The translations under genes and the position numbers were made by a program. The notes beneath the pieces are model-generated. The model searched no databases. It saw only the letters and a program-made list of their open reading frames with translations, and was not told the DNA's origin. A DNA stretch of 64,000 nt. Source: Octopus vulgaris (lineage: Eukaryota). Every line of letters starts with the position of its first letter. Position 1 is the first letter of the stretch. Below are positions 1 to 64,000 of this stretch, one piece after another. The stretch lies in contig OX597832.1 of assembly GCA_951406725.2 (NCBI GenBank), forward strand, positions 52,514,001 through 52,578,000, in the 5' to 3' direction.

Positions 1-314
1 ATTAATTAATAACAAGTCAATCATCGTCATAGCCATCACTGTCATCATTGTCGTTTAATGTCCACATTTTCATGTTCAGATATGAAGTCCTGTCTGAAAT
101 GAATCAGGCAGATTTTCTACGGCTGGATGCTCTTCCTGTTGCCAACCCTCCCTTGTTTCCAAGCAAGGTTAATCATTTCCCTATGGCCAGACAGATTTCA
201 GAAGCTTGCAAATGAAGGATGCCACTTGCTTGTCAGTGACATTTACTTATAATGTCAAAGTAGGGAGATATACACACACACAAACAAATACATATATACA
301 CACACATATACATA

Positions 315-352
<38 letters not shown>

Positions 353-441
353 GTTAATCCAAACATGAAAACACAACAACGCAAGGACGTGGAACAAGTA
401 TTGTGTTATTAGATGCTCAGGAAAGGGAAGAAAGAAGGAGG

Positions 442-476
442 ATTTAACGTTTCGAGTGGAGCTCTTCATCAGAAAC
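442..476 (-). ncRNA. minimal type I hammerhead ribozyme motif in a short element (about 353-545)
   Basis: GUUU-CUGAUGA-A-GAG(CUCCA)CUC-GAAAC-GUU|AAAU; palindromic AACGUU helix III; predicted cleavage between 446 and 445; element flanked by (TA)n. Confidence 0.75.
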
Positions 477-575
477 ATAGAAAAAAGAAAGATCCAAGGA
501 AGGGAAGACTGAGGAAAAAAAATGACTGATACACACACGGTCACACATTGAATGGATATATATATATATATTGAA

Positions 576-622
<47 letters not shown>

Positions 623-936
623 CACAACACATATATACAATGAGTTTCTTTCAGTTTCTGTCTACTAAATCCATTCACCAAGTCTTGGTAAGTCTGAGCT
701 CAGAAGAATGGGGGTTAGAAAGCAAATGTCTTACCAAACAGCCATGCCTGTGCCTATAAAAAAAACATTTATTCAAAATCTCAGTTGAAAAGGAGATTAG
801 TGTTGTGACTTAGCTTCAGGCTTACTGGATTAGGATTACATATCATTAACACCACAAATACAACAACAATAATAATTAAATGTTATTATTTGAATGACAA
901 AGTTGTTGATCAGAAAATTGAGAATAATGATACTCA

Positions 937-1194
<258 letters not shown>

Positions 1195-1332
1195 TTACCA
1201 GCATTGGTTCTGTTTTGCATAGGAAAGACAACCAATCTTCTTTAGACAATAATTGTCAACTGTTAAATTCATAATCATCCAGATCCTGAGAAGATTGTAT
1301 TCCACAGCTGGAAAGTTCTAAAAATCAACCTT

Positions 1333-1557
1333 CTCTTACTCTTTTTACTCCTTTACTTGTTTCAGTCTTGACTGTGGGCATGCAGGAGTACTGCCTTTAG
1401 TCGAACAAATCGACCCCAGGACTTGTTCTTTGTAAGCCTAGTACTTATTCTATCAGTGTCTTTTGCTGAACCACTAAGTTACGGGGACGTAAACACACCA
1501 GCATCGGTTGTCAAGCGATGTTGGGGGGGGGGGGCAAACACAGACACACAAACATAT

Positions 1558-1589
<32 letters not shown>

Positions 1590-1764
1590 GCATATATATA
1601 ACGGGCTTCTTTCAGTTTCTGTCTACCAAATCAACTCACAAGGCTTTGGTCAGCCCAAGGCTATAGTAGAAGACACTTGCCCAAGGTGCCACGCAGTGGG
1701 ACTGAACCCAGAACCATGTGGTTCGTAAGCAAGCTACATACTACACACCCACTCCTACACCTAT
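1333..1764 (-). mobile_element. tRNA-derived SINE family A; a 3' half lies on + at about 2210-2420
   Basis: A box tggctgtgtgg, B box ggttcagtcc, CORE-like gcaccttgggcaagtgtctt, internal (TA)/(TG) tract, tail ggcggtgctccagcatggccgcag..gtaaaagag. Confidence 0.9.
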
Positions 1765-2977
1765 TTCTAGATTTTCCATAGAAATTATAGCAGCACTGAT
1801 TTTTGTTACATTTCGTACTTGGGACATCAGATATAAACAAACAATGAAATCGAAGTTGGAAAAATGAGTACTGGGCACATATGCCATATTTCAGGAATTT
1901 TTGCTCCTTCATAAGAACCCATCCAACCCTTTAATCATTCACGAACTCATTGCTTAGATAGCTACTAAATATAGTGGTGTAACGTTATTGTATATACTAA
2001 TTTACATATTAAACACATTCCTGGAAGCTGGTACATATATGAAGTCTGTCCAAAAAGAACTTCTTAAAACAATGCAACAACAACCATCTGACACAGCATG
2101 CTCACGACTGCAATGTTGTGTAGGGAGGATCTTTTCGTTTTGACCGGTAGATTTTTAAAATAATTTCTTTGTAACTAAACACTTTTAAACTTCATATACT
2201 GGTAGAATGTGTGTATGTTTGTGTCTATGTTTGTCCCCCCCAACATCGCTTGACAACCGATGCTGCTGTGTTTACGCCTCCCGTAACTTAGTGGTTCGGC
2301 AAAAGGGACCGATAGAATAAGTACTAGGCTTACAAAGAATAAGTCCTGGGGTCGATTTGCTCGACTAAAGGCGGTGCTCCAGCATGGCCACAGTCAAATG
2401 ACTGAAACAAGTAAAAGATATAACCTTAATACACTTCATTTATTAGCTGGAATGTTTGTCTGAGTATTGAAGTAAGTGAGAGACAGTCTTTTAAAAGCAA
2501 GCAACTAAATGAAGGTCCATGGCTCAAAATTAATCCCCATTCATTTTTTCATTCATTTCTCTTACAAAAATAATTTACATAATTTCGTTCCTCTTTTATT
2601 GGTTTCCAAAGAACTTGTTCGTTGTTCTGTTCTTTTGTTTATTTACTACTAACACATTTATTTTTCTTAAAATTATTTATTATATCCTGTTAAATTTGTT
2701 CTCAAGAAAAACCTACACAGACTGATGCAATTGTCAACCGTTAGTTAAGTTAATTTTTTGGCTCAAAAAGCAAAAGCAAGGCCATGTAGGGGGACATGGA
2801 GTTATGTACAGGGAGGGTGTTCATGCAAAGAGTTCAGGCCATTTCTGGTCAAGAGAGTCTTTGAACCGAGCAGTCGTCGGCATCTTCACTATCTTGTCCA
2901 GCAGCTTATTCCATGGATCCGCAACCCAGACAGAGAAAGCCCCTCAAAAGAAATAATACTCTGTACAACAGAAATAA

Positions 2978-3385
2978 AGGCAGCGAGCTGGCGGAAACAT
3001 TAGCACACCAGGCAAAATGCTTAGCAGTATTTCATCTGCCGTTACGTTCTGAGTTCAAATTCCGCCGAGGTCGACTCTGCCTTTCATCCTTTCGGGATCG
3101 ATAAATTAAGTACCAGTTACGCACTGGGGTCGATGTAATCGACTTAATCCCTTTGTCTGTCCTTGTTTGTCCTCTCTGCATTTAGCCCCTTGTGGGTAGT
3201 AAAGAAATAGGTATTTCATCTGCCATTACGCTCTGAATTCAAATTCTGCCGAGATCGACTTTGCCTTTCATCCTTTCAGGGTCGACAAATTAAGTACCAG
3301 TTACGCACTGGGGTCGATATACTCGTCTTAATCCCTTTGCCAGTCCTTGTTTGTCCCCTTGTGGGCAATAAAGAAATAAGAAATA
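2978..3385 (+). mobile_element. SINE family B (Deu/Nin-domain-like), dimer
   Basis: Head ggcagcgagctggcggaa, B box gagttcaaattcc, central gcctttcatcctttcggggtcgataaattaagtacc resembling the Deu/Nin conserved domain, tail aaagaaataa. Confidence 0.85.
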
Positions 3386-3432
3386 ACTGTATATTTATCA
3401 GAACAAAACTACATATATAGCACTACCACATA

Positions 3433-4645
3433 CCAGGTTGAGCCAGAAGTTTTTTGCAGATTTTCACTAATGCCTTTTGGCAACTTGTATCTCCATGTTA
3501 TATCATTCAACTTCTTGTCCAATCATTACTGAATTGTTTGTTCTTTATTGTACAGCTTTGATTATGAGTGGTGAAAAATTGCAATTAGAGCCATTTTACA
3601 ATACCTGTGGCAAAAAGGACAGAATGTGACCAAAGAAACTAATGATGTGGAAAGCCCAAGAACTGTCAACGAATATATGGCACAAAAACTGGTTCAGACA
3701 TTTCGAAGAAGGTGACACCAGATTTGAAGACAAACCAAAGTCAGGGAGATATTCTATTATGGAAGATGAGGTCTTGCTTGAAATGGCTGAACAACAGCCA
3801 AGCACAAGCACTCATACATTGTCTGCAGAACTTGGTCCTTCACAAAGCATGAACTGACACATCTGTAAGCTCAGCCTTGTGAACAAATGTCAAGAAGTTC
3901 CTCATGAACAGAGTAATGACTAGGATCAACAACATGTGAACATCTGCAAACAACTGCTGACAAATCCTCGAGATGCCCATTTTTGGCACTGAATTCTAAC
4001 TAGGGATGAAAAATGAGTCTATTTTCATATTCCTAATACAAGAAATCAGTGGCTTTGTTCTAGCCAGGCTTCACAACTTGTCAAACAATGGTGGTTTGAA
4101 CAGGAAGCCATGTGGTATGTTTGGTGGAATTTTGAGGGGGCATTGCACTTTGAGCTCGTCCCTCATGGTCATACTGTGAACACTAATCATTATGCTCAAA
4201 AACTGCAGTAAATATATGATACTTTGAAAGCCCGTCACACAGCATTGGTCAATCAAAGTTGTGTACTCATACAGCATGACAATGCTCCACCACTCACTGC
4301 CAATGTGACCAAGTGCAAACTTGAGGGGCTGGAAGTGCTGCCTCACCTACCTAGAATCCATGCTTTTCACCATCAGATTACCACCTTTTTTCGTGCCATG
4401 GCTCATTTCCTGCATGGACGGAAGTTCAACAATGTGGATAAGGTTGATAACAGGTACAGGGAGTTTTCTGCCTCTTAACCAGTCAAATAGTATAAGCGAG
4501 GAACTGAGCTTCTAGTACAATGATGGCAAAGGACAATACACTTGGGTGGAATATATTTTGATGAATAAATCCTTTACATACGAATTTTATATAAACTATT
4601 AACTAACTGACGCTTAAAACACGTAAAACTTTTAACTCGGTCTGG
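3433..4645 (+). mobile_element. full-length decayed mariner transposon
   Basis: Imperfect TIRs with flanking TA. Broken transposase with WFRHFEEGD..EDKPKSGR, TRDEK*VYF, HDNAPP and a frameshifted PSDYHLF. Confidence 0.9.
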
Positions 4646-5450
4646 TATAACCACACCTAATTTTTAACATTGAAGTTATTTTCAAATAAACTCAAACTTT
4701 AGATACGTTCATGTCTACTACAATATTACTGAGGCTCTGTAAACAACTCAGCTTGCTAGAAATAACAATCAAATCTCTTAAACTTCGATAAACAAAGGAC
4801 ACAGATATATTGTAGTAGTGATAGATACAAGGAGTTGAGGAAGAGGTAAACAAACTGTAGCTAGCATTAAAATCTGCAATTCGAAGTTATAATTACATAC
4901 GTAATCAGCCTGTTATATTTACGTACATGTGGCAGCTAGTTTGATCTAATGATATTGTGCGCGCTGTGACAATGGCCAACTCCCAAATAGTCAGGTAGAT
5001 AATGTGCGCTGCTGCGACCCGCTTATTGAGTAATAGACGAAAATTTCGTTATTTTGCCGTAATGAGTTGAAAAGGAATAAGGTTCCGCCTGGCGGAAGTA
5101 TCCTGGGTATACGTGAAGTTTTCAGTGGTCCTCCAACGTCTACAGGGTCGACTCAATCCCTATAGCACTGTTTTACTGGGATATGCAAACAGTAGTCAAC
5201 GTCTTACAAAACTGGCAGCGATATATCTTAAACCTCATAATTGTCAACATAAATACAATGTACGAAGGATATTTGGGCTAATACAAATCTAAGCTTTCCT
5301 AATCTGTATATATATACTCATGTATACAAAGCTGTATATATATATATATATATACCGGAATAATGACATAAATGTGAAACAAGGCGGAAAAAAGAGTACT
5401 TAGTGGTAGAGTAATATGCTTTATTCAAAAGCAGCAGAAAATTCAACAAA

Positions 5451-5492
5451 ACCTGTCCGACGAACGGGAACGTGAAACTCAGAGTAACAGGT
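5451..5492 (+). ncRNA. type I hammerhead motif with U4C core variant
   Basis: ACCUGU-CCGACGA-ACG(GGAA)CGU-GAAAC-UCAGA-GUA|ACAGGU. Helix II is closed by a GNRA loop; helix I is extended to a perfect 38 bp (5419-5456 with 5487-5524). Confidence 0.7.
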
Positions 5493-5523
5493 TTTGTTGA
5501 ATTTTCTGCTGCTTTTGAATAAA

Positions 5524-5566
<43 letters not shown>

Positions 5567-5627
5567 GGGGCTAATGCAGAAACGCACCTTCATAGGCACT
5601 GAATCAAAGTATTTTAGCGCTTGTTAC

Positions 5628-5720
5628 CTTCACCTACGAAAGAGAAAGTTTGAAAATTCGTGGCAATACGGGATAGTTTGATATTCTCTTTTACGTGGTT
5701 GTAAAAGAAAACATTATCAA
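5628..5720 (-). promoter_or_regulatory. candidate non-coding first exon / promoter of GFUS (upstream boundary unknown)
   Basis: The GFUS ATG exon begins with a splice acceptor, so an upstream exon is needed. A good donor (GAAG|GTAACA) occurs at 5627 on the minus strand, in unique sequence near where CpG content rises. Confidence 0.3.
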
Positions 5721-6701
5721 AATTTGAGATGAGCGATGGTTTGAATTATTAAATGTTAAAACAATATATACATATATAGATATATAGATTTTATGTAAGA
5801 CTTAAGTCCTTTTGTTTCTTTCCGCCAACAGAAATTCCGCCGATAGAAGTTGCTGAAAGTAATTCTTGTAGTCAAATTATCACGGGAACCACAATGGTTA
5901 GAAATGACATAGCCGTTCTTATATACAATATATCTTATATTTAAAAACAAATGTTGAAGCTCTTAGTCTGAGGGAATAAATTAAAAATAACATTAATTAT
6001 AAATTATACGTTCAGAAGTTGAAACAATAAATGTAAAACTTAAAAGAATTTTTTTTAATTACTGTAGAAGATAAATGCATTTTCATACGTTTGAATAAAA
6101 AAGTTCTCTAACTCACCCAGGAGATTCGAGTGGCAGAAATGGAATTAGGAAGTTGCAAGGCAATAAACAGTGAATGCCACGTTAAATGGGATCAATAAAT
6201 TCCAGCGGTGTAACAGGAAAACACGTTTCCCTTTTATTTATAGACGCGAGAGAAACATCTCGATTCACATCGTCGACTTAACGTCGTCGACTTTTCCATG
6301 CTTGCATGGATCGAACAGAGTTGACTGAGGCAGATTTTTTACGGCCAGATGCCCTTGCTATAGCCAACACTTATACGTCTCCAAGCAAGGTGATGTTTCC
6401 TCGTGGCCTTGCATGTTTTTGCAGAATGTTAGAAATGAATGTCGTTCGTTTTACAGCACTCACTCGGTTGGAGATGTAAACATACAAATACAAATGACAT
6501 TTCTGATAATTTTTTCGCGGTAATGATTAGACGCTTATAAATCTCTGTATGTGTGTGTGTGTGTGTGCGTGTGTGTGTGTTTGCGTGCGTGCGTGCGAGT
6601 GTGAGTGAGTGTGTGTGTATGTGTACTATGTCTTCTATCGGTTTCCATCTACTAAACCCAGGCACAAGACTATGGGCGATCCATCGGTATAAGTACACAC
6701 G

Positions 6702-6886
6702 GCGGAATCTGTCGTTACGTTCTGAGTTCAAATTCCGCCGAGGTCGACTTTGCCTTTCATCCTTTCGGGGTCGATAAATTAAGTACCAGTTACGCACTAG
6801 GGGTCGATGTAATCGACTTAATCCCTTTGTCTGTCCTTGTTTGTACCCTCTGTGTTTAGCCCCTTGTGGGTAGTAAAGAAATTGGC
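6702..6886 (+). mobile_element. 5'-truncated family B SINE; a monomer also lies at about 20133-20360 on -
   Basis: 13-bp TSD ataagtacacacg. Confidence 0.85.
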
Positions 6887-7500
6887 ATAAGTACACACGT
6901 GACTTTGTTTACATTTCTAAAGATAACAGAAACCCTTTTCTCCCACCCCTAACCCTAACCCCTCCATATATATAAAAAAAACACTTTCTTGAAATGTATC
7001 CGGTACTTATACTGAAGTTACGCCAGCCAGACAATGGTCAGCCCGGAGCTGTAGTAGAAGACAGTTGCTCGAAGTGCCACACAGGGGGACCGAACCCAAA
7101 ACCGTGTGGTTGGGATGCAAACTTCTTAGCCACACAGCCAAGCCAAGCCTATAACTATTGTTTTTTTTTAATCCTAGGTCAACCCTGTAGCACTGATTCG
7201 AAACCGAACCACTAAGTAACCGGTCAAACATCATGACTGAACCACAATGGTGATCGGTCCACTAAACGACCAATCGGCGTCAAGTCATCGTGTAATTCGA
7301 GAATCTTCTTGTGGCCTATAAAAGACCGTTTTTGGCGATGATTAATTGCAGAAAGTTGAGGTAACTGAGCAATATGTGTCTCGATTCTTGCTATACCAGA
7401 CGGCGCGCATTTTTACAGCCAGATGACCAAGGAAGGTGGCTAAGACATATGACGCAGATAGATGACAAGAACCCCTGTCGCCAAGAATATGGCACAATTA

Positions 7501-7978
7501 CCGTAAATCCTCGAGTATAGTCCACTCTTGAGTATAATACACAGGGGATTTTTAGGGGGCTGTACCTCTGAAAAACCTTGTGTATAATACGCACCCGTTC
7601 TCAAACTTAGGTTAAGAAGGTCTATATAACGTCCTTGGTTTGTAAAAATGTATACAGTAACGTCCTTTATTATTATTGTGCATATAAGATAATGCAAACT
7701 TGTAGCTTTTTGTGCATTTTGTTTGCAGAAAATAAAGAAATAACAGTATTAACGTTTAATAAATGTTGCTTACTGCAAGTTATGGATGATTCTTTTATGA
7801 CTTCATTGCTTTCAGGCTTAGCAAAATGCGTCTGCATAAACATTGCCGGACAGCAAATAGGGGTTCGGACATTGCTTAGAAAATAATTTTCATTTTTAAC
7901 CTCGTATATAGTACGCACCAGGGATTTTGATCTTTAAATTTTGGGGTAAAAATGCGGATTATACTCGAGGATTTACGG
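7501..7978. mobile_element. Tc1/mariner-pogo-type MITE
   Basis: TIR ccgtaaatcctcgagtata, TA on both sides, repeated subterminal gtataatacgcac motifs. Confidence 0.85.
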
Positions 7979-8819
7979 TATTTCCAGTTTTGTGCGGCAA
8001 GACGCATGTTGACGTATCAGTAGCTTGCTTTAAGCTCCAAGCAGTGTCTCTCCCAGTTATCTAATTATTGCTGTTACTATCTGTAAAAGACCAACGCAGT
8101 TTCTCTTTATGTGCGATAATAAAATCTTCTGCTCAATGTTCGCGGGTGTTGTTCAGTTATTTCTACACGCAGCCACCTAAGAAATTATTTTTGGATTCAT
8201 TTACTCAACTAGTCACCGCCACAAGACCAGACCAACAACTTACAGACCGCAGCAACACTGACTAAGCAGAACAATGGTCGACTGTGTTCCAGTCACCACT
8301 ACCCCCTCTCCTGCATTCAAACATGGCCTAGCTATGACTACATATTGCAGTGTGTTCTTCCCACCACCTTTTTTTTTCCGGCGGGATAATGTAATTTGAG
8401 GATTTGGCTGCCACTTTTAACTATCGATCGACAAATATAGAGAAGTGACTTCATTATGTTAAGTGAAAAATTGGAGAGGGGCGGCGGCGGTGGTGGTGAC
8501 GGCGGCGACGGCGGTGGTGGTGACGGCGGCGACGGCGGTGGTGCTGGTGATAGTATGTCAATGTTTTGCCCTCACTCTGCCCTTACCTGAAAACTATTAC
8601 ACCAGATGTTGTTACCTGAATGAAAGCTAATCTCCACAGGATATCGACTCTGATTAATTATCGTCCTGCCAACGTCTCAGGTGACTAACTCCTCGGCTGA
8701 TACAAAAATTGTTTTGTCCTAATACATGTGAGCGGTAATCCGTTGTGCGTCTCCCTCGACACTTCAGAATTGAACATTGAAGCACTATGAAGAATTTTCT
8801 AGTCCTGAAGAGGAAGACC

Positions 8820-9175
8820 AGTCTTTATGATGCAATCCTTGCATTGCAGTCTTTGTGATGCAGTTTTTTTTAGGAATGAAGGCTTTATAACACAGTCATT
8901 GCAATGTAGTCCTCGTGTTGCAATCTTTGTGGTGCAGTTTTTCTAACGCAATCTCTCATTACTCTCTCTTTTACTCTTTTACTTGTTTCAGTCATTTGAC
9001 TGCGGCCATGCTGGAGCACCGCCTTTAATCGAGCAACTCGACCCCGGGACTTATTCTTTTGTAAGCCCAGTACTTATTCTATCGGTCTCTTTTGCCGAAC
9101 CGCTAAGTTACGTGGACGTAAACACACCAGCATCGGTTGTCAAGCAATGCTAGGGGGACAAACACAGACACACAA

Positions 9176-9207
<32 letters not shown>

Positions 9208-9570
9208 GATGGGCTTCTTGCAGTTTCTGTCTACCAAATCTACTCACAAGGCTTTGGTCGACCCGGGGCTATAGTAGAAGACACTTGCCCAAGGTGCCAC
9301 ACAGTGGGACTGAACCCGAAACCATGTGGTTGATAAACGAGCTACTTACCACACCGCCACTCCTGCGCCTATGTGATGCAGTTTTGGAAATGCAGCCTTT
9401 TTGTTACAGTTTCTGCGATAGTTTTGCGTTGCAGTCCTGGTGCTGCAATGTTTGTGATGCGGTCTTTGCTTCAGTTTTCGTGGTGTAGTCTTTCTTTTGT
9501 TGTTTTTGGGATGCAGTTGTTGCGTTGCAGTTTTTGTGGTTCAGTTATCAATTGTGTGCAGCTGTGAGAT
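8820..9570. repeat. degenerate minisatellite with a unit of about 14 bp (gcagtctttgtgat-like), split by a SINE
   Basis: Repeated tgcagtctttgtgatgcagtt variants on both sides of the 8959-9372 SINE. Confidence 0.6.
8959..9372 (-). mobile_element. SINE family A, inserted in a degenerate minisatellite
   Basis: Full-length copy with most CpGs retained. Confidence 0.9.
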
Positions 9571-10030
9571 GTAGCAGATGCAATGGTTATTAGTAATGAG
9601 GGCAAATTCTGGGACAATGTGATTTGCACCGTATGAATCAACAGAGGAAACAAAATAAATTCTTACAGATGTTATCTGTCGTCACAATTCGTAGCGGTCG
9701 ATTGTTTTACAATGGTAAGCAGATGTTAGTGACGACAAGGCTCGCAGACTGTTGGTCAATTTGTGTCAGATGTAGGTGCTAGAAGGAGACAGATATGTTC
9801 ACTCGCCGAAGTGCCGGACAAAAGAAAGAAGCATGTTCATCCGACAAGTGCCGGGAGAGAGAGAGAATTCTGTTTCTGTGTATTTATATACGTTCGAAAT
9901 CTGGAAGTAGATCGAAAGAATAAAAAGTAAATGTGTTTATCTATCTTGAACTGAATTTAACCTATATTGTTCGGTTAAAGAATAGAACTTATAATGACCA
10001 TTTCTTCTTTCCACACGGCCACTCCTGCGC

Positions 10031-10426
10031 CTATATATATATATATATAAAGCTGAAGTTGTCTGTGTGTGGCAGGTTTGGTAGCTTTCAACTAACACTA
10101 TCTCCTCCGAGACCCTGCGGCGCAAGTTGACCAAAATTGAAAGTGTGATAGAAGAAGGCTTGCTCTTCCTTCCGTAGAAGAAAAAAATTCAAATCGGGCC
10201 ATGTTAAGACCAAAAATTATTTACATCAAAAAGGTGCTTTTTTTTCTATGAAAATCCCTATTTTTTGCGATTTTTTGACTGCTGTATCGCCATTTTTCGG
10301 TGTATTTCAACCAGAAAAATGTTCACTTAAAAAGAATAACTCGCTAAATAATGCAAAATTTTTACTTTTCAAAAATTCCAATTCTGAAAGGTCGAAACTA
10401 ACCCGAGCAACGCCGGGCGATACTGC

Positions 10427-10429
<3 letters not shown>
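10031..10429 (+). mobile_element. non-autonomous Helitron
   Basis: 5' ctatatata..aaagctgaagttg; 3' hairpin cccgagcaacgccggg followed by cgatactgctac, shared with the two copies below. Confidence 0.75.
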
Positions 10430-10504
<75 letters not shown>

Positions 10505-10739
10505 GTGTGTGTGTGTATGTATGTATACATTAATAAATCTCTGAGTGAGATATAAACAGTAGCAGCTCAACATCGTGAAGTGTATTTGCACCTGTCTGTG
10601 TCCTATCAAGTGATAAGGCACAGACAGTGTATCAATAGCCAACTGGAGGAGATGTCTTCCTGAGGTTATAAACTACAGTAGCATCGTCCTTTATAGGTCA
10701 GCCACATTTAGGTGGCAAATATACTTCACGAAATATATG

Positions 10740-10773
<34 letters not shown>

Positions 10774-11099
10774 AGCAAGTTGTCTGTTTGTGTCAAGTTA
10801 CCGTCTACATCCGTTAACGAATTTTCGAGAATCTTTGCAAACATGCTAAAGTAACATCCAGTTTGTTACTAAGCACATGGAAGTTTAATAAAAAATCTAT
10901 AATTGGATGGCTAGGACCCCTGGAAGGGATCCACATATATAACTATTAACAGCCAAGGGAAATAACTCATTCATTTTCCTAATCAAGGGAAATAACCCAT
11001 TCATTTTCGTATATTATTTGGGATAAAACCAGTTGAGTATGTTTATTTCTTAGTATTTGAACTGTTAGAGTTATTTTCGCAATTTATCCAGTACAACCC

Positions 11100-11660
11100 T
11101 TATAAAACTCCAATCCCCTTAAAAGCAGGAATCTGACTTCAATGTGCTTGTCGTAGCGCCCCTGCTACTTCGTGAAGATTCTATGGAAGATCTCCGAAGT
11201 GAAGATATCCATGACCATTTTCACAACCTCCTTCATCTCAATGTCTTCAAAAGGACCGCTTCTGGGGTTCTTCAGCTTGGGGAACAACCAAACGTCGCGG
11301 GAAACAAGGTCTTGGCCATAGGGAGGACGAGGGACACTTTCAATGTCCATCTCTATCAAATAGTTGATCACCAAGATGAAGTTGTGGATTGGTGCAGATG
11401 ACACAAACCCGAGTCGAGGATCTCTGGAATCAAATCACTTACTGGACTCCCTTCAAAACATCCACAAATATCCTTTGTTACCTTCAGGCTAGGAGGAACC
11501 CAGTGGAAGTAGATGATGCCTTCGCTGTCGAAAATGAGGATCATCATGAGCTTTTGGGTGGACTTGCTTCTTGTGCCAGCGAAAAACAGAAGCTCAGCTC
11601 ACACAAGTTAAACCTTAAGCAGTCTGGAGCATTTCATAAGTTTATCTAGCGGCTTTGCCC
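11100..11660 (-). mobile_element. mariner transposase remnant
   Basis: PRPPYGQDLVSRDVWLFPKLK matches the mariner HPPYSPDLAPxDFxLFPKLK motif; boundaries approximate. Confidence 0.75.
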
Positions 11661-11731
11661 AATTTAACACGAACTTTATTGCATATGGAGGTTCCAAGTT
11701 GTCTTCACGTCACAAATATATACTGCAAACC

Positions 11732-11895
11732 ATAGGCGTAGGAGTGGCTGTGTGGTAAGTAGCTTGCTTACGAACCGCATGGTTCTAGGTTCAGTCCCAC
11801 TGCGTGGCACCTTGGGCAAGTGTCTTCTACTATAGTCTCGGGCCGTCAAAGCCTTGTGAGTGGATTTGGTAGAGAGAAACTGAAAAGAGCCCGTC

Positions 11896-11943
<48 letters not shown>

Positions 11944-12684
11944 ATGTATGTTTGTGTGTCTGTGTTTGTGTGTCCCCAACATCGCTTGACAACTGATGCT
12001 GCTGGTGTGTTTACGTCCCCGTAACTTAGCGGTTCGGCAAGCGAGACCGATAGAATAAGTACCGGGCTTACAGAGAATAAGTCCTGGGGGTCGATTTGCT
12101 CGACTAAAGGCGGTGCTGCAGCATGGCCACAGTCATATGACTGAAACAAGTAAAAGAGTAAAGGAGTAAACCAGTCAGTTGAGACGAGTACTGTTTAGCA
12201 GGGTGTCTTCAGGTGCTGTTGTAGCTGTCCCCTTTACTCTGGAATAACAAAAGGTGGCGGGTCAGCTTATTAACTGTATTCTTTCATTTTCTCTTATCTT
12301 TTACTTGTTTCAGTCAGTTGACTGCGGCCATGCTGGAGCACCGCCTCTAGTCGAGCAAATCGGATTTATTCTTTGTAAGCCTAGTACTTATTCTATCGTT
12401 CTGTTTTGACGAACGGCTAAGTTACGGGGACATAAACACACCATCATCGGTTGTCAAGCGATCTTGGGGGGACAAACACAGACATACATTGATACACACA
12501 CACACATACACATATATACGACGGGCTTCTTCCAGTTTCCGTCTACCAAATCCACTCACAAGGCTTTGGTCGGCCCGAGGCTATAGTAGAAGACACTTGC
12601 CCAAGGTGCCACGCAATGGGACTGAACCCGGAACCATGTGGTTGGTAAGCAAGCTACTTACCATTCAGCCACTCCTGCGCCTAT
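11732..12684. mobile_element. inverted pair of family A SINEs (11732-12170 on +, 12290-12684 on -)
   Basis: Two full-length copies tail to tail, about 120 bp apart. Confidence 0.9.
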
Positions 12685-12743
12685 GTATAGTAATAATATA
12701 CTAACATTACAATTATCTAGGACAGTTATAAGGTACTATTTAA

Positions 12744-13012
12744 GAAGAGTGGTCTCGGTGCGCGCACTCTCGTACTCGCGCTCGCTAGTCGTGACTAGTG
12801 GGTCCTACAACGACTACCTATCCTATAAGAAAAAAACCTATTTGTTTAAAAATAAACCCATCTAAGTTATGATGGGGGTACCAAACGTTTATCTAATAAC
12901 CTTCAACCGAATTTGTATGAACATTTGTTATAGGATAGGTAGTCGTTGTAGGATCGACTAGTCACGACTAGCTAGCGCGGATGCGCGAGTGCGCGCACCG
13001 GAACCACTCTTC
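12744..13012. mobile_element. MITE with about 85-bp TIRs and TTAA flanks (Kolobok-like termini)
   Basis: TTAA|gaagagtgg...ccactcttc|TTAA; long GC-rich imperfect inverted arms. Confidence 0.75.
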
Positions 13013-13375
13013 TTAAATATTACCCAGTTATAATTGCCTCTCCTAAAAAACAAAAGTTTCAAAGTTTCAGGAATGTACCTCGTATGTGTCTGTGCATACA
13101 TGCGCGTGTATGTGTATGGGGGGGGGGGTGCGCGTGCGTGTACGGCCATAAAAATACCAGTCGCTAAAATATATCCAGCCCACCCATAAACTCCCCACCA
13201 CGACCACCACCACCTCACACTCATTTTATTTAACAACTGAATACATGCAACCATCTACCCATACACGCACATACACAGACACGTTTCCCTGAAAAAATAA
13301 ACAAAATTCTAAAGAAATACAAATTCCCCCCCCCCCCCACACACACACACACACGTTTCCTTGAAGAAATAAACG

Positions 13376-13698
13376 AGGCACAGGAGTAAGTAGCTTGCTT
13401 ACCAACCACATGGTTCCGGGTTCAGTCCCACTCCGACAAAAACCTTGTGAGTGGATTTGGTAGACGGAAAGTGAAAGAAGCCCGTCGTGTGTGTGTAAGC
13501 GAGCAGGCCAACAGAAGAAAGAGTGAGAGAAAGTTGTGGCGAAAGAGTACAGCAAGGATCGCAACCACCCCCTGCCGGAGCTTCGTGGAGTTTTAGGGGT
13601 TTCCGCTCAATAAACACTCACAACGCCCTGTCTGGGAATCGAAACCGCGATCCTACAACCGCGAGTCCACTGCCCTAACCACTGGGCCATTGCGCCTC

Positions 13699-13753
<55 letters not shown>

Positions 13754-13970
13754 GTTTGAGTGTCTGTGTTTGTCCCTCCACCAATCGCTTGTCAACCGAT
13801 GTTGTTGTGTTTACGTCCCCTGTAACTTAGCGGTTCTGCAAAAGAGAACCGACAGAATAAGTACTAGGCTTACACAAAAATAAGTCCTGGGGTCGATTTG
13901 TTCGACTAAAGGCAGTGCTCCAGCATGGCCTCAGTCAAAATGACTGAAACAAATAAAAGAATAAAAGAAT
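13376..13970 (+). mobile_element. family A SINE with a different tRNA-headed SINE (13497-13701, minus) nested in its internal microsatellite
   Basis: Nested element reads ggaggcgcaatggcccagtggttagggcag..gtttcgattccc on the minus strand. Confidence 0.8.
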
Positions 13971-14318
13971 TCACACACACACACACTCACACACACACAT
14001 GCACACATGCATACATACTGCACACATGCATACATACTGCACACATGCATACATACTGCACACATGCATACATACATGCACTCACACACACACACATATA
14101 CACACACCAAAGCACACGGTCATATACCACTAGCGCAAATAACATGTTTACAATCCCTAAAATAACTAGTTTCAGCCATTCATTTAAAACATATCAACCA
14201 CAAGTCACGAGCTTTCCTACCGTGCCCCCCCCCCCCCGTTTTTATATCTTTTGTCCCTTAACCACAGACAGATCAACTTCCCAGAATCAGACACCCATTA
14301 CAACACATACATACACAT

Positions 14319-14690
14319 ATAGGTGCAGGAGTGGCTGAGTGGTAAGCAGCTTGCTTACCAACCACATGGTTCCGGGTTCAATCCCACTGCGTGACACCTT
14401 GGGCAAGTGTCTTCAACTATAGCCTCGGGCCGACCAAAGCCTTGTGAGTGGATTTGGTAGACGGAAACTGAAAGAAGCCCGTCATATATATATATAAATA
14501 TATATGTGTGTGTTTGTGTGTCTGTGTTTGTCCCCCCACCATCGCTTGGCAACCGAGCTTGGTGTGTTCATGTCCCCGTAACTTAGCGGTTCAGCACAAG
14601 AAACCGATAGAATAAGTACTGGGGTCGATTTGTTCGACTAAAGGCGGTGCTCCAGCATGGCCGCAGTCACATGACTGAAACAACTAATAA
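14319..14690 (+). mobile_element. SINE family A; older minus-strand copies at about 16255-16725 and 7030-7150
   Basis: Same head, core and tail motifs. Confidence 0.9.
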
Positions 14691-14787
14691 AAAAAAAAGG
14701 AAAAAGAAAGAAAGAAAGAAAGAAAGAAAAGAAATGTTTCCTTCAAGAAATATCATAAGCAAATTTCCAAAGAAATACGAACTCACG

Positions 14788-14827
<40 letters not shown>

Positions 14828-15418
14828 AGCGCGCGTGCGCACACAAACACAAACGAGCGCGCGTGCGCACACAAACACAAACGAGTGCGCGCACACATAC
14901 ACACACACAGACAAACACACGAATTATTTGTCCAAAACAAAAATCATACGAAGAACAGATACCCTCACAGAACAATCGCCCCCCAAATCACTCAACAATA
15001 AAAAGCACCATTCATTAGAAATAAAAGCAGAAGAACACACCCTTAATTACTTTTTCGAATAAACCTATTCAAAAACATTTAACTAAAATACCTTACACAC
15101 ACACACACAAACGCACACAAGCAAAAACAAAAAAAAAATTGAATAAATACTCAAAAACACCCACCATCAACTCACCAACAAGCCATAAACAAATTAATGC
15201 CACTCCATCCACCTCCCATCTACGATTGCCAAAAATACAAACATCGTACCACACGTATAACACATACAACCAATGAAAAACACGTAAAAACTACCCAATG
15301 AACAAACACAAATACTAGATCACGCGCGCACGTGCACCAATGAATACATAGATATACATACATACTTAAACACAGACATACACATACGCATATATACCAC
15401 CAATGCTTATTTGTAAGA

Positions 15419-15463
15419 GTTTTGCCTGATGATCGCAGGGACGTGAAACTCGAGCCGCGAGAC
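15419..15463 (+). ncRNA. degenerate type I hammerhead motif
   Basis: GUUUUGC-CUGAUGA-UCG(CAGGGA)CGU-GAAAC-UCGA-GCC|GCGAGAC; 7-bp helix I with G-U pairs, palindromic CUCGAG helix III, U16.1 changed to C. Confidence 0.55.
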
Positions 15464-15888
15464 AAACTCTCAACAATTTCAATAACAAGATTAAAAAAAA
15501 ATTCATATCTTCTACAACATGTATTGAGCATTCCTCTTTCGTTCGTTCCACGTAGAGCAATGTAGGTATACACACTCAGGTTCGTCCGTCGGAGCTACGA
15601 GGACCGTCTGGTCACCCTTAAGGATGAATGATGACTGGCGCACTGTCAACCCTCACTCTTTTGTCCATGATCTTCTTCAATCCAGGGACAAGACGAAATC
15701 AAGACGATTGAAGACGGAGACGGGTGCAGCGGACGACCGAGATGCTTCGCCTTGCTCTCTACAATTCACAATGCGTTGCTACAGCCGCTGCACCTCCATT
15801 GGACCATGAAGGTTTCTTCCACAGAGCCCACTAGATCTAGTCTTCACATGTACATGTAGGCAAACTCTAATATATTAATTAACCCATA

Positions 15889-16076
15889 ACTGAGAGTATT
15901 AAGGGCCCTCGGGCATAACTGTCATTGATTTAGAAGAGCTAAAATGTAGAGTGCGCCCCCAACCCCGAGCTCTGAGGGCCCCGCACTCAACAAGTTAACT
16001 CTACTAAAACACACATTCAAAGGGGCCCGGTAAACAGTTATGCCCGAGAGCCCTTAATACTCTCAGTCCGCCCCTG
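15889..16076. mobile_element. small hAT-like MITE, left terminus truncated
   Basis: Inverted arms actgagagtattaagggccctcgggcataactgt / acagttatgcccgagagcccttaatactctcagt; right end ccgcccctg. Confidence 0.6.
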
Positions 16077-16512
16077 GGCGTTACTATTGTGGGTCAGAAT
16101 AGATCTGGAAACATTAGTGACTAAGAAGTGGTTCCATACTGCTCAAAACCCTGGAACTTTCGAACTAGCGTCCCACTACTGGATGCAATTTCAAATCATA
16201 CCCAGGACAAACGTATAAACACACACACACATATATATATAGGTACGTCTTATATCTTCAATTTGTTTCAGTCAATAGACTGCGGCCATGCTGGGGCATC
16301 ACCATGAAGAATTTTTAGTCGAATGATTCGAACCCAGTACTTTTTTTTTTGTTAAGCCTGGTACTTATTCTATCGGACCTCTTTTGCCGAACTGCTAAGT
16401 TACTGGACGCATACACTACGACACCGTTTTTCAAGCGGTATGAGTGGTAGGGAACAGACACAGACACAAAGACACACACATAGGTTTATACATACACACA
16501 CACACACGCTTG

Positions 16513-16565
<53 letters not shown>

Positions 16566-17247
16566 GACGTGTTTCTTTCAGTTTCCGTCTACCAAATCCA
16601 CTCACATGACTTTCGTCGACCCGACGCTATAGTAGAAGACACTTGCCCAAGGTGCCACGCAGTGGGACTGAACCCGAAACTATGTGGTTGCAAAGCAAGC
16701 TTCTTACCGCACTGTCATGCCTGCACTATCTACACTGCCTCGCCTCTACATACATACATACATACATACATACATACATACATACAAAAATGCCCTGTTG
16801 TTGATGTTGAAATTCCAATGAAAGAGCCTTGGATCTAGGTTAGAAACCGGCTCTTTCTCAATTGGCAAGAGATCTTGAAATAAAACCGAACAATGGACAT
16901 ACACATAGTGACATGTATACAGACCGCATACATTTATAAGAATTGAATTCCAAAGCACCCAGCATCCACGGCTATAATTAGAAACTAATTTACTGGCGTT
17001 GTTAATAAGTTTCTCTAATTTAAGAATCACCAACGTATTCTCAGATAGAGATATCTTCGCCAGAGCTACGCCCAATCGCAAGGAAATGATAGCGAGGAGT
17101 GTCTTTAGTGAAAAGTGAGTGAACAGAATACAACGTAACCTTTATGTTGCGCGCGCACATTTTGCAACTAACGTACAAGGGAGGAAATGTGCACATTCAG
17201 GCTTGCAAAGAAGAAATTAATCGAATAATTTCATAATAAAAATTTGG

Positions 17248-17669
17248 GGATCTTTTCGGTTTGAACGGCAGTTTTTTAAGAATAATTTCCACGTAACTAA
17301 AAAATGTAAAACTTCGTATTCTGGTAGAATGTGTTTATAAAACATCTTTTTCTCTTGGCTTTATTGAGAAAATTCTATGGTTTGTAAGATATTTATTGTT
17401 TTTTTCTTCAATTTCTGCAATTTCAACCAATCAGTGACGTCTATTGAGTTAAAAAACATTCTATGCCGTATGAATATGTCCCTCGTTTAAGAAACAGATT
17501 GGGTTTATTTACATTTGTGAAGAAAAAAAGATACCCTTCCCCCACTCCTAACCCTAACCAACCCTAAAAGAGATTGAAATGCAATAGATCGATTCTAGGG
17601 TCATAATTATGGGTGACAATTTCATATGACACCGCGAGAAAAAAACTGCCGTTCAAACCGAAAAGATCC
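17248..17669. mobile_element. MITE with GG termini and 8-bp TSD (Merlin-like)
   Basis: About 30-bp perfect TIR ggatcttttcggtttgaacggcagtttttt; TSD aaatttgg / aaattttg; internal ccctaa repeats; a fragment also occurs at about 2127-2210. Confidence 0.85.
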
Positions 17670-18034
17670 AAATTTTGAATAATATACACATAAAAATAAT
17701 GTGCGTTTGCTTAGATGGTCAATAAGGCATTTAAACGATGTTAACTCCATTTGGATGTGCTCATAGTTTGCGAAGAAAAAGGAAAAACTTTTACACATGC
17801 AAATTTCTGCGCACATTCACAGCAAACTATTATGGTTAATTAGAAAACACCACTTCTGACGTCACATCACATACCACAACCCCAATTCCGGACACACTTT
17901 TGCCACTGTAGAAATTAATCCACCTGTCGATTAAAACAGCATCTTCTACCCTTTTTTTTTTCGCACGATGGGCCCCTGTCATGCAAAACAGTTTCCCCAC
18001 GGACTCGAGGTCACGCGCATACCAAAATACAATA

Positions 18035-18341
18035 AAGTGGAACCTCGGTTTACGAACGTAATTCGTTCAAGTCCGTTCGACACCCGAAATGTTCGTAAAC
18101 CGAAACTATTTTACCCATAGGAAATTCAAGATAAGACACGGCGAATTCAAACAGGAATGTGCACAGAACAAAAGCTAGACAACTGACACTCTCCTGTTGA
18201 CACTCCCGGCTTGTCGCCAACTATTGTTGCCGTGGCATGTTCATTACTCGAGACACCGTCACCCGAGACGTTTTATGTTCGAAAAATTGTTCGTAAGTCG
18301 ATTTGTTCATGATGAGACGTTCGTAAACCGACGTCCCACTG
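18035..18341. mobile_element. Tigger/pogo-like MITE
   Basis: agtggaacctcggtttacgaac / gttcgtaaaccgacgtcccact termini with repeated ttcgtaaac motifs. Confidence 0.7.
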
Positions 18342-19246
18342 TGTATAATTTAATTATTACACATAAACATACGATAGTCAATAAATAGACCTGATGACTA
18401 CAACAGTCAATAGAAACGAATCTTAAAAATTATTCTTTCTGCGCGGTCCGGTACCAAATGATCCACTGCCCGATACTGATCCGCAGCCTCGTAATGAGAG
18501 ACCCCTGGTCTAGAACTTTTGAATCTTCTCATGAGATACCATTTCCCAAGCATACAAATGCGGAGAGCTTTTTACAGTGCAATGTTAAGGATAGGTAGAA
18601 AACATCGCTTCCAATATCACATCACATACTACAACAGAAAATGCATACATTTGTTGTTGGCATCATTTTTGTCTCGGGAGACAATGGAGTTGTGCATAAA
18701 ATAATCTTGTCCGGCTTTTACATTTCATGTCCTAATACATTTCCTGCTGTGACTGTGTAGTCCTATCCTGGACAAACACTCCCTCTGGCAGGTGCCGCAA
18801 ATATAGCGAAGACTTTTCCTGGCTGTTTGTAATGTCATAGTTTCTTGTTGACATCTTTTCACATCGCACACTACAACAGAAAATGCATACAGTAAGGCAG
18901 CCCTTATTACAGACGCACCCTTGCAACTGTAGAAATCAATTCACCTGTCCACCATATTTCAAAGTTGTGATTTATAGGACGACCATCACCATGTCCGTCG
19001 CTACTGGACGGCACTGCCCCCTTACTATTTATTCAATGGTGAACCCTCAGATTTACAGCAATTCACTTATTTCGAAACTCCACTATAGCATTATTACAAA
19101 TTAGTGTTCATCCAGAATATTTCGAAGCACCCCTTAGGCACCTAAGTTTGGCAACGGGCCTGACCACCACCCCATCACAACCATCGAAATTTCAGTCAGT
19201 CATATAAACTTCTTTAGATCTATAACGGAGATGAGAAATGAGGAAA

Positions 19247-19759
19247 TCTATATATATAAAACTGTAGTTGTGTGAGTGTCTGTCCCCTTCGATTTAGATT
19301 CCTAACTACTCCCACATTTTGCGGTGCAGTTTAACCAAATTCGGGTATCTTATAGTCGTGATTCATATCGAGCACGTCTGGGTATTAGCGCGCGTCTACG
19401 ATGAGTCTACGATTTTTAAAATAATTTAACATCATTTTTTATTCCATTTTAATGCATATTTTTTCGTGTGTCGATGGCGGCGGAGTTGGCGTCCACGCTC
19501 ACACCTGCACCTGTTTGCTTCTCCCCCTTCTTCCCTCCCTCGTGAAGCTGTGGGGAAGGGAGTGTAAGGAAATCAACGTCGTAATGCGTTGTCAAGGAGA
19601 CCAGCGTTCTTTTAGAACAACGACTTCATGGCTTGAAGACACCAAAACAGAAATGGCTAAGAAAGCCCAAATTGGCATCTATAAGGGAATTAACTCTCTA
19701 AAAATGCTTATATAGTTATTTCCCTTACAAACCCGAGCAACGCCGGGCGATACTGCTAG
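19247..19759 (+). mobile_element. non-autonomous Helitron
   Basis: A|TC...CTAG|T termini, subterminal hairpin cccgagcaacgccggg, no TSD. Confidence 0.85.
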
Positions 19760-22056
19760 TGATATATATACGACTTGAGATGAAAATGAACTGGTAAATG
19801 ACGATTTATTCTCCGTTATAAAATACAATGATTGCCATACAAGAAATAAAATAACATAAGAGGTTACAACAAAGATGTGTGAGAGGCTTCGTGGTTAAGC
19901 TGGACCGTTCATCTTGTAGACTTAGTTGACGTACTGTTTGGTGGTGTGTCTTAGAGGCAGCTGTTGGTTGTATAGTGTTCATACAGAAACGATGAAGGCG
20001 AGTGTATGGTGGAGGTGAAAGCGAAGACTGGCTGGTGTCAGATAGATCGTTGCCGGAGACGAGTTGCGTGTGGTCAGTGGCGTATACCAATGACCTAGAG
20101 CAGTCGAGAACTGCCGTCTATATAGAGAATATGTTTCTTTATTACCCACAAGGGGCTAAACATAGAGGGGACAAACAAGGACAAACGAATTAAGTCGATT
20201 ACATCGACCTCAGTGCGTAGCTAGTACTTAATTTATCGACCCCGAGAGGATGAAAGGCAAAGTCGACCTCGGCGGAATTTGAACTCAGAACGTAACAGCA
20301 GACGAAATACGGTTACGCATTTCGCCCGGCGTGCTAACGGTTCTGCCAGCTCGCCAGGCTCCCAGGAGCTGGTGATTGGTTTCCCGCGTAAGGAAAAAAA
20401 TGAACTGTTGTACCAACACGATTGGACGGCAGGAAACCAACCAATACAAACAACAGGTTCGTTTAAACACGAGGCCATGTGACCTGGCGGAACAAAAAGG
20501 CTTGCGAAGCCGATATTCGGTTAGTTAAGCCTAGATGAGTCAAAGCGAAGATGTTTCTTACATAATGTCTGTAAATCACTTATGCTACAGTTTCATAAAC
20601 AAGGACCACTCAATTGCTTCAGATAGGAGAGTAAAGAAGTCGTAGCCTGTATGAATTGACTGTAGGACTGTCGCTCCGTTATCTGGCGAACTGAGCAATC
20701 GATGACGGCGAGAAAATATCAATCAAAATATCTGAATAACCTGAACAAAATTTCTCAATTCAACTAAATACCTGAAAACTTAGTAATACTGAGAGCAGAT
20801 GAAGTCACTCTTGAAAGTGGAGGATAAGGGTGAGATAAGGCGGAATGACGATCGGGTAGTGTGATAATGTAACCTGTCGCATAATTTGGTGTGAAATATT
20901 TCAGATTTTGTCAGATAACCGATTTATTCGGTGGTTGTAAAATTCGACAGCATTTTTTTTTTTAGCTGGTGTAAAGAGATATGTTGGCTGGAGGAAAAAA
21001 GAAAACAGAGAAAGGCACGTCTGTTATAGAACCCCGGTGTGAATATCCTAGTGCTGGCCCTGGTTGATTGATGTGTAACATTCCATCCACCCAACAGTAG
21101 ACTTGCGTATATGATATTACGACCATCAGGAAGGAATTCCGCTAAAACAACGATGTATGTTCTATTACAACTAGGGCACTATTTTTAGTTATTTCACGTT
21201 TTGTACTATTTATAAACATAGTACACGCTCGTTGAAACATGATAAGAATTTAGAGCCATTTTGAAGTTTACTCTAATGTTTAGCACAAGGTATTTCGTTT
21301 CCTATTACTGTAAACTAACAAACTTCAAAAAACTTTAACTCCTTAATTTCTCGCAATATGCAATTAACAATTGTTTGAGGTAGATTAATGCTCAAGAAAT
21401 GTTTTTCGCGAGGTTTGGAGTGATATAAGAAGCCCGATCTATCATTACTATCAGCACATTTTCTGTCGCTTCATCCCACTCTGTTTTAGAATTATATAAA
21501 AGAATGTATTGCGTAACATACCAAGAGATTATTTTTACCTATGGAGCATACGTGCCTGACAACCGAAGGATTGTGATTTTGACCTAGTTGCCCGCCCTAA
21601 CTCAGACTTGCAATGAAAGGTTAAATATATATATTCTCGTGTAGAATTAAATAATTTATTTTATAACAAATTATATAGCCACTCTTTTTTTTTTTATTGT
21701 TTTGAAATATATTAGTCTGTTAAAATATCCATAAGTCTAATTCCTAATGCTTAAATACTTGCATTAAAAATAGTTGTTTAGTGACAGCTTCGGTGTCTTT
21801 TAACATCTGGTGTAAGTTTCTAACATCTGTGACATATCCAATGTATATTTGTTATAAATGGTATTTAATTTTATTTTAAAATGTTATACTGCATATTGTT
21901 CTTCACAGACAGTGTCTATGTTAGTTGTTACACCATTTTCTTCGATTATAATGTCATTAATATCGGGAATGCTTTATTTTATCGCCTCTGGGTGATAAAA
22001 GGCCTCTGACTGAATAAAAAGTAAACCTCGCTGGGATTTGAAAGTAAACATTATTT

Positions 22057-22464
22057 GGGGCGAGACTTCCTTTTGTACCGCACAAAAAACACTCATTTTA
22101 TTTTACTTTATTTTATTTTTTCTACTCAAACCCCCGTTATCAGCTACAGAGAATACGAATCTGCAAAAAAAAATCGGCATTTTGAAATTCATTTTAAACT
22201 TTTTTCAGATTTTTGTTTTATATGCGGAAAAATACGGAGATTATGATTCTGAAAAAAAATTTTTATAGTTACTATTAGGGTTTTAGAATTACGGTTAGTG
22301 TTTTAGGGTTACAGTTACGGAAAAAAGTGAAAAATGAAGAAATTGGGAAGGGAGGGCCGAAATTTCAAAATGCAGATTTTTGGCAATTTTCCGGAATCTC
22401 CGTATCCGAAAACGGGGAGTTTTGGCAAAAAAAAAAATGGGGGGACAGGAGGAAGTCTTTCCTC
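22057..22464. mobile_element. degenerate MITE-like element
   Basis: Imperfect terminal arms ggcgagacttccttttgtacc / gggacaggaggaagtctttcc; internal degenerate ttaggg-like repeats. Confidence 0.45.
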
Positions 22465-25400
22465 ATTTTGTTTCAATGCTTCAACTGGACTGTATACCAA
22501 ATGTAAGGGAACCAAACAGGCCATTAAGGCACAGCAGAATTGATTGAGTATTGTGACTAGAGAGAGCTCAGTCAATTCTTGGTTCGATGGTGTGATTTGG
22601 CAGGGAACTTCTGACCCAAGAGTCGAGACAGATGGAACTAAGAGGCAGACTGATCGGAGAATGCTTTGGTAATGCAGAATAATAAAAATTATTTTCATCA
22701 AATTTATCGAGGGCCAAAACCCATAATTCGTTCATATTTTATGGGTTAATTCTCTTGTAGATGTGTTGAAGTGTAACACCTTGCTATATTAGATATTGGT
22801 AGAATATTGACCTCGTACAAACACGCCAAGGGCGAAAGCATCATCAGTCACTTCAAACCTAGGACTTCAGCACTATTAAGGGCTATCCATTACACTCAAA
22901 CTAGTCCTTATCTTCTCGAGAACATGTACCTATTCTCTCCAAATTCTACAGTTTTCTTTGTCAACTGAAAATAATTCCGATTTTGGGAAACACGCTAGTG
23001 TGTTCCATTCCCGAAAAGGGCACGTCACTGAAGACCCCAGGCATGCCAATTTGTTACTTGTTGGGTGACTAGGTTTATCCTGGGACGGCAGGGATCAAGT
23101 TACTGTGTACCATCACCGGGAGGTGATACTTTGGTTTCTTTCTAGGCAGCCGATGTACCGTCAAGATGAGGCTTACGCGTTCGGCTCTCCATTTTGCATT
23201 TCTCTGAAAGCTGAAAATGGGTAGTTGACTCGTGCACAATCTCGTTAACTCACTAGACCAGGCATGAACAATCTCTTTTCAAAAAGCGGGCCACATAAAC
23301 ACGGCTCATTATCAAGCGGGCCGCACCACTAAAAAGAAACTCAAGATAATCTTTCATTAAGCGTGCCATTTCAGAAAGTCCCGCCAACCGCAGTTTGCCC
23401 TGACTACACTTTTCAACGCCTTCTTGCTAAAATTCGGCAAAATTAAATACACCTGATGTACATATGCATTTATATGCACAAACAAGCTAGGATGTTTACT
23501 AACACTGCGAGTGCAGTGGCTGTCTTTATTGTATATATGGAAATACCCACAAATTTTGACGTCTTTTGACTTACACATTAGTTTATTGTTCATAATTTAC
23601 ATGCGTAGATAATTTATATTCGCTTTTGCTTTTTTAATTACTCACATTTTATAATCTATAATTACAGCTGATGTTATCGTTGTTGTGATTGCGGCTAAAA
23701 AGCATTTTATCAAAATATTACAACAATTTTTGTGTTTCTAAAGTCAATATTTAAGTAGGAGTTCAGTGACTAAAAATAACGACATATTGTATCAATCGCC
23801 CCCTAACAACCCCGCCCTCTGTCCCCAGTACCCAAGCAAAATTTTCCACTGCCTCCCAGGGAGCGCAACCGCCCACTCTGAAAAGCGCTGCACTTGACGC
23901 ATCATAGCCACCAAATGACGTACAGTCTATAAATATAATTCTGCCAACAACAACAACAAACATTATATTATACGATATTAGTTATATATTTTGTAGAACA
24001 CCTAGACCGTGACGCGGTTTGAAGCTGTTTCACTTTTTCCTCCGCAGATCCTGGGAAAAGCATAAACCTAAAAATTCAACATTTCTCTTCTAGTATACAA
24101 GTTTCTCTGTATCTCTCTCTCTCTCTCCCTCTCTTAACACTGCTAATGTCATTAAGAGAAGAATGCTGAATAAATCCTACCATTCCTTCTAATACACCTA
24201 TTAAGAAAGTATGATTAGAAAAAGATATGTAAAGTTGTTTGAACTCAGGTCAGCTTTGCTGAAGCAGACTTGTATCAAAATATTCTAGCTAATCTTATTT
24301 TCAAACAATGTATCCATGGCTACTTAGTTTCTTAAACTATCGAACCGCGAAGCACAGTTTATGTTGAACAAATCCACTCATATACAGGTTTATTGATTAA
24401 TCAACCCTAGGTAAATAAATAGCATACACCTTAAGACAGTGAACAATGAGATCGAGGTTGGGAAACTTAATTTCTTAATTACCATCGTACCTATGTCTAC
24501 GCTATCCAATTCCAATGTGTCCTTCCACTTTGAAGATGGCCATGTGTTGTTTGAGAGAAATTTGATTGTTATTTCTAGTAGACCGAGCGAACGCATAGAG
24601 GAGCTCTCTGACTTGAAATATAAAAGTTTTTAGAATTAAGGGATCTTTTCAATGGATCTATCAATACAAAGATAAATTTAATGAATATTGGGAAGAGTAT
24701 GTATTTAGAAAACAATATATTGGAAGAATATGATATTTCGAAATGATTTGTTATAAACGATCTGATATTTATCGATTTGAAAGAGTTTTTAAAAAAAAAT
24801 ACTAAAAATATCCCTAAAGCATCCTTCCTAGGTGTGAAAGGAATTCTAATAAGTGATTAATTTAAGTGCAGATATTAAAACAGATGTTCAATTTTACAAG
24901 TTGAAGGAACCTCAGAGAAAATCTCGAATAACGGGTGGATATGCTAAAGTATTTATAAAGAAAATGTAATTAAATTATAACACATGGATATGACAAACTA
25001 TTTATAAGAAGAAAGAAAAAGAAATTAAATCTTTTTTCTTTTTGCCAATGATGGTAAAAGTGAGATTAGATGTAATGTAGAAAGAATTAGCAGAGCTGGC
25101 AATGACTACAGAGAAATTGCATTCAGTAGTAAACAGAAGCAATAGTTGCTGAAAATGTTGGCTAACGATCGGCTGACTACTAAAGTTTCAGATAAGACAG
25201 AAGAAAGGCTAGCTTAGTGCTGCTAGTTTATAAAAGACTGAGGGGAAATTAAAACTGCTGAGTTCTCGCCATGTGGCACTGGAGCTTCCCAGGGACATAA
25301 GAACGGTCTTTTTTAAGGTTTTTAACTGCTTTTCTTTAAAATATTGCTGCCACGATGATTAGTACAAATAATCTTTCTTAAGTAAAAAGACTGAACTTTA

Positions 25401-25496
25401 AACGGAATGAGGGATCTTTACGAAAGATTTCGTTTCACTTTGTGAATATTTTTTTCTCTCTGCGATGTTTTCTGTTGATTCTCCAATTACTTCAGG

Positions 25497-25533
25497 ATGG
25501 CAGCAGGAGCTTACCACGGTAGCTTAGTAAAAG
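25497..25533 (+). CDS. candidate first coding exon of an unidentified long-intron gene (MAAGAYHGSLVK+1 nt)
   Basis: AGGATGG Kozak context, 37-nt open frame, consensus donor AAG|GTAAGT at 25534, preceded by about 500 bp of repeat-free sequence. Protein not recognised. Confidence 0.55.
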
Positions 25534-27789
25534 GTAAGTTGTATTCGTCTACAGTGTTCAGGTGTTCATATATTCAGTGATCGAGCTATTTTCAAAATAA
25601 TTAAATAAATGTAACCGTTAAACTGTGAATAAATGACACATTTAGCGTGGAAGAGAACTTCCTGTTGATAATGATGTCATTGACTTTATAAAAATATTGC
25701 AGGTGTGAAAACCTGGGGGGCTTTCACTATACAACTTATTTTTCTTTATTATCATCGAATAACAACGAAATTAATATTTTTGCTAGACAAACTTTATATT
25801 TACAAATGTAATAAGCGATGTTATTTCTTCATGATGACATGGAATTGGTAAATATTATGACTTAAAGTTTAGCAACCAACAGCAGCAATCGATGATGGCT
25901 GTTAAATATCGTATATCACGCTAAAAATTCTTCATAAATATTTAGCCTACTTTTTCTTCGAAAATCTGCTCTCAGAAATATGTAAAGAAATTATTCAGGC
26001 GTCAAATATTATTTGTAAATAAGAGTTTGTTGGCTGGTATATATAATTCTTTCGATATTCATGAAAGGATGTGACCGGGCTTCCTATTTTCCACCCGTCA
26101 ATTTTGTAATTTGCCAGTGCGATTTCGTAACTTTTCGATTAATTCCTGTTTCTTTTCCGGACAACAACAATCCTCACCTCAGCATTAAAACTCATCCCTC
26201 ATCTTCATACACCTAACTTCTTTAAACTTCATTTTCTCTTCTACACTATATAATTAATGAACATCGGCAAAACTGTACAAAGTCATTAAATATTTGTCTT
26301 TTATATCCTAATCTTCAAATATTGCTCTACATTGAAACACATTTCAGCAGAGAACCTCTCAGAATTCTCTAATTACAATCCGCTGTTTTCAAGATGCCAA
26401 AGTACAATATATATATTATTTGTGTTGACATATTTTTAATCTCCGTTACAAACAAATCGAAATATTTTAGCTTATTCGAGTTATTTAATATAAAAACTCC
26501 CAAATGTACCCCCTTAAATATTTCTGGATATTTCTAATCTTTTTAGGAGTAAGATTTTTCAATATTTCATCTACACACTGTTTCTATAGGTTTGTTTGTT
26601 CTTCGGGGGTCACCAGGTACTTTATTCCTTGACATTATCCTAAACTACGTTTACACTAAGACCCTTCATATAGGAACTTAGGCTAATAACTAATTATCCG
26701 CTAAGCTTACTGATTTTATGTACTTTCGAGATGTAACCAATCTAAAACACCCGTGTAAAGGTGGAAACTGAAAAGAAAACGCACATCCCATTTTTATTAA
26801 CAACTCTTCACAGATATTGACGGAGTTTTGCTTCAGCTATTCCTTCCTCGCGGAGGGAAAGAAATTGAGTGGGGTTTTCTCCATAATTTTTTAGATATTT
26901 CTGTTTCATGCAACGGGAATTGCCGTTCTGAAATAGGTTTTTTGCAAAAATTTAAGTTTTTCACATTTGTTCCCCACCCACTTTAATTCCGTGCCTTTTT
27001 ATTTTCTTCTTTTTCCATGATATAGAAATTGCTATTCCAAAATTTGTTTCTATTTATATATTTCTACTTTGGACTGATCTATCGCAGACAGTGGAACCGA
27101 CCCCCGCTGATTGATAAGGAGCTTGAAGACCAAATTTCGTCACAGTTGACTACTTTCCAATTTGACAGTACACGGTATAAATACCAGCTATATACAAACA
27201 TCAGTCGTAATCCAAAATAAATGCACTTCTATATAAGATGCGATAATATATTTGTAGCATTCCATTGTGATCAAAATATTCTAAAACACACCGACTTCCA
27301 GTAGAATTTAAATCTATTTTGAGTAAAGAAGAATGGAGCTGATTGAATCAACCCGTAATTTTGCTAGTATTTATTTCGTCTGTCAAAATATAAATATAAA
27401 ACAAAATAGAAAATAGATACCCCGCTCCACAGTGCAGAGCAATCTCAGACGAGAGGTAAAACTAATGTTATAAAAATAATTCACCAGTACTTTTAGCTTG
27501 TGCCAGACACAATACCAGAAACTGAATATTCTAAAAACCTGGCTCTCTAACCAATAGCACCGTGTATTAGCAACTTCCAGTGAACCAGTCCCAGCCAGAA
27601 ATCGAAACAGATAAAATATTTAGAGTTAATATAATGAATTATTCCTGATAAAAGTAGCCATCACAACTACCACCACAACCCTGTATTTTATAGATATAAA
27701 CGATAAATTGACTTTCACCTTAGTGCATATGAATCAACAAAATTGGGCATTACTGTTTGAGTGAGCTCAATTATTTCCAATAAAAATAA

Positions 27790-29085
27790 TAATAATCTTT
27801 TCTACTCTAGGCACAAGGCCTGAAATTTTGGGGGGAGAGGGCCAGTCGATTAGATCGACCCCAGTATGCAACCGGTACTTAATTTATCAACCCCATGAGA
27901 ATGAAAGGCAAAGTCAACTTTGGCAGAATCCAAACTCAGAGCATAAAGAGAGATGAAATACCTATTTCTTTACTACCCACAAGGGGCTAAACACAGAGAG
28001 GACAAACGGATTAAGTCAATTACATCGACCCCAGTGCGTAACTGGTACTTAATTTATCGACCCTGAAAGGATGAAAGGTGGCCTCAGCAGAATTTGAACT
28101 CAGAACTTAAAAGGACGAAATACCACCAAGTATTTCACCTGGTGTGCTAACGTTTCTTAATTCTTTATTGCCCACAAGGGGCTAAACATAGAGGGGACAA
28201 ACAAGAACAGACAAACGGATTAAGTCGATTACATCGACCCCAGTGCGTAACTGGTACTTAATTTATCGACCCCGAAAGGATGTAAGGCAAAGTTGACCTC
28301 AGTGGAATTCTAACTCAGAACGTAAAGACAGACAAAATACCGTGAGGCATTTCACCAGGTGTGCTAACAATTCTGCCAGCTCACCACCTTCCAATAAAAA
28401 GAAGAGGAGGAAGAATCTTTTCTACTATAGGCAGAAGGCCTGAAATTTTGGGAAAGTGGGGTTGTCGATTACACCGACCCCAGTACTTAACTGGTACTTA
28501 ATTTTTTCAAACCCAAAAGGGATTAAGTCAATTACATTGACCCCACTGCATAACTGGTACTTATTTAATTGACCCTTAAAGGATGAAAGGCAAGTCGACC
28601 TCAGTGGAATTTGAACTCAAAACATAGCAGCAGATGAAATATTGCCAAGCATTTCATCCGGCATGCTAACGATTCTGCCAGCCTCCTTTCTACTATAGAC
28701 GCAAAACCTAAAATTTTTTTGGGAGCAGGCTAATCAACTACATCGATTCCTAGTGATCTGTTGGTACTTGTTTTATCCCAAAAGGATGAAAGGTAAAGTC
28801 AAAGAAATTTGTTGGTGGAATTTGAACTCAGAATGTAAAGTCAGAAGAAATGCTGCCGAGCATTCTTCCCAACACGCTAATGATTCCACTGGTTTCTACT
28901 ACAAGCACAAGGCCTGAAATTCTTGGGGAAGGGGTTTGTCAATTACATTGACCCCAGTGTTCAACTGGTACTTACTTTATTGACCCTGAAAGGACCTCGA
29001 CAGAATTTGAACACAGACTAACAAGTTGGAAGAAATGTAAACATTTTTCCCAACATGCTAATGATCCTGCCAGTCTGTCACCTTA
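27790..29085 (-). mobile_element. cluster of about 7-8 co-oriented family B SINE units
   Basis: Repeated cgaccccagt..actggtacttaatttatcgacc..aaggatgaaaggcaaagtcgacc units with two different tail types. Confidence 0.85.
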
Positions 29086-29409
29086 ATAATGATAATAATA
29101 ATAATAACAATAATAATCATCATCATCGTTTAACGTCCGTTTTCCATGCTAGCATGGGTTGGACGGTTCAACTGGTGTCTGGGAAGCCAAGAGGCTGCGC
29201 CAGGCCCAGTCTGATCTGGCAGTGTTTCTACAGCTGGATGCCCTTCCTAACGCCAACCACTCCGAGAGTGTAGTGGGTGCTTTTTATGTGCCACCTGCAC
29301 AGGTGCCAGAGGAGGGTGGCAGATGGCCACGATCAGATGGTGCTTTTTACGTGCCACCAGTGCAGGGGCCAGACGAGGCTGGCAATGGCGATGCAGTGCC
29401 AGGCAGTGG

Positions 29410-29911
29410 CTCTCATGGCTTCTGATCTTAACTGATTGGAAGTGTTATCATGTACATTGTTTTGTGTTTGTATAAAAGATGGGCTACAGCAAATATTCTG
29501 CTCAATACCACAGATTTGCTTGTCAGTTGTTTGACCTTAACCATGTCCCTTAGTGTCTGATGATATGTGCATCTCTGATCACGAGCAGAAGTAGTGAGGG
29601 AGCATCATAGCCATGTGTTGAGAGGGATTCCTTGGGGTTTGAATAATTCACCTCTGGAAACATGGGTGTTTTTTCAACATCCTTAAACAACCCTTATTCA
29701 GGGACCTTTTGAGCAGGATGGGCTACTCGACCAGAAGAAAATTCTAACTGGGCCCCACCTGCAAGGTCATGTGCTGTTTATCTTGTTGTGCACATATGGT
29801 TGTGATGCATGTGCATAGTGTACCCTTATCAGATGGGTAGTCATGATGGGTATATTGGGCTTCGTATATTACCCCAGTGTCACTTTGTTGGCATGCACTG
29901 TTCTCTCACTC

Positions 29912-29940
<29 letters not shown>
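29410..29940 (+). mobile_element. probable LINE 3' UTR ending in (AAT)n
   Basis: Non-coding sequence of moderate GC ending sharply in (AAT)10; no diagnostic peptide. Confidence 0.35.
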
Positions 29941-29942
<2 letters not shown>

Positions 29943-30294
29943 TTTACCTCCTTGGCACAGCCAGAATAATCAAGAAAAGTATTAGACAGCTGAAAAGAAC
30001 AAATAGCATGGTACCGTAGGCTGCAGGTAGTAAGCCTGCTACGCATGCAAGACTCCAGGAGCTCCAACAAAACCTGTGATAAAGAGAAAATAATAATAAT
30101 GACTACAAATTTTGGCACAAGGCCAGCAATTTCGGTGGAAAGGGTAAGTTGATTACATCAACCCCAGTACTCAACTGGTACTTAGTTTTATTGACCCTGA
30201 AATTAGGTATCTTTAATAAAAAGACCTAACTTTTTCTTAAGATTCTTTCTGTTGCAGATTGTAGAACAAAATTAACTTAAATTGAAATTAAGTG

Positions 30295-31108
30295 AAAAGT
30301 TAGAGAAAAGTTGGACCTAAGAAGCATCAAATGTGGTGTGCAAGAGAGAAGACTGCGCTGGTATGATCATGTGGCAAGAATGGATGAGGATAGCTCTGTG
30401 AAAAAGTGCCACACCCTAGCAGTTGGGGGAACCTGTGGAAGAGATAGGTCCAGGAAAACCTAGGATGAAGTGGTGAAGCACGACCTTTGAACATTAGGCC
30501 TCACCAAGGAAATGACTAGTGACTGAGACCTTTGGAAATATGCTGTGCTTGAGAAGACCCGGCAAGCCAAATGAGACCATAACCTTGTGGCCTATGCCAG
30601 GGGTGTAACCAGCCCACTTATGCGTACCTTTCCTTCATTGGACCCTAAACTCTGCTTGCAAAGACATGTTGAGGCAAGTGAAATCGAAATCAAATTCAAT
30701 GACTGGCATCCGTGCTAGTGGAGTGCTAAGAGCACCATCCAAGCACGATAGTTGCCAGAGCAGCTAACTGGCTTCTGTGCCAGTGGCATGTAAAAAGCAC
30801 CATTCAGCATGATCATTACCAGTGCTGCCTTACTGGCACTTGTGCCGGTGGCATGTGAACAAAACATTCAAGCGAGGTCGTTGCTAGTGCTGCTGGACTG
30901 GCTCCTGTGCAGGTGGCATGTAAAAAACACCATTTGAGCGTGACCATTGCCAGTACCTCCTGACTGGCCCTCATGCCAGTGGCACGTAAAAGCACCCACT
31001 ACACTCTCAGAGTGGTTGGCATTAAGAAGGGCATCCAGCTGTAGAAACTCTGCCAGATCAAGATTGCAGCCATCTGGTTTTCCAGTCCTCGGTCAAATCA
31101 TCCAACCT
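30295..31108 (+). mobile_element. RTE LINE 3' end with internally repetitive 3' UTR
   Basis: RRLRWYDHVARMDEDSSVKKC..GTCGRDRSRKT C-terminal RTE motif, then gtgccagtggcatgtaaaaagcacc repeats and the aagggcatccagctgtagaaac motif. Confidence 0.8.
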
Positions 31109-31639
31109 TAGTACAAAATATGATATTAATTATTGAATGACAAGGAAACAGGAATTAAATGTTTAACTTCATTAACTTACAGCAGTTTCTGCTTTAGGAA
31201 GTCATGCACTCAGAGCTGAGTGCTTGTGCAGCTTCCTATAGCTTCCTCGGAGCTATTAAAAGGAAATTTATGCTTATTTCAGAAAGATTGTGTGTGATGG
31301 GTGCACTTATATATAGAAAGATATATATATATATATATTCTAAGAATGTAATTTTTAATTTGTATTTCAATGGGTTATACTTCTTTATTGTCTAAGGTGG
31401 TAGGTGTCATTTTTAAACACTTCTGAGCTGATCCTTGTTATTTTTCAAGAGATACTGCTGTGTTACTTTAAATGAACAAGTAATTTGTGTTATTTTTAAC
31501 TTGGATGTCATGTTTAATAATAAAGTTTAAAGAGCAAGCTTAATGCTTACAATATGTATCTTTCTGTCCCCTGTTCCTCCCGCACTCTTCTTGAAGGCCT
31601 ATGGGTGATGAGATAGTTAAGACTAGGTTAATCTTAGTT

Positions 31640-33475
31640 AGTGCAACAGTAACATATCTATCACAGCATAATCTGGATTGGCAGACAAGCAGAGAGACCA
31701 AATCTATGAAGTTCCTTTGCTGATTACCTCAGTGACAAATAACAATGACCTTACCATCATGGCTGCTGGTAACTTCAATGGACATGTTGGGTAGTACTCC
31801 AATGGACTTCATGGTGTGCATGAAGGTTATGGCTTTGGTTCAAGGAATGAGGAGGGAATGAAGTTCCTGGAGTTCTGTGATGTTAATGAGTTGATACTTT
31901 GCAAAACTATCTTCCATAAACAAGCCAGTCACCTGATAACCTTTCAGTCTGATGGATGCACATTTCTGTTTGAGTACATTCTTCCTCAAGGAAACAAGCC
32001 AGACAGGTGGTTGTGTATGCTAAGTCTTTTTTCTAGTGAAGAATATACAATTCAGCATAGGTTAATGACTTCAGAATTAGAGTTAGATAAACTAAGAGAC
32101 ACAAATATGTTTGGAAAAAGAAGATATCAAAGTTCAAGGATCTATTGAACAATCAGAAATTTAGAGAAATACTATTGGGTTGTCCGGAAAGTTTGTGTCG
32201 ATTTATAGTAGCTTACCTTTCAACTTATTTTAGAACATGGTTGAGTCTATAAAATAGGATTTGACTACACCTCCATTTAGAGCACAGTTTAACCTATCTT
32301 TTCGTGGAAGAAGATTTATGTTCCTATAACCTTTGTTAATTCTATAACCCTTTAAAATGGAAGATACGAAAGTTCATTTTTGGCACTTGATGCTTTGGGA
32401 TCTAGACAAAAATTGCTGCAGCTCGGCTGAGATATGTTACCCCACCCTCCATATCCACCAGATATTGCTCCTTTGGATTTCCACGTATTCAGGTCTCTGC
32501 AGAATAGTCTTAATGGTAAAAAGTTCAATTCCTTGGATGATGTAAAAAGATACCTTCATGAATTCTTTGCCATGAAACCACCTCAATTCTGGGAAGAGGG
32601 TATTTTCAAGTTAAAGGAAAAGATGGAGACGCATTGTGCAACAAAATGGTTTATATTTGGTTGATTTAAAATGTAATGGCAAGTATTTATTGACCTTTTT
32701 GTTTCCTTTAAAAATTGGCACAAACTTTCTGAACAACCTAATAGTTGAAACATTTGCTAAAAGGGAAGAGTTAGTAGATGCCTAGCTGGAACCCCTGCCC
32801 TTTTCTTCTGGTAGCTGCATGGCCCTAGGAAATAGTAATTCGTTGATTAGAAATATTTAGGCATGTGCAAGATTCCATTGGTTGAAAATGTTTGCCCAAA
32901 CCTTCCCAGAGCCTCCACAATCAATGACAACTGGATGTTTCTACAGAACAATCTGCTGAGGTTTACAGACCAAACCAGTGACTGGTGCAAGGTTATCATC
33001 AGACCAAAGGTGATATGGTGCTAGAACAGTGAGCTAGACACAGCTATAAAAGGGATGAGACAGGATTAGAAAGGCTGGGAAAACGGGAGCAGCAGAGAAT
33101 TATATCAGGTATCTAGAAGGGGAGCTAGGTAATAGGTTTATATAGCAAGGGGAGAAGCAGAATGTAAGAGGTTTGCCAAGTTCTACAGCACAGGGATCAG
33201 AAGCACGAGGTGTTTCAGATTGCAAAGCTGTTTATCTGAGAGAATCAAGATGTGTGATAAGTGTATAACGGATGGATAATGGTACACCTGCACTTAGTGA
33301 TTCTGCAAAGGAAGAGCCACAAAAGTACTATTATGAAAGGATTAATAAATATGAAGAATGCACAGGAGAAAATAGTCTTGCCAATGTTAACCTGGCAGAG
33401 GGGCCAGGTCTCCTCCCAGTTGACAGCAGAATGGTAGATGAAGCAATTAAGGATATGAAAGCAGCCGAAGCTCCT
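31640..33475 (+). mobile_element. decayed RTE-clade LINE (AP endonuclease and linker region), interrupted by the mariner
   Basis: GNFNGHVG..HEGYGFGSRNEEG..FLEFC and QHRL endonuclease motifs with many stops and frameshifts. Confidence 0.8.
32175..32741 (+). mobile_element. internally deleted mariner inserted in an RTE LINE
   Basis: TIRs ttgggttgtccggaaagtttgtg / cacaaactttctgaacaacctaa, TA duplication, peptide LPHPPYPPDIAPLDFHVFRSLQNSL. Confidence 0.9.
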
Positions 33476-33593
33476 GTGCATTTATATATATGTATATGTA
33501 TATGTGTATGTATATATATGTATATATGTATATATGTATATGTATATATGTATATGTATATATATGTATATGTATATATATGTATATGTTTGT

Positions 33594-33641
<48 letters not shown>

Positions 33642-33648
33642 GTATATA

Positions 33649-33687
<39 letters not shown>

Positions 33688-33722
33688 ACATGTATATATG
33701 TGTGTATATATCTATATATATA

Positions 33723-35655
33723 TTTGTGGCCATACTGATAATGTTCACTTTGCAAGAGGTTTCATCACTCATGTCAATACCCAGGTCCCTCACTGATTTA
33801 GACTCAGGGATTTTAATCCTCTGTAGACCAGTGTACCTTTTAAGTTTTATATTCAGTTTTGGACAGTGATTGTTCAGGGCATGCCATTTTTCATCATTAA
33901 ACTGCATAATATTTTCCTCAGCCCATCGGTAAACTAAATCCAACTCCTGCTGCAGTTGTGCAACATCGCTGGGCTTCCATATTTTCTGCGAGACTTTTGT
34001 ATCATATGTATAGCTAGCAAGGGTGGCTATCCAGGCAGCTGAGGGCATATCTGTGAGGGCCACTATGGAAAGCAGTGGTCCCAAGGCAATGCCCTGTGCA
34101 TCACTGCTCACTATTTTTGTTTTCTTTGAGGTGGCTCCATTGGCCACTACTGCCTGACTTCTATCTTTCAGAAAGTCATGTAACCACTCTCAAATTTTCC
34201 AGCTATGCCAAGATCACACAGTTTGTGGCATATCATACCATGATCCACTTTATCAAAAGCTTTTGCAAAGTCAAGGTATATTACGTCCACATTATTACTG
34301 GGTGTTGTTTAGTAACTGCCTCGACACCCAGTCATAATGTTGTAAGAGCTGAGTTAGGCAGCTCCTACCTGTTTGAAAGCCATGCTGGGTATCACTCAGC
34401 AAGTTGTTTTCTTCAAGGAATGTGATTTGATTCCATCTGACTATCTGTTCCATGACTTTGCTGATGTGTGAAGTCAGAGAAATAGGCCCATAGTTTTTGG
34501 CATCTGCTCTGCTTCCTCCTTTATGGATTATGTATATTATTACCTCCTTCACTTTGCTTGGCAGCCTGCCATTTGCAAGAAAGCTCTGGGAGAGAATCTA
34601 TTGAGATTTTGCTAGAGCATGTAGTTGAATTTGCATCCACCTCATCTATGGCTAGTAGTATATCTTCTTTGCTAACGTCGATGTAATCCATCATAACTGT
34701 CTCACTGGTTATAGGTGAGGCAGCAAGCAAATCCACTGATTTGTTCACTTGTTTGTGTTCCAACGGGATTGTAAAGATACTTTTGAACTGGTCATTCTGT
34801 ACCTCACTGATCCTGGTTGGACTATCTGTGAGGGAACCATCCTTTTGGGAGACAGGTCCTATTTTGCAGCGTACTGGTGCTGTTTTTTTGGGGGTGAGCA
34901 TAATGAAAGTTTGACTTAATGTTTTTTATAACCCATGCTTCTTTGTCTGCTCTCTCCCTCACAGAAGATTGTTGCAGGCTTTCTTCAATCTCCATCAATG
35001 TTGTTTTTAGGCGGAACCTTTCACTACTTTTGGGATGTTGGTTGAGGTGATTTGCAACCTTCGTCCATCGTATCATGAGGATCTTCCTCTCCCTAGGAAT
35101 CATGTTCCTTTTTGTGTTGGCCTTGTGCTCTGCAACATATTTCTGGCATATAGTTTGCATAACATGAAATATTCTAGTTTCATGCCAATGTCTGGTGTGG
35201 AGAGACATTTCGGTCAGTCTAGTCTGAGGATCTCTTTTTGGATTGATTTCCAGCCTGCTTTGTGGAAGTTCAGATTGAGGAGATTTTGGATGCTTCTTTT
35301 AGGCTGTATGTCTCTGGCTACTTTTGGTCCATATATAGACAGCTCTATTATGTTGTAATCCAAAACTGATGTTGGCGTCACTTTCACATCATGTCCATAT
35401 TGTTTGAGAAGCAGAGATCCAAAATGTTATTGGTCTTAGTTGGTCTGAGTACAACTTGCTCCATGAATAGAGCATTGGTGAAGTTGAGCAGGGACTCCAC
35501 CTGTACTTGTTTATAATGAGTCATTCCTGAAAGCATAAGGCCTTCGGGCCATTTGACAGTGGGGAAGTTGAAATCACCCATAAGAAAAATACTCACATGG
35601 TGTTCCAGTTTCTTGAGGATTTCTTCAATTCTTGTGAGGCAATCTTCCAACTTGC
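33723..35655 (-). mobile_element. decayed CR1-group LINE ORF2 (endonuclease and reverse transcriptase)
   Basis: [63 protein letters not shown] and YTYDTK (decayed YADDTK) spread across shifted frames. Confidence 0.9.
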
Positions 35656-35671
35656 CTATAATATATGTAAG

Positions 35672-35735
<64 letters not shown>

Positions 35736-35820
35736 AGTGAGAATTTACAAAAAAAGAAAATACCAAGACAGGTGTGTAAACAATAGATGTATTAGTTTAA
35801 TGCTCAGAAAGTGAGAAAGT

Positions 35821-35856
35821 CTTTTACATTTCGAGTTTATGCTCTCTGTCAGAAAG
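35821..35856 (-). ncRNA. decayed hammerhead motif related to the 442-476 family (element about 35736-35910)
   Basis: CUUU-CUGACAG-A-GAG(CAUAAA)CUC-GAAAU-GUA|AAAG. Downstream flank ctttctgagcattaaactaatac resembles ctttcctgagcatctaataacac of the first copy. Confidence 0.55.
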
Positions 35857-35914
35857 GAACACAGAAATAAATAGGGAGAGAAAATAAAAAAGGTTTAGTG
35901 GCTAGCGAATACAA

Positions 35915-36415
35915 TATACATTAGCGTCATATTTATTACGTTCGCTATTTTCCAGTAGATATCGGTGCTTCGTTGTACCATTTATTTACTTTTATGTATA
36001 ATTTTACCCTCACGGGCTATCCTTTACTGGAAAGCAATACTCTCGTATTGCATTACTATTTTCATTGAAACTTCTTCACTGTTCTCGTTCTGATAACGTT
36101 GTGGCGTTCAGACAAGTGTACTGGCATAGATGTGGCAACTTTTGAAATATTGTCGAGGTTTATGCAGCTGATGAGGATAAATCAAGTATACGTTTGGCAA
36201 GCGTATTTTGAAAAATCCGAAACCGGTACTGCATTATCCATTATCTAGGTTTTTCATTTTTCAGATGTTTTTTCCTAGAGGTAAGACAATTTTTTTCATG
36301 TTTGTTGCACACACGCATCTTTACTAGTACATACGCAGTGAAGCTATACATTAGCGTCGTATTTATTACGTTCGCTATTTTCCAGTGGATATCGGTGCTC
36401 CGTTGTACCATTTAT
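35915..36415 (+). mobile_element. hammerhead-containing non-autonomous retroelement (retrozyme / Penelope pLTR-like): 430-bp unit plus 71-bp terminal direct repeat
   Basis: 35915-35985 is repeated at 36345-36415 with 3 mismatches; one hammerhead per unit; ends in (TA)n. Confidence 0.75.
36162..36234 (+). ncRNA. intact type I hammerhead ribozyme
   Basis: AUGCAG-CUGAUGA-GGAU[36-nt insert forming a long hairpin]AUCC-GAAAC-CG-GUA|CUGCAU. Canonical core, 6-bp Watson-Crick helix I, palindromic ACCGGU helix III; cleavage predicted after 36228. Confidence 0.9.
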
Positions 36416-36788
36416 ATATATATATTTATATATATATATATTTTTCTCTCTAGTTTCAGCTCAGAACTGTGGCCATGCTGATGCACCACCGTTTTGCTAC
36501 GCTGTTATTACTAAGAGCCTCCTCTAATATGTGGCACTTGGTGAAGAATGGAGTTTGATATAGCTACCCTCATTTGCACCTCATCTGTATATATCTCTTT
36601 CTCTCTCTATATATATATATATCTGTATATACTTGTATATATATATATATATGTATGTATATACCTGTATATATATATATGTATGTATATACCTGTATAT
36701 ATATATATGTATGTATATACCTGTATATATATATATATATGTATGTATATACCTGTATATATATATATATATATGTATGTATATACCT

Positions 36789-36828
<40 letters not shown>

Positions 36829-36882
36829 GTATGTATATACCTGTATATATATATATATATATATATGTATGTAATGTGTTTG

Positions 36883-36917
<35 letters not shown>

Positions 36918-38007
36918 ATATATATGTGTGTGTGTGTGTATATATATGTGTGTGTGTGTGTATATATATGTGTGTGTGTGTGTATATATATATGTGTGTG
37001 TGTGTGTGTATTTATATGTGTGTGTGTGTATATATATATGTTTGTGTATATCTATATGTATATGTCAGTATAGAAACACTTTCAAATATTTGTCTATTAG
37101 AAAATATTTATACTTTGTTTATTCTGTTTAATTCTATTAAACAAAAATTTTGATTCGTATTGATTGATATATAAAAAAACAAAGATAAGCAAGGTATTTA
37201 AAAGTTAATTTGAAAATAATTAGCAAATACACATTAATTTTAAATTTAATTTAAACATATTTTGACAATAACTTTCACTTTATTGAGAATTTGTGATGAA
37301 AGTTTTTCGTGTTAATATGTCATGTAGTTGTCTGGGCCAACATTTTATAGTTTTCTAAAGAAATTTCTCATAAACTCCTTATCCTCAACAGATTAACTTT
37401 AATACTGTGTTTCTTTCTCAGAATAATTAATAAACAAGCTTCTTACTTAGAAATGAGGAGAAATGAGATTATTTTTAGATCCCTGCTACAGCTTGAAATA
37501 ACTGCATTCTCCTGTAACAATGGTCGTGAGGTGTTAGCAGCTGTACCTAATTTCTTTATTTTCAACCAATGACACTTGTAAAGCTTTAAACCTCTTTCTT
37601 CCTAACACTCACCTGCTGGCCTTAGTATCATAGTAACAAGCACATATCAGGCATTCGCTATACAATAAGTCCCACAGCTGATGGTCTGCTAACCGTTGAT
37701 TGACAGCACATTTTTATATGCAAAATATAACACAATGTTTACAATATCAAGAGTTGTCTAATAACAATGCTGCTAATAAGTAAATTGCTTGCAATCATTT
37801 TTTCATGTTCTCTAGAGAACTAGTTTTCCAGAAGGAAACCCAACTACAAACTTCAGCTAAAGTTTGTTTAAATGGAAAGAAAATCCATGCATATATTTGC
37901 ATTCAACTCGTTAACAGTTTTTGTTTCCCAACCTGGCTTTCCAACTGAAATATATTTGATATCTGGTTTGCGTCGTGATTTACACAAGCAACAGGTATAT
38001 TTACACC

Positions 38008-38077
38008 ATGGAAAATAAATGTGAACAAAAGACGTTTGCTGAAGCGTTTGCCTTACAAAACTGTGTTGCTACGAGTG
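38008..38077 (+). CDS. candidate alternative first coding exon (MENKCEQKTFAEAFALQNCVATS+1 nt)
   Basis: ACCATGG Kozak context, 70-nt open frame, donor G|GTGAGT at 38078. Same phase (1) as the 25497 exon; lies in a 1.7-kb repeat-free island. Confidence 0.5.
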
Positions 38078-38861
38078 GTGAGTATATCTATATCGATTGA
38101 AATAGGAAGCTAATTTTTTTTTCCAGCATGTTTTACCTATAAACAAGTTTACTTGTCATCCGGTAGAAGACAAAAGAAAGAAAAATTAAATGATTAACTG
38201 AACATTTAAGGAATATGTAACTTTTATACAGTTCTTTTCTTGCTGGTGTCATATTAACCACAATTAACTGTAAAAACATTGCTACCTTTATGCACATGTG
38301 TGTGTGTGATGCATAGGATTTAGTAGGAAACACTTTTGTTATACAACCTGGTTTATCAAAGTTTGTATTCCTTGTGTTGAACTAATATATGAGTGTCCAA
38401 GTCATGAATGTGATTTTCATAGTTAAAGATATGTGCTGTAGTAATATAACAAATGTAATTATAATAACAATATATACATGTGCCAAAGGCCAGTTTAACT
38501 GTGAAGAGGCAATTGCTTTAGTTTCAACACTTAATCCCACGTGAAATCATTTACCAAACAAATAAAGCTCAGGGAAAATTAATACTTATAAAGTAGGGCT
38601 GGCCTTGATGCATCTTTCAATTTGAAGGAATAATTGGATAGCCATTGGTGGGACTTGTATATAATAATAGTTTTTGTGGTTGTATGGATTTTTATAGACA
38701 ATAACTTTTCTCTCAATATTTATAATTTGCTTACTGACACTGAAAAGACTATATGAACTAGTCATGGGAAACTTTTTGAAGAGAAAAAATGCAGGGAAAA
38801 GCTAATAATGACAATTAAAGTAACAGACGGACTCATAGTTGAGTGCCTGAGTAGCACGTTA

Positions 38862-38944
38862 TAGCTCTGATGAAGCTATAAAGTGTTACTCAGGCACTCG
38901 ACTATGAGTCCACTACATCTTGTAGCAGAAACAGCTGTAAGCTA
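38862..38944 (+). ncRNA. type I hammerhead motif overlapped by a 38-bp fold-back
   Basis: UAGCU-CUGAUGA-A-GCUAUAA...UUGUAGC-A-GAAAC-AGCU-GUA|AGCUA; palindromic ACAGCUGU helix III; element runs into (TA)n at about 39089. Confidence 0.8.
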
Positions 38945-39086
38945 AAGAAGTTAATAAGATAATCATTTATTCTTTTCTAATCTCATATTCTTATTACCGT
39001 TCTCTACTCCATTAATGCTTTGATCTGAAGCATTGTATATTGAGTTCTACACCAGCTTATTAATATCACAATTGCCAAGTGAAATA

Positions 39087-40320
<1,234 letters not shown>

Positions 40321-40341
40321 ATTAATTTGAAGAAAAGAGCA

Positions 40342-40770
40342 GTCAAGTTGATGTTATGATCATTTCCATAAATGAATATCGTTTATCCCACACCACAAAG
40401 TTATGCAATAAATGCATGCAAAATACACAACATATGTAGCAACGTTACTGCTCATTTATTTCCTCTGAGGAAGTAAATATTAAGTACTATTGCAGATGTC
40501 ATATGTATTGCATAACTTTATATGTGGTATTGAATAAACAACATTCATATATTACTCTTTTACTCTTTTACTTGTTTCAGTCATTTGACTGTGGCCATGC
40601 TGGAGCACCACCTTTAATTGAGCAAATCGACCCCAGGACTTATTCTTTGTAAGCCTAGTACTTATTCTATCGGTCTCTTTTGCCGAACCGCTAAGTGACG
40701 GGGACATAAACACACCAGCATCAGTTGTCAAGCAATGCTAGGAGGACAAACACAGACACACAAACATACA

Positions 40771-40810
<40 letters not shown>

Positions 40811-41013
40811 CGATGGGCTTCTTTCAGTTTCCGTCTACCAAATCCACTCACAGGGCTTTGGTCGGCCTGGGGCTATAGCAGAAGACACGCAGTGAGACTG
40901 AACCCGGAACCATGTGGTTGGTAAGCAAGCTACTTACCACACAGATACTCCTGCGCCTATGTAAACAAAGTAAACATGTAAAAATATGTAAACAATCATA
41001 ACATCAACTTGAC
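40342..41013. repeat. fold-back element interrupted by a SINE
   Basis: Nested inverted blocks gtcaagttgatgttatgat / atcataacatcaacttgac and aaagttatgcaata / tattgcataacttt; centre tttatttcctc-t-gaggaagtaaa. Confidence 0.65.
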
Positions 41014-42134
41014 TTCTCATTTCCACATTTAAATTAATTATATTTCACACTGTGTAGCTCATAGCATGCCTACAGATAACACCTTAGATTTGCAAGGTGC
41101 TCCATTTTATCATTCGTGGATGGTATAACTGGTATTCTATTTGGTACTGGAATATCATGCTGGCCAGGTTCCTACATGATGTGCTGATGAGGTGACAGAC
41201 TGGATCATGATTTTCCTTTTATTTTCAAATAGTGTCTCCATCTCTACATGACCAACACAATTAGCAGCCAAAATATAGGGCGGCGAGCTAGTAGAATCAT
41301 TAGCACGCCGGGTGAAATGCGTAGCCGTATTTCGTCTGCCGTTACGTTCTGAGTTCAAATTCCGCTGAGGTCGACTTTGCCTTTCATCCTTTCGGGGGGC
41401 GATAAATTAAGTACCAGTTACGCACTGGGGTCGATATAATCGACTTAATCTGTTTGTCTGTCCTTGTTTATCCTCTCTGTGTTTAGCCCCTTGTGGGTAG
41501 TAAATAAACAGGTATTTCGTCTGCCGTTATGTTCTGAGTTCAAATTCCGCTGCGGTTGACTTTACCTTTCATCCTTTCGGGGTCGATAAAATAAGTACCA
41601 GTTACACACTGATGTCGATGTAATCGACTTAATCCGTTTGTCTGTCCTTGTTTGTCTCCTCTGTGTTTAGCCCCTTGTGGGCAATAAAGAAATAAATTAG
41701 CAGCCAAAATACTTTCACTGTGTCTGAATTCCTTGGAAAGAACTTACAGGAATTTTAATTAATTAAACATGAATTAAAAATGTAATAAGTTGAACTGTAA
41801 TCGTGTGTGTATGTATTTATCTGTCCAGAAATCTAATCGTCCGTGTACATTAAATATTCAGACAAAAAATATTCGAAAGAAAACCAGGCTTCCTTTTCCA
41901 GCTGATAATTGGAAACAAGTAAGTCCAAGTACTGGAAATCAGAGCCTTTCGGTTATAATGTATTAAAGAACACTCTACATTCATGTGGCTGTGTGGTAAG
42001 AAGCTTGCTTCCAACCACATGGTTCTGGGTTCAGTCCCGCTGCATGGCACCTTGGGCAAGTGTCTTCTACAGCTTTGGGCCAACCAAAGCTTTGTGAGTT
42101 GATTTGGTAGAGAGAAACTGAAAGAAGCCAGTCG

Positions 42135-42167
<33 letters not shown>

Positions 42168-42462
42168 GTGTGTGTCTTTGTGTCTGTTTGTCCCCCATGC
42201 TGTTTGACAACCGATGACGGTGTGTTTACATCCCCATAACTTAGCAATTCAGCGAAGGAGACTGATGGAATAAATACCAAGCTTTAAAAAAGCATAAATT
42301 CAGGCGTTGATGAATTTGATTATAAATTCTTCAAGGTGATGCCCCAGCATGGCCTCAGTCTGACTAATGACTGGAACAAAGTAAAGATGTGTAGTGGGTC
42401 TTGTAATTTATCACTTCTGGTGAAAATATGTGTGTGTATGTTTATATATATATGCGTGTGTA

Positions 42463-42514
<52 letters not shown>

Positions 42515-42790
42515 GTGTGTGTGTGTGTATATACATATGTGTGTGAGTGTATATCAAAATCAAAATCGAAATCGATCAACATCAATGGAAATTGTAGCTG
42601 TGATACCAGTGCCGGTGGCACATAAAAAGCACCCACTACACTCACGGAGTGGTTGGCGTTAGGAAGGGCATCCAGCTGTAGAAACACTGCCAGATCAGAC
42701 TGGAGCCTGGTGCAGCCTTCTGGCTTCCCAGACCCCAGTCGAACCGTCCAACCCATGCTAGCATGAAAAGCAGACGTTAAACAATGATGA

Positions 42791-42842
<52 letters not shown>

Positions 42843-43606
42843 TGATCAGTATGTTCTGATACAGCATTCGATTTTTATGAATTCTTAAATTTCTCATGTT
42901 GCTTAAAACTTCAAGATTTTAATATCTCTCTTATAAATCCTTTAGATTAATTCTGATGAGAGAAACAGGGATGATTGTTATGTTTGGGATTAACTCGCCC
43001 ATACCAACCTATATCTTCCCGAAACGGCTGTCAGACTTTGCACCTGCTCAAGATTCCTTTTAAAACCATTTTATACCAACTTTCTCATCTATTTGCATTT
43101 TCTGCTGTACATTCACCATCCACATATTTTAACATCCTCATTGATTTTAATACGGACATACAACCTCACAAGTACATCTATGCATTTTTATATATTTATT
43201 TTTTTTTTACTTGTTTCAGTCATGTGACTGTGGCCATGCTGGAGCACCACCTTTAGTCGAGCAGATCGACCCCAGGACTTATTCTTTGTAAGCCTAGTAC
43301 TTATTCTATCGGTCTCTTTTGCCGAACTGCTAAGTTACGGGGACGTAAACACACCAGCATCGGTTGTCAAGCGATGTTGGAGGGGCAAGCACAGACACAC
43401 AAACATATACACACACACACACGCACACACACACACAGATATATATACAACGGGCTTCTTTCAGTTTCCGTCTACCAAATCCACTCACAGGGCTTTGGTC
43501 GGCCCAAGGCTATAGTAGAAGACACTTGCCCAAGGTGCCACGCAGTGGGACTGAACCCGGAACCATGTGGTTGGTAAACAAGCTATTTACCACACAGCCA
43601 CTCCTA
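40553..43606. mobile_element. three family A SINEs (40553-40960 on -, 41983-42390 on +, 43205-43606 on -)
   Basis: Same head, core and tail motifs. Confidence 0.9.
41276..41694 (+). mobile_element. family B SINE dimer
   Basis: A single 17-bp TSD aattagcagccaaaata encloses both units. Confidence 0.9.
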
Positions 43607-44160
43607 TTTATAAATTTTTATATTAAATCTTGTGTATATGAATGCACCTATCTTTGCTGTGGAGTATTCCACCACTTTGAAATATATTGAGTGAATATGA
43701 ACACTGACCTTTGAAATTTGTTCTCTCTTTCTTGGTTTTATATTCCTGATGCTCTATTAGAGTGCTAATTAGTTGTGCTGTGTAAGGGAATAATTATCCC
43801 ATTTATTTCTTCATTATATATAATGAAGATTTGGATTGCACCTAGAAAGTTACCCTCCCAGACACAAGTCCGGGCAAGGTTGTTTATGGAAGACCAGCAG
43901 TCACCCATGCATACCGGCCTCCCCTCCCCACGCCACCAGTGGTATCCAAGGGAATGGCAAAGGCCAATACAGCTCGGCACCTGTGACGTCGCAACTCATT
44001 TTTTCTACAGCTGAGTGAAGTGGAGCAATGTGAAATAAAGTGTCTTGCTCAAGAGCACAACATGCAGCCCTGTCCAGGATTCGAGCTCACAACCTCAAGA
44101 TCATAAGCTCGATGCTCTAACCACTGAGCTATGCACCTTCATATATATATATATATATAT

Positions 44161-44322
44161 ACATATGAGAGGGATGACCACTTTATGGACAACCCTTATG
44201 CTAGAAGTAGATCCGCTATTGGTCTTACCACTAAGAAATGTTCTCATGAAAAATGGTAAGACCATAGCGAATCTACTTCTAGCATAAGGGTTGTCCACAT
44301 AGTGGTCATGCCTCTCATGTGT
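44161..44322. repeat. about 70-bp inverted repeat with a 23-nt spacer, set in (TA)n
   Basis: 44161-44230 pairs with 44254-44322 with few mismatches. Confidence 0.85.
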
Positions 44323-45143
44323 ATATAATACAATTTTACTGAACCTTCAGATTTTTATATGCTAGACCACTGGTGTGAAATTGATGTTAATTAAAATCAA
44401 ATTTCTCACCCTCATTTTAAATGTAATATATATATATATATATATATATAATATAATAAGGGTGAAAATTAGATACTAATTTAATAGTATATCTATTCAA
44501 CACCAAGTGGCCTAATGCTACTACCTGGATTATTATAATATTTTATAACATATTATAATATATTTATTTTATATATATATATATATATATATACAAAATA
44601 AGAAAATGGAGAAATACACCTTAATCAATAATCAACTACCAGATAATACCCAATCACATAATTTTGGTTTAATAAATTGTGTGAATGGGTATTATCTGTA
44701 TTATTAATTCGTGGTAAAACATTTTACATTTGCCCATATAATACAATAAATTAATTAATTGCATCGCAATTCTTAACATTTATCTATTAACATTTATCTA
44801 TTAACTTGGTTGGGTGCTTTACTAGCAGTATATCGGATACATGTTATCCCATGGTGGGTTGCACTCACAGTCCCTATCTCAATTTATATATATATATAAT
44901 TTCTATTATAGACACAAGGCCTGAAGTTTTTTGAGGGAGGAGACTACTCGATTACATCAACCCCAGTTTTCAACTGGTACTTATTTTATCGACCCTGAAA
45001 GGGATGAAACGCATATATATATATATATATATATATATGCTCCTGAGTGTGACAAGTTCAAAAAGAAACTATGTCCAGCCACTCAGAATTAAGTACTCAA
45101 AGACAAGTCTGAGAGTGAATATATTATTTAATCTATAATCATT

Positions 45144-45189
45144 AATCCAACAAAATATATTCTGTTTCATCTGTGACTCTTCAGGAAAT
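45144..45189 (-). ncRNA. type I hammerhead motif with a long helix III (element about 45039-45232)
   Basis: AUUUC-CUGAAGA-GUC(ACA)GAU-GAAAC-AGAAUAUAUUUU-GUU|GGAUU; near-palindromic 16-nt helix III, weak helix I; flanked by (TA)n. Confidence 0.65.
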
Positions 45190-45867
45190 TCCCAATAACG
45201 GATTAAATATATATTGTGAATATTTCTATTCATATATACATACACATACATTTGTTATGCATATTTTAATATTTAGTTTAATGTTGAAGAGGAACATATG
45301 TTTTAACTAATTAATCCCTTTCATTAAAGTTTGCTGCAATTAAATTAATTCAAAAGGCTTAATATTTATCACATGTATATTTTCCGCAAGTACCAAAAGC
45401 TGTGTGTATAAGTGCATGTATGTATGTTTGTGTGTATATGTGTTTGTGTATATATGTATGTATTAGTGTATACTTGTGTGTCTGTGTATATATTTGTTAT
45501 ATGTGTGTTTGTGTACATGTCTTTGTGTGTGTATGTGTGTGTGCAACTTTTGTATTAAGACAGCCTGTGTGTGTGAGTAATTGTGAATCACTTGACATAC
45601 ATTTAATAAACAAACATAAATTCGGCATTGCTCACAGGTAAATCAACCTTGTGGTTAAAACTACAGGGTTGCCTCACTGTAGGATGAACCTGACTACGAC
45701 TTGACTACTTGGGACTGTCTGCTTTTGTTTGTTCTAGCAAACAACTTGCTGTTTATGGAAAATGCTATGAATAATGGACACCAATTTTTCTTAGCCAACT
45801 GTGTCTACATGTGCCTGAATGTGACTTTAAAATTCAACACACACACACACACACACACATACACACA

Positions 45868-45903
<36 letters not shown>

Positions 45904-46008
45904 TTCTCTCTATCTCTCTCTCTTTCTTTCTCTTTCTTTCTTTCTCTCTCTCTTTCTTTCTTTCTCTTTCTTTCTTTCTCTCTCTCTCTTTCTTTCTCTC
46001 TCTTTCTT

Positions 46009-46058
<50 letters not shown>

Positions 46059-46529
46059 TCTCTCTCTCTTCCTCAGTTCACTTATCAAATGCACACAGCC
46101 ATTGAATGTACAGATATACAAATGAGTAAACTCAGCTAATGTGGTATTTCCTATTTTTTAAGCTGAAACGTGCTTCCTTCCTCTCTCACAAACAAATGTG
46201 TAGACACTCATAATGCCGCAGTAATAACCAGTCAAAACTTCTTAACTTGTTGAGCATTTCTTGTCACCATCATCATTTAACATCCCATTTTCCATGCTGG
46301 TGGTATATAATAATAATAATAATAATAATAATTGTGTACAGTGCTCAGGTGCACTACAACTCATCTAAAGTGTATATATAATCAGGTGTAGTTTCGGCGG
46401 ATTTCGGAAAGCATGAGGGCCTTAAAGGATGCAGTGTCATGGCAGTCAACAACTGACGCAGGCAGTTTATTCATGTTAGGGGGTTTCACTGGAGCTGGTA
46501 AGGCTGTCTGTTTTGGCATGGTTTCTTAT

Positions 46530-47010
46530 CTCTTTCTTGCCCACAAGGGGCTAAACATAGAGGGGACAAACAAGGACAGATAAAGGGATTAAGTCGATTA
46601 CATTGATCCCAGTGCGTAACTGGTACTTAATTTATATATGAAGGCGGCAAGCTGGCAGAATTGTTAGTACGCCGGGCGAAAGGCGTAGCCGTATTCCGTC
46701 TGCCGTTACGTTCTGAGTTCAAATTCCACCAAGGTCGACTTTGCCTTTCATCCTTTCAGGGTCGATAAATTAAGTACCAGTCACGACTGGGGTCGATGTA
46801 ATCGACTTATTCCGTTTGTCTGTCCTTATTTGTCCCTTCTGTGTTTAGCCCCTTGTGGGTAGTAAAGAAATAGGTACTTAATTTATTCACCCCGAAAGCA
46901 TGAAAGGCAAAGTCGACCTCGGCGGAATTTGAACTCAGAACAAAGCAGCAGACGAAATACCACTAGGCATTTCGCCCGGCATGCTAACGTTTCTGCCAGC
47001 TCGCCGCCTT
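46530..47010. mobile_element. family B SINE (+, 46636-46872) nested in an antisense family B SINE
   Basis: 14-bp TSD ggtacttaatttat at 46622-46635 and 46873-46886. Confidence 0.9.
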
Positions 47011-47769
47011 TTTTGTTTTGGCTTGGTTTCTGCAGCTGGATACCCTTCCGTATGCCAATCACTTTACAGAGTATACTGGGTGCTTTTTAGGTGGCAGCAA
47101 CACTGACAGGGTCACCAAGTAACTTGCAAGATAAAACTCCTCAGCTTGGAAGGGTGAGTAGTATCGAGAGGGTATGGCTTTGTGCCAGTTGAGAAATTAA
47201 AAGTATAGAGTAGATAGATGGATACCCCAGTTGGGAGCGAAAGGAGAGCAAGTTAGTAAGATAAAGAGAGTGGATGAGTAAGGGAATAAAGTAAAGAGGT
47301 CACTTGTGAGAGAGATAATGGCACAGCTGTGTCAAGATATGTCTTCTAGAGACATTAGGGGTGGTGAGAATTAGTGAAGTTTGGACTGGGTGAGTGGGCA
47401 AGATACAGGTGACTGTAGCAAATGATTGAGTGAAATACAGGAGCGGCTTGGGGGTCAGGGTTGTGATAGATATGTGATTACATTGAGGTTGTAGCAGATA
47501 AGTGAGGTGTTAATGGTGGGGAATAACACAAGAGAGAGAAGGCATGGAAAGGTGGTGGTTGGTAGAGATAGTGGGAAATGGAAGGAGTTCGTGGTGGGGT
47601 GGGGTGGAAGGAAGGCAACTGACAAAGAAGGGGGACATAGTATATGCCTATTCTGCTCTCAGGTGATAGAGAAGTGTTTGGGGAAAAGGTTGGCAGGTCA
47701 GGGAGCCCCGTCATGGACTAGCATTATCCAGGTGGTTTTAGGATATCTATCCTGCCTTGGTGGACGAGT

Positions 47770-48005
47770 CTTCTGGAATGCAGCAAGGTGCCTTCGTCAT
47801 CCCCTTTGTAAGGCTCAACATCTTGAGGTCAGTCTTCAATACATTGTCCTATGTCTTCTTGGGTCTCCCTCTTCCACAAGTTCTGTCCCCTTCAAGTAAT
47901 TGGCACTTTTTCATGCACCTGTCCACATCGATATGCATCACATGACCAAACCAGTGCAATTTTCTCTCTTGCACACTGCATCTAATTCCTCGTATGCCTA
48001 ACTTT
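47770..48005 (-). mobile_element. RTE LINE C-terminal fragment
   Basis: Reverse strand encodes RKLHWFGHVMHI..GTCGRGRPKKT, homologous to the 30295 fragment. Confidence 0.7.
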
Positions 48006-48074
48006 TCACTCGGTACACTAGCATTTTACATTATTTACATTCGACGGATATTTGTCCTCATCTTGTTTGTTGTT

Positions 48075-48120
48075 AACACAACGTTTCAGCTGATATACCC
48101 TCCAGCCTTTATCAGGTGTC
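48075..48120 (-). ncRNA. hammerhead motif (G8A) downstream of a tRNA-like head
   Basis: GACAC-CUGAUAA-A-GGCUG(GAGGGUAUAU)CAGCU-GAAAC-GUU|GUGUU. Partial inverted copy at 48348-48418; B-box-like GAATTCGATTCC at 48244-48233. Confidence 0.7.
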
Positions 48121-48172
48121 TTGGGGAAATTTCGAACCTGGGTTCTCATTCCTAAGGTATTTTTTTATGTTG

Positions 48173-48209
<37 letters not shown>

Positions 48210-48266
48210 CATTATTATTGAGGTCACTGCCTGGAATCGAATTCGGAATCTTGAGGTTTGTAGTCG

Positions 48267-48305
<39 letters not shown>

Positions 48306-49531
48306 CCATATACCCTCCAGCCTCCATCTTACAATATAATTAGTTAATATATCAGCTGAAACGTTGTCTTAACAACAAACAAGATGAGGACAAATATCCG
48401 TCAAATGTAAATAATGTAGATAATGTACATAATTCCTCATCTCTTAAATATAGAACTTTATGAGAGCTATATTTGGTCAAGTTGGCCAAGTCTCACTTTT
48501 CCTTGTTTAATAAAATATAGTTTCAACAGGAATTTAACATAGAATTCCAATACATAAGATATGCCTAGACATTCAACCTAGCATTTAAAAGGTATTCAGT
48601 CATGCAGGTTACTAGTAGTTTTTTTACTTTTTTTACTAATTTTTCCTGGCATTTAAGGTGGCATGCCAGGGAAAATGCTTAGCAGTATTTTATCTGTCTT
48701 TATGTTCTGAGTTCAAATTCCGCCAAGGTCAACTTTGCTTTTCAACCTTTCAGGGTCGATAAAATAAGTACCAGTTGAACACTGGAGTCAATGTAACCGA
48801 CTTACTCTCTTCCCTGGAATTACTGGCCTTGTGTCAAAGTTTGAAATCAATAATTTCTACTGGCATCATATGTAGCCTTTATTTTTAGATGTTTGTACAT
48901 TTATCTAATATAATTATGCAAGGCTTTCTCCATCTTGAGCAGAAATAGTGCCTATTACGTTTGTTTCTTCTAAAATATATTGAATTTCTTCTGATGACCT
49001 GATGCTGTAATTCTCTGGAGTGTATTTTTTGACAGAGTTATTTATTTGGTATCTGTTGTACGTGTAATTGTATTTATTTGGGATGTTATGGGTGAGAGAG
49101 GCTTGTTTTATTGGGGTATTTTTACTGTACTCTGTGAGTATGTGTGTGTTGGGGAAATAAGGGGATCCTATCTGCGCGTCTATCTGTTATTAGTAAAGGG
49201 AGGCAATTCGTTCGTTGAAGGGAAACAATTCATCCCCTAATCACCAGCAAGGCTGAATTAAGGGCAAGGCAACTGCAAGTTTGTTGTTGTAAAGTTTAAT
49301 TGTTTTATAATTAAAGATGGAAACTATGCAGAAGCCTATAAGATTGCTTATACCTGCAATTCAAAGGTACGACCTTATCATGCACTGACTTGTTTTGATA
49401 ACTACATTAAAGTTACTGAAGTCTGTGGAATACTCAACCACTTACAAGCTGATTCAGTGAGTAGGTAACATAACTGATTAAACAACTGAATAGTCATCAT
49501 TGAAACTGATGGCAACCCATACGTATTTATA

Positions 49532-49962
49532 CTTATTTCTTTATTGCCCACTAGGGGCTAAACATAGAGGGGACAAACAAGGACAGATAAAGGGATTAAG
49601 TTGATTACCTCGATTAAGTTGATTACCTCAGTGCATAACTGGTACTTAATTTATTGACCATGAAAAGATGAAAGGCAAAGTCGACCTCTGCAGAATTTGA
49701 ACTCAGAACGTAAAGACAGACGAAATACCTATTTCTTTATTACCCACAAGGGGCTAAACACAGAGAGGACAAACAAGGACAGACATAGGTATTAAGTCGA
49801 TTACATCGACCCCAGTGCGTAACTGGTACTTATTTAATCGACCCTGAAAGGATGAAAGGCAAAGTTGACCTCGGCGGAATTTGAACTCAGAACATAACGG
49901 CAGACGAAATACAGTTATCCATTTCGCTCGGCGTGCTAACGTTTCTGCCAGCTCACCGCTTT
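49532..49962 (-). mobile_element. family B SINE dimer; older monomers at about 44900-45012, 48655-48850, 51818-52560 and 56985-57545
   Basis: Same unit junction as the other multimers. Confidence 0.85.
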
Positions 49963-50783
49963 AGGCTGACCAAGATACTGCCATGGGAATGTTACCAAAT
50001 GAGAAATGCCTAAGGACTCTATTCTCACAGCCCTGCCAGGAATAGTGAGCTGAGAGAGGATGGAGAGATTGGGTGGATGAAGATGTTATTTGTCTTTGAA
50101 TTCCAAAAGTTTTTTAATTGTTTAAGAGATTAGATGAAACTTGGAAGTTCAAGTCAACACAAATTTCTTAGTATCTGTGGGTTGCAAGAATATGTGTTGT
50201 AGAATGAAACAAGTTTGGAGAACTATTGCTGCTTTTGGAAATGAACCTTGTGTGAAAAGTAGTCTACTTAAAGAATGATGCAAGAAATGTAAAGTGGTTG
50301 GCAAGGAAACGTGGGCAAGGAATTCTAGCATGAGTTGAGGAATTAAATATGATGCATCAAATGTTAATTCCCAAGAAAGGTCAAATATAAGTGAGGTGTG
50401 AAAGTGTCTCGGTATCAAAAGTATTGGCAATAGAATACAGGAAATAGATTTGCTAGCTTAGTTATGTAAAGCAAATGAATAATAAATACTAGGTATGGGG
50501 TGAAAAGGTGCTGTGAGTGGATGGTAGAGGATCTTCATAATAGAGGAAGTGTAAGAAATGGTTTGGAAGAAGCGGGGCAGTATTGGACCTCATGTTATCA
50601 TCATCATCATCATCACCGTTGTTTTAACGTCCACTTTTGCATGCTTGCATGGGTCAGACGGAATCTGTTGAGGTAGATTTTCTACAGCCAGATGCCTTTC
50701 TTGTCACCCATCCATCACTTGTTGCCAAGATTGTGGTTTTTATTCCTGGACCAGGTGATGCATAGTGTTCTTGAGCAAAACAA

Positions 50784-53700
50784 AGGCAAAGGAGTGGCTG
50801 TGTGGTAAGTAGTTTGCTTACCAACCACATGGTTCTGGGTTCAGTCCCACTGTGTGTCACCTTGGGCAAGTGTCTTCTACTATAGCCTCAGGCCAACCAA
50901 AGCCTTGTGAGTGGATTTGGTTGACGGAAACTGAAAGAAGCCCGTCGTATATATGTATATATATATATATATATATATGATGATGATATATATATATATA
51001 TATATATATATCTGTATGTGTGTGTATTAGTTTGTGTGTCTGTGTTTGTCCCCCCAACATCGATTGACAACCGATGCTGGTGTGTTTATATTTGGTTCAG
51101 CAAAAGACACCGATAGAATAAGTACTAGGCTTACAAAGAATAAATCCTGGGGTCGATTTGCTCGATTAAAGGCAGTGCTCCAGCATGGCCCCAGTCAAAT
51201 GACTGAAACAAGTAAAAGAGTAAAACATTTGATTTCATATTGCTCCAGTTCATTCAGCTAGTAAAAATGAGTAATTCTGAAATGGACTGGTGTCCTATCC
51301 AGTGGGTGAGTATATACTCTAGAGAATGTGGGAAAACCAGCCTTAGGAGTCTAAATGACACGGGAAGGAGCATCTTACCATTCACTATCACAGATATTTT
51401 GCTTGTCTACAGTAAATATTGTCAGGAGCACTCGTATGTACAGTTCAGCAATAGTTTGCTAATGTCTGTGGCATCCACTGAATAAATATTTTCATTGTAG
51501 CTGTGTCTGGGGGGAAAAAAAAAATCTTTCACCTTTACTCATCACCTTACATCCTCACAGCTTTTAAAGAGGAAAGAAAAGAATAAAGAATGTGTATGTT
51601 CAGGAGACATGTTGCACCCTAGTTCTTAATAGTCTTCAAGTAGGTTTTCCACCAAAGTTTCTTAATTTTCTGTTCATTTATTTTCAAAGAGAATTGTCTA
51701 TGAGCATTTTGGAAACTTTCTCTGCTGAATTTTCTCTGCATTCCAAGCTATCAAATGCATCATCTTGAAGAAGAAATCTGTGAATGTCAGGGATGAAAAT
51801 CGCACCATTTTTGTCTTAGGCAGTGAGCTGGTAGAAATGTTAACACAACGAACAAAGTGCTTCACAGCATTTTTTATGGCTTTACATTCTGAGTTCAAAT
51901 CCCACCTGGGTCATCTCTGCCTTTTAACCTTCCGAGGTCAATGAAATTTGTATTGGTTGAGCACTGGGGTTGAAGTAATTGACACAACCATCTTACAAAC
52001 AATAACTCTGAGCACCTTTTCAAACTCCACCCGTCTAACACCCGCGGACATATTTACAAAGTCAGAAAACAGCACAGCTCCCATGACTTTAGGAAACATT
52101 TTTTTCACGCTGAGAGTTGCTGAAGCATGGAACAAACTCCCGGCATCAGTTGTTAGTTGTCGGAGCACTGCATCCTTCAAAACTTCCATGCTTTCTGAGA
52201 TTCGCCAACACTACACCTGATTTCCTCCCCTCCATACACACACAAGCATGTATCTGACTCATACATTGTTCGCTTTCCAGACATTTGTGCATTACTGCAT
52301 ACACTTTATACGCACTTTCTGACAAGTTGTGGTGCACCTGAGCACTGTATACAATAGTTTCATTATTATTATTATAACTCTCGCCCAAAATCTTAGGCCT
52401 TGTACCTATAATAGAATGGACTGTTATTATTACATTCTGAGTTCAAATGCTGTCATGGTTGGCTTGACTTGTCATCCTTTTGAGGGTTGATAAAATAAAT
52501 ACCAGTTGAGTACTGGGGTTGATGTAAATTTCAGTCTTTGCACCTATAGTAGGAAGAATTTTTGTCTCACTAATCACTGGAAATTTGTCTTTCAGATATA
52601 GGAAGGTTGGTCGTTGGTCCTGTTTGGTCCACAGCTTTGCAAAGTTTTTCATTAGTCTAAGTTTATTATGTAAAGGTGGTGAGATTATTATTTTGTTTTT
52701 CAGGTTCAACAAGCAGTGTACTAAAAAGTATTCAAGATATTTTCTTTTAGGCATTCTTTCAAGGTTTAATGTGAAGCCCTAGTGTATCTGTCCTATTCAC
52801 ATGAAAAAGGGACAGCAAACATTTTGTATAACTAGGTTACAGTCCAAACACAAAAAGCCCACAACTTTTAAATCCCTATAAATTTACCATTGGTCATCAA
52901 CATTATTTTAACATTCTCTTTTCTATGCTTGCTTGGATCGGACTGAGTTTATTGAGGCAGATTTTTTACAGCTGGATGCCCATCCTGTTACCAACCCTCA
53001 CCAAGTAATGTAATATTTCTCCATGTTCAGGTGGGATTTTGCAGAATAATAGAAATGAATGACATTGCTTGTATGACTCTTTTAATTGTTTTAGTCATTT
53101 GACTGTGGCCATGCTGGAGCACCGCCTTTAGTCGAGCAAATCGCCCCCAGGACTTATTCTTTGTAAGCCTAGTACTTATTCTATCAGTCTCTTTTGCCGA
53201 ACCACTAAATTACAGGGACATAAACACACCAGCATCAGTTGTCAAGCGATGTTGTGAGGACAAACACAGACACACAAACATATACACACATATATATATA
53301 TGTATATATACATATATATATATATACATATATATATATATGATGGGCTTCTTTCAGTTTCCGCCTACCAAATCCACTCAGAAGGCTTTGGTCAGCCCGA
53401 GGCTATAGTAGAAGACACTTGCCCAAGGTGCTACACAGTGGGACTGAACCCAGAACCATGTGGTTGGTAAGCAAGCTACTTACCACACAGCCACTCCTAC
53501 GCCTATATGACAGTGACAATCATTTTACAACTGTCATGCAATAGCCAAACAAGAAGACACAAACACACACACACATGATGAGCTTCTTTCAGCTTCCATC
53601 TATCAAAATCTACTCACAAGGCTTCGGTCAGCTCAGTGTTATAGCAGAAGGCAAGTGCCCAAGGTGTATCGCAGTGGGACTGAACTCAAATCCATGTGTT

Positions 53701-54938
53701 TAGGAAGCAAATTTATCAGACACCCAGCCACAGCTCTACCAGATCATTTTAATTTATTGATGCCAAAGGTTGCTGAACATCATCATCCATTTCTCTCAAA
53801 TAGGTTGAATATCTTACAGGAATCCATGGTAACAAATTACCAATGTGTTCTAAAACTGCTTTCAAGTTAAGTTTTGAAGAGTCTTTGAGTAGCCTCGATT
53901 TTGGTGGATTAGGGTTAGGTTTAGGGGTTTCCATGAGACCATTGATATCATTGCATGAAAGTCTTTTATAGGCGCAGGAATGGTTGTGTGGTAAGTAGTT
54001 TGCTTACCAACCACATGGTTCCAGGTTCAGACCGTCGTATATGTGCGTGTGTGTGTGTGTTTGTTTTTTACCCCAACATCGCTTGACAACCGATGCTGTG
54101 TGTTTACGTCCCCGTAACTTAACGGTTCGGGAAAAGACCCAATAGAAGTCCTAGGGTTCATTCGTTTGACTAAAGGTGGTGCTCCAGCATGGCCACAGTC
54201 AAATGACTGAAACAAATAAATGAATATGAGAATAAAGAAAAGTGATAAGACCTTGTAGGTACAAATGCAGCTGTGTGGTTAAGAAACTCATTTCCTAACA
54301 CTGCAATTTCAAGTTCAGTCCCATTGTATGGCACCTTGGGTTAGTGTCGTCTACTATAGCCTCTAGCCAACCAAAGCTTTGTGAGTGAATTTGGTAGATG
54401 GAAATTAAAAGAAGCCTGTTGTGTGTGTTTCTGCTTCCTTTTCTTGAAATTCTGCAACGTTTGTAAACAAGCAGTGTTTGTTTTCAACATTTCACGAAAG
54501 CATGTCCAGCCACGGGGAAATATTACTTGGAAACAGGCAGGAGTGGCTGTGTGGTAAGTAGCTTGCTAACCAACCACATGGTTCCGGGTTCAGTCCCACT
54601 GCGAGCATCTTGGGCAAGTGTCTTCTGCTATAGCCCCAGGCCGACCAATGCCTTGTGAGTGGATTTGGTAGACAGAAACTGAAAGAAGCCTGTTGTATAT
54701 ATGTATATATATATGTATGTGTGTGTTTGTGTGTCTGTGTTTGTTCCCCTAGCATTGCTTGACAACCGATGCTGGTGTGTTTACGTCCCCGTCACTTAGC
54801 GGTTCGGCAAAAGAGACCGATAGAATAAGTACTGGGCTTACCAAGAATAAGTCCCGGGGTCGATTTGCTCGACTAAAGGTGGTGCTCCAGCATGGCCGCA
54901 GTCAAATGACTGAAACAAGTAAAAGAGTAAAGAGAGAG
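50784..54938. mobile_element. family A SINE cluster (50784-51225 +, 53080-53506 -, 53560-53735 -, 53968-54225 +, 54256-54430 +, 54536-54938 +)
   Basis: Same motifs; the 50784 copy splits a family D SINE and the 54536 copy splits a (GAT)n-tailed element. Confidence 0.85.
51985..52376 (+). mobile_element. CR1-type LINE 3' end with (ATT)n tail, inserted in a SINE; a related minus-strand fragment lies at about 46310-46472
   Basis: FFTLRVAEAWNKLPASVV C-terminal CR1 motif, then 3' UTR and attattatt tail. Confidence 0.8.
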
Positions 54939-55150
54939 TAAGGGTGGGTAACAGGGCAGGCGTCTGGCTACAGAAAATCTACCCCCAATTAATTCCATCT
55001 AACCCATGCAAGCATGGAAAACTGGATGTTAAAATGATGATGATGATGACGATGTTGTTGTTACAAATCTGTATTTCTGAGATGAGGAACTTATGTTATG
55101 TATACTGTTTATATTAGTCAGACTGATGTTCTCATCTTGATTGTTACTTT

Positions 55151-55192
55151 CACGACATTTTAGCTGTTGTATGCTCCTGCCATCTTCAGGTG
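55151..55192 (-). ncRNA. decayed hammerhead motif, left arm of an inverted pair
   Basis: CAC-CUGAAGA-U-GGCAG(GAGCAUACAA)CAGCU-AAAAU-GUC|GUG. Confidence 0.55.
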
Positions 55193-55350
55193 TCTTGCAT
55201 TGAACTTGGTTGTTGTATTGGAATTTTGATACAACAAAAACGTCTTGAAACTCAGACAGTGGAATGGGAATAGCGTACTGGTGTATGCCTGTGGATCATA
55301 TAAAGGGATAGGGTTGAAATTCTGATACTGTGACAGAGTTCAACACAAGA

Positions 55351-55392
55351 CACCTGAAGATGGCTGGAGTGTATAACAGCTGAAATGTAGTG
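55351..55392 (+). ncRNA. hammerhead motif downstream of a tRNA-like A/B box head, right arm of the inverted pair
   Basis: CAC-CUGAAGA-U-GGCUG(GAGUGUAUAA)CAGCU-GAAAU-GUA|GUG; A-box-like TAGCGTACTGG at 55271-55281 and B-box-like GGTTGAAATTC at 55312-55322. Confidence 0.65.
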
Positions 55393-56659
55393 AAAGCAAC
55401 AATCAAGATGAGGCCACCAGTTCAACTATATTGTTGTTGATGATGATGAGGATGATGAAAACAAAGTACTGTCACTGTTAGTGAGTTACATTGTTTCGTC
55501 CTTGAACCAAGAAACTGTGCCTTCATGTTTGACAGATCCAGATCCCCTACAAGGGTATTTAATTCATCCTTAGCAAATTAGGGGTTGTATAGATTCATTT
55601 AAAAATTTTGCATCACAAGTCTTAGAATCTTCATGTTTTTCTCTTTGTGAATCTGAAAACACAGCAATATGTAGGAGGAAAGTGTGTGTAGGTGGGTCTC
55701 TGGAATGGGAAGTCCATCATCTTGTCGGGTTAGCCCTAGGGATGAGGGTAAGTTAGGATATTGCAGTGTTCTTTATTTGGTTTCCACTCAAGTCTGTTAG
55801 AGTTGTACTGGTGTAGCAGTCATTGCTATGATCTGTAGGTTCTCTCTTTTCCGTAGGCATTGTGAAGGGTATGTATTTCATCATCATCATCATTTAACGT
55901 CCACTTTCCATGCTAGCATGGGTTGGACGGTTCGACTGGGGTCTGGGGAGCCAGGAGGCTGCACCAGGCCCAGTCTGATCTGGCAGTGTTTCCTAACGCC
56001 AACCACTCCATGAGTATAGTGGGTGCTTTTTAAGTACCACTGGCACAGGTGCCAGGGGAGGCTGGCAACGGCCATGATCGGTTGGTGCTTTTTACGTGCC
56101 ACCGGCATGGGGGCCAGTCAGGGCGGTGCTGGCAACAGCCACGTTTGGATGGTTCTTTTACGTGCCACCGGCACTGGTATCACAACTACAATTTCCATTG
56201 ATTTTTGAGCGATTTCGATTTCGATGATATTTTCAAATACCCTGCACAGGATTTACAACAAATATTAGATGGAGTAGGGCATCTAATGATTGTCTGTTTT
56301 GCGAACAAAATATAGATAAGCTTTTGTTACTGTCAAAGTAATTTTTTGTTTTTTTGTAATTTAGAGGTAAATTGCCCATAGATGTAATAAAAAATCATCA
56401 GGATTATTTAAGCAATTGGAAGTTATTTTCAATGTATAAATGTAGTTATACAACGATATTTGACAAGAGAGATACCAAAAAACAATAAAATGGTAAACTA
56501 ATAACTCCTTGATTCAAATGAAGAATGATGCCATAACTGTCAAGTTGGTGTATATCGTAATTATCAATATATCATAATTATATAGAAGCTGCAATGATTA
56601 TCATGGGTTGTGTTGTATTCTTTTGGGGTGGGGGTGGATGATGCAGTATTTGTAATAAA

Positions 56660-56975
56660 TCAAAATCAAAATCGAAATCGATCAACATCAATGGAAATTG
56701 CAGCTGTGATACCAGTGCCAGTGGTATGTAAGAAAACCATCCGAACGTGGCCGTAGCCAGCGCCGCCCCGACTGGCCTCGTGCCAGTGACACGTAAAAAG
56801 CACCCACTACACCCACGGAGTGGTTGGCGTTAGGAAGGGTATCCAGCTGTAGAAACACTGCCAGATCAGCTGGAGCCTGGTGCAGCCTTCTGGCTTCCCA
56901 GACCCCGGTTGAACCGTCCAACCCATGCTAGCATGGAAAGCGGACGCTAAACGATGATGATGATGATGACGATGT
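56660..56975 (+). mobile_element. (GAT)n-tailed short element matching the RTE 3' UTR; other copies at about 30-200, 6270-6420, 29115-29400, 42555-42795, 47010-47130, 50600-50725, 52900-53050, 54490-55050 and 55878-56225
   Basis: ggttggcgttaggaagggcatccagctgtagaaac..cccatgctagcatggaaagcggacgttaaacgatgatg; the same motif follows the RTE ORF end near 31000. Confidence 0.8.
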
Positions 56976-57030
56976 TGTTGTTACAATTCTGAGTTCAGTT
57001 TCTGCCAAGGTCGACTTTGCTTATCATCCT

Positions 57031-57439
57031 GGATCTTTTCGGTTTGAACGGCAGTTTTTTTTCTAGCGGTGTCATTTGAAATTGTCACCCATAATTATGA
57101 CCCTAGTATCGATCTATTGCATTTCAATCTGTTTTAGGGTTGGGGGGAAGGGTATCTTTTTTTCTTCACAAATGTAAATAAACCCAACCTGTTTCTTAAA
57201 CGAGGGACATATTCATACGGCACAGAATGTTTTCACCTCAGTAGACGTCATTGATTGGTTGAAATAGCAGAAATTGAAGGAAAAAAAACAACAAATATCT
57301 TACTAAATATAGAATTTTCTCAATAAAGCCAAGAGAAAAATATGTTTTATAAACACATTCTATCAGTATACGAAGTTTAAAAGTGTTTAGTTACGTGGAA
57401 ATTATTTTAAAAAAACTGCCGTTCAAACCGAAAAGATCC
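57031..57439. mobile_element. second copy of the Merlin-like MITE, opposite orientation, inserted in a SINE
   Basis: Same TIRs; perfect 8-bp TSD atcatcct at 57023-57030 and 57440-57447. Confidence 0.9.
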
Positions 57440-58164
57440 ATCATCCTTTCTGGGTCAGTGAAATAAGTACCAGTTGAACACTGGGGTTGATACAATCAGC
57501 TAGCCCACCCCACTCCCCAAGAAATTCATGTCTGTAGTAGAAAGTAAAAAAAAAAAATATGATAGCATTAATATTCTCTATTGTCACTTGAGGATTGAAA
57601 AATTGGGAAGGGGCATAACTCTGTAATTCCAAAACTTTACCTTATTTTCAAAAACGTATGATTTTTGTAATCAGTGACCCCCAAATTAAGGAAGGTTAAT
57701 TTCATCACGGATACAAGATGAATATTGTTGACTGGCTGAATCGACCTTTTTTTTTTCTTTATGTGGAAAGAGAAACTGTCTTTGCAAATAAAGGCAACAG
57801 TTAACTGAGCTCCCCACCCACCTCACCCCACCTTTTTGTTTAGCTTTAAGTTAGCCTTATCAAGCAGACCCATGATTGAAGGTATTCCAACCATGACCAT
57901 CCTGTCTTTCCAACATAGTGTATTCTGACATTGTGGTTTGAAGGAGATTAAGCTGTTATCTCTAGTAAGGTGATCAACTATACAGATATCTCTTTCATTG
58001 ATCCATCTTTCACTTTTGATCACTTCAGTTCATGGCTGTCTTTACAGTTAATTATTCCAGCTAATTATTAAATTTAGCATGTTTAAGTTCTTCAATCTGT
58101 CTAAAATTATACAGTGTCTTTTGGGCATCTTTTGTTTGCTCTGAGTATCCAGAATCAAGTTTCT

Positions 58165-58765
58165 TATTTCTTTATTGCCTACAAGGGGCTAAGCACAGAG
58201 GGGACAAACAAGGACAGACAAAGGGATTAAGTCAATTACAACGACCCCAGTGCGTAACTGGTACGTAATTTATCGACCCCGAAAGGATGAAAGGCAAAGT
58301 CGACTTTGGCGGAATTTGAACTCAGAACGTAACGGCAGACGAAATACTTATTTCTTTACTACCCACAAGGGGCTAAAAACAGAGGGGACAAACAAGGACA
58401 GACATAGGTATTAAGTCGATTACATCGACCCCAGTGCATAACTGGTACTTAATTTATCGACCCCGAAAGGATGAAAGGCAAAGTCGACTTCAGCGGGATT
58501 TGAACTCAGAACATAACGACAGACGAAATACCTATTTCTTTATTACCCACAAGGGGCTAAACATAGAGGGGACAAACAAGGACAGACAAACGGATTAAAT
58601 CTATAACATCGACCCCAGTGCATAACTGGTACTTAATTTATCGATCCCGAAATGATGAAAGGCAAAGTCGACCTCGGCGGAATTTGAACTCAGAACGTAA
58701 CGACAGACGAAATACCACTAAGCATTTCGTCCGGCGTGCTAACGTTTCTGCCAGCTCGCCACCTT
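58165..58765 (-). mobile_element. family B SINE trimer
   Basis: Three units of about 183 bp enclosed by one 12-bp TSD aatcaagtttct. Confidence 0.9.
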
Positions 58766-59364
58766 AATCAAGTTTCTAACTATTCTCTTCCTCCATGTCA
58801 AACAAGACCACTTCTGAGATGGCACTGGGATTTTATGCTCTACCTTGTACTAATTCTAGTATTTTAGTCTTTGTTTTGTTGATCCATAAGATCTTTGAAA
58901 ACTCTAAACTATTATTTCCTGACGTAGAATACTTTACGAAGCTTTTTAACATATTCTGTATTGGTAACTATACCTTTAACATGTAGGAGTTCCCAGCATT
59001 ATCGTCCTGAGCAGTTGATATGTGTGTGTTTGCATGCATGTTACATGTGCATGCACATATGTGGCTTCATATAATAACAACCATCCACATTGAAAGAACA
59101 ATTTTTATTTTCACACTTGAAACCAACAAGGCCATCCTCCACCCCTGACATTGTCCCTTCCATTCCCCTCAAACACTATCCTCCACTGTCAGCTCCTATA
59201 ACTCACCAAACTCTTCAATTTCTACCCTGATTATTAGAAACACACTACAGTGTGTACAATTCCCAAGTAAAACAAACCTTTTGAACTCTGCTGGCTATTG
59301 TCCTATCACATTCACTTTTAATATCTCCATGGTAAGGGAGATAACCATTCAATGTTTTCCAACA

Positions 59365-59408
<44 letters not shown>

Positions 59409-59454
59409 CCCTTAATGACCACCTTGTGTACAATTTCCATAAAACGACATCCAT

Positions 59455-59790
59455 TGGTGAAGGCGCATGGCTCAGTGGTTAGAGCGTCACGCTTACAATC
59501 GTGAGGTTGTGAGTTCGATTCCCGGACCGGGCTGCGTGTTGTGTTCTTGAGCAAGACACTTTATTTCACGTCTCTCCAGTTCACTCAGCTGTAGAAATGA
59601 GTTGCGACATCACTGGTGCCAAGCTGTATCAGCCTTTGCCTTTCTCCTGGATAACATCAGTGGTGTGGAGAGAGGAGGCTGGTATGCATGGGCGACTGCT
59701 AGCCTTCCATAAACAACCTTGCCTGGACTTGTGCCTGGGAGGGTAACTTTCCAGGTGTAATCCCACGGTCAGTGTCAAGACTGAAGGGGA
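59455..59790 (+). mobile_element. tRNA-derived SINE family D; relatives at about 43830-44140 (-), 61188-61430 (+) and 50720-51350 (+, split)
   Basis: A box tggctcagtgg, B box gagttcgattcc, then gtgttcttgagcaagacactttatttcac..ctccagttcactcagctg. Confidence 0.85.
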
Positions 59791-59799
59791 TCTCAACAT

Positions 59800-60990
59800 C
59801 CATTGGCTACTTTTCTTAATCACCTCCATTGAAATATCATTTTAGAGAAATTTGATGAAAGCAATGTTATCAGTTTTGACACCAGCAAAGCTCTTGACCA
59901 TGTCTGGCATGTGAACTGCCCGTCAAAACTGCCTGCCTATGGACACCACCCATTTCTCATCTGGTAGCTTCCTATCAGATCACACTATTCTAGCCTGTCA
60001 AAGTATATGTTGACAGAGCTATCTGTTCATCATTCTATTAATTTTACCATGCCTCAAGATTTTTTTTTTGTTTTGTTTTTTTCCATTTTCTTCCTTGAGG
60101 GGAATGGAAGAGATAATGTCAGGGGTGGAGTGTGGCCTTGTTGGTTTCAATGACATCCTTGCAATTACACTATACGGAGCCCTCTCCCTATGCAGATGAT
60201 GCTAGTCTTCTTTAACCTCCCTAACTATGCATCATCAACACACAACAGGGACGCCACATGCTAAACTGACACTGGTTCTATAAGCAGAACCCTCAAAAAC
60301 ATCTTCCAATCCGGATGTGCCAATCTTGTCTCTTTAAACCTCAAAAATCACAAATGCTACTCATATCAAGAAAACCTCATCTTACTGCCACCTCTAAACA
60401 TGAGCAGCATGTAACTAGAGACTCTCACAATCACCCCAAATTTTGAGCCCCACTATCATAAAGGACCTCAAGTACAGGTCCTCAACATAGCTAAGATTGT
60501 ATCCCAATGACTGTCCCTTCTCTTCATGACCAGAAGATACACAGCCCCCAACTTGTTTGATTCTACAAAGCTCAAGTGAGGCCCATAACAGAAAATTGCT
60601 CTCAATCTGAGATGATGCTTCTGCTGCACACAAAGATATCCTTGTCTGGATCTTGAAAAGGGTCACCCAACTGACTACCATAAAGTCCTTCACAAACATA
60701 CTCCACTTGCTGTCTAGCAGGTGCTCCATTTCCTCATTACCTTTTCTACTACTACTCTGATGGTCCCTACTTCTTAGAGCTGGTGGGTTCATGCAACCCC
60801 TAGTCAAGCATTCTGACCCACTTATCTCTGCTCCTCTTATCTCCTTTATTGCATTGAACCTCTCAACCTGCACTGATCACTGTATTAAGTCCTTCCTTCC
60901 AAGAACATCAGCTCTCTGGCACTTCCTCCCTGCTCATCTACATCCTGCAGGTGTTGATATTTGCAATAGTTCATGAATAGTATTAGTGGA
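59800..60990 (+). mobile_element. old L2/Jockey-group LINE RT remnant
   Basis: FDTSKALDHVWH..SKLPAYG, YADD and SFLPRTSALWHFLP motifs with many disruptions. Confidence 0.7.
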
Positions 60991-61888
60991 ATCAACCTCA
61001 TTGGTCTCAGAGCCTGTGAAGACAATGGGTACTGCTCCTTCTTCAAGACTCAGCAAAAAGAAAACAAAACATTTCTTTAAAGTACTAGGTAATGTCTCAT
61101 CAAAATGTTTTCTCTGGCATTTTCTATTCCTGTTACAATTTTAGGAAGGGGTTACTGAAAATTATTTGATGCACTTATCCCATCTGTGTGGAGGTGTGTG
61201 GCTTAGTGGTTAGGGTGTCAGGATCATGATTGTAAGATGGTGGTTTCCATTCATGGACCGGGCGACACGTTGCATTCTTGAGCAAAACACTTCATTTCAC
61301 GTTGCTCCAGTCCACTCAGCTGGCAAAAATGAGTAATGCTGCAATGGACTGGCATCCCGTCCAGCTGGGGAACGCATATGCCATAGAAACCGGGAAACCA
61401 GGCCCAGGAGTCTGGCTAGGCTTTAAAAGGGTGCATTTATTTGATGCACTTATTCCATCTGTCCTTATTACTTGTGTTTGTCTCCCGCCTAAAGACCCAA
61501 TACTTTTGTTTAATACTTTCTGATTATAACAGAATACTTTGGCAACTCCTTTACTCATATGTTCTGCCTAACTATTGTTAAGAAATTTAAGTGACACCCC
61601 TAATCTCAAACACTTTGTGTCATTCTGAAGCTCCAGTATAAGAGATGGTAGGTAGGTGATGAAAACTGTTTGTTTTCTAAAGACTAGCAATTAAAAACGG
61701 GTGTCTATTTGTAAATGTGTGTGTGTGTGTGTTCACTTGCAAATAGGTAGATGTTGTTGTCATGTGACAGTATTTTGGTCGACAAGCTGCAATACGTTTT
61801 CAATTTGGTTTGCATTCTATTTTTGTTCTGCAAGCAGCTGTGCTTCAAACATTTCTATAATTCCAGTTTGCTGAATATAGTTTGTTAG

Positions 61889-61927
61889 ATGCACAGCATT
61901 GGTTTCTTCAAGAAAACACGATAACAA
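61889..61927 (+). other. possible small exon (39 nt, phase 1 to phase 1, DAQHWFLQENTIT) or 3' end of a non-coding first exon
   Basis: ttgttag acceptor-like site and CAA|GTGAGT donor; frame is open if joined to either upstream phase-1 exon; repeat-free surroundings. Polypyrimidine tract is weak. Confidence 0.25.
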
Positions 61928-62829
61928 GTGAGTTTTGAAAGTATCTAGGTGCCAAACTCATTAAGGATGCTGTACAGATGAGATGATCTTACTAGATTGT
62001 ACAAATAATGTAAAAACAATTATTTATATACTACATGAAAAAGTACCTTAGGTTGGTTGTAAAAATCTGTGTTGTAAAATTAGGTGAAGGAAAATGAGAT
62101 CTGATAAAATGATATTGGATATGAATGCAGAGAAAAATGTTGGGCTGTAAACTAATTTCATCCATCCCAGAATAAGAAACAGATGTTTGTAGGGGTGGCA
62201 ACAGCAAAGCAAAAATACAATTTGCAAACTTTATCCTACAATATATTTGAAAGAACTTTTATAATTGTAACCATTCCTTGGATTTGTATAGTTATAGCTT
62301 GACTCCATTTCTGCTTTGGTAACTCAGAATAGAACTTTGTTAATTCCTGTATAACAGTATTTTTGGTATTAGATCCAAAAATTGAACAATGCTCCTTATT
62401 TATAGATTAAAATTTTTGCAGAAGAAACCAAATTAATCTTACTTTAAGTTTCTTCAAGTTTTCTGTTTATAAAAATGTGGAACTCAAAATGGTAATTCCA
62501 ATTATTCTTTCTATATTCTCTAGAGACAGCAGATTTACCAAACATAATTGAATACAGGTGCATAGTAAGGTTTAAGACCACTTATCCAACTAGCATAAAG
62601 TCTTTTTCAAGAACAATGTTGTATTTGGAGTAAAAAAAGGGGACTAAATGAATTTATAAAATTTGGATAAAAAAACAAAACAACCTAAAATGATTTTTAA
62701 TGAAGGTTATATAACATTTATGAAATATCAATAAAAGATGAAATCAAATATAAAAAAAAAATCATGGGGTTTTTCACTGTAGATCTGTTAAAGGAGTATT
62801 ATTGTGGATTGAGGTGTGAACTGATTATA

Positions 62830-63124
62830 TCTTTATATATAATATTGAAGTTGTGTGTGTGAGACTCTGTCTCCTCTGATTTAGATTCCTAACTACTCCC
62901 ACAGTTTAACCAAAAGCGGGTATCTTATAGTCGTCATTCATATCGAGCCCTTCTGGGTACTAGCACGCATCTACGATGAGTCTACGATTTAAAAATAAAT
63001 TTACCATCATTTTTCCGCATTTTTAATGATTTTTGCTCGGGTTATATAAGGGAAGTAACTCTCTAAAAATGCTTATATAGTTATTTCCCTTACAAACCCG
63101 AGCAACGCCAGGCGATACTGCTAG
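62830..63124 (+). mobile_element. non-autonomous Helitron, shorter relative of the 19247 copy
   Basis: A|TC...CTAG|T termini; homologous to 19247-19759 but lacks about 200 bp internally. Confidence 0.85.
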
Positions 63125-63765
63125 TTTTGTCCTAAAAAGAAAACGATAACATTATTAGACATACAAACTTTGGTGGACTTACTCAATGAAAAAGGTGACA
63201 ACTTCTACAATAAGGCCTCCTTGTTTTATATCTTAGTTTATTTACCAAGGAAGAACCATTTAATATCTGCAAATGCACGTCATTCCTTTCCCATCTAATA
63301 AATCATAGGTATTCATATATAATCCGTGGCAATTTTCTTTTTGAACTAAATATGTATTGTTGTTGTATTTTTAAGTTCTATATTTATTAACAATTTCTGC
63401 ATCCGTCATCTTTGTAAATGATCAATTTAAAGATTCTATAACCAGACATTTCATTATAGATTCTCAGAGAATAACAGCTTATCTTTTCCAGAATTTCCAC
63501 GTGGAACCTGTTGTTGAATTCTGATATCAGTGGCCCATGTACCAGTAGAAAATATTGGCTTCAGATCTTAACTTTGGTAAACATCTTCCTGGATGATCTT
63601 CAATTCTTAACAAACTGGGTTATTTCCCTAACCAGAATTTTTGCATTTTCTTACATGAAAGTAGCTGGCCATAAGACTTCATTAATTTGTGTATGACCTT
63701 CATATTGCTTGTGTTAATACTGCATGAGGAATTACATCTGAAAAATCAAAACCTCATTTGTTTTG

Positions 63766-63860
63766 TACTAAAATGGTGCATAATTTATTTACATAATATA
63801 CTAAAATGGTGCATAAGTTATTATGTACTAAAATGGTGCATAAGTTATTTACATAATATA
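63766..63860. repeat. short tandem triplication
   Basis: tactaaaatggtgcataa occurs three times. Confidence 0.8.
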
Positions 63861-64000
63861 CGGATAAATAATATATAACTGTTCTCTTACATAGTTACAT
63901 CTAATTTGCATGCTTCCTGTTTCTTTCGTTTTGAGATTCATTTATCTTACCATATTTTCTGGCATACAAGTCAACTTAGTATACAGAATAAACATGTAGT

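Follow-up and report, generated by a model that had tools for sequence, protein, structure and literature searches.

Copies of the element in the window

The window (the whole 64,000-nucleotide stretch of Octopus vulgaris DNA that was analysed) contains at 48 kb a repeat which, judged from its sequence and that of its relatives, is a decayed inverted-plus-direct solo pLTR (terminal repeat) of a protein-coding PLE, here called family A. From 5' to 3' along the minus strand it consists of an inverted arm (48457-48348), a filler, a ribozyme fragment with a match to the start of a tRNA-derived head, a (GAT)n tract and head positions +33..+75, followed after the head by an (AAT)n tract, a spacer with an ATG at 48149, a hammerhead (48120-48075) and a tail which runs to 48025. 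The tRNA 3'-half-like segment (48265-48221), the (AAT)n tract (48220-48165) and the hammerhead with its G8A change, all described in the initial annotation, were found as reported on the minus strand.

The inverted arm (48348..48457, plus strand) holds the 3' half of the hammerhead and the full tail, stops at the extreme 3' end of family A and is 97% identical to positions D72-181 of the family A reference. An inversion of 48027-48097 at 48348-48418 had been described previously and was confirmed (97% over 71 nt, E=1.8e-29); the arm is 39 nt longer than stated at that time and extends to 48457. Between the arms, a 21-nt ribozyme fragment (48328-48308) and the (GAT)n tract (48305-48266) were also present, neither of which formed part of the earlier description. 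The inversion junction is occupied by 19 nt of filler (48329..48347), read from the sequence with the strand unspecified, for which no match was found in the family A reference. The adjoining fragment (48308..48328, minus strand) is a second, direct piece of hammerhead stem II (D56-76, 20/21 match, E=7e-4), which we infer to be a template-switch remnant. Ten nucleotides at 48306..48315 (minus strand) match the first bases of the head reference, +1..+10, at 9/10 positions and, on our assignment, are likely to mark where the direct arm really begins, with microhomology linking it to the preceding fragment.

Comparison with the head reference indicated that the (GAT)n tract (48266..48305, minus strand) replaces head positions +11..+32, so that the A box of this copy has been destroyed. 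The remaining 3' part of the head (+33..+75; 48221..48265, minus strand) includes the B box and is 91% identical to the family A head. It is followed on the same strand by an (AAT)n microsatellite (48165..48220), which belongs to the family unit and varies in length, and by the ATG (48147..48149), which opens a frame through hammerhead and tail that in tandem copies continues into the RT ORF. The hammerhead (48075..48120, minus strand) is a minimal type I ribozyme with stem I GACAC/GUGUU, stem II GGCUG/CAGCU and a palindromic stem III; the core carries G8A at 48110, the predicted cut lies after 48080 and there is a G10.1-U11.1 wobble at 48088 (CpG decay). The short tail (48025..48074, minus strand) ends at D144 and has the same sequence as the coding 5' part of the ORF. 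With G8A and a broken A box this copy is probably incapable of cleavage or of a promoter role, in agreement with the initial annotation, where it was regarded as probably inactive. No TSD was found for the copy, the longest word common to both flanks being 7 nt and lying away from the junctions. Directly beyond the tail, 47800-48025 (minus strand) contains a coding-like decayed stretch, which we take to resemble the ORF 3' end of an RTE-type LINE.

The element at 55 kb is a copy of a second family, B. Its direct arm (55236..55428, plus strand, hammerhead at 55354) is 84% identical to the family B reference and corresponds to +113..+297 from the family B head start; its inverted arm (55065..55226, minus strand) corresponds to +186..+347 at 86% identity. 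A 12-nt word present in both flanks proved to be microsatellite and not a TSD. The sequence blocks reported as common to the 48 kb and 55 kb elements are a real link (83% over 71 nt, E=7e-16); the 55 kb copy, however, has no tRNA head. Family B is a more decayed sister of family A, with approximately 63% amino-acid identity at the ORF end, and carries the tRNA-like head directly after the ORF end in 10/10 ORF-end loci. The heads of the two families align at the same position, keep A and B boxes and differ by a 10-nt indel in the anticodon region. The heads are therefore orthologous, and the 55 kb copy, which begins only at +113, is headless; this points to one acquisition in a common ancestor and not to two independent fusions. 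With orthologous heads and a headless 55 kb copy, the two insertions no longer lend the independent support to a ribozyme superfamily with which they had been credited. A search with the family B N terminus returned family A, and an exact family B pattern gave 5 matches.

Coding parent and insertion structure

A 35-nt pattern for the ribozyme, in which two positions were left free, gave 4,308 exact matches in the genome and 0 in the control, and the hammerhead motif is fixed in thousands of copies. The sample of family A consisted of 97 of the first 100 listed pattern matches, all on contig C1 and thus selected for an intact 35-mer; 96 arms were kept after removal of one with identical context, with a few probable segmental duplicates still included.

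The family A unit has the order ORF, short 3' UTR, tRNA-Arg-like head with A and B boxes, (AAT)n, ATG, hammerhead and tail, and is 2,635 nt long at a pile-up depth of at least 30. The ORF of about 850 codons encodes an RT followed by a GIY-YIG-type endonuclease. Pfam matched RVT_1 in one copy (L195, E=1.2e-9), and another (L282) retained a 569-aa open frame. The GIY-YIG-like motif at the C terminus was identified by direct reading of long copies; a Pfam search with the family A endonuclease domain itself gave no match, and in a homologue with 98% query coverage (P0069) Pfam placed GIY-YIG at 505-562. A set of 2,914 protein homologues had PLE-type domain sets, some with Pfam GIY-YIG, and no relative was found in the viral contigs searched or in the PDB. 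Tail and ORF start are one and the same sequence: a frame opened by the ATG ahead of the ribozyme passes through both ribozyme and tail and leads into the N terminus, near which a TPD.G..PKRCV stretch is common to family A and a 55% identical relative of 847 aa (P0003). An apparent upstream pLTR in L195 was rejected, being a separate insertion.

The head follows the ORF end and short UTR in 9/9 family A ORF-end loci read and lies between ORF end and ribozyme in 19/19 ORF-bearing copies examined from the two families. The adjacency of head and ribozyme is not chance, as had been argued. It does not, however, mark a non-coding SINE-ribozyme superfamily with independent origins, both elements in the window being terminal repeats of sister protein-coding PLE families. 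A tRNA part belonging to a separate SINE with its own TSD is likewise excluded, as the head adjoins the ORF and TSDs enclose the whole insertion. Nor was there a non-coding master apart from its autonomous partner with only the 3' tail in common, as in a SINE, because the whole short unit belongs to the coding element.

On domain content and layout we classify the family as an EN+ PLE, with a single RT ORF, C-terminal EN, pLTR, inverted truncated copy and minimal hammerhead; the Penelope/Poseidon clade name is tentative, chosen because the domains have the same order as in Poseidon of Anolis carolinensis (PAc), which the family resembles. According to the parts of PMC11167929 and PMC8557442 available to us, PAc likewise has a single ORF with RT and then a C-terminal endonuclease, a pLTR, a hammerhead over the first codons, a tail that is the ORF 5' end as a result of internal RT initiation, an inverted 5' copy and heavy 5' truncation. 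Unlike PAc, the octopus pLTR opens with a tRNA-derived A/B-box head and has a sense strand without T4 runs; the available text of these two sources does not mention a tRNA-type promoter for PLEs.

An inverted arm was present in 49/88 insertions. In 43/49 one arm reached the tail end and the other was short (110-164 nt into the 182-nt reference), while two full tails occurred in 0/49. TSDs of 9-17 nt were found at 27/87 insertions (25/49 inverted, 2/38 solo; controls 0) and surround the entire insertion. Direct tandem copies were few, most copies being dispersed and either solo or inverted. PLE insertions classically carry an inverted tail (PMC8557442), and the pattern of family A is that described for PLEs in the same source. 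Assignment to the non-LTR retrozymes was rejected, the copies being dispersed solo or inverted pLTRs and not tandem non-coding arrays. Those elements are also hammerhead repeats derived from PLE pLTRs; they are non-coding and by definition tandem arrays, and tRNA or Pol III are unmentioned in the part of the preprint consulted (bioRxiv 10.64898/2026.07.22.740005). TRIMp3 (Helenus: two LTRs, PBS, PPT, 4-5 bp TSD, no ORF) was rejected in view of the 9-17 nt TSDs and the RT/EN ORF. Other repeats were found repeatedly within the (AAT)n tract of the element (L012, L014, L016, L017, L025, L028, L195), and this tract is an insertion target for other repeat families. Internally deleted mini-PLEs (L242, L250, L251, L255, L261, L270, L355, L479, L480) retain 235-500 nt of the ORF start and then jump to the pLTR or tail, with nearly the same breakpoints in L479 and L480. 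These are candidate non-autonomous derivatives which may have retained the RT-binding region.

Hammerhead ribozyme

The core of the 96 arms read CUGAUGA in 67, CUGAAGA in 22 and CUGACGA in 3, and 4 arms were without G8; copies elsewhere in the genome restore CUGANGA in 92/96 arms. Since only 4/96 arms lack G8, G8A is private decay of the 48 kb copy. Restoration of CAGCCGAAA also held for the most part, position 11.1 being C in 68 of the 89 arms listed and not in the other 21, where it is T. Rfam gave no score for the 48 kb hammerhead and head, and the monomer fold of this hammerhead was no better than that of shuffled sequences (z=-0.37); both results are expected because a minimal hammerhead needs a dimer. 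A search of the whole window with Rfam returned microsatellite-driven miRNA matches and one HH9 match elsewhere at E=0.9. The latter coincides with one of three further hammerhead-like cores in the window, all on the plus strand (15426, 18391 and 36153-36251, the last being the HH9 match).

The ribozyme is no different from the minimal hammerheads of metazoan PLEs described in the available part of PMC4209133: it has a short stem I, an unpaired base before stem II, G10.1-C11.1 and a palindromic stem III that needs a dimer, dimer cleavage having been predicted there for minimal type I hammerheads with this stem III. The metazoan copies are also mainly solo, with opposite-strand pairs 100-700 bp apart, and that part of the source makes no mention of a tRNA head.

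In 13/96 arms 3 or 5 nt were missing at the predicted cut, compared with 3/96 for a nearby AAC repeat, and in a wider set cut-site deletions occurred in 37/273 arms. In 9/10 inverted pairs with such a deletion it affected one arm only, so that the deletion is not a subfamily mark. The likely cause is RT jumping cleaved RNA by microhomology; slippage in the local GT-rich word could also have produced them. The deletions are a hint that cleavage may take place in vivo. For PAc no cleaved reads were found (PMC11167929), and cut-site deletions offer a genomic handle on whether PLE hammerheads cleave in vivo.

The tRNA-derived head as a candidate promoter

When the head was compared with 30 host tRNA loci the best 3 were tRNA-Arg (z ~7). 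The Arg isotype is not certain, because Ala, Thr and Cys followed closely at z 5-6.5. The cloverleaf has been lost (acceptor 2/7, D 3/4, anticodon 3/5 and T 2/5 pairs). ARAGORN found 0 tRNAs in the whole window and called the family A head only at a relaxed threshold, the default missing it, and Rfam gave no tRNA match on 7 head-bearing loci. A full A box, broken in the 48 kb copy, is present in family copies. Boxes kept while stems are lost would fit a promoter better than an RNase P substrate; RNase P cleavage as the cause of the 5' ends was judged unlikely, since the boxes are conserved between the families and the stems are not. No PLE with a tRNA-derived pLTR was found in the open-access literature searched. 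Within that literature the proposed tRNA-type promoter module in a PLE pLTR is unreported, and the element class (EN+ PLE) is known.

Of the 96 arms, 31 had their 5' end in the microsatellite or the spacer and 18 had it within the head; 30 began at -7..+9, 7 at -8..-70, 3 at -71..-500 and 7 beyond. Among arms reaching +9, 30/47 end within the 17-nt window -7..+9, whereas truncation at the rate seen within the head would place 7.9% there (p=6e-22); the modal start is head +1. Half of the pile-up arms (15/30) are head-to-head; after exclusion of head-to-head junctions 15/26 arms still end at -7..+9 (p=1e-10). A short inverted repeat is centred at -1 of the head and may add fold-back junctions to the pile-up. 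Seven ORF-bearing arms had an intact head junction; 2 of these start at the head start (L244 at +4, reaching 911 nt into the ORF, and L252 at -1, reaching 344 nt), 1 inside the head, and 4 continue upstream. For family B, 4 of 33 arms start near the head start, 3 in the ORF and the remainder downstream, from loci that are few and score-selected. Another, headless hammerhead repeat in this genome likewise has a sharp 5' end in score-selected loci, and the pile-up therefore marks a start or stop point and not which polymerase was used. This repeat is represented in the window at 365-545 (minus strand) and is abundant (4,128 first-look candidates), about 210 nt long, with an intact core and without a tRNA head; its ribozyme strand is T-rich with a T7 run, its 5' boundary is sharp and its insertions lie beside (TA)n. 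No ORF was found in 30 loci of this repeat, which is possibly the pLTR of another PLE clade.

The 2,635-nt unit contains 0 T4 runs in the sense strand and 30 in the antisense strand. Synonymous shuffles gave a mean of 2.96 T4 runs with P(0)=0.025, or 0.003 with Phe codons redrawn; P(0) was 0.005 for base shuffles, 0.063 for a Markov model of order 1 and 0.22 for order 2. Under composition-aware nulls the absence of T4 is thus a modest effect, and G4 runs are also absent from the unit. A 620-nt stretch of family B has 0 T4 runs. Controls were 79 distant PLE loci from metagenome contigs at 30-48% identity, several of them from one assembly and not independent. Their median was 4.4 T4 per kb and 4/79 had none in the matched part of the ORF, the comparison setting a majority consensus for family A against individual control loci; in 30 individual copies of family A there were 0.46 T4 per kb. 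In 27 controls of similar T content 83 T4 runs were counted versus 67 expected, and of 24 controls with a downstream hammerhead 2 were T4-free in the pLTR and 0 in both ORF and pLTR. In the four controls whose ORF match is T4-free, T4 runs lie close by, and neither Rfam nor visual inspection showed a tRNA-like segment. An A/B-box pattern was found in none of the 79 controls, and ARAGORN, which misses the family A head too, reported 0 tRNAs in 60 of them. A distant PLE-like ORF stretch (L433, 2501-4153) has 0 sense T4 in 1,653 nt versus 7.3 expected, within T4-rich flanks. Taken with the controls, the absence of T4 supports read-through of the coding unit by Pol III without proving it.

RNA polymerase III normally makes short non-coding RNAs only. 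We consider that the tRNA-derived head at the pLTR start probably acts as an internal Pol III-type promoter. More tentatively, and with less than even odds, family A may be an autonomous PLE whose 2.6-kb coding RNA is made by Pol III from a captured tRNA-Arg promoter, with an ORF purged of T4, cap-free translation and thousands of SINE-like promoter-repeat copies shed. Transcription of a tandem copy would start from head +1 and, with no T4 terminator in the sense strand, would run on. The PLE protein would bind the 5' ORF region and initiate reverse transcription internally at the tail, as was shown in vitro for anole PAc (PMC11167929, available part), and because RT would begin there the commonest product would be no more than the 270 nt from head to tail, a solo pLTR that resembles a SINE. 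The inverted arm would come from a second round of priming; the hammerhead would cleave in dimeric form, and jumps across the cut would leave the 3-5 nt deletions.

The labour could instead be split, the head being a Pol III promoter for a short non-coding RNA only and the protein coming from Pol II read-through of tandems; the absence of T4 would then be a by-product of an A-rich coding strand and the SINE would sit inside its own master. We regard this combination as possible and rather doubtful. The four ORF-bearing arms that continue upstream through the head are in its favour, as are the Markov nulls for zero T4 (P=0.06-0.22), and Pol III RNAs are uncapped, which also counts for it. It further agrees with the argument that autonomous partners must use Pol II, made in the available text of PMC10886601. 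However, L244 and L252 start at the head and extend into the ORF, a T4-free unit leaves Pol III without a stop site, and low-T control PLEs have more T4 runs than expected and not fewer. We think it unlikely that the head is the remnant of a passenger SINE which the pLTR captured on one occasion, with a pile-up due to a Pol II start, an RT stop, hairpin fold-back at -1 or RNase P. Such an origin would suit the inverted repeat around -1, the head-to-head half of the pile-up and the sharp 5' end of the headless repeat, and Penelope of D. virilis has an internal promoter which, unlike that proposed for the octopus family, is TATA-less and LINE-like (PMC2377424, available part). The pile-up nevertheless survives removal of head-to-head arms with its mode at +1, conservation of boxes and not stems speaks against RNase P, and the absence of T4 is left unexplained.

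Very improbable, and largely refuted, is the reading of the initial annotation, an independent non-coding tRNA-SINE or retrozyme superfamily of more than one origin with a borrowed PLE ribozyme tail. Its appeal lies in the 79/96 arms that start at or downstream of -7 and are short and SINE-like, and in the existence of schistosome repeats of this kind. Against it are the position of the head, which separates the ORF end from the ribozyme in all ORF-bearing copies examined, the orthology of the heads of the two families and the lack of a body of their own in the short copies. The schistosome Sm-alpha and Sj-alpha repeats are short, dispersed and SINE-like, with a hammerhead downstream of a Pol III-type promoter, and are described as non-coding in PMC6765202, whereas in the octopus such a module forms the terminal repeat of an element that codes for protein.

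Among retroelements, Pol III promoters are familiar from parasites that do not code for protein, namely SINEs and TRIMp3 (PMC10886601). In TRIMp3 (Cassandra, Helenus, Ajax) a small-RNA-derived Pol III promoter lies in the terminal repeat and is read from the upstream repeat, as proposed here. TRIMp3 elements, however, are LTR elements that have a PBS and a PPT and are not autonomous (same source), whereas the octopus element is a PLE coding for its own RT/EN. R2 is a precedent for a coding retroelement with an uncapped, non-Pol II RNA and a 5' ribozyme; it differs in Pol I co-transcription, an HDV-like ribozyme and, in the part of PMC6765202 available, no internal promoter of this kind. If Pol III does transcribe the family A unit, this coding PLE, with its tRNA-type promoter and an ORF free of terminators, would offer a natural test of whether Pol III can make mRNA and of translation without a cap, and would contrast with the published view that autonomous partners need Pol II (PMC10886601, as far as available). 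The family would also show a route for SINE-like families to arise inside their own master element, and its thousands of copies are liable to mis-annotation as SINE or tRNA pseudogenes.

Two other repeats were noted in the window. A 184-nt tandem repeat family occurs at 58060-58768, 49515-49962, 27836-28390 and 2974-3359, in both orientations and with 85-90% identity. At 44156-44327 there is a near-perfect long inverted repeat (MITE-like hairpin) with an Rfam MIR2670 score below the gathering threshold.
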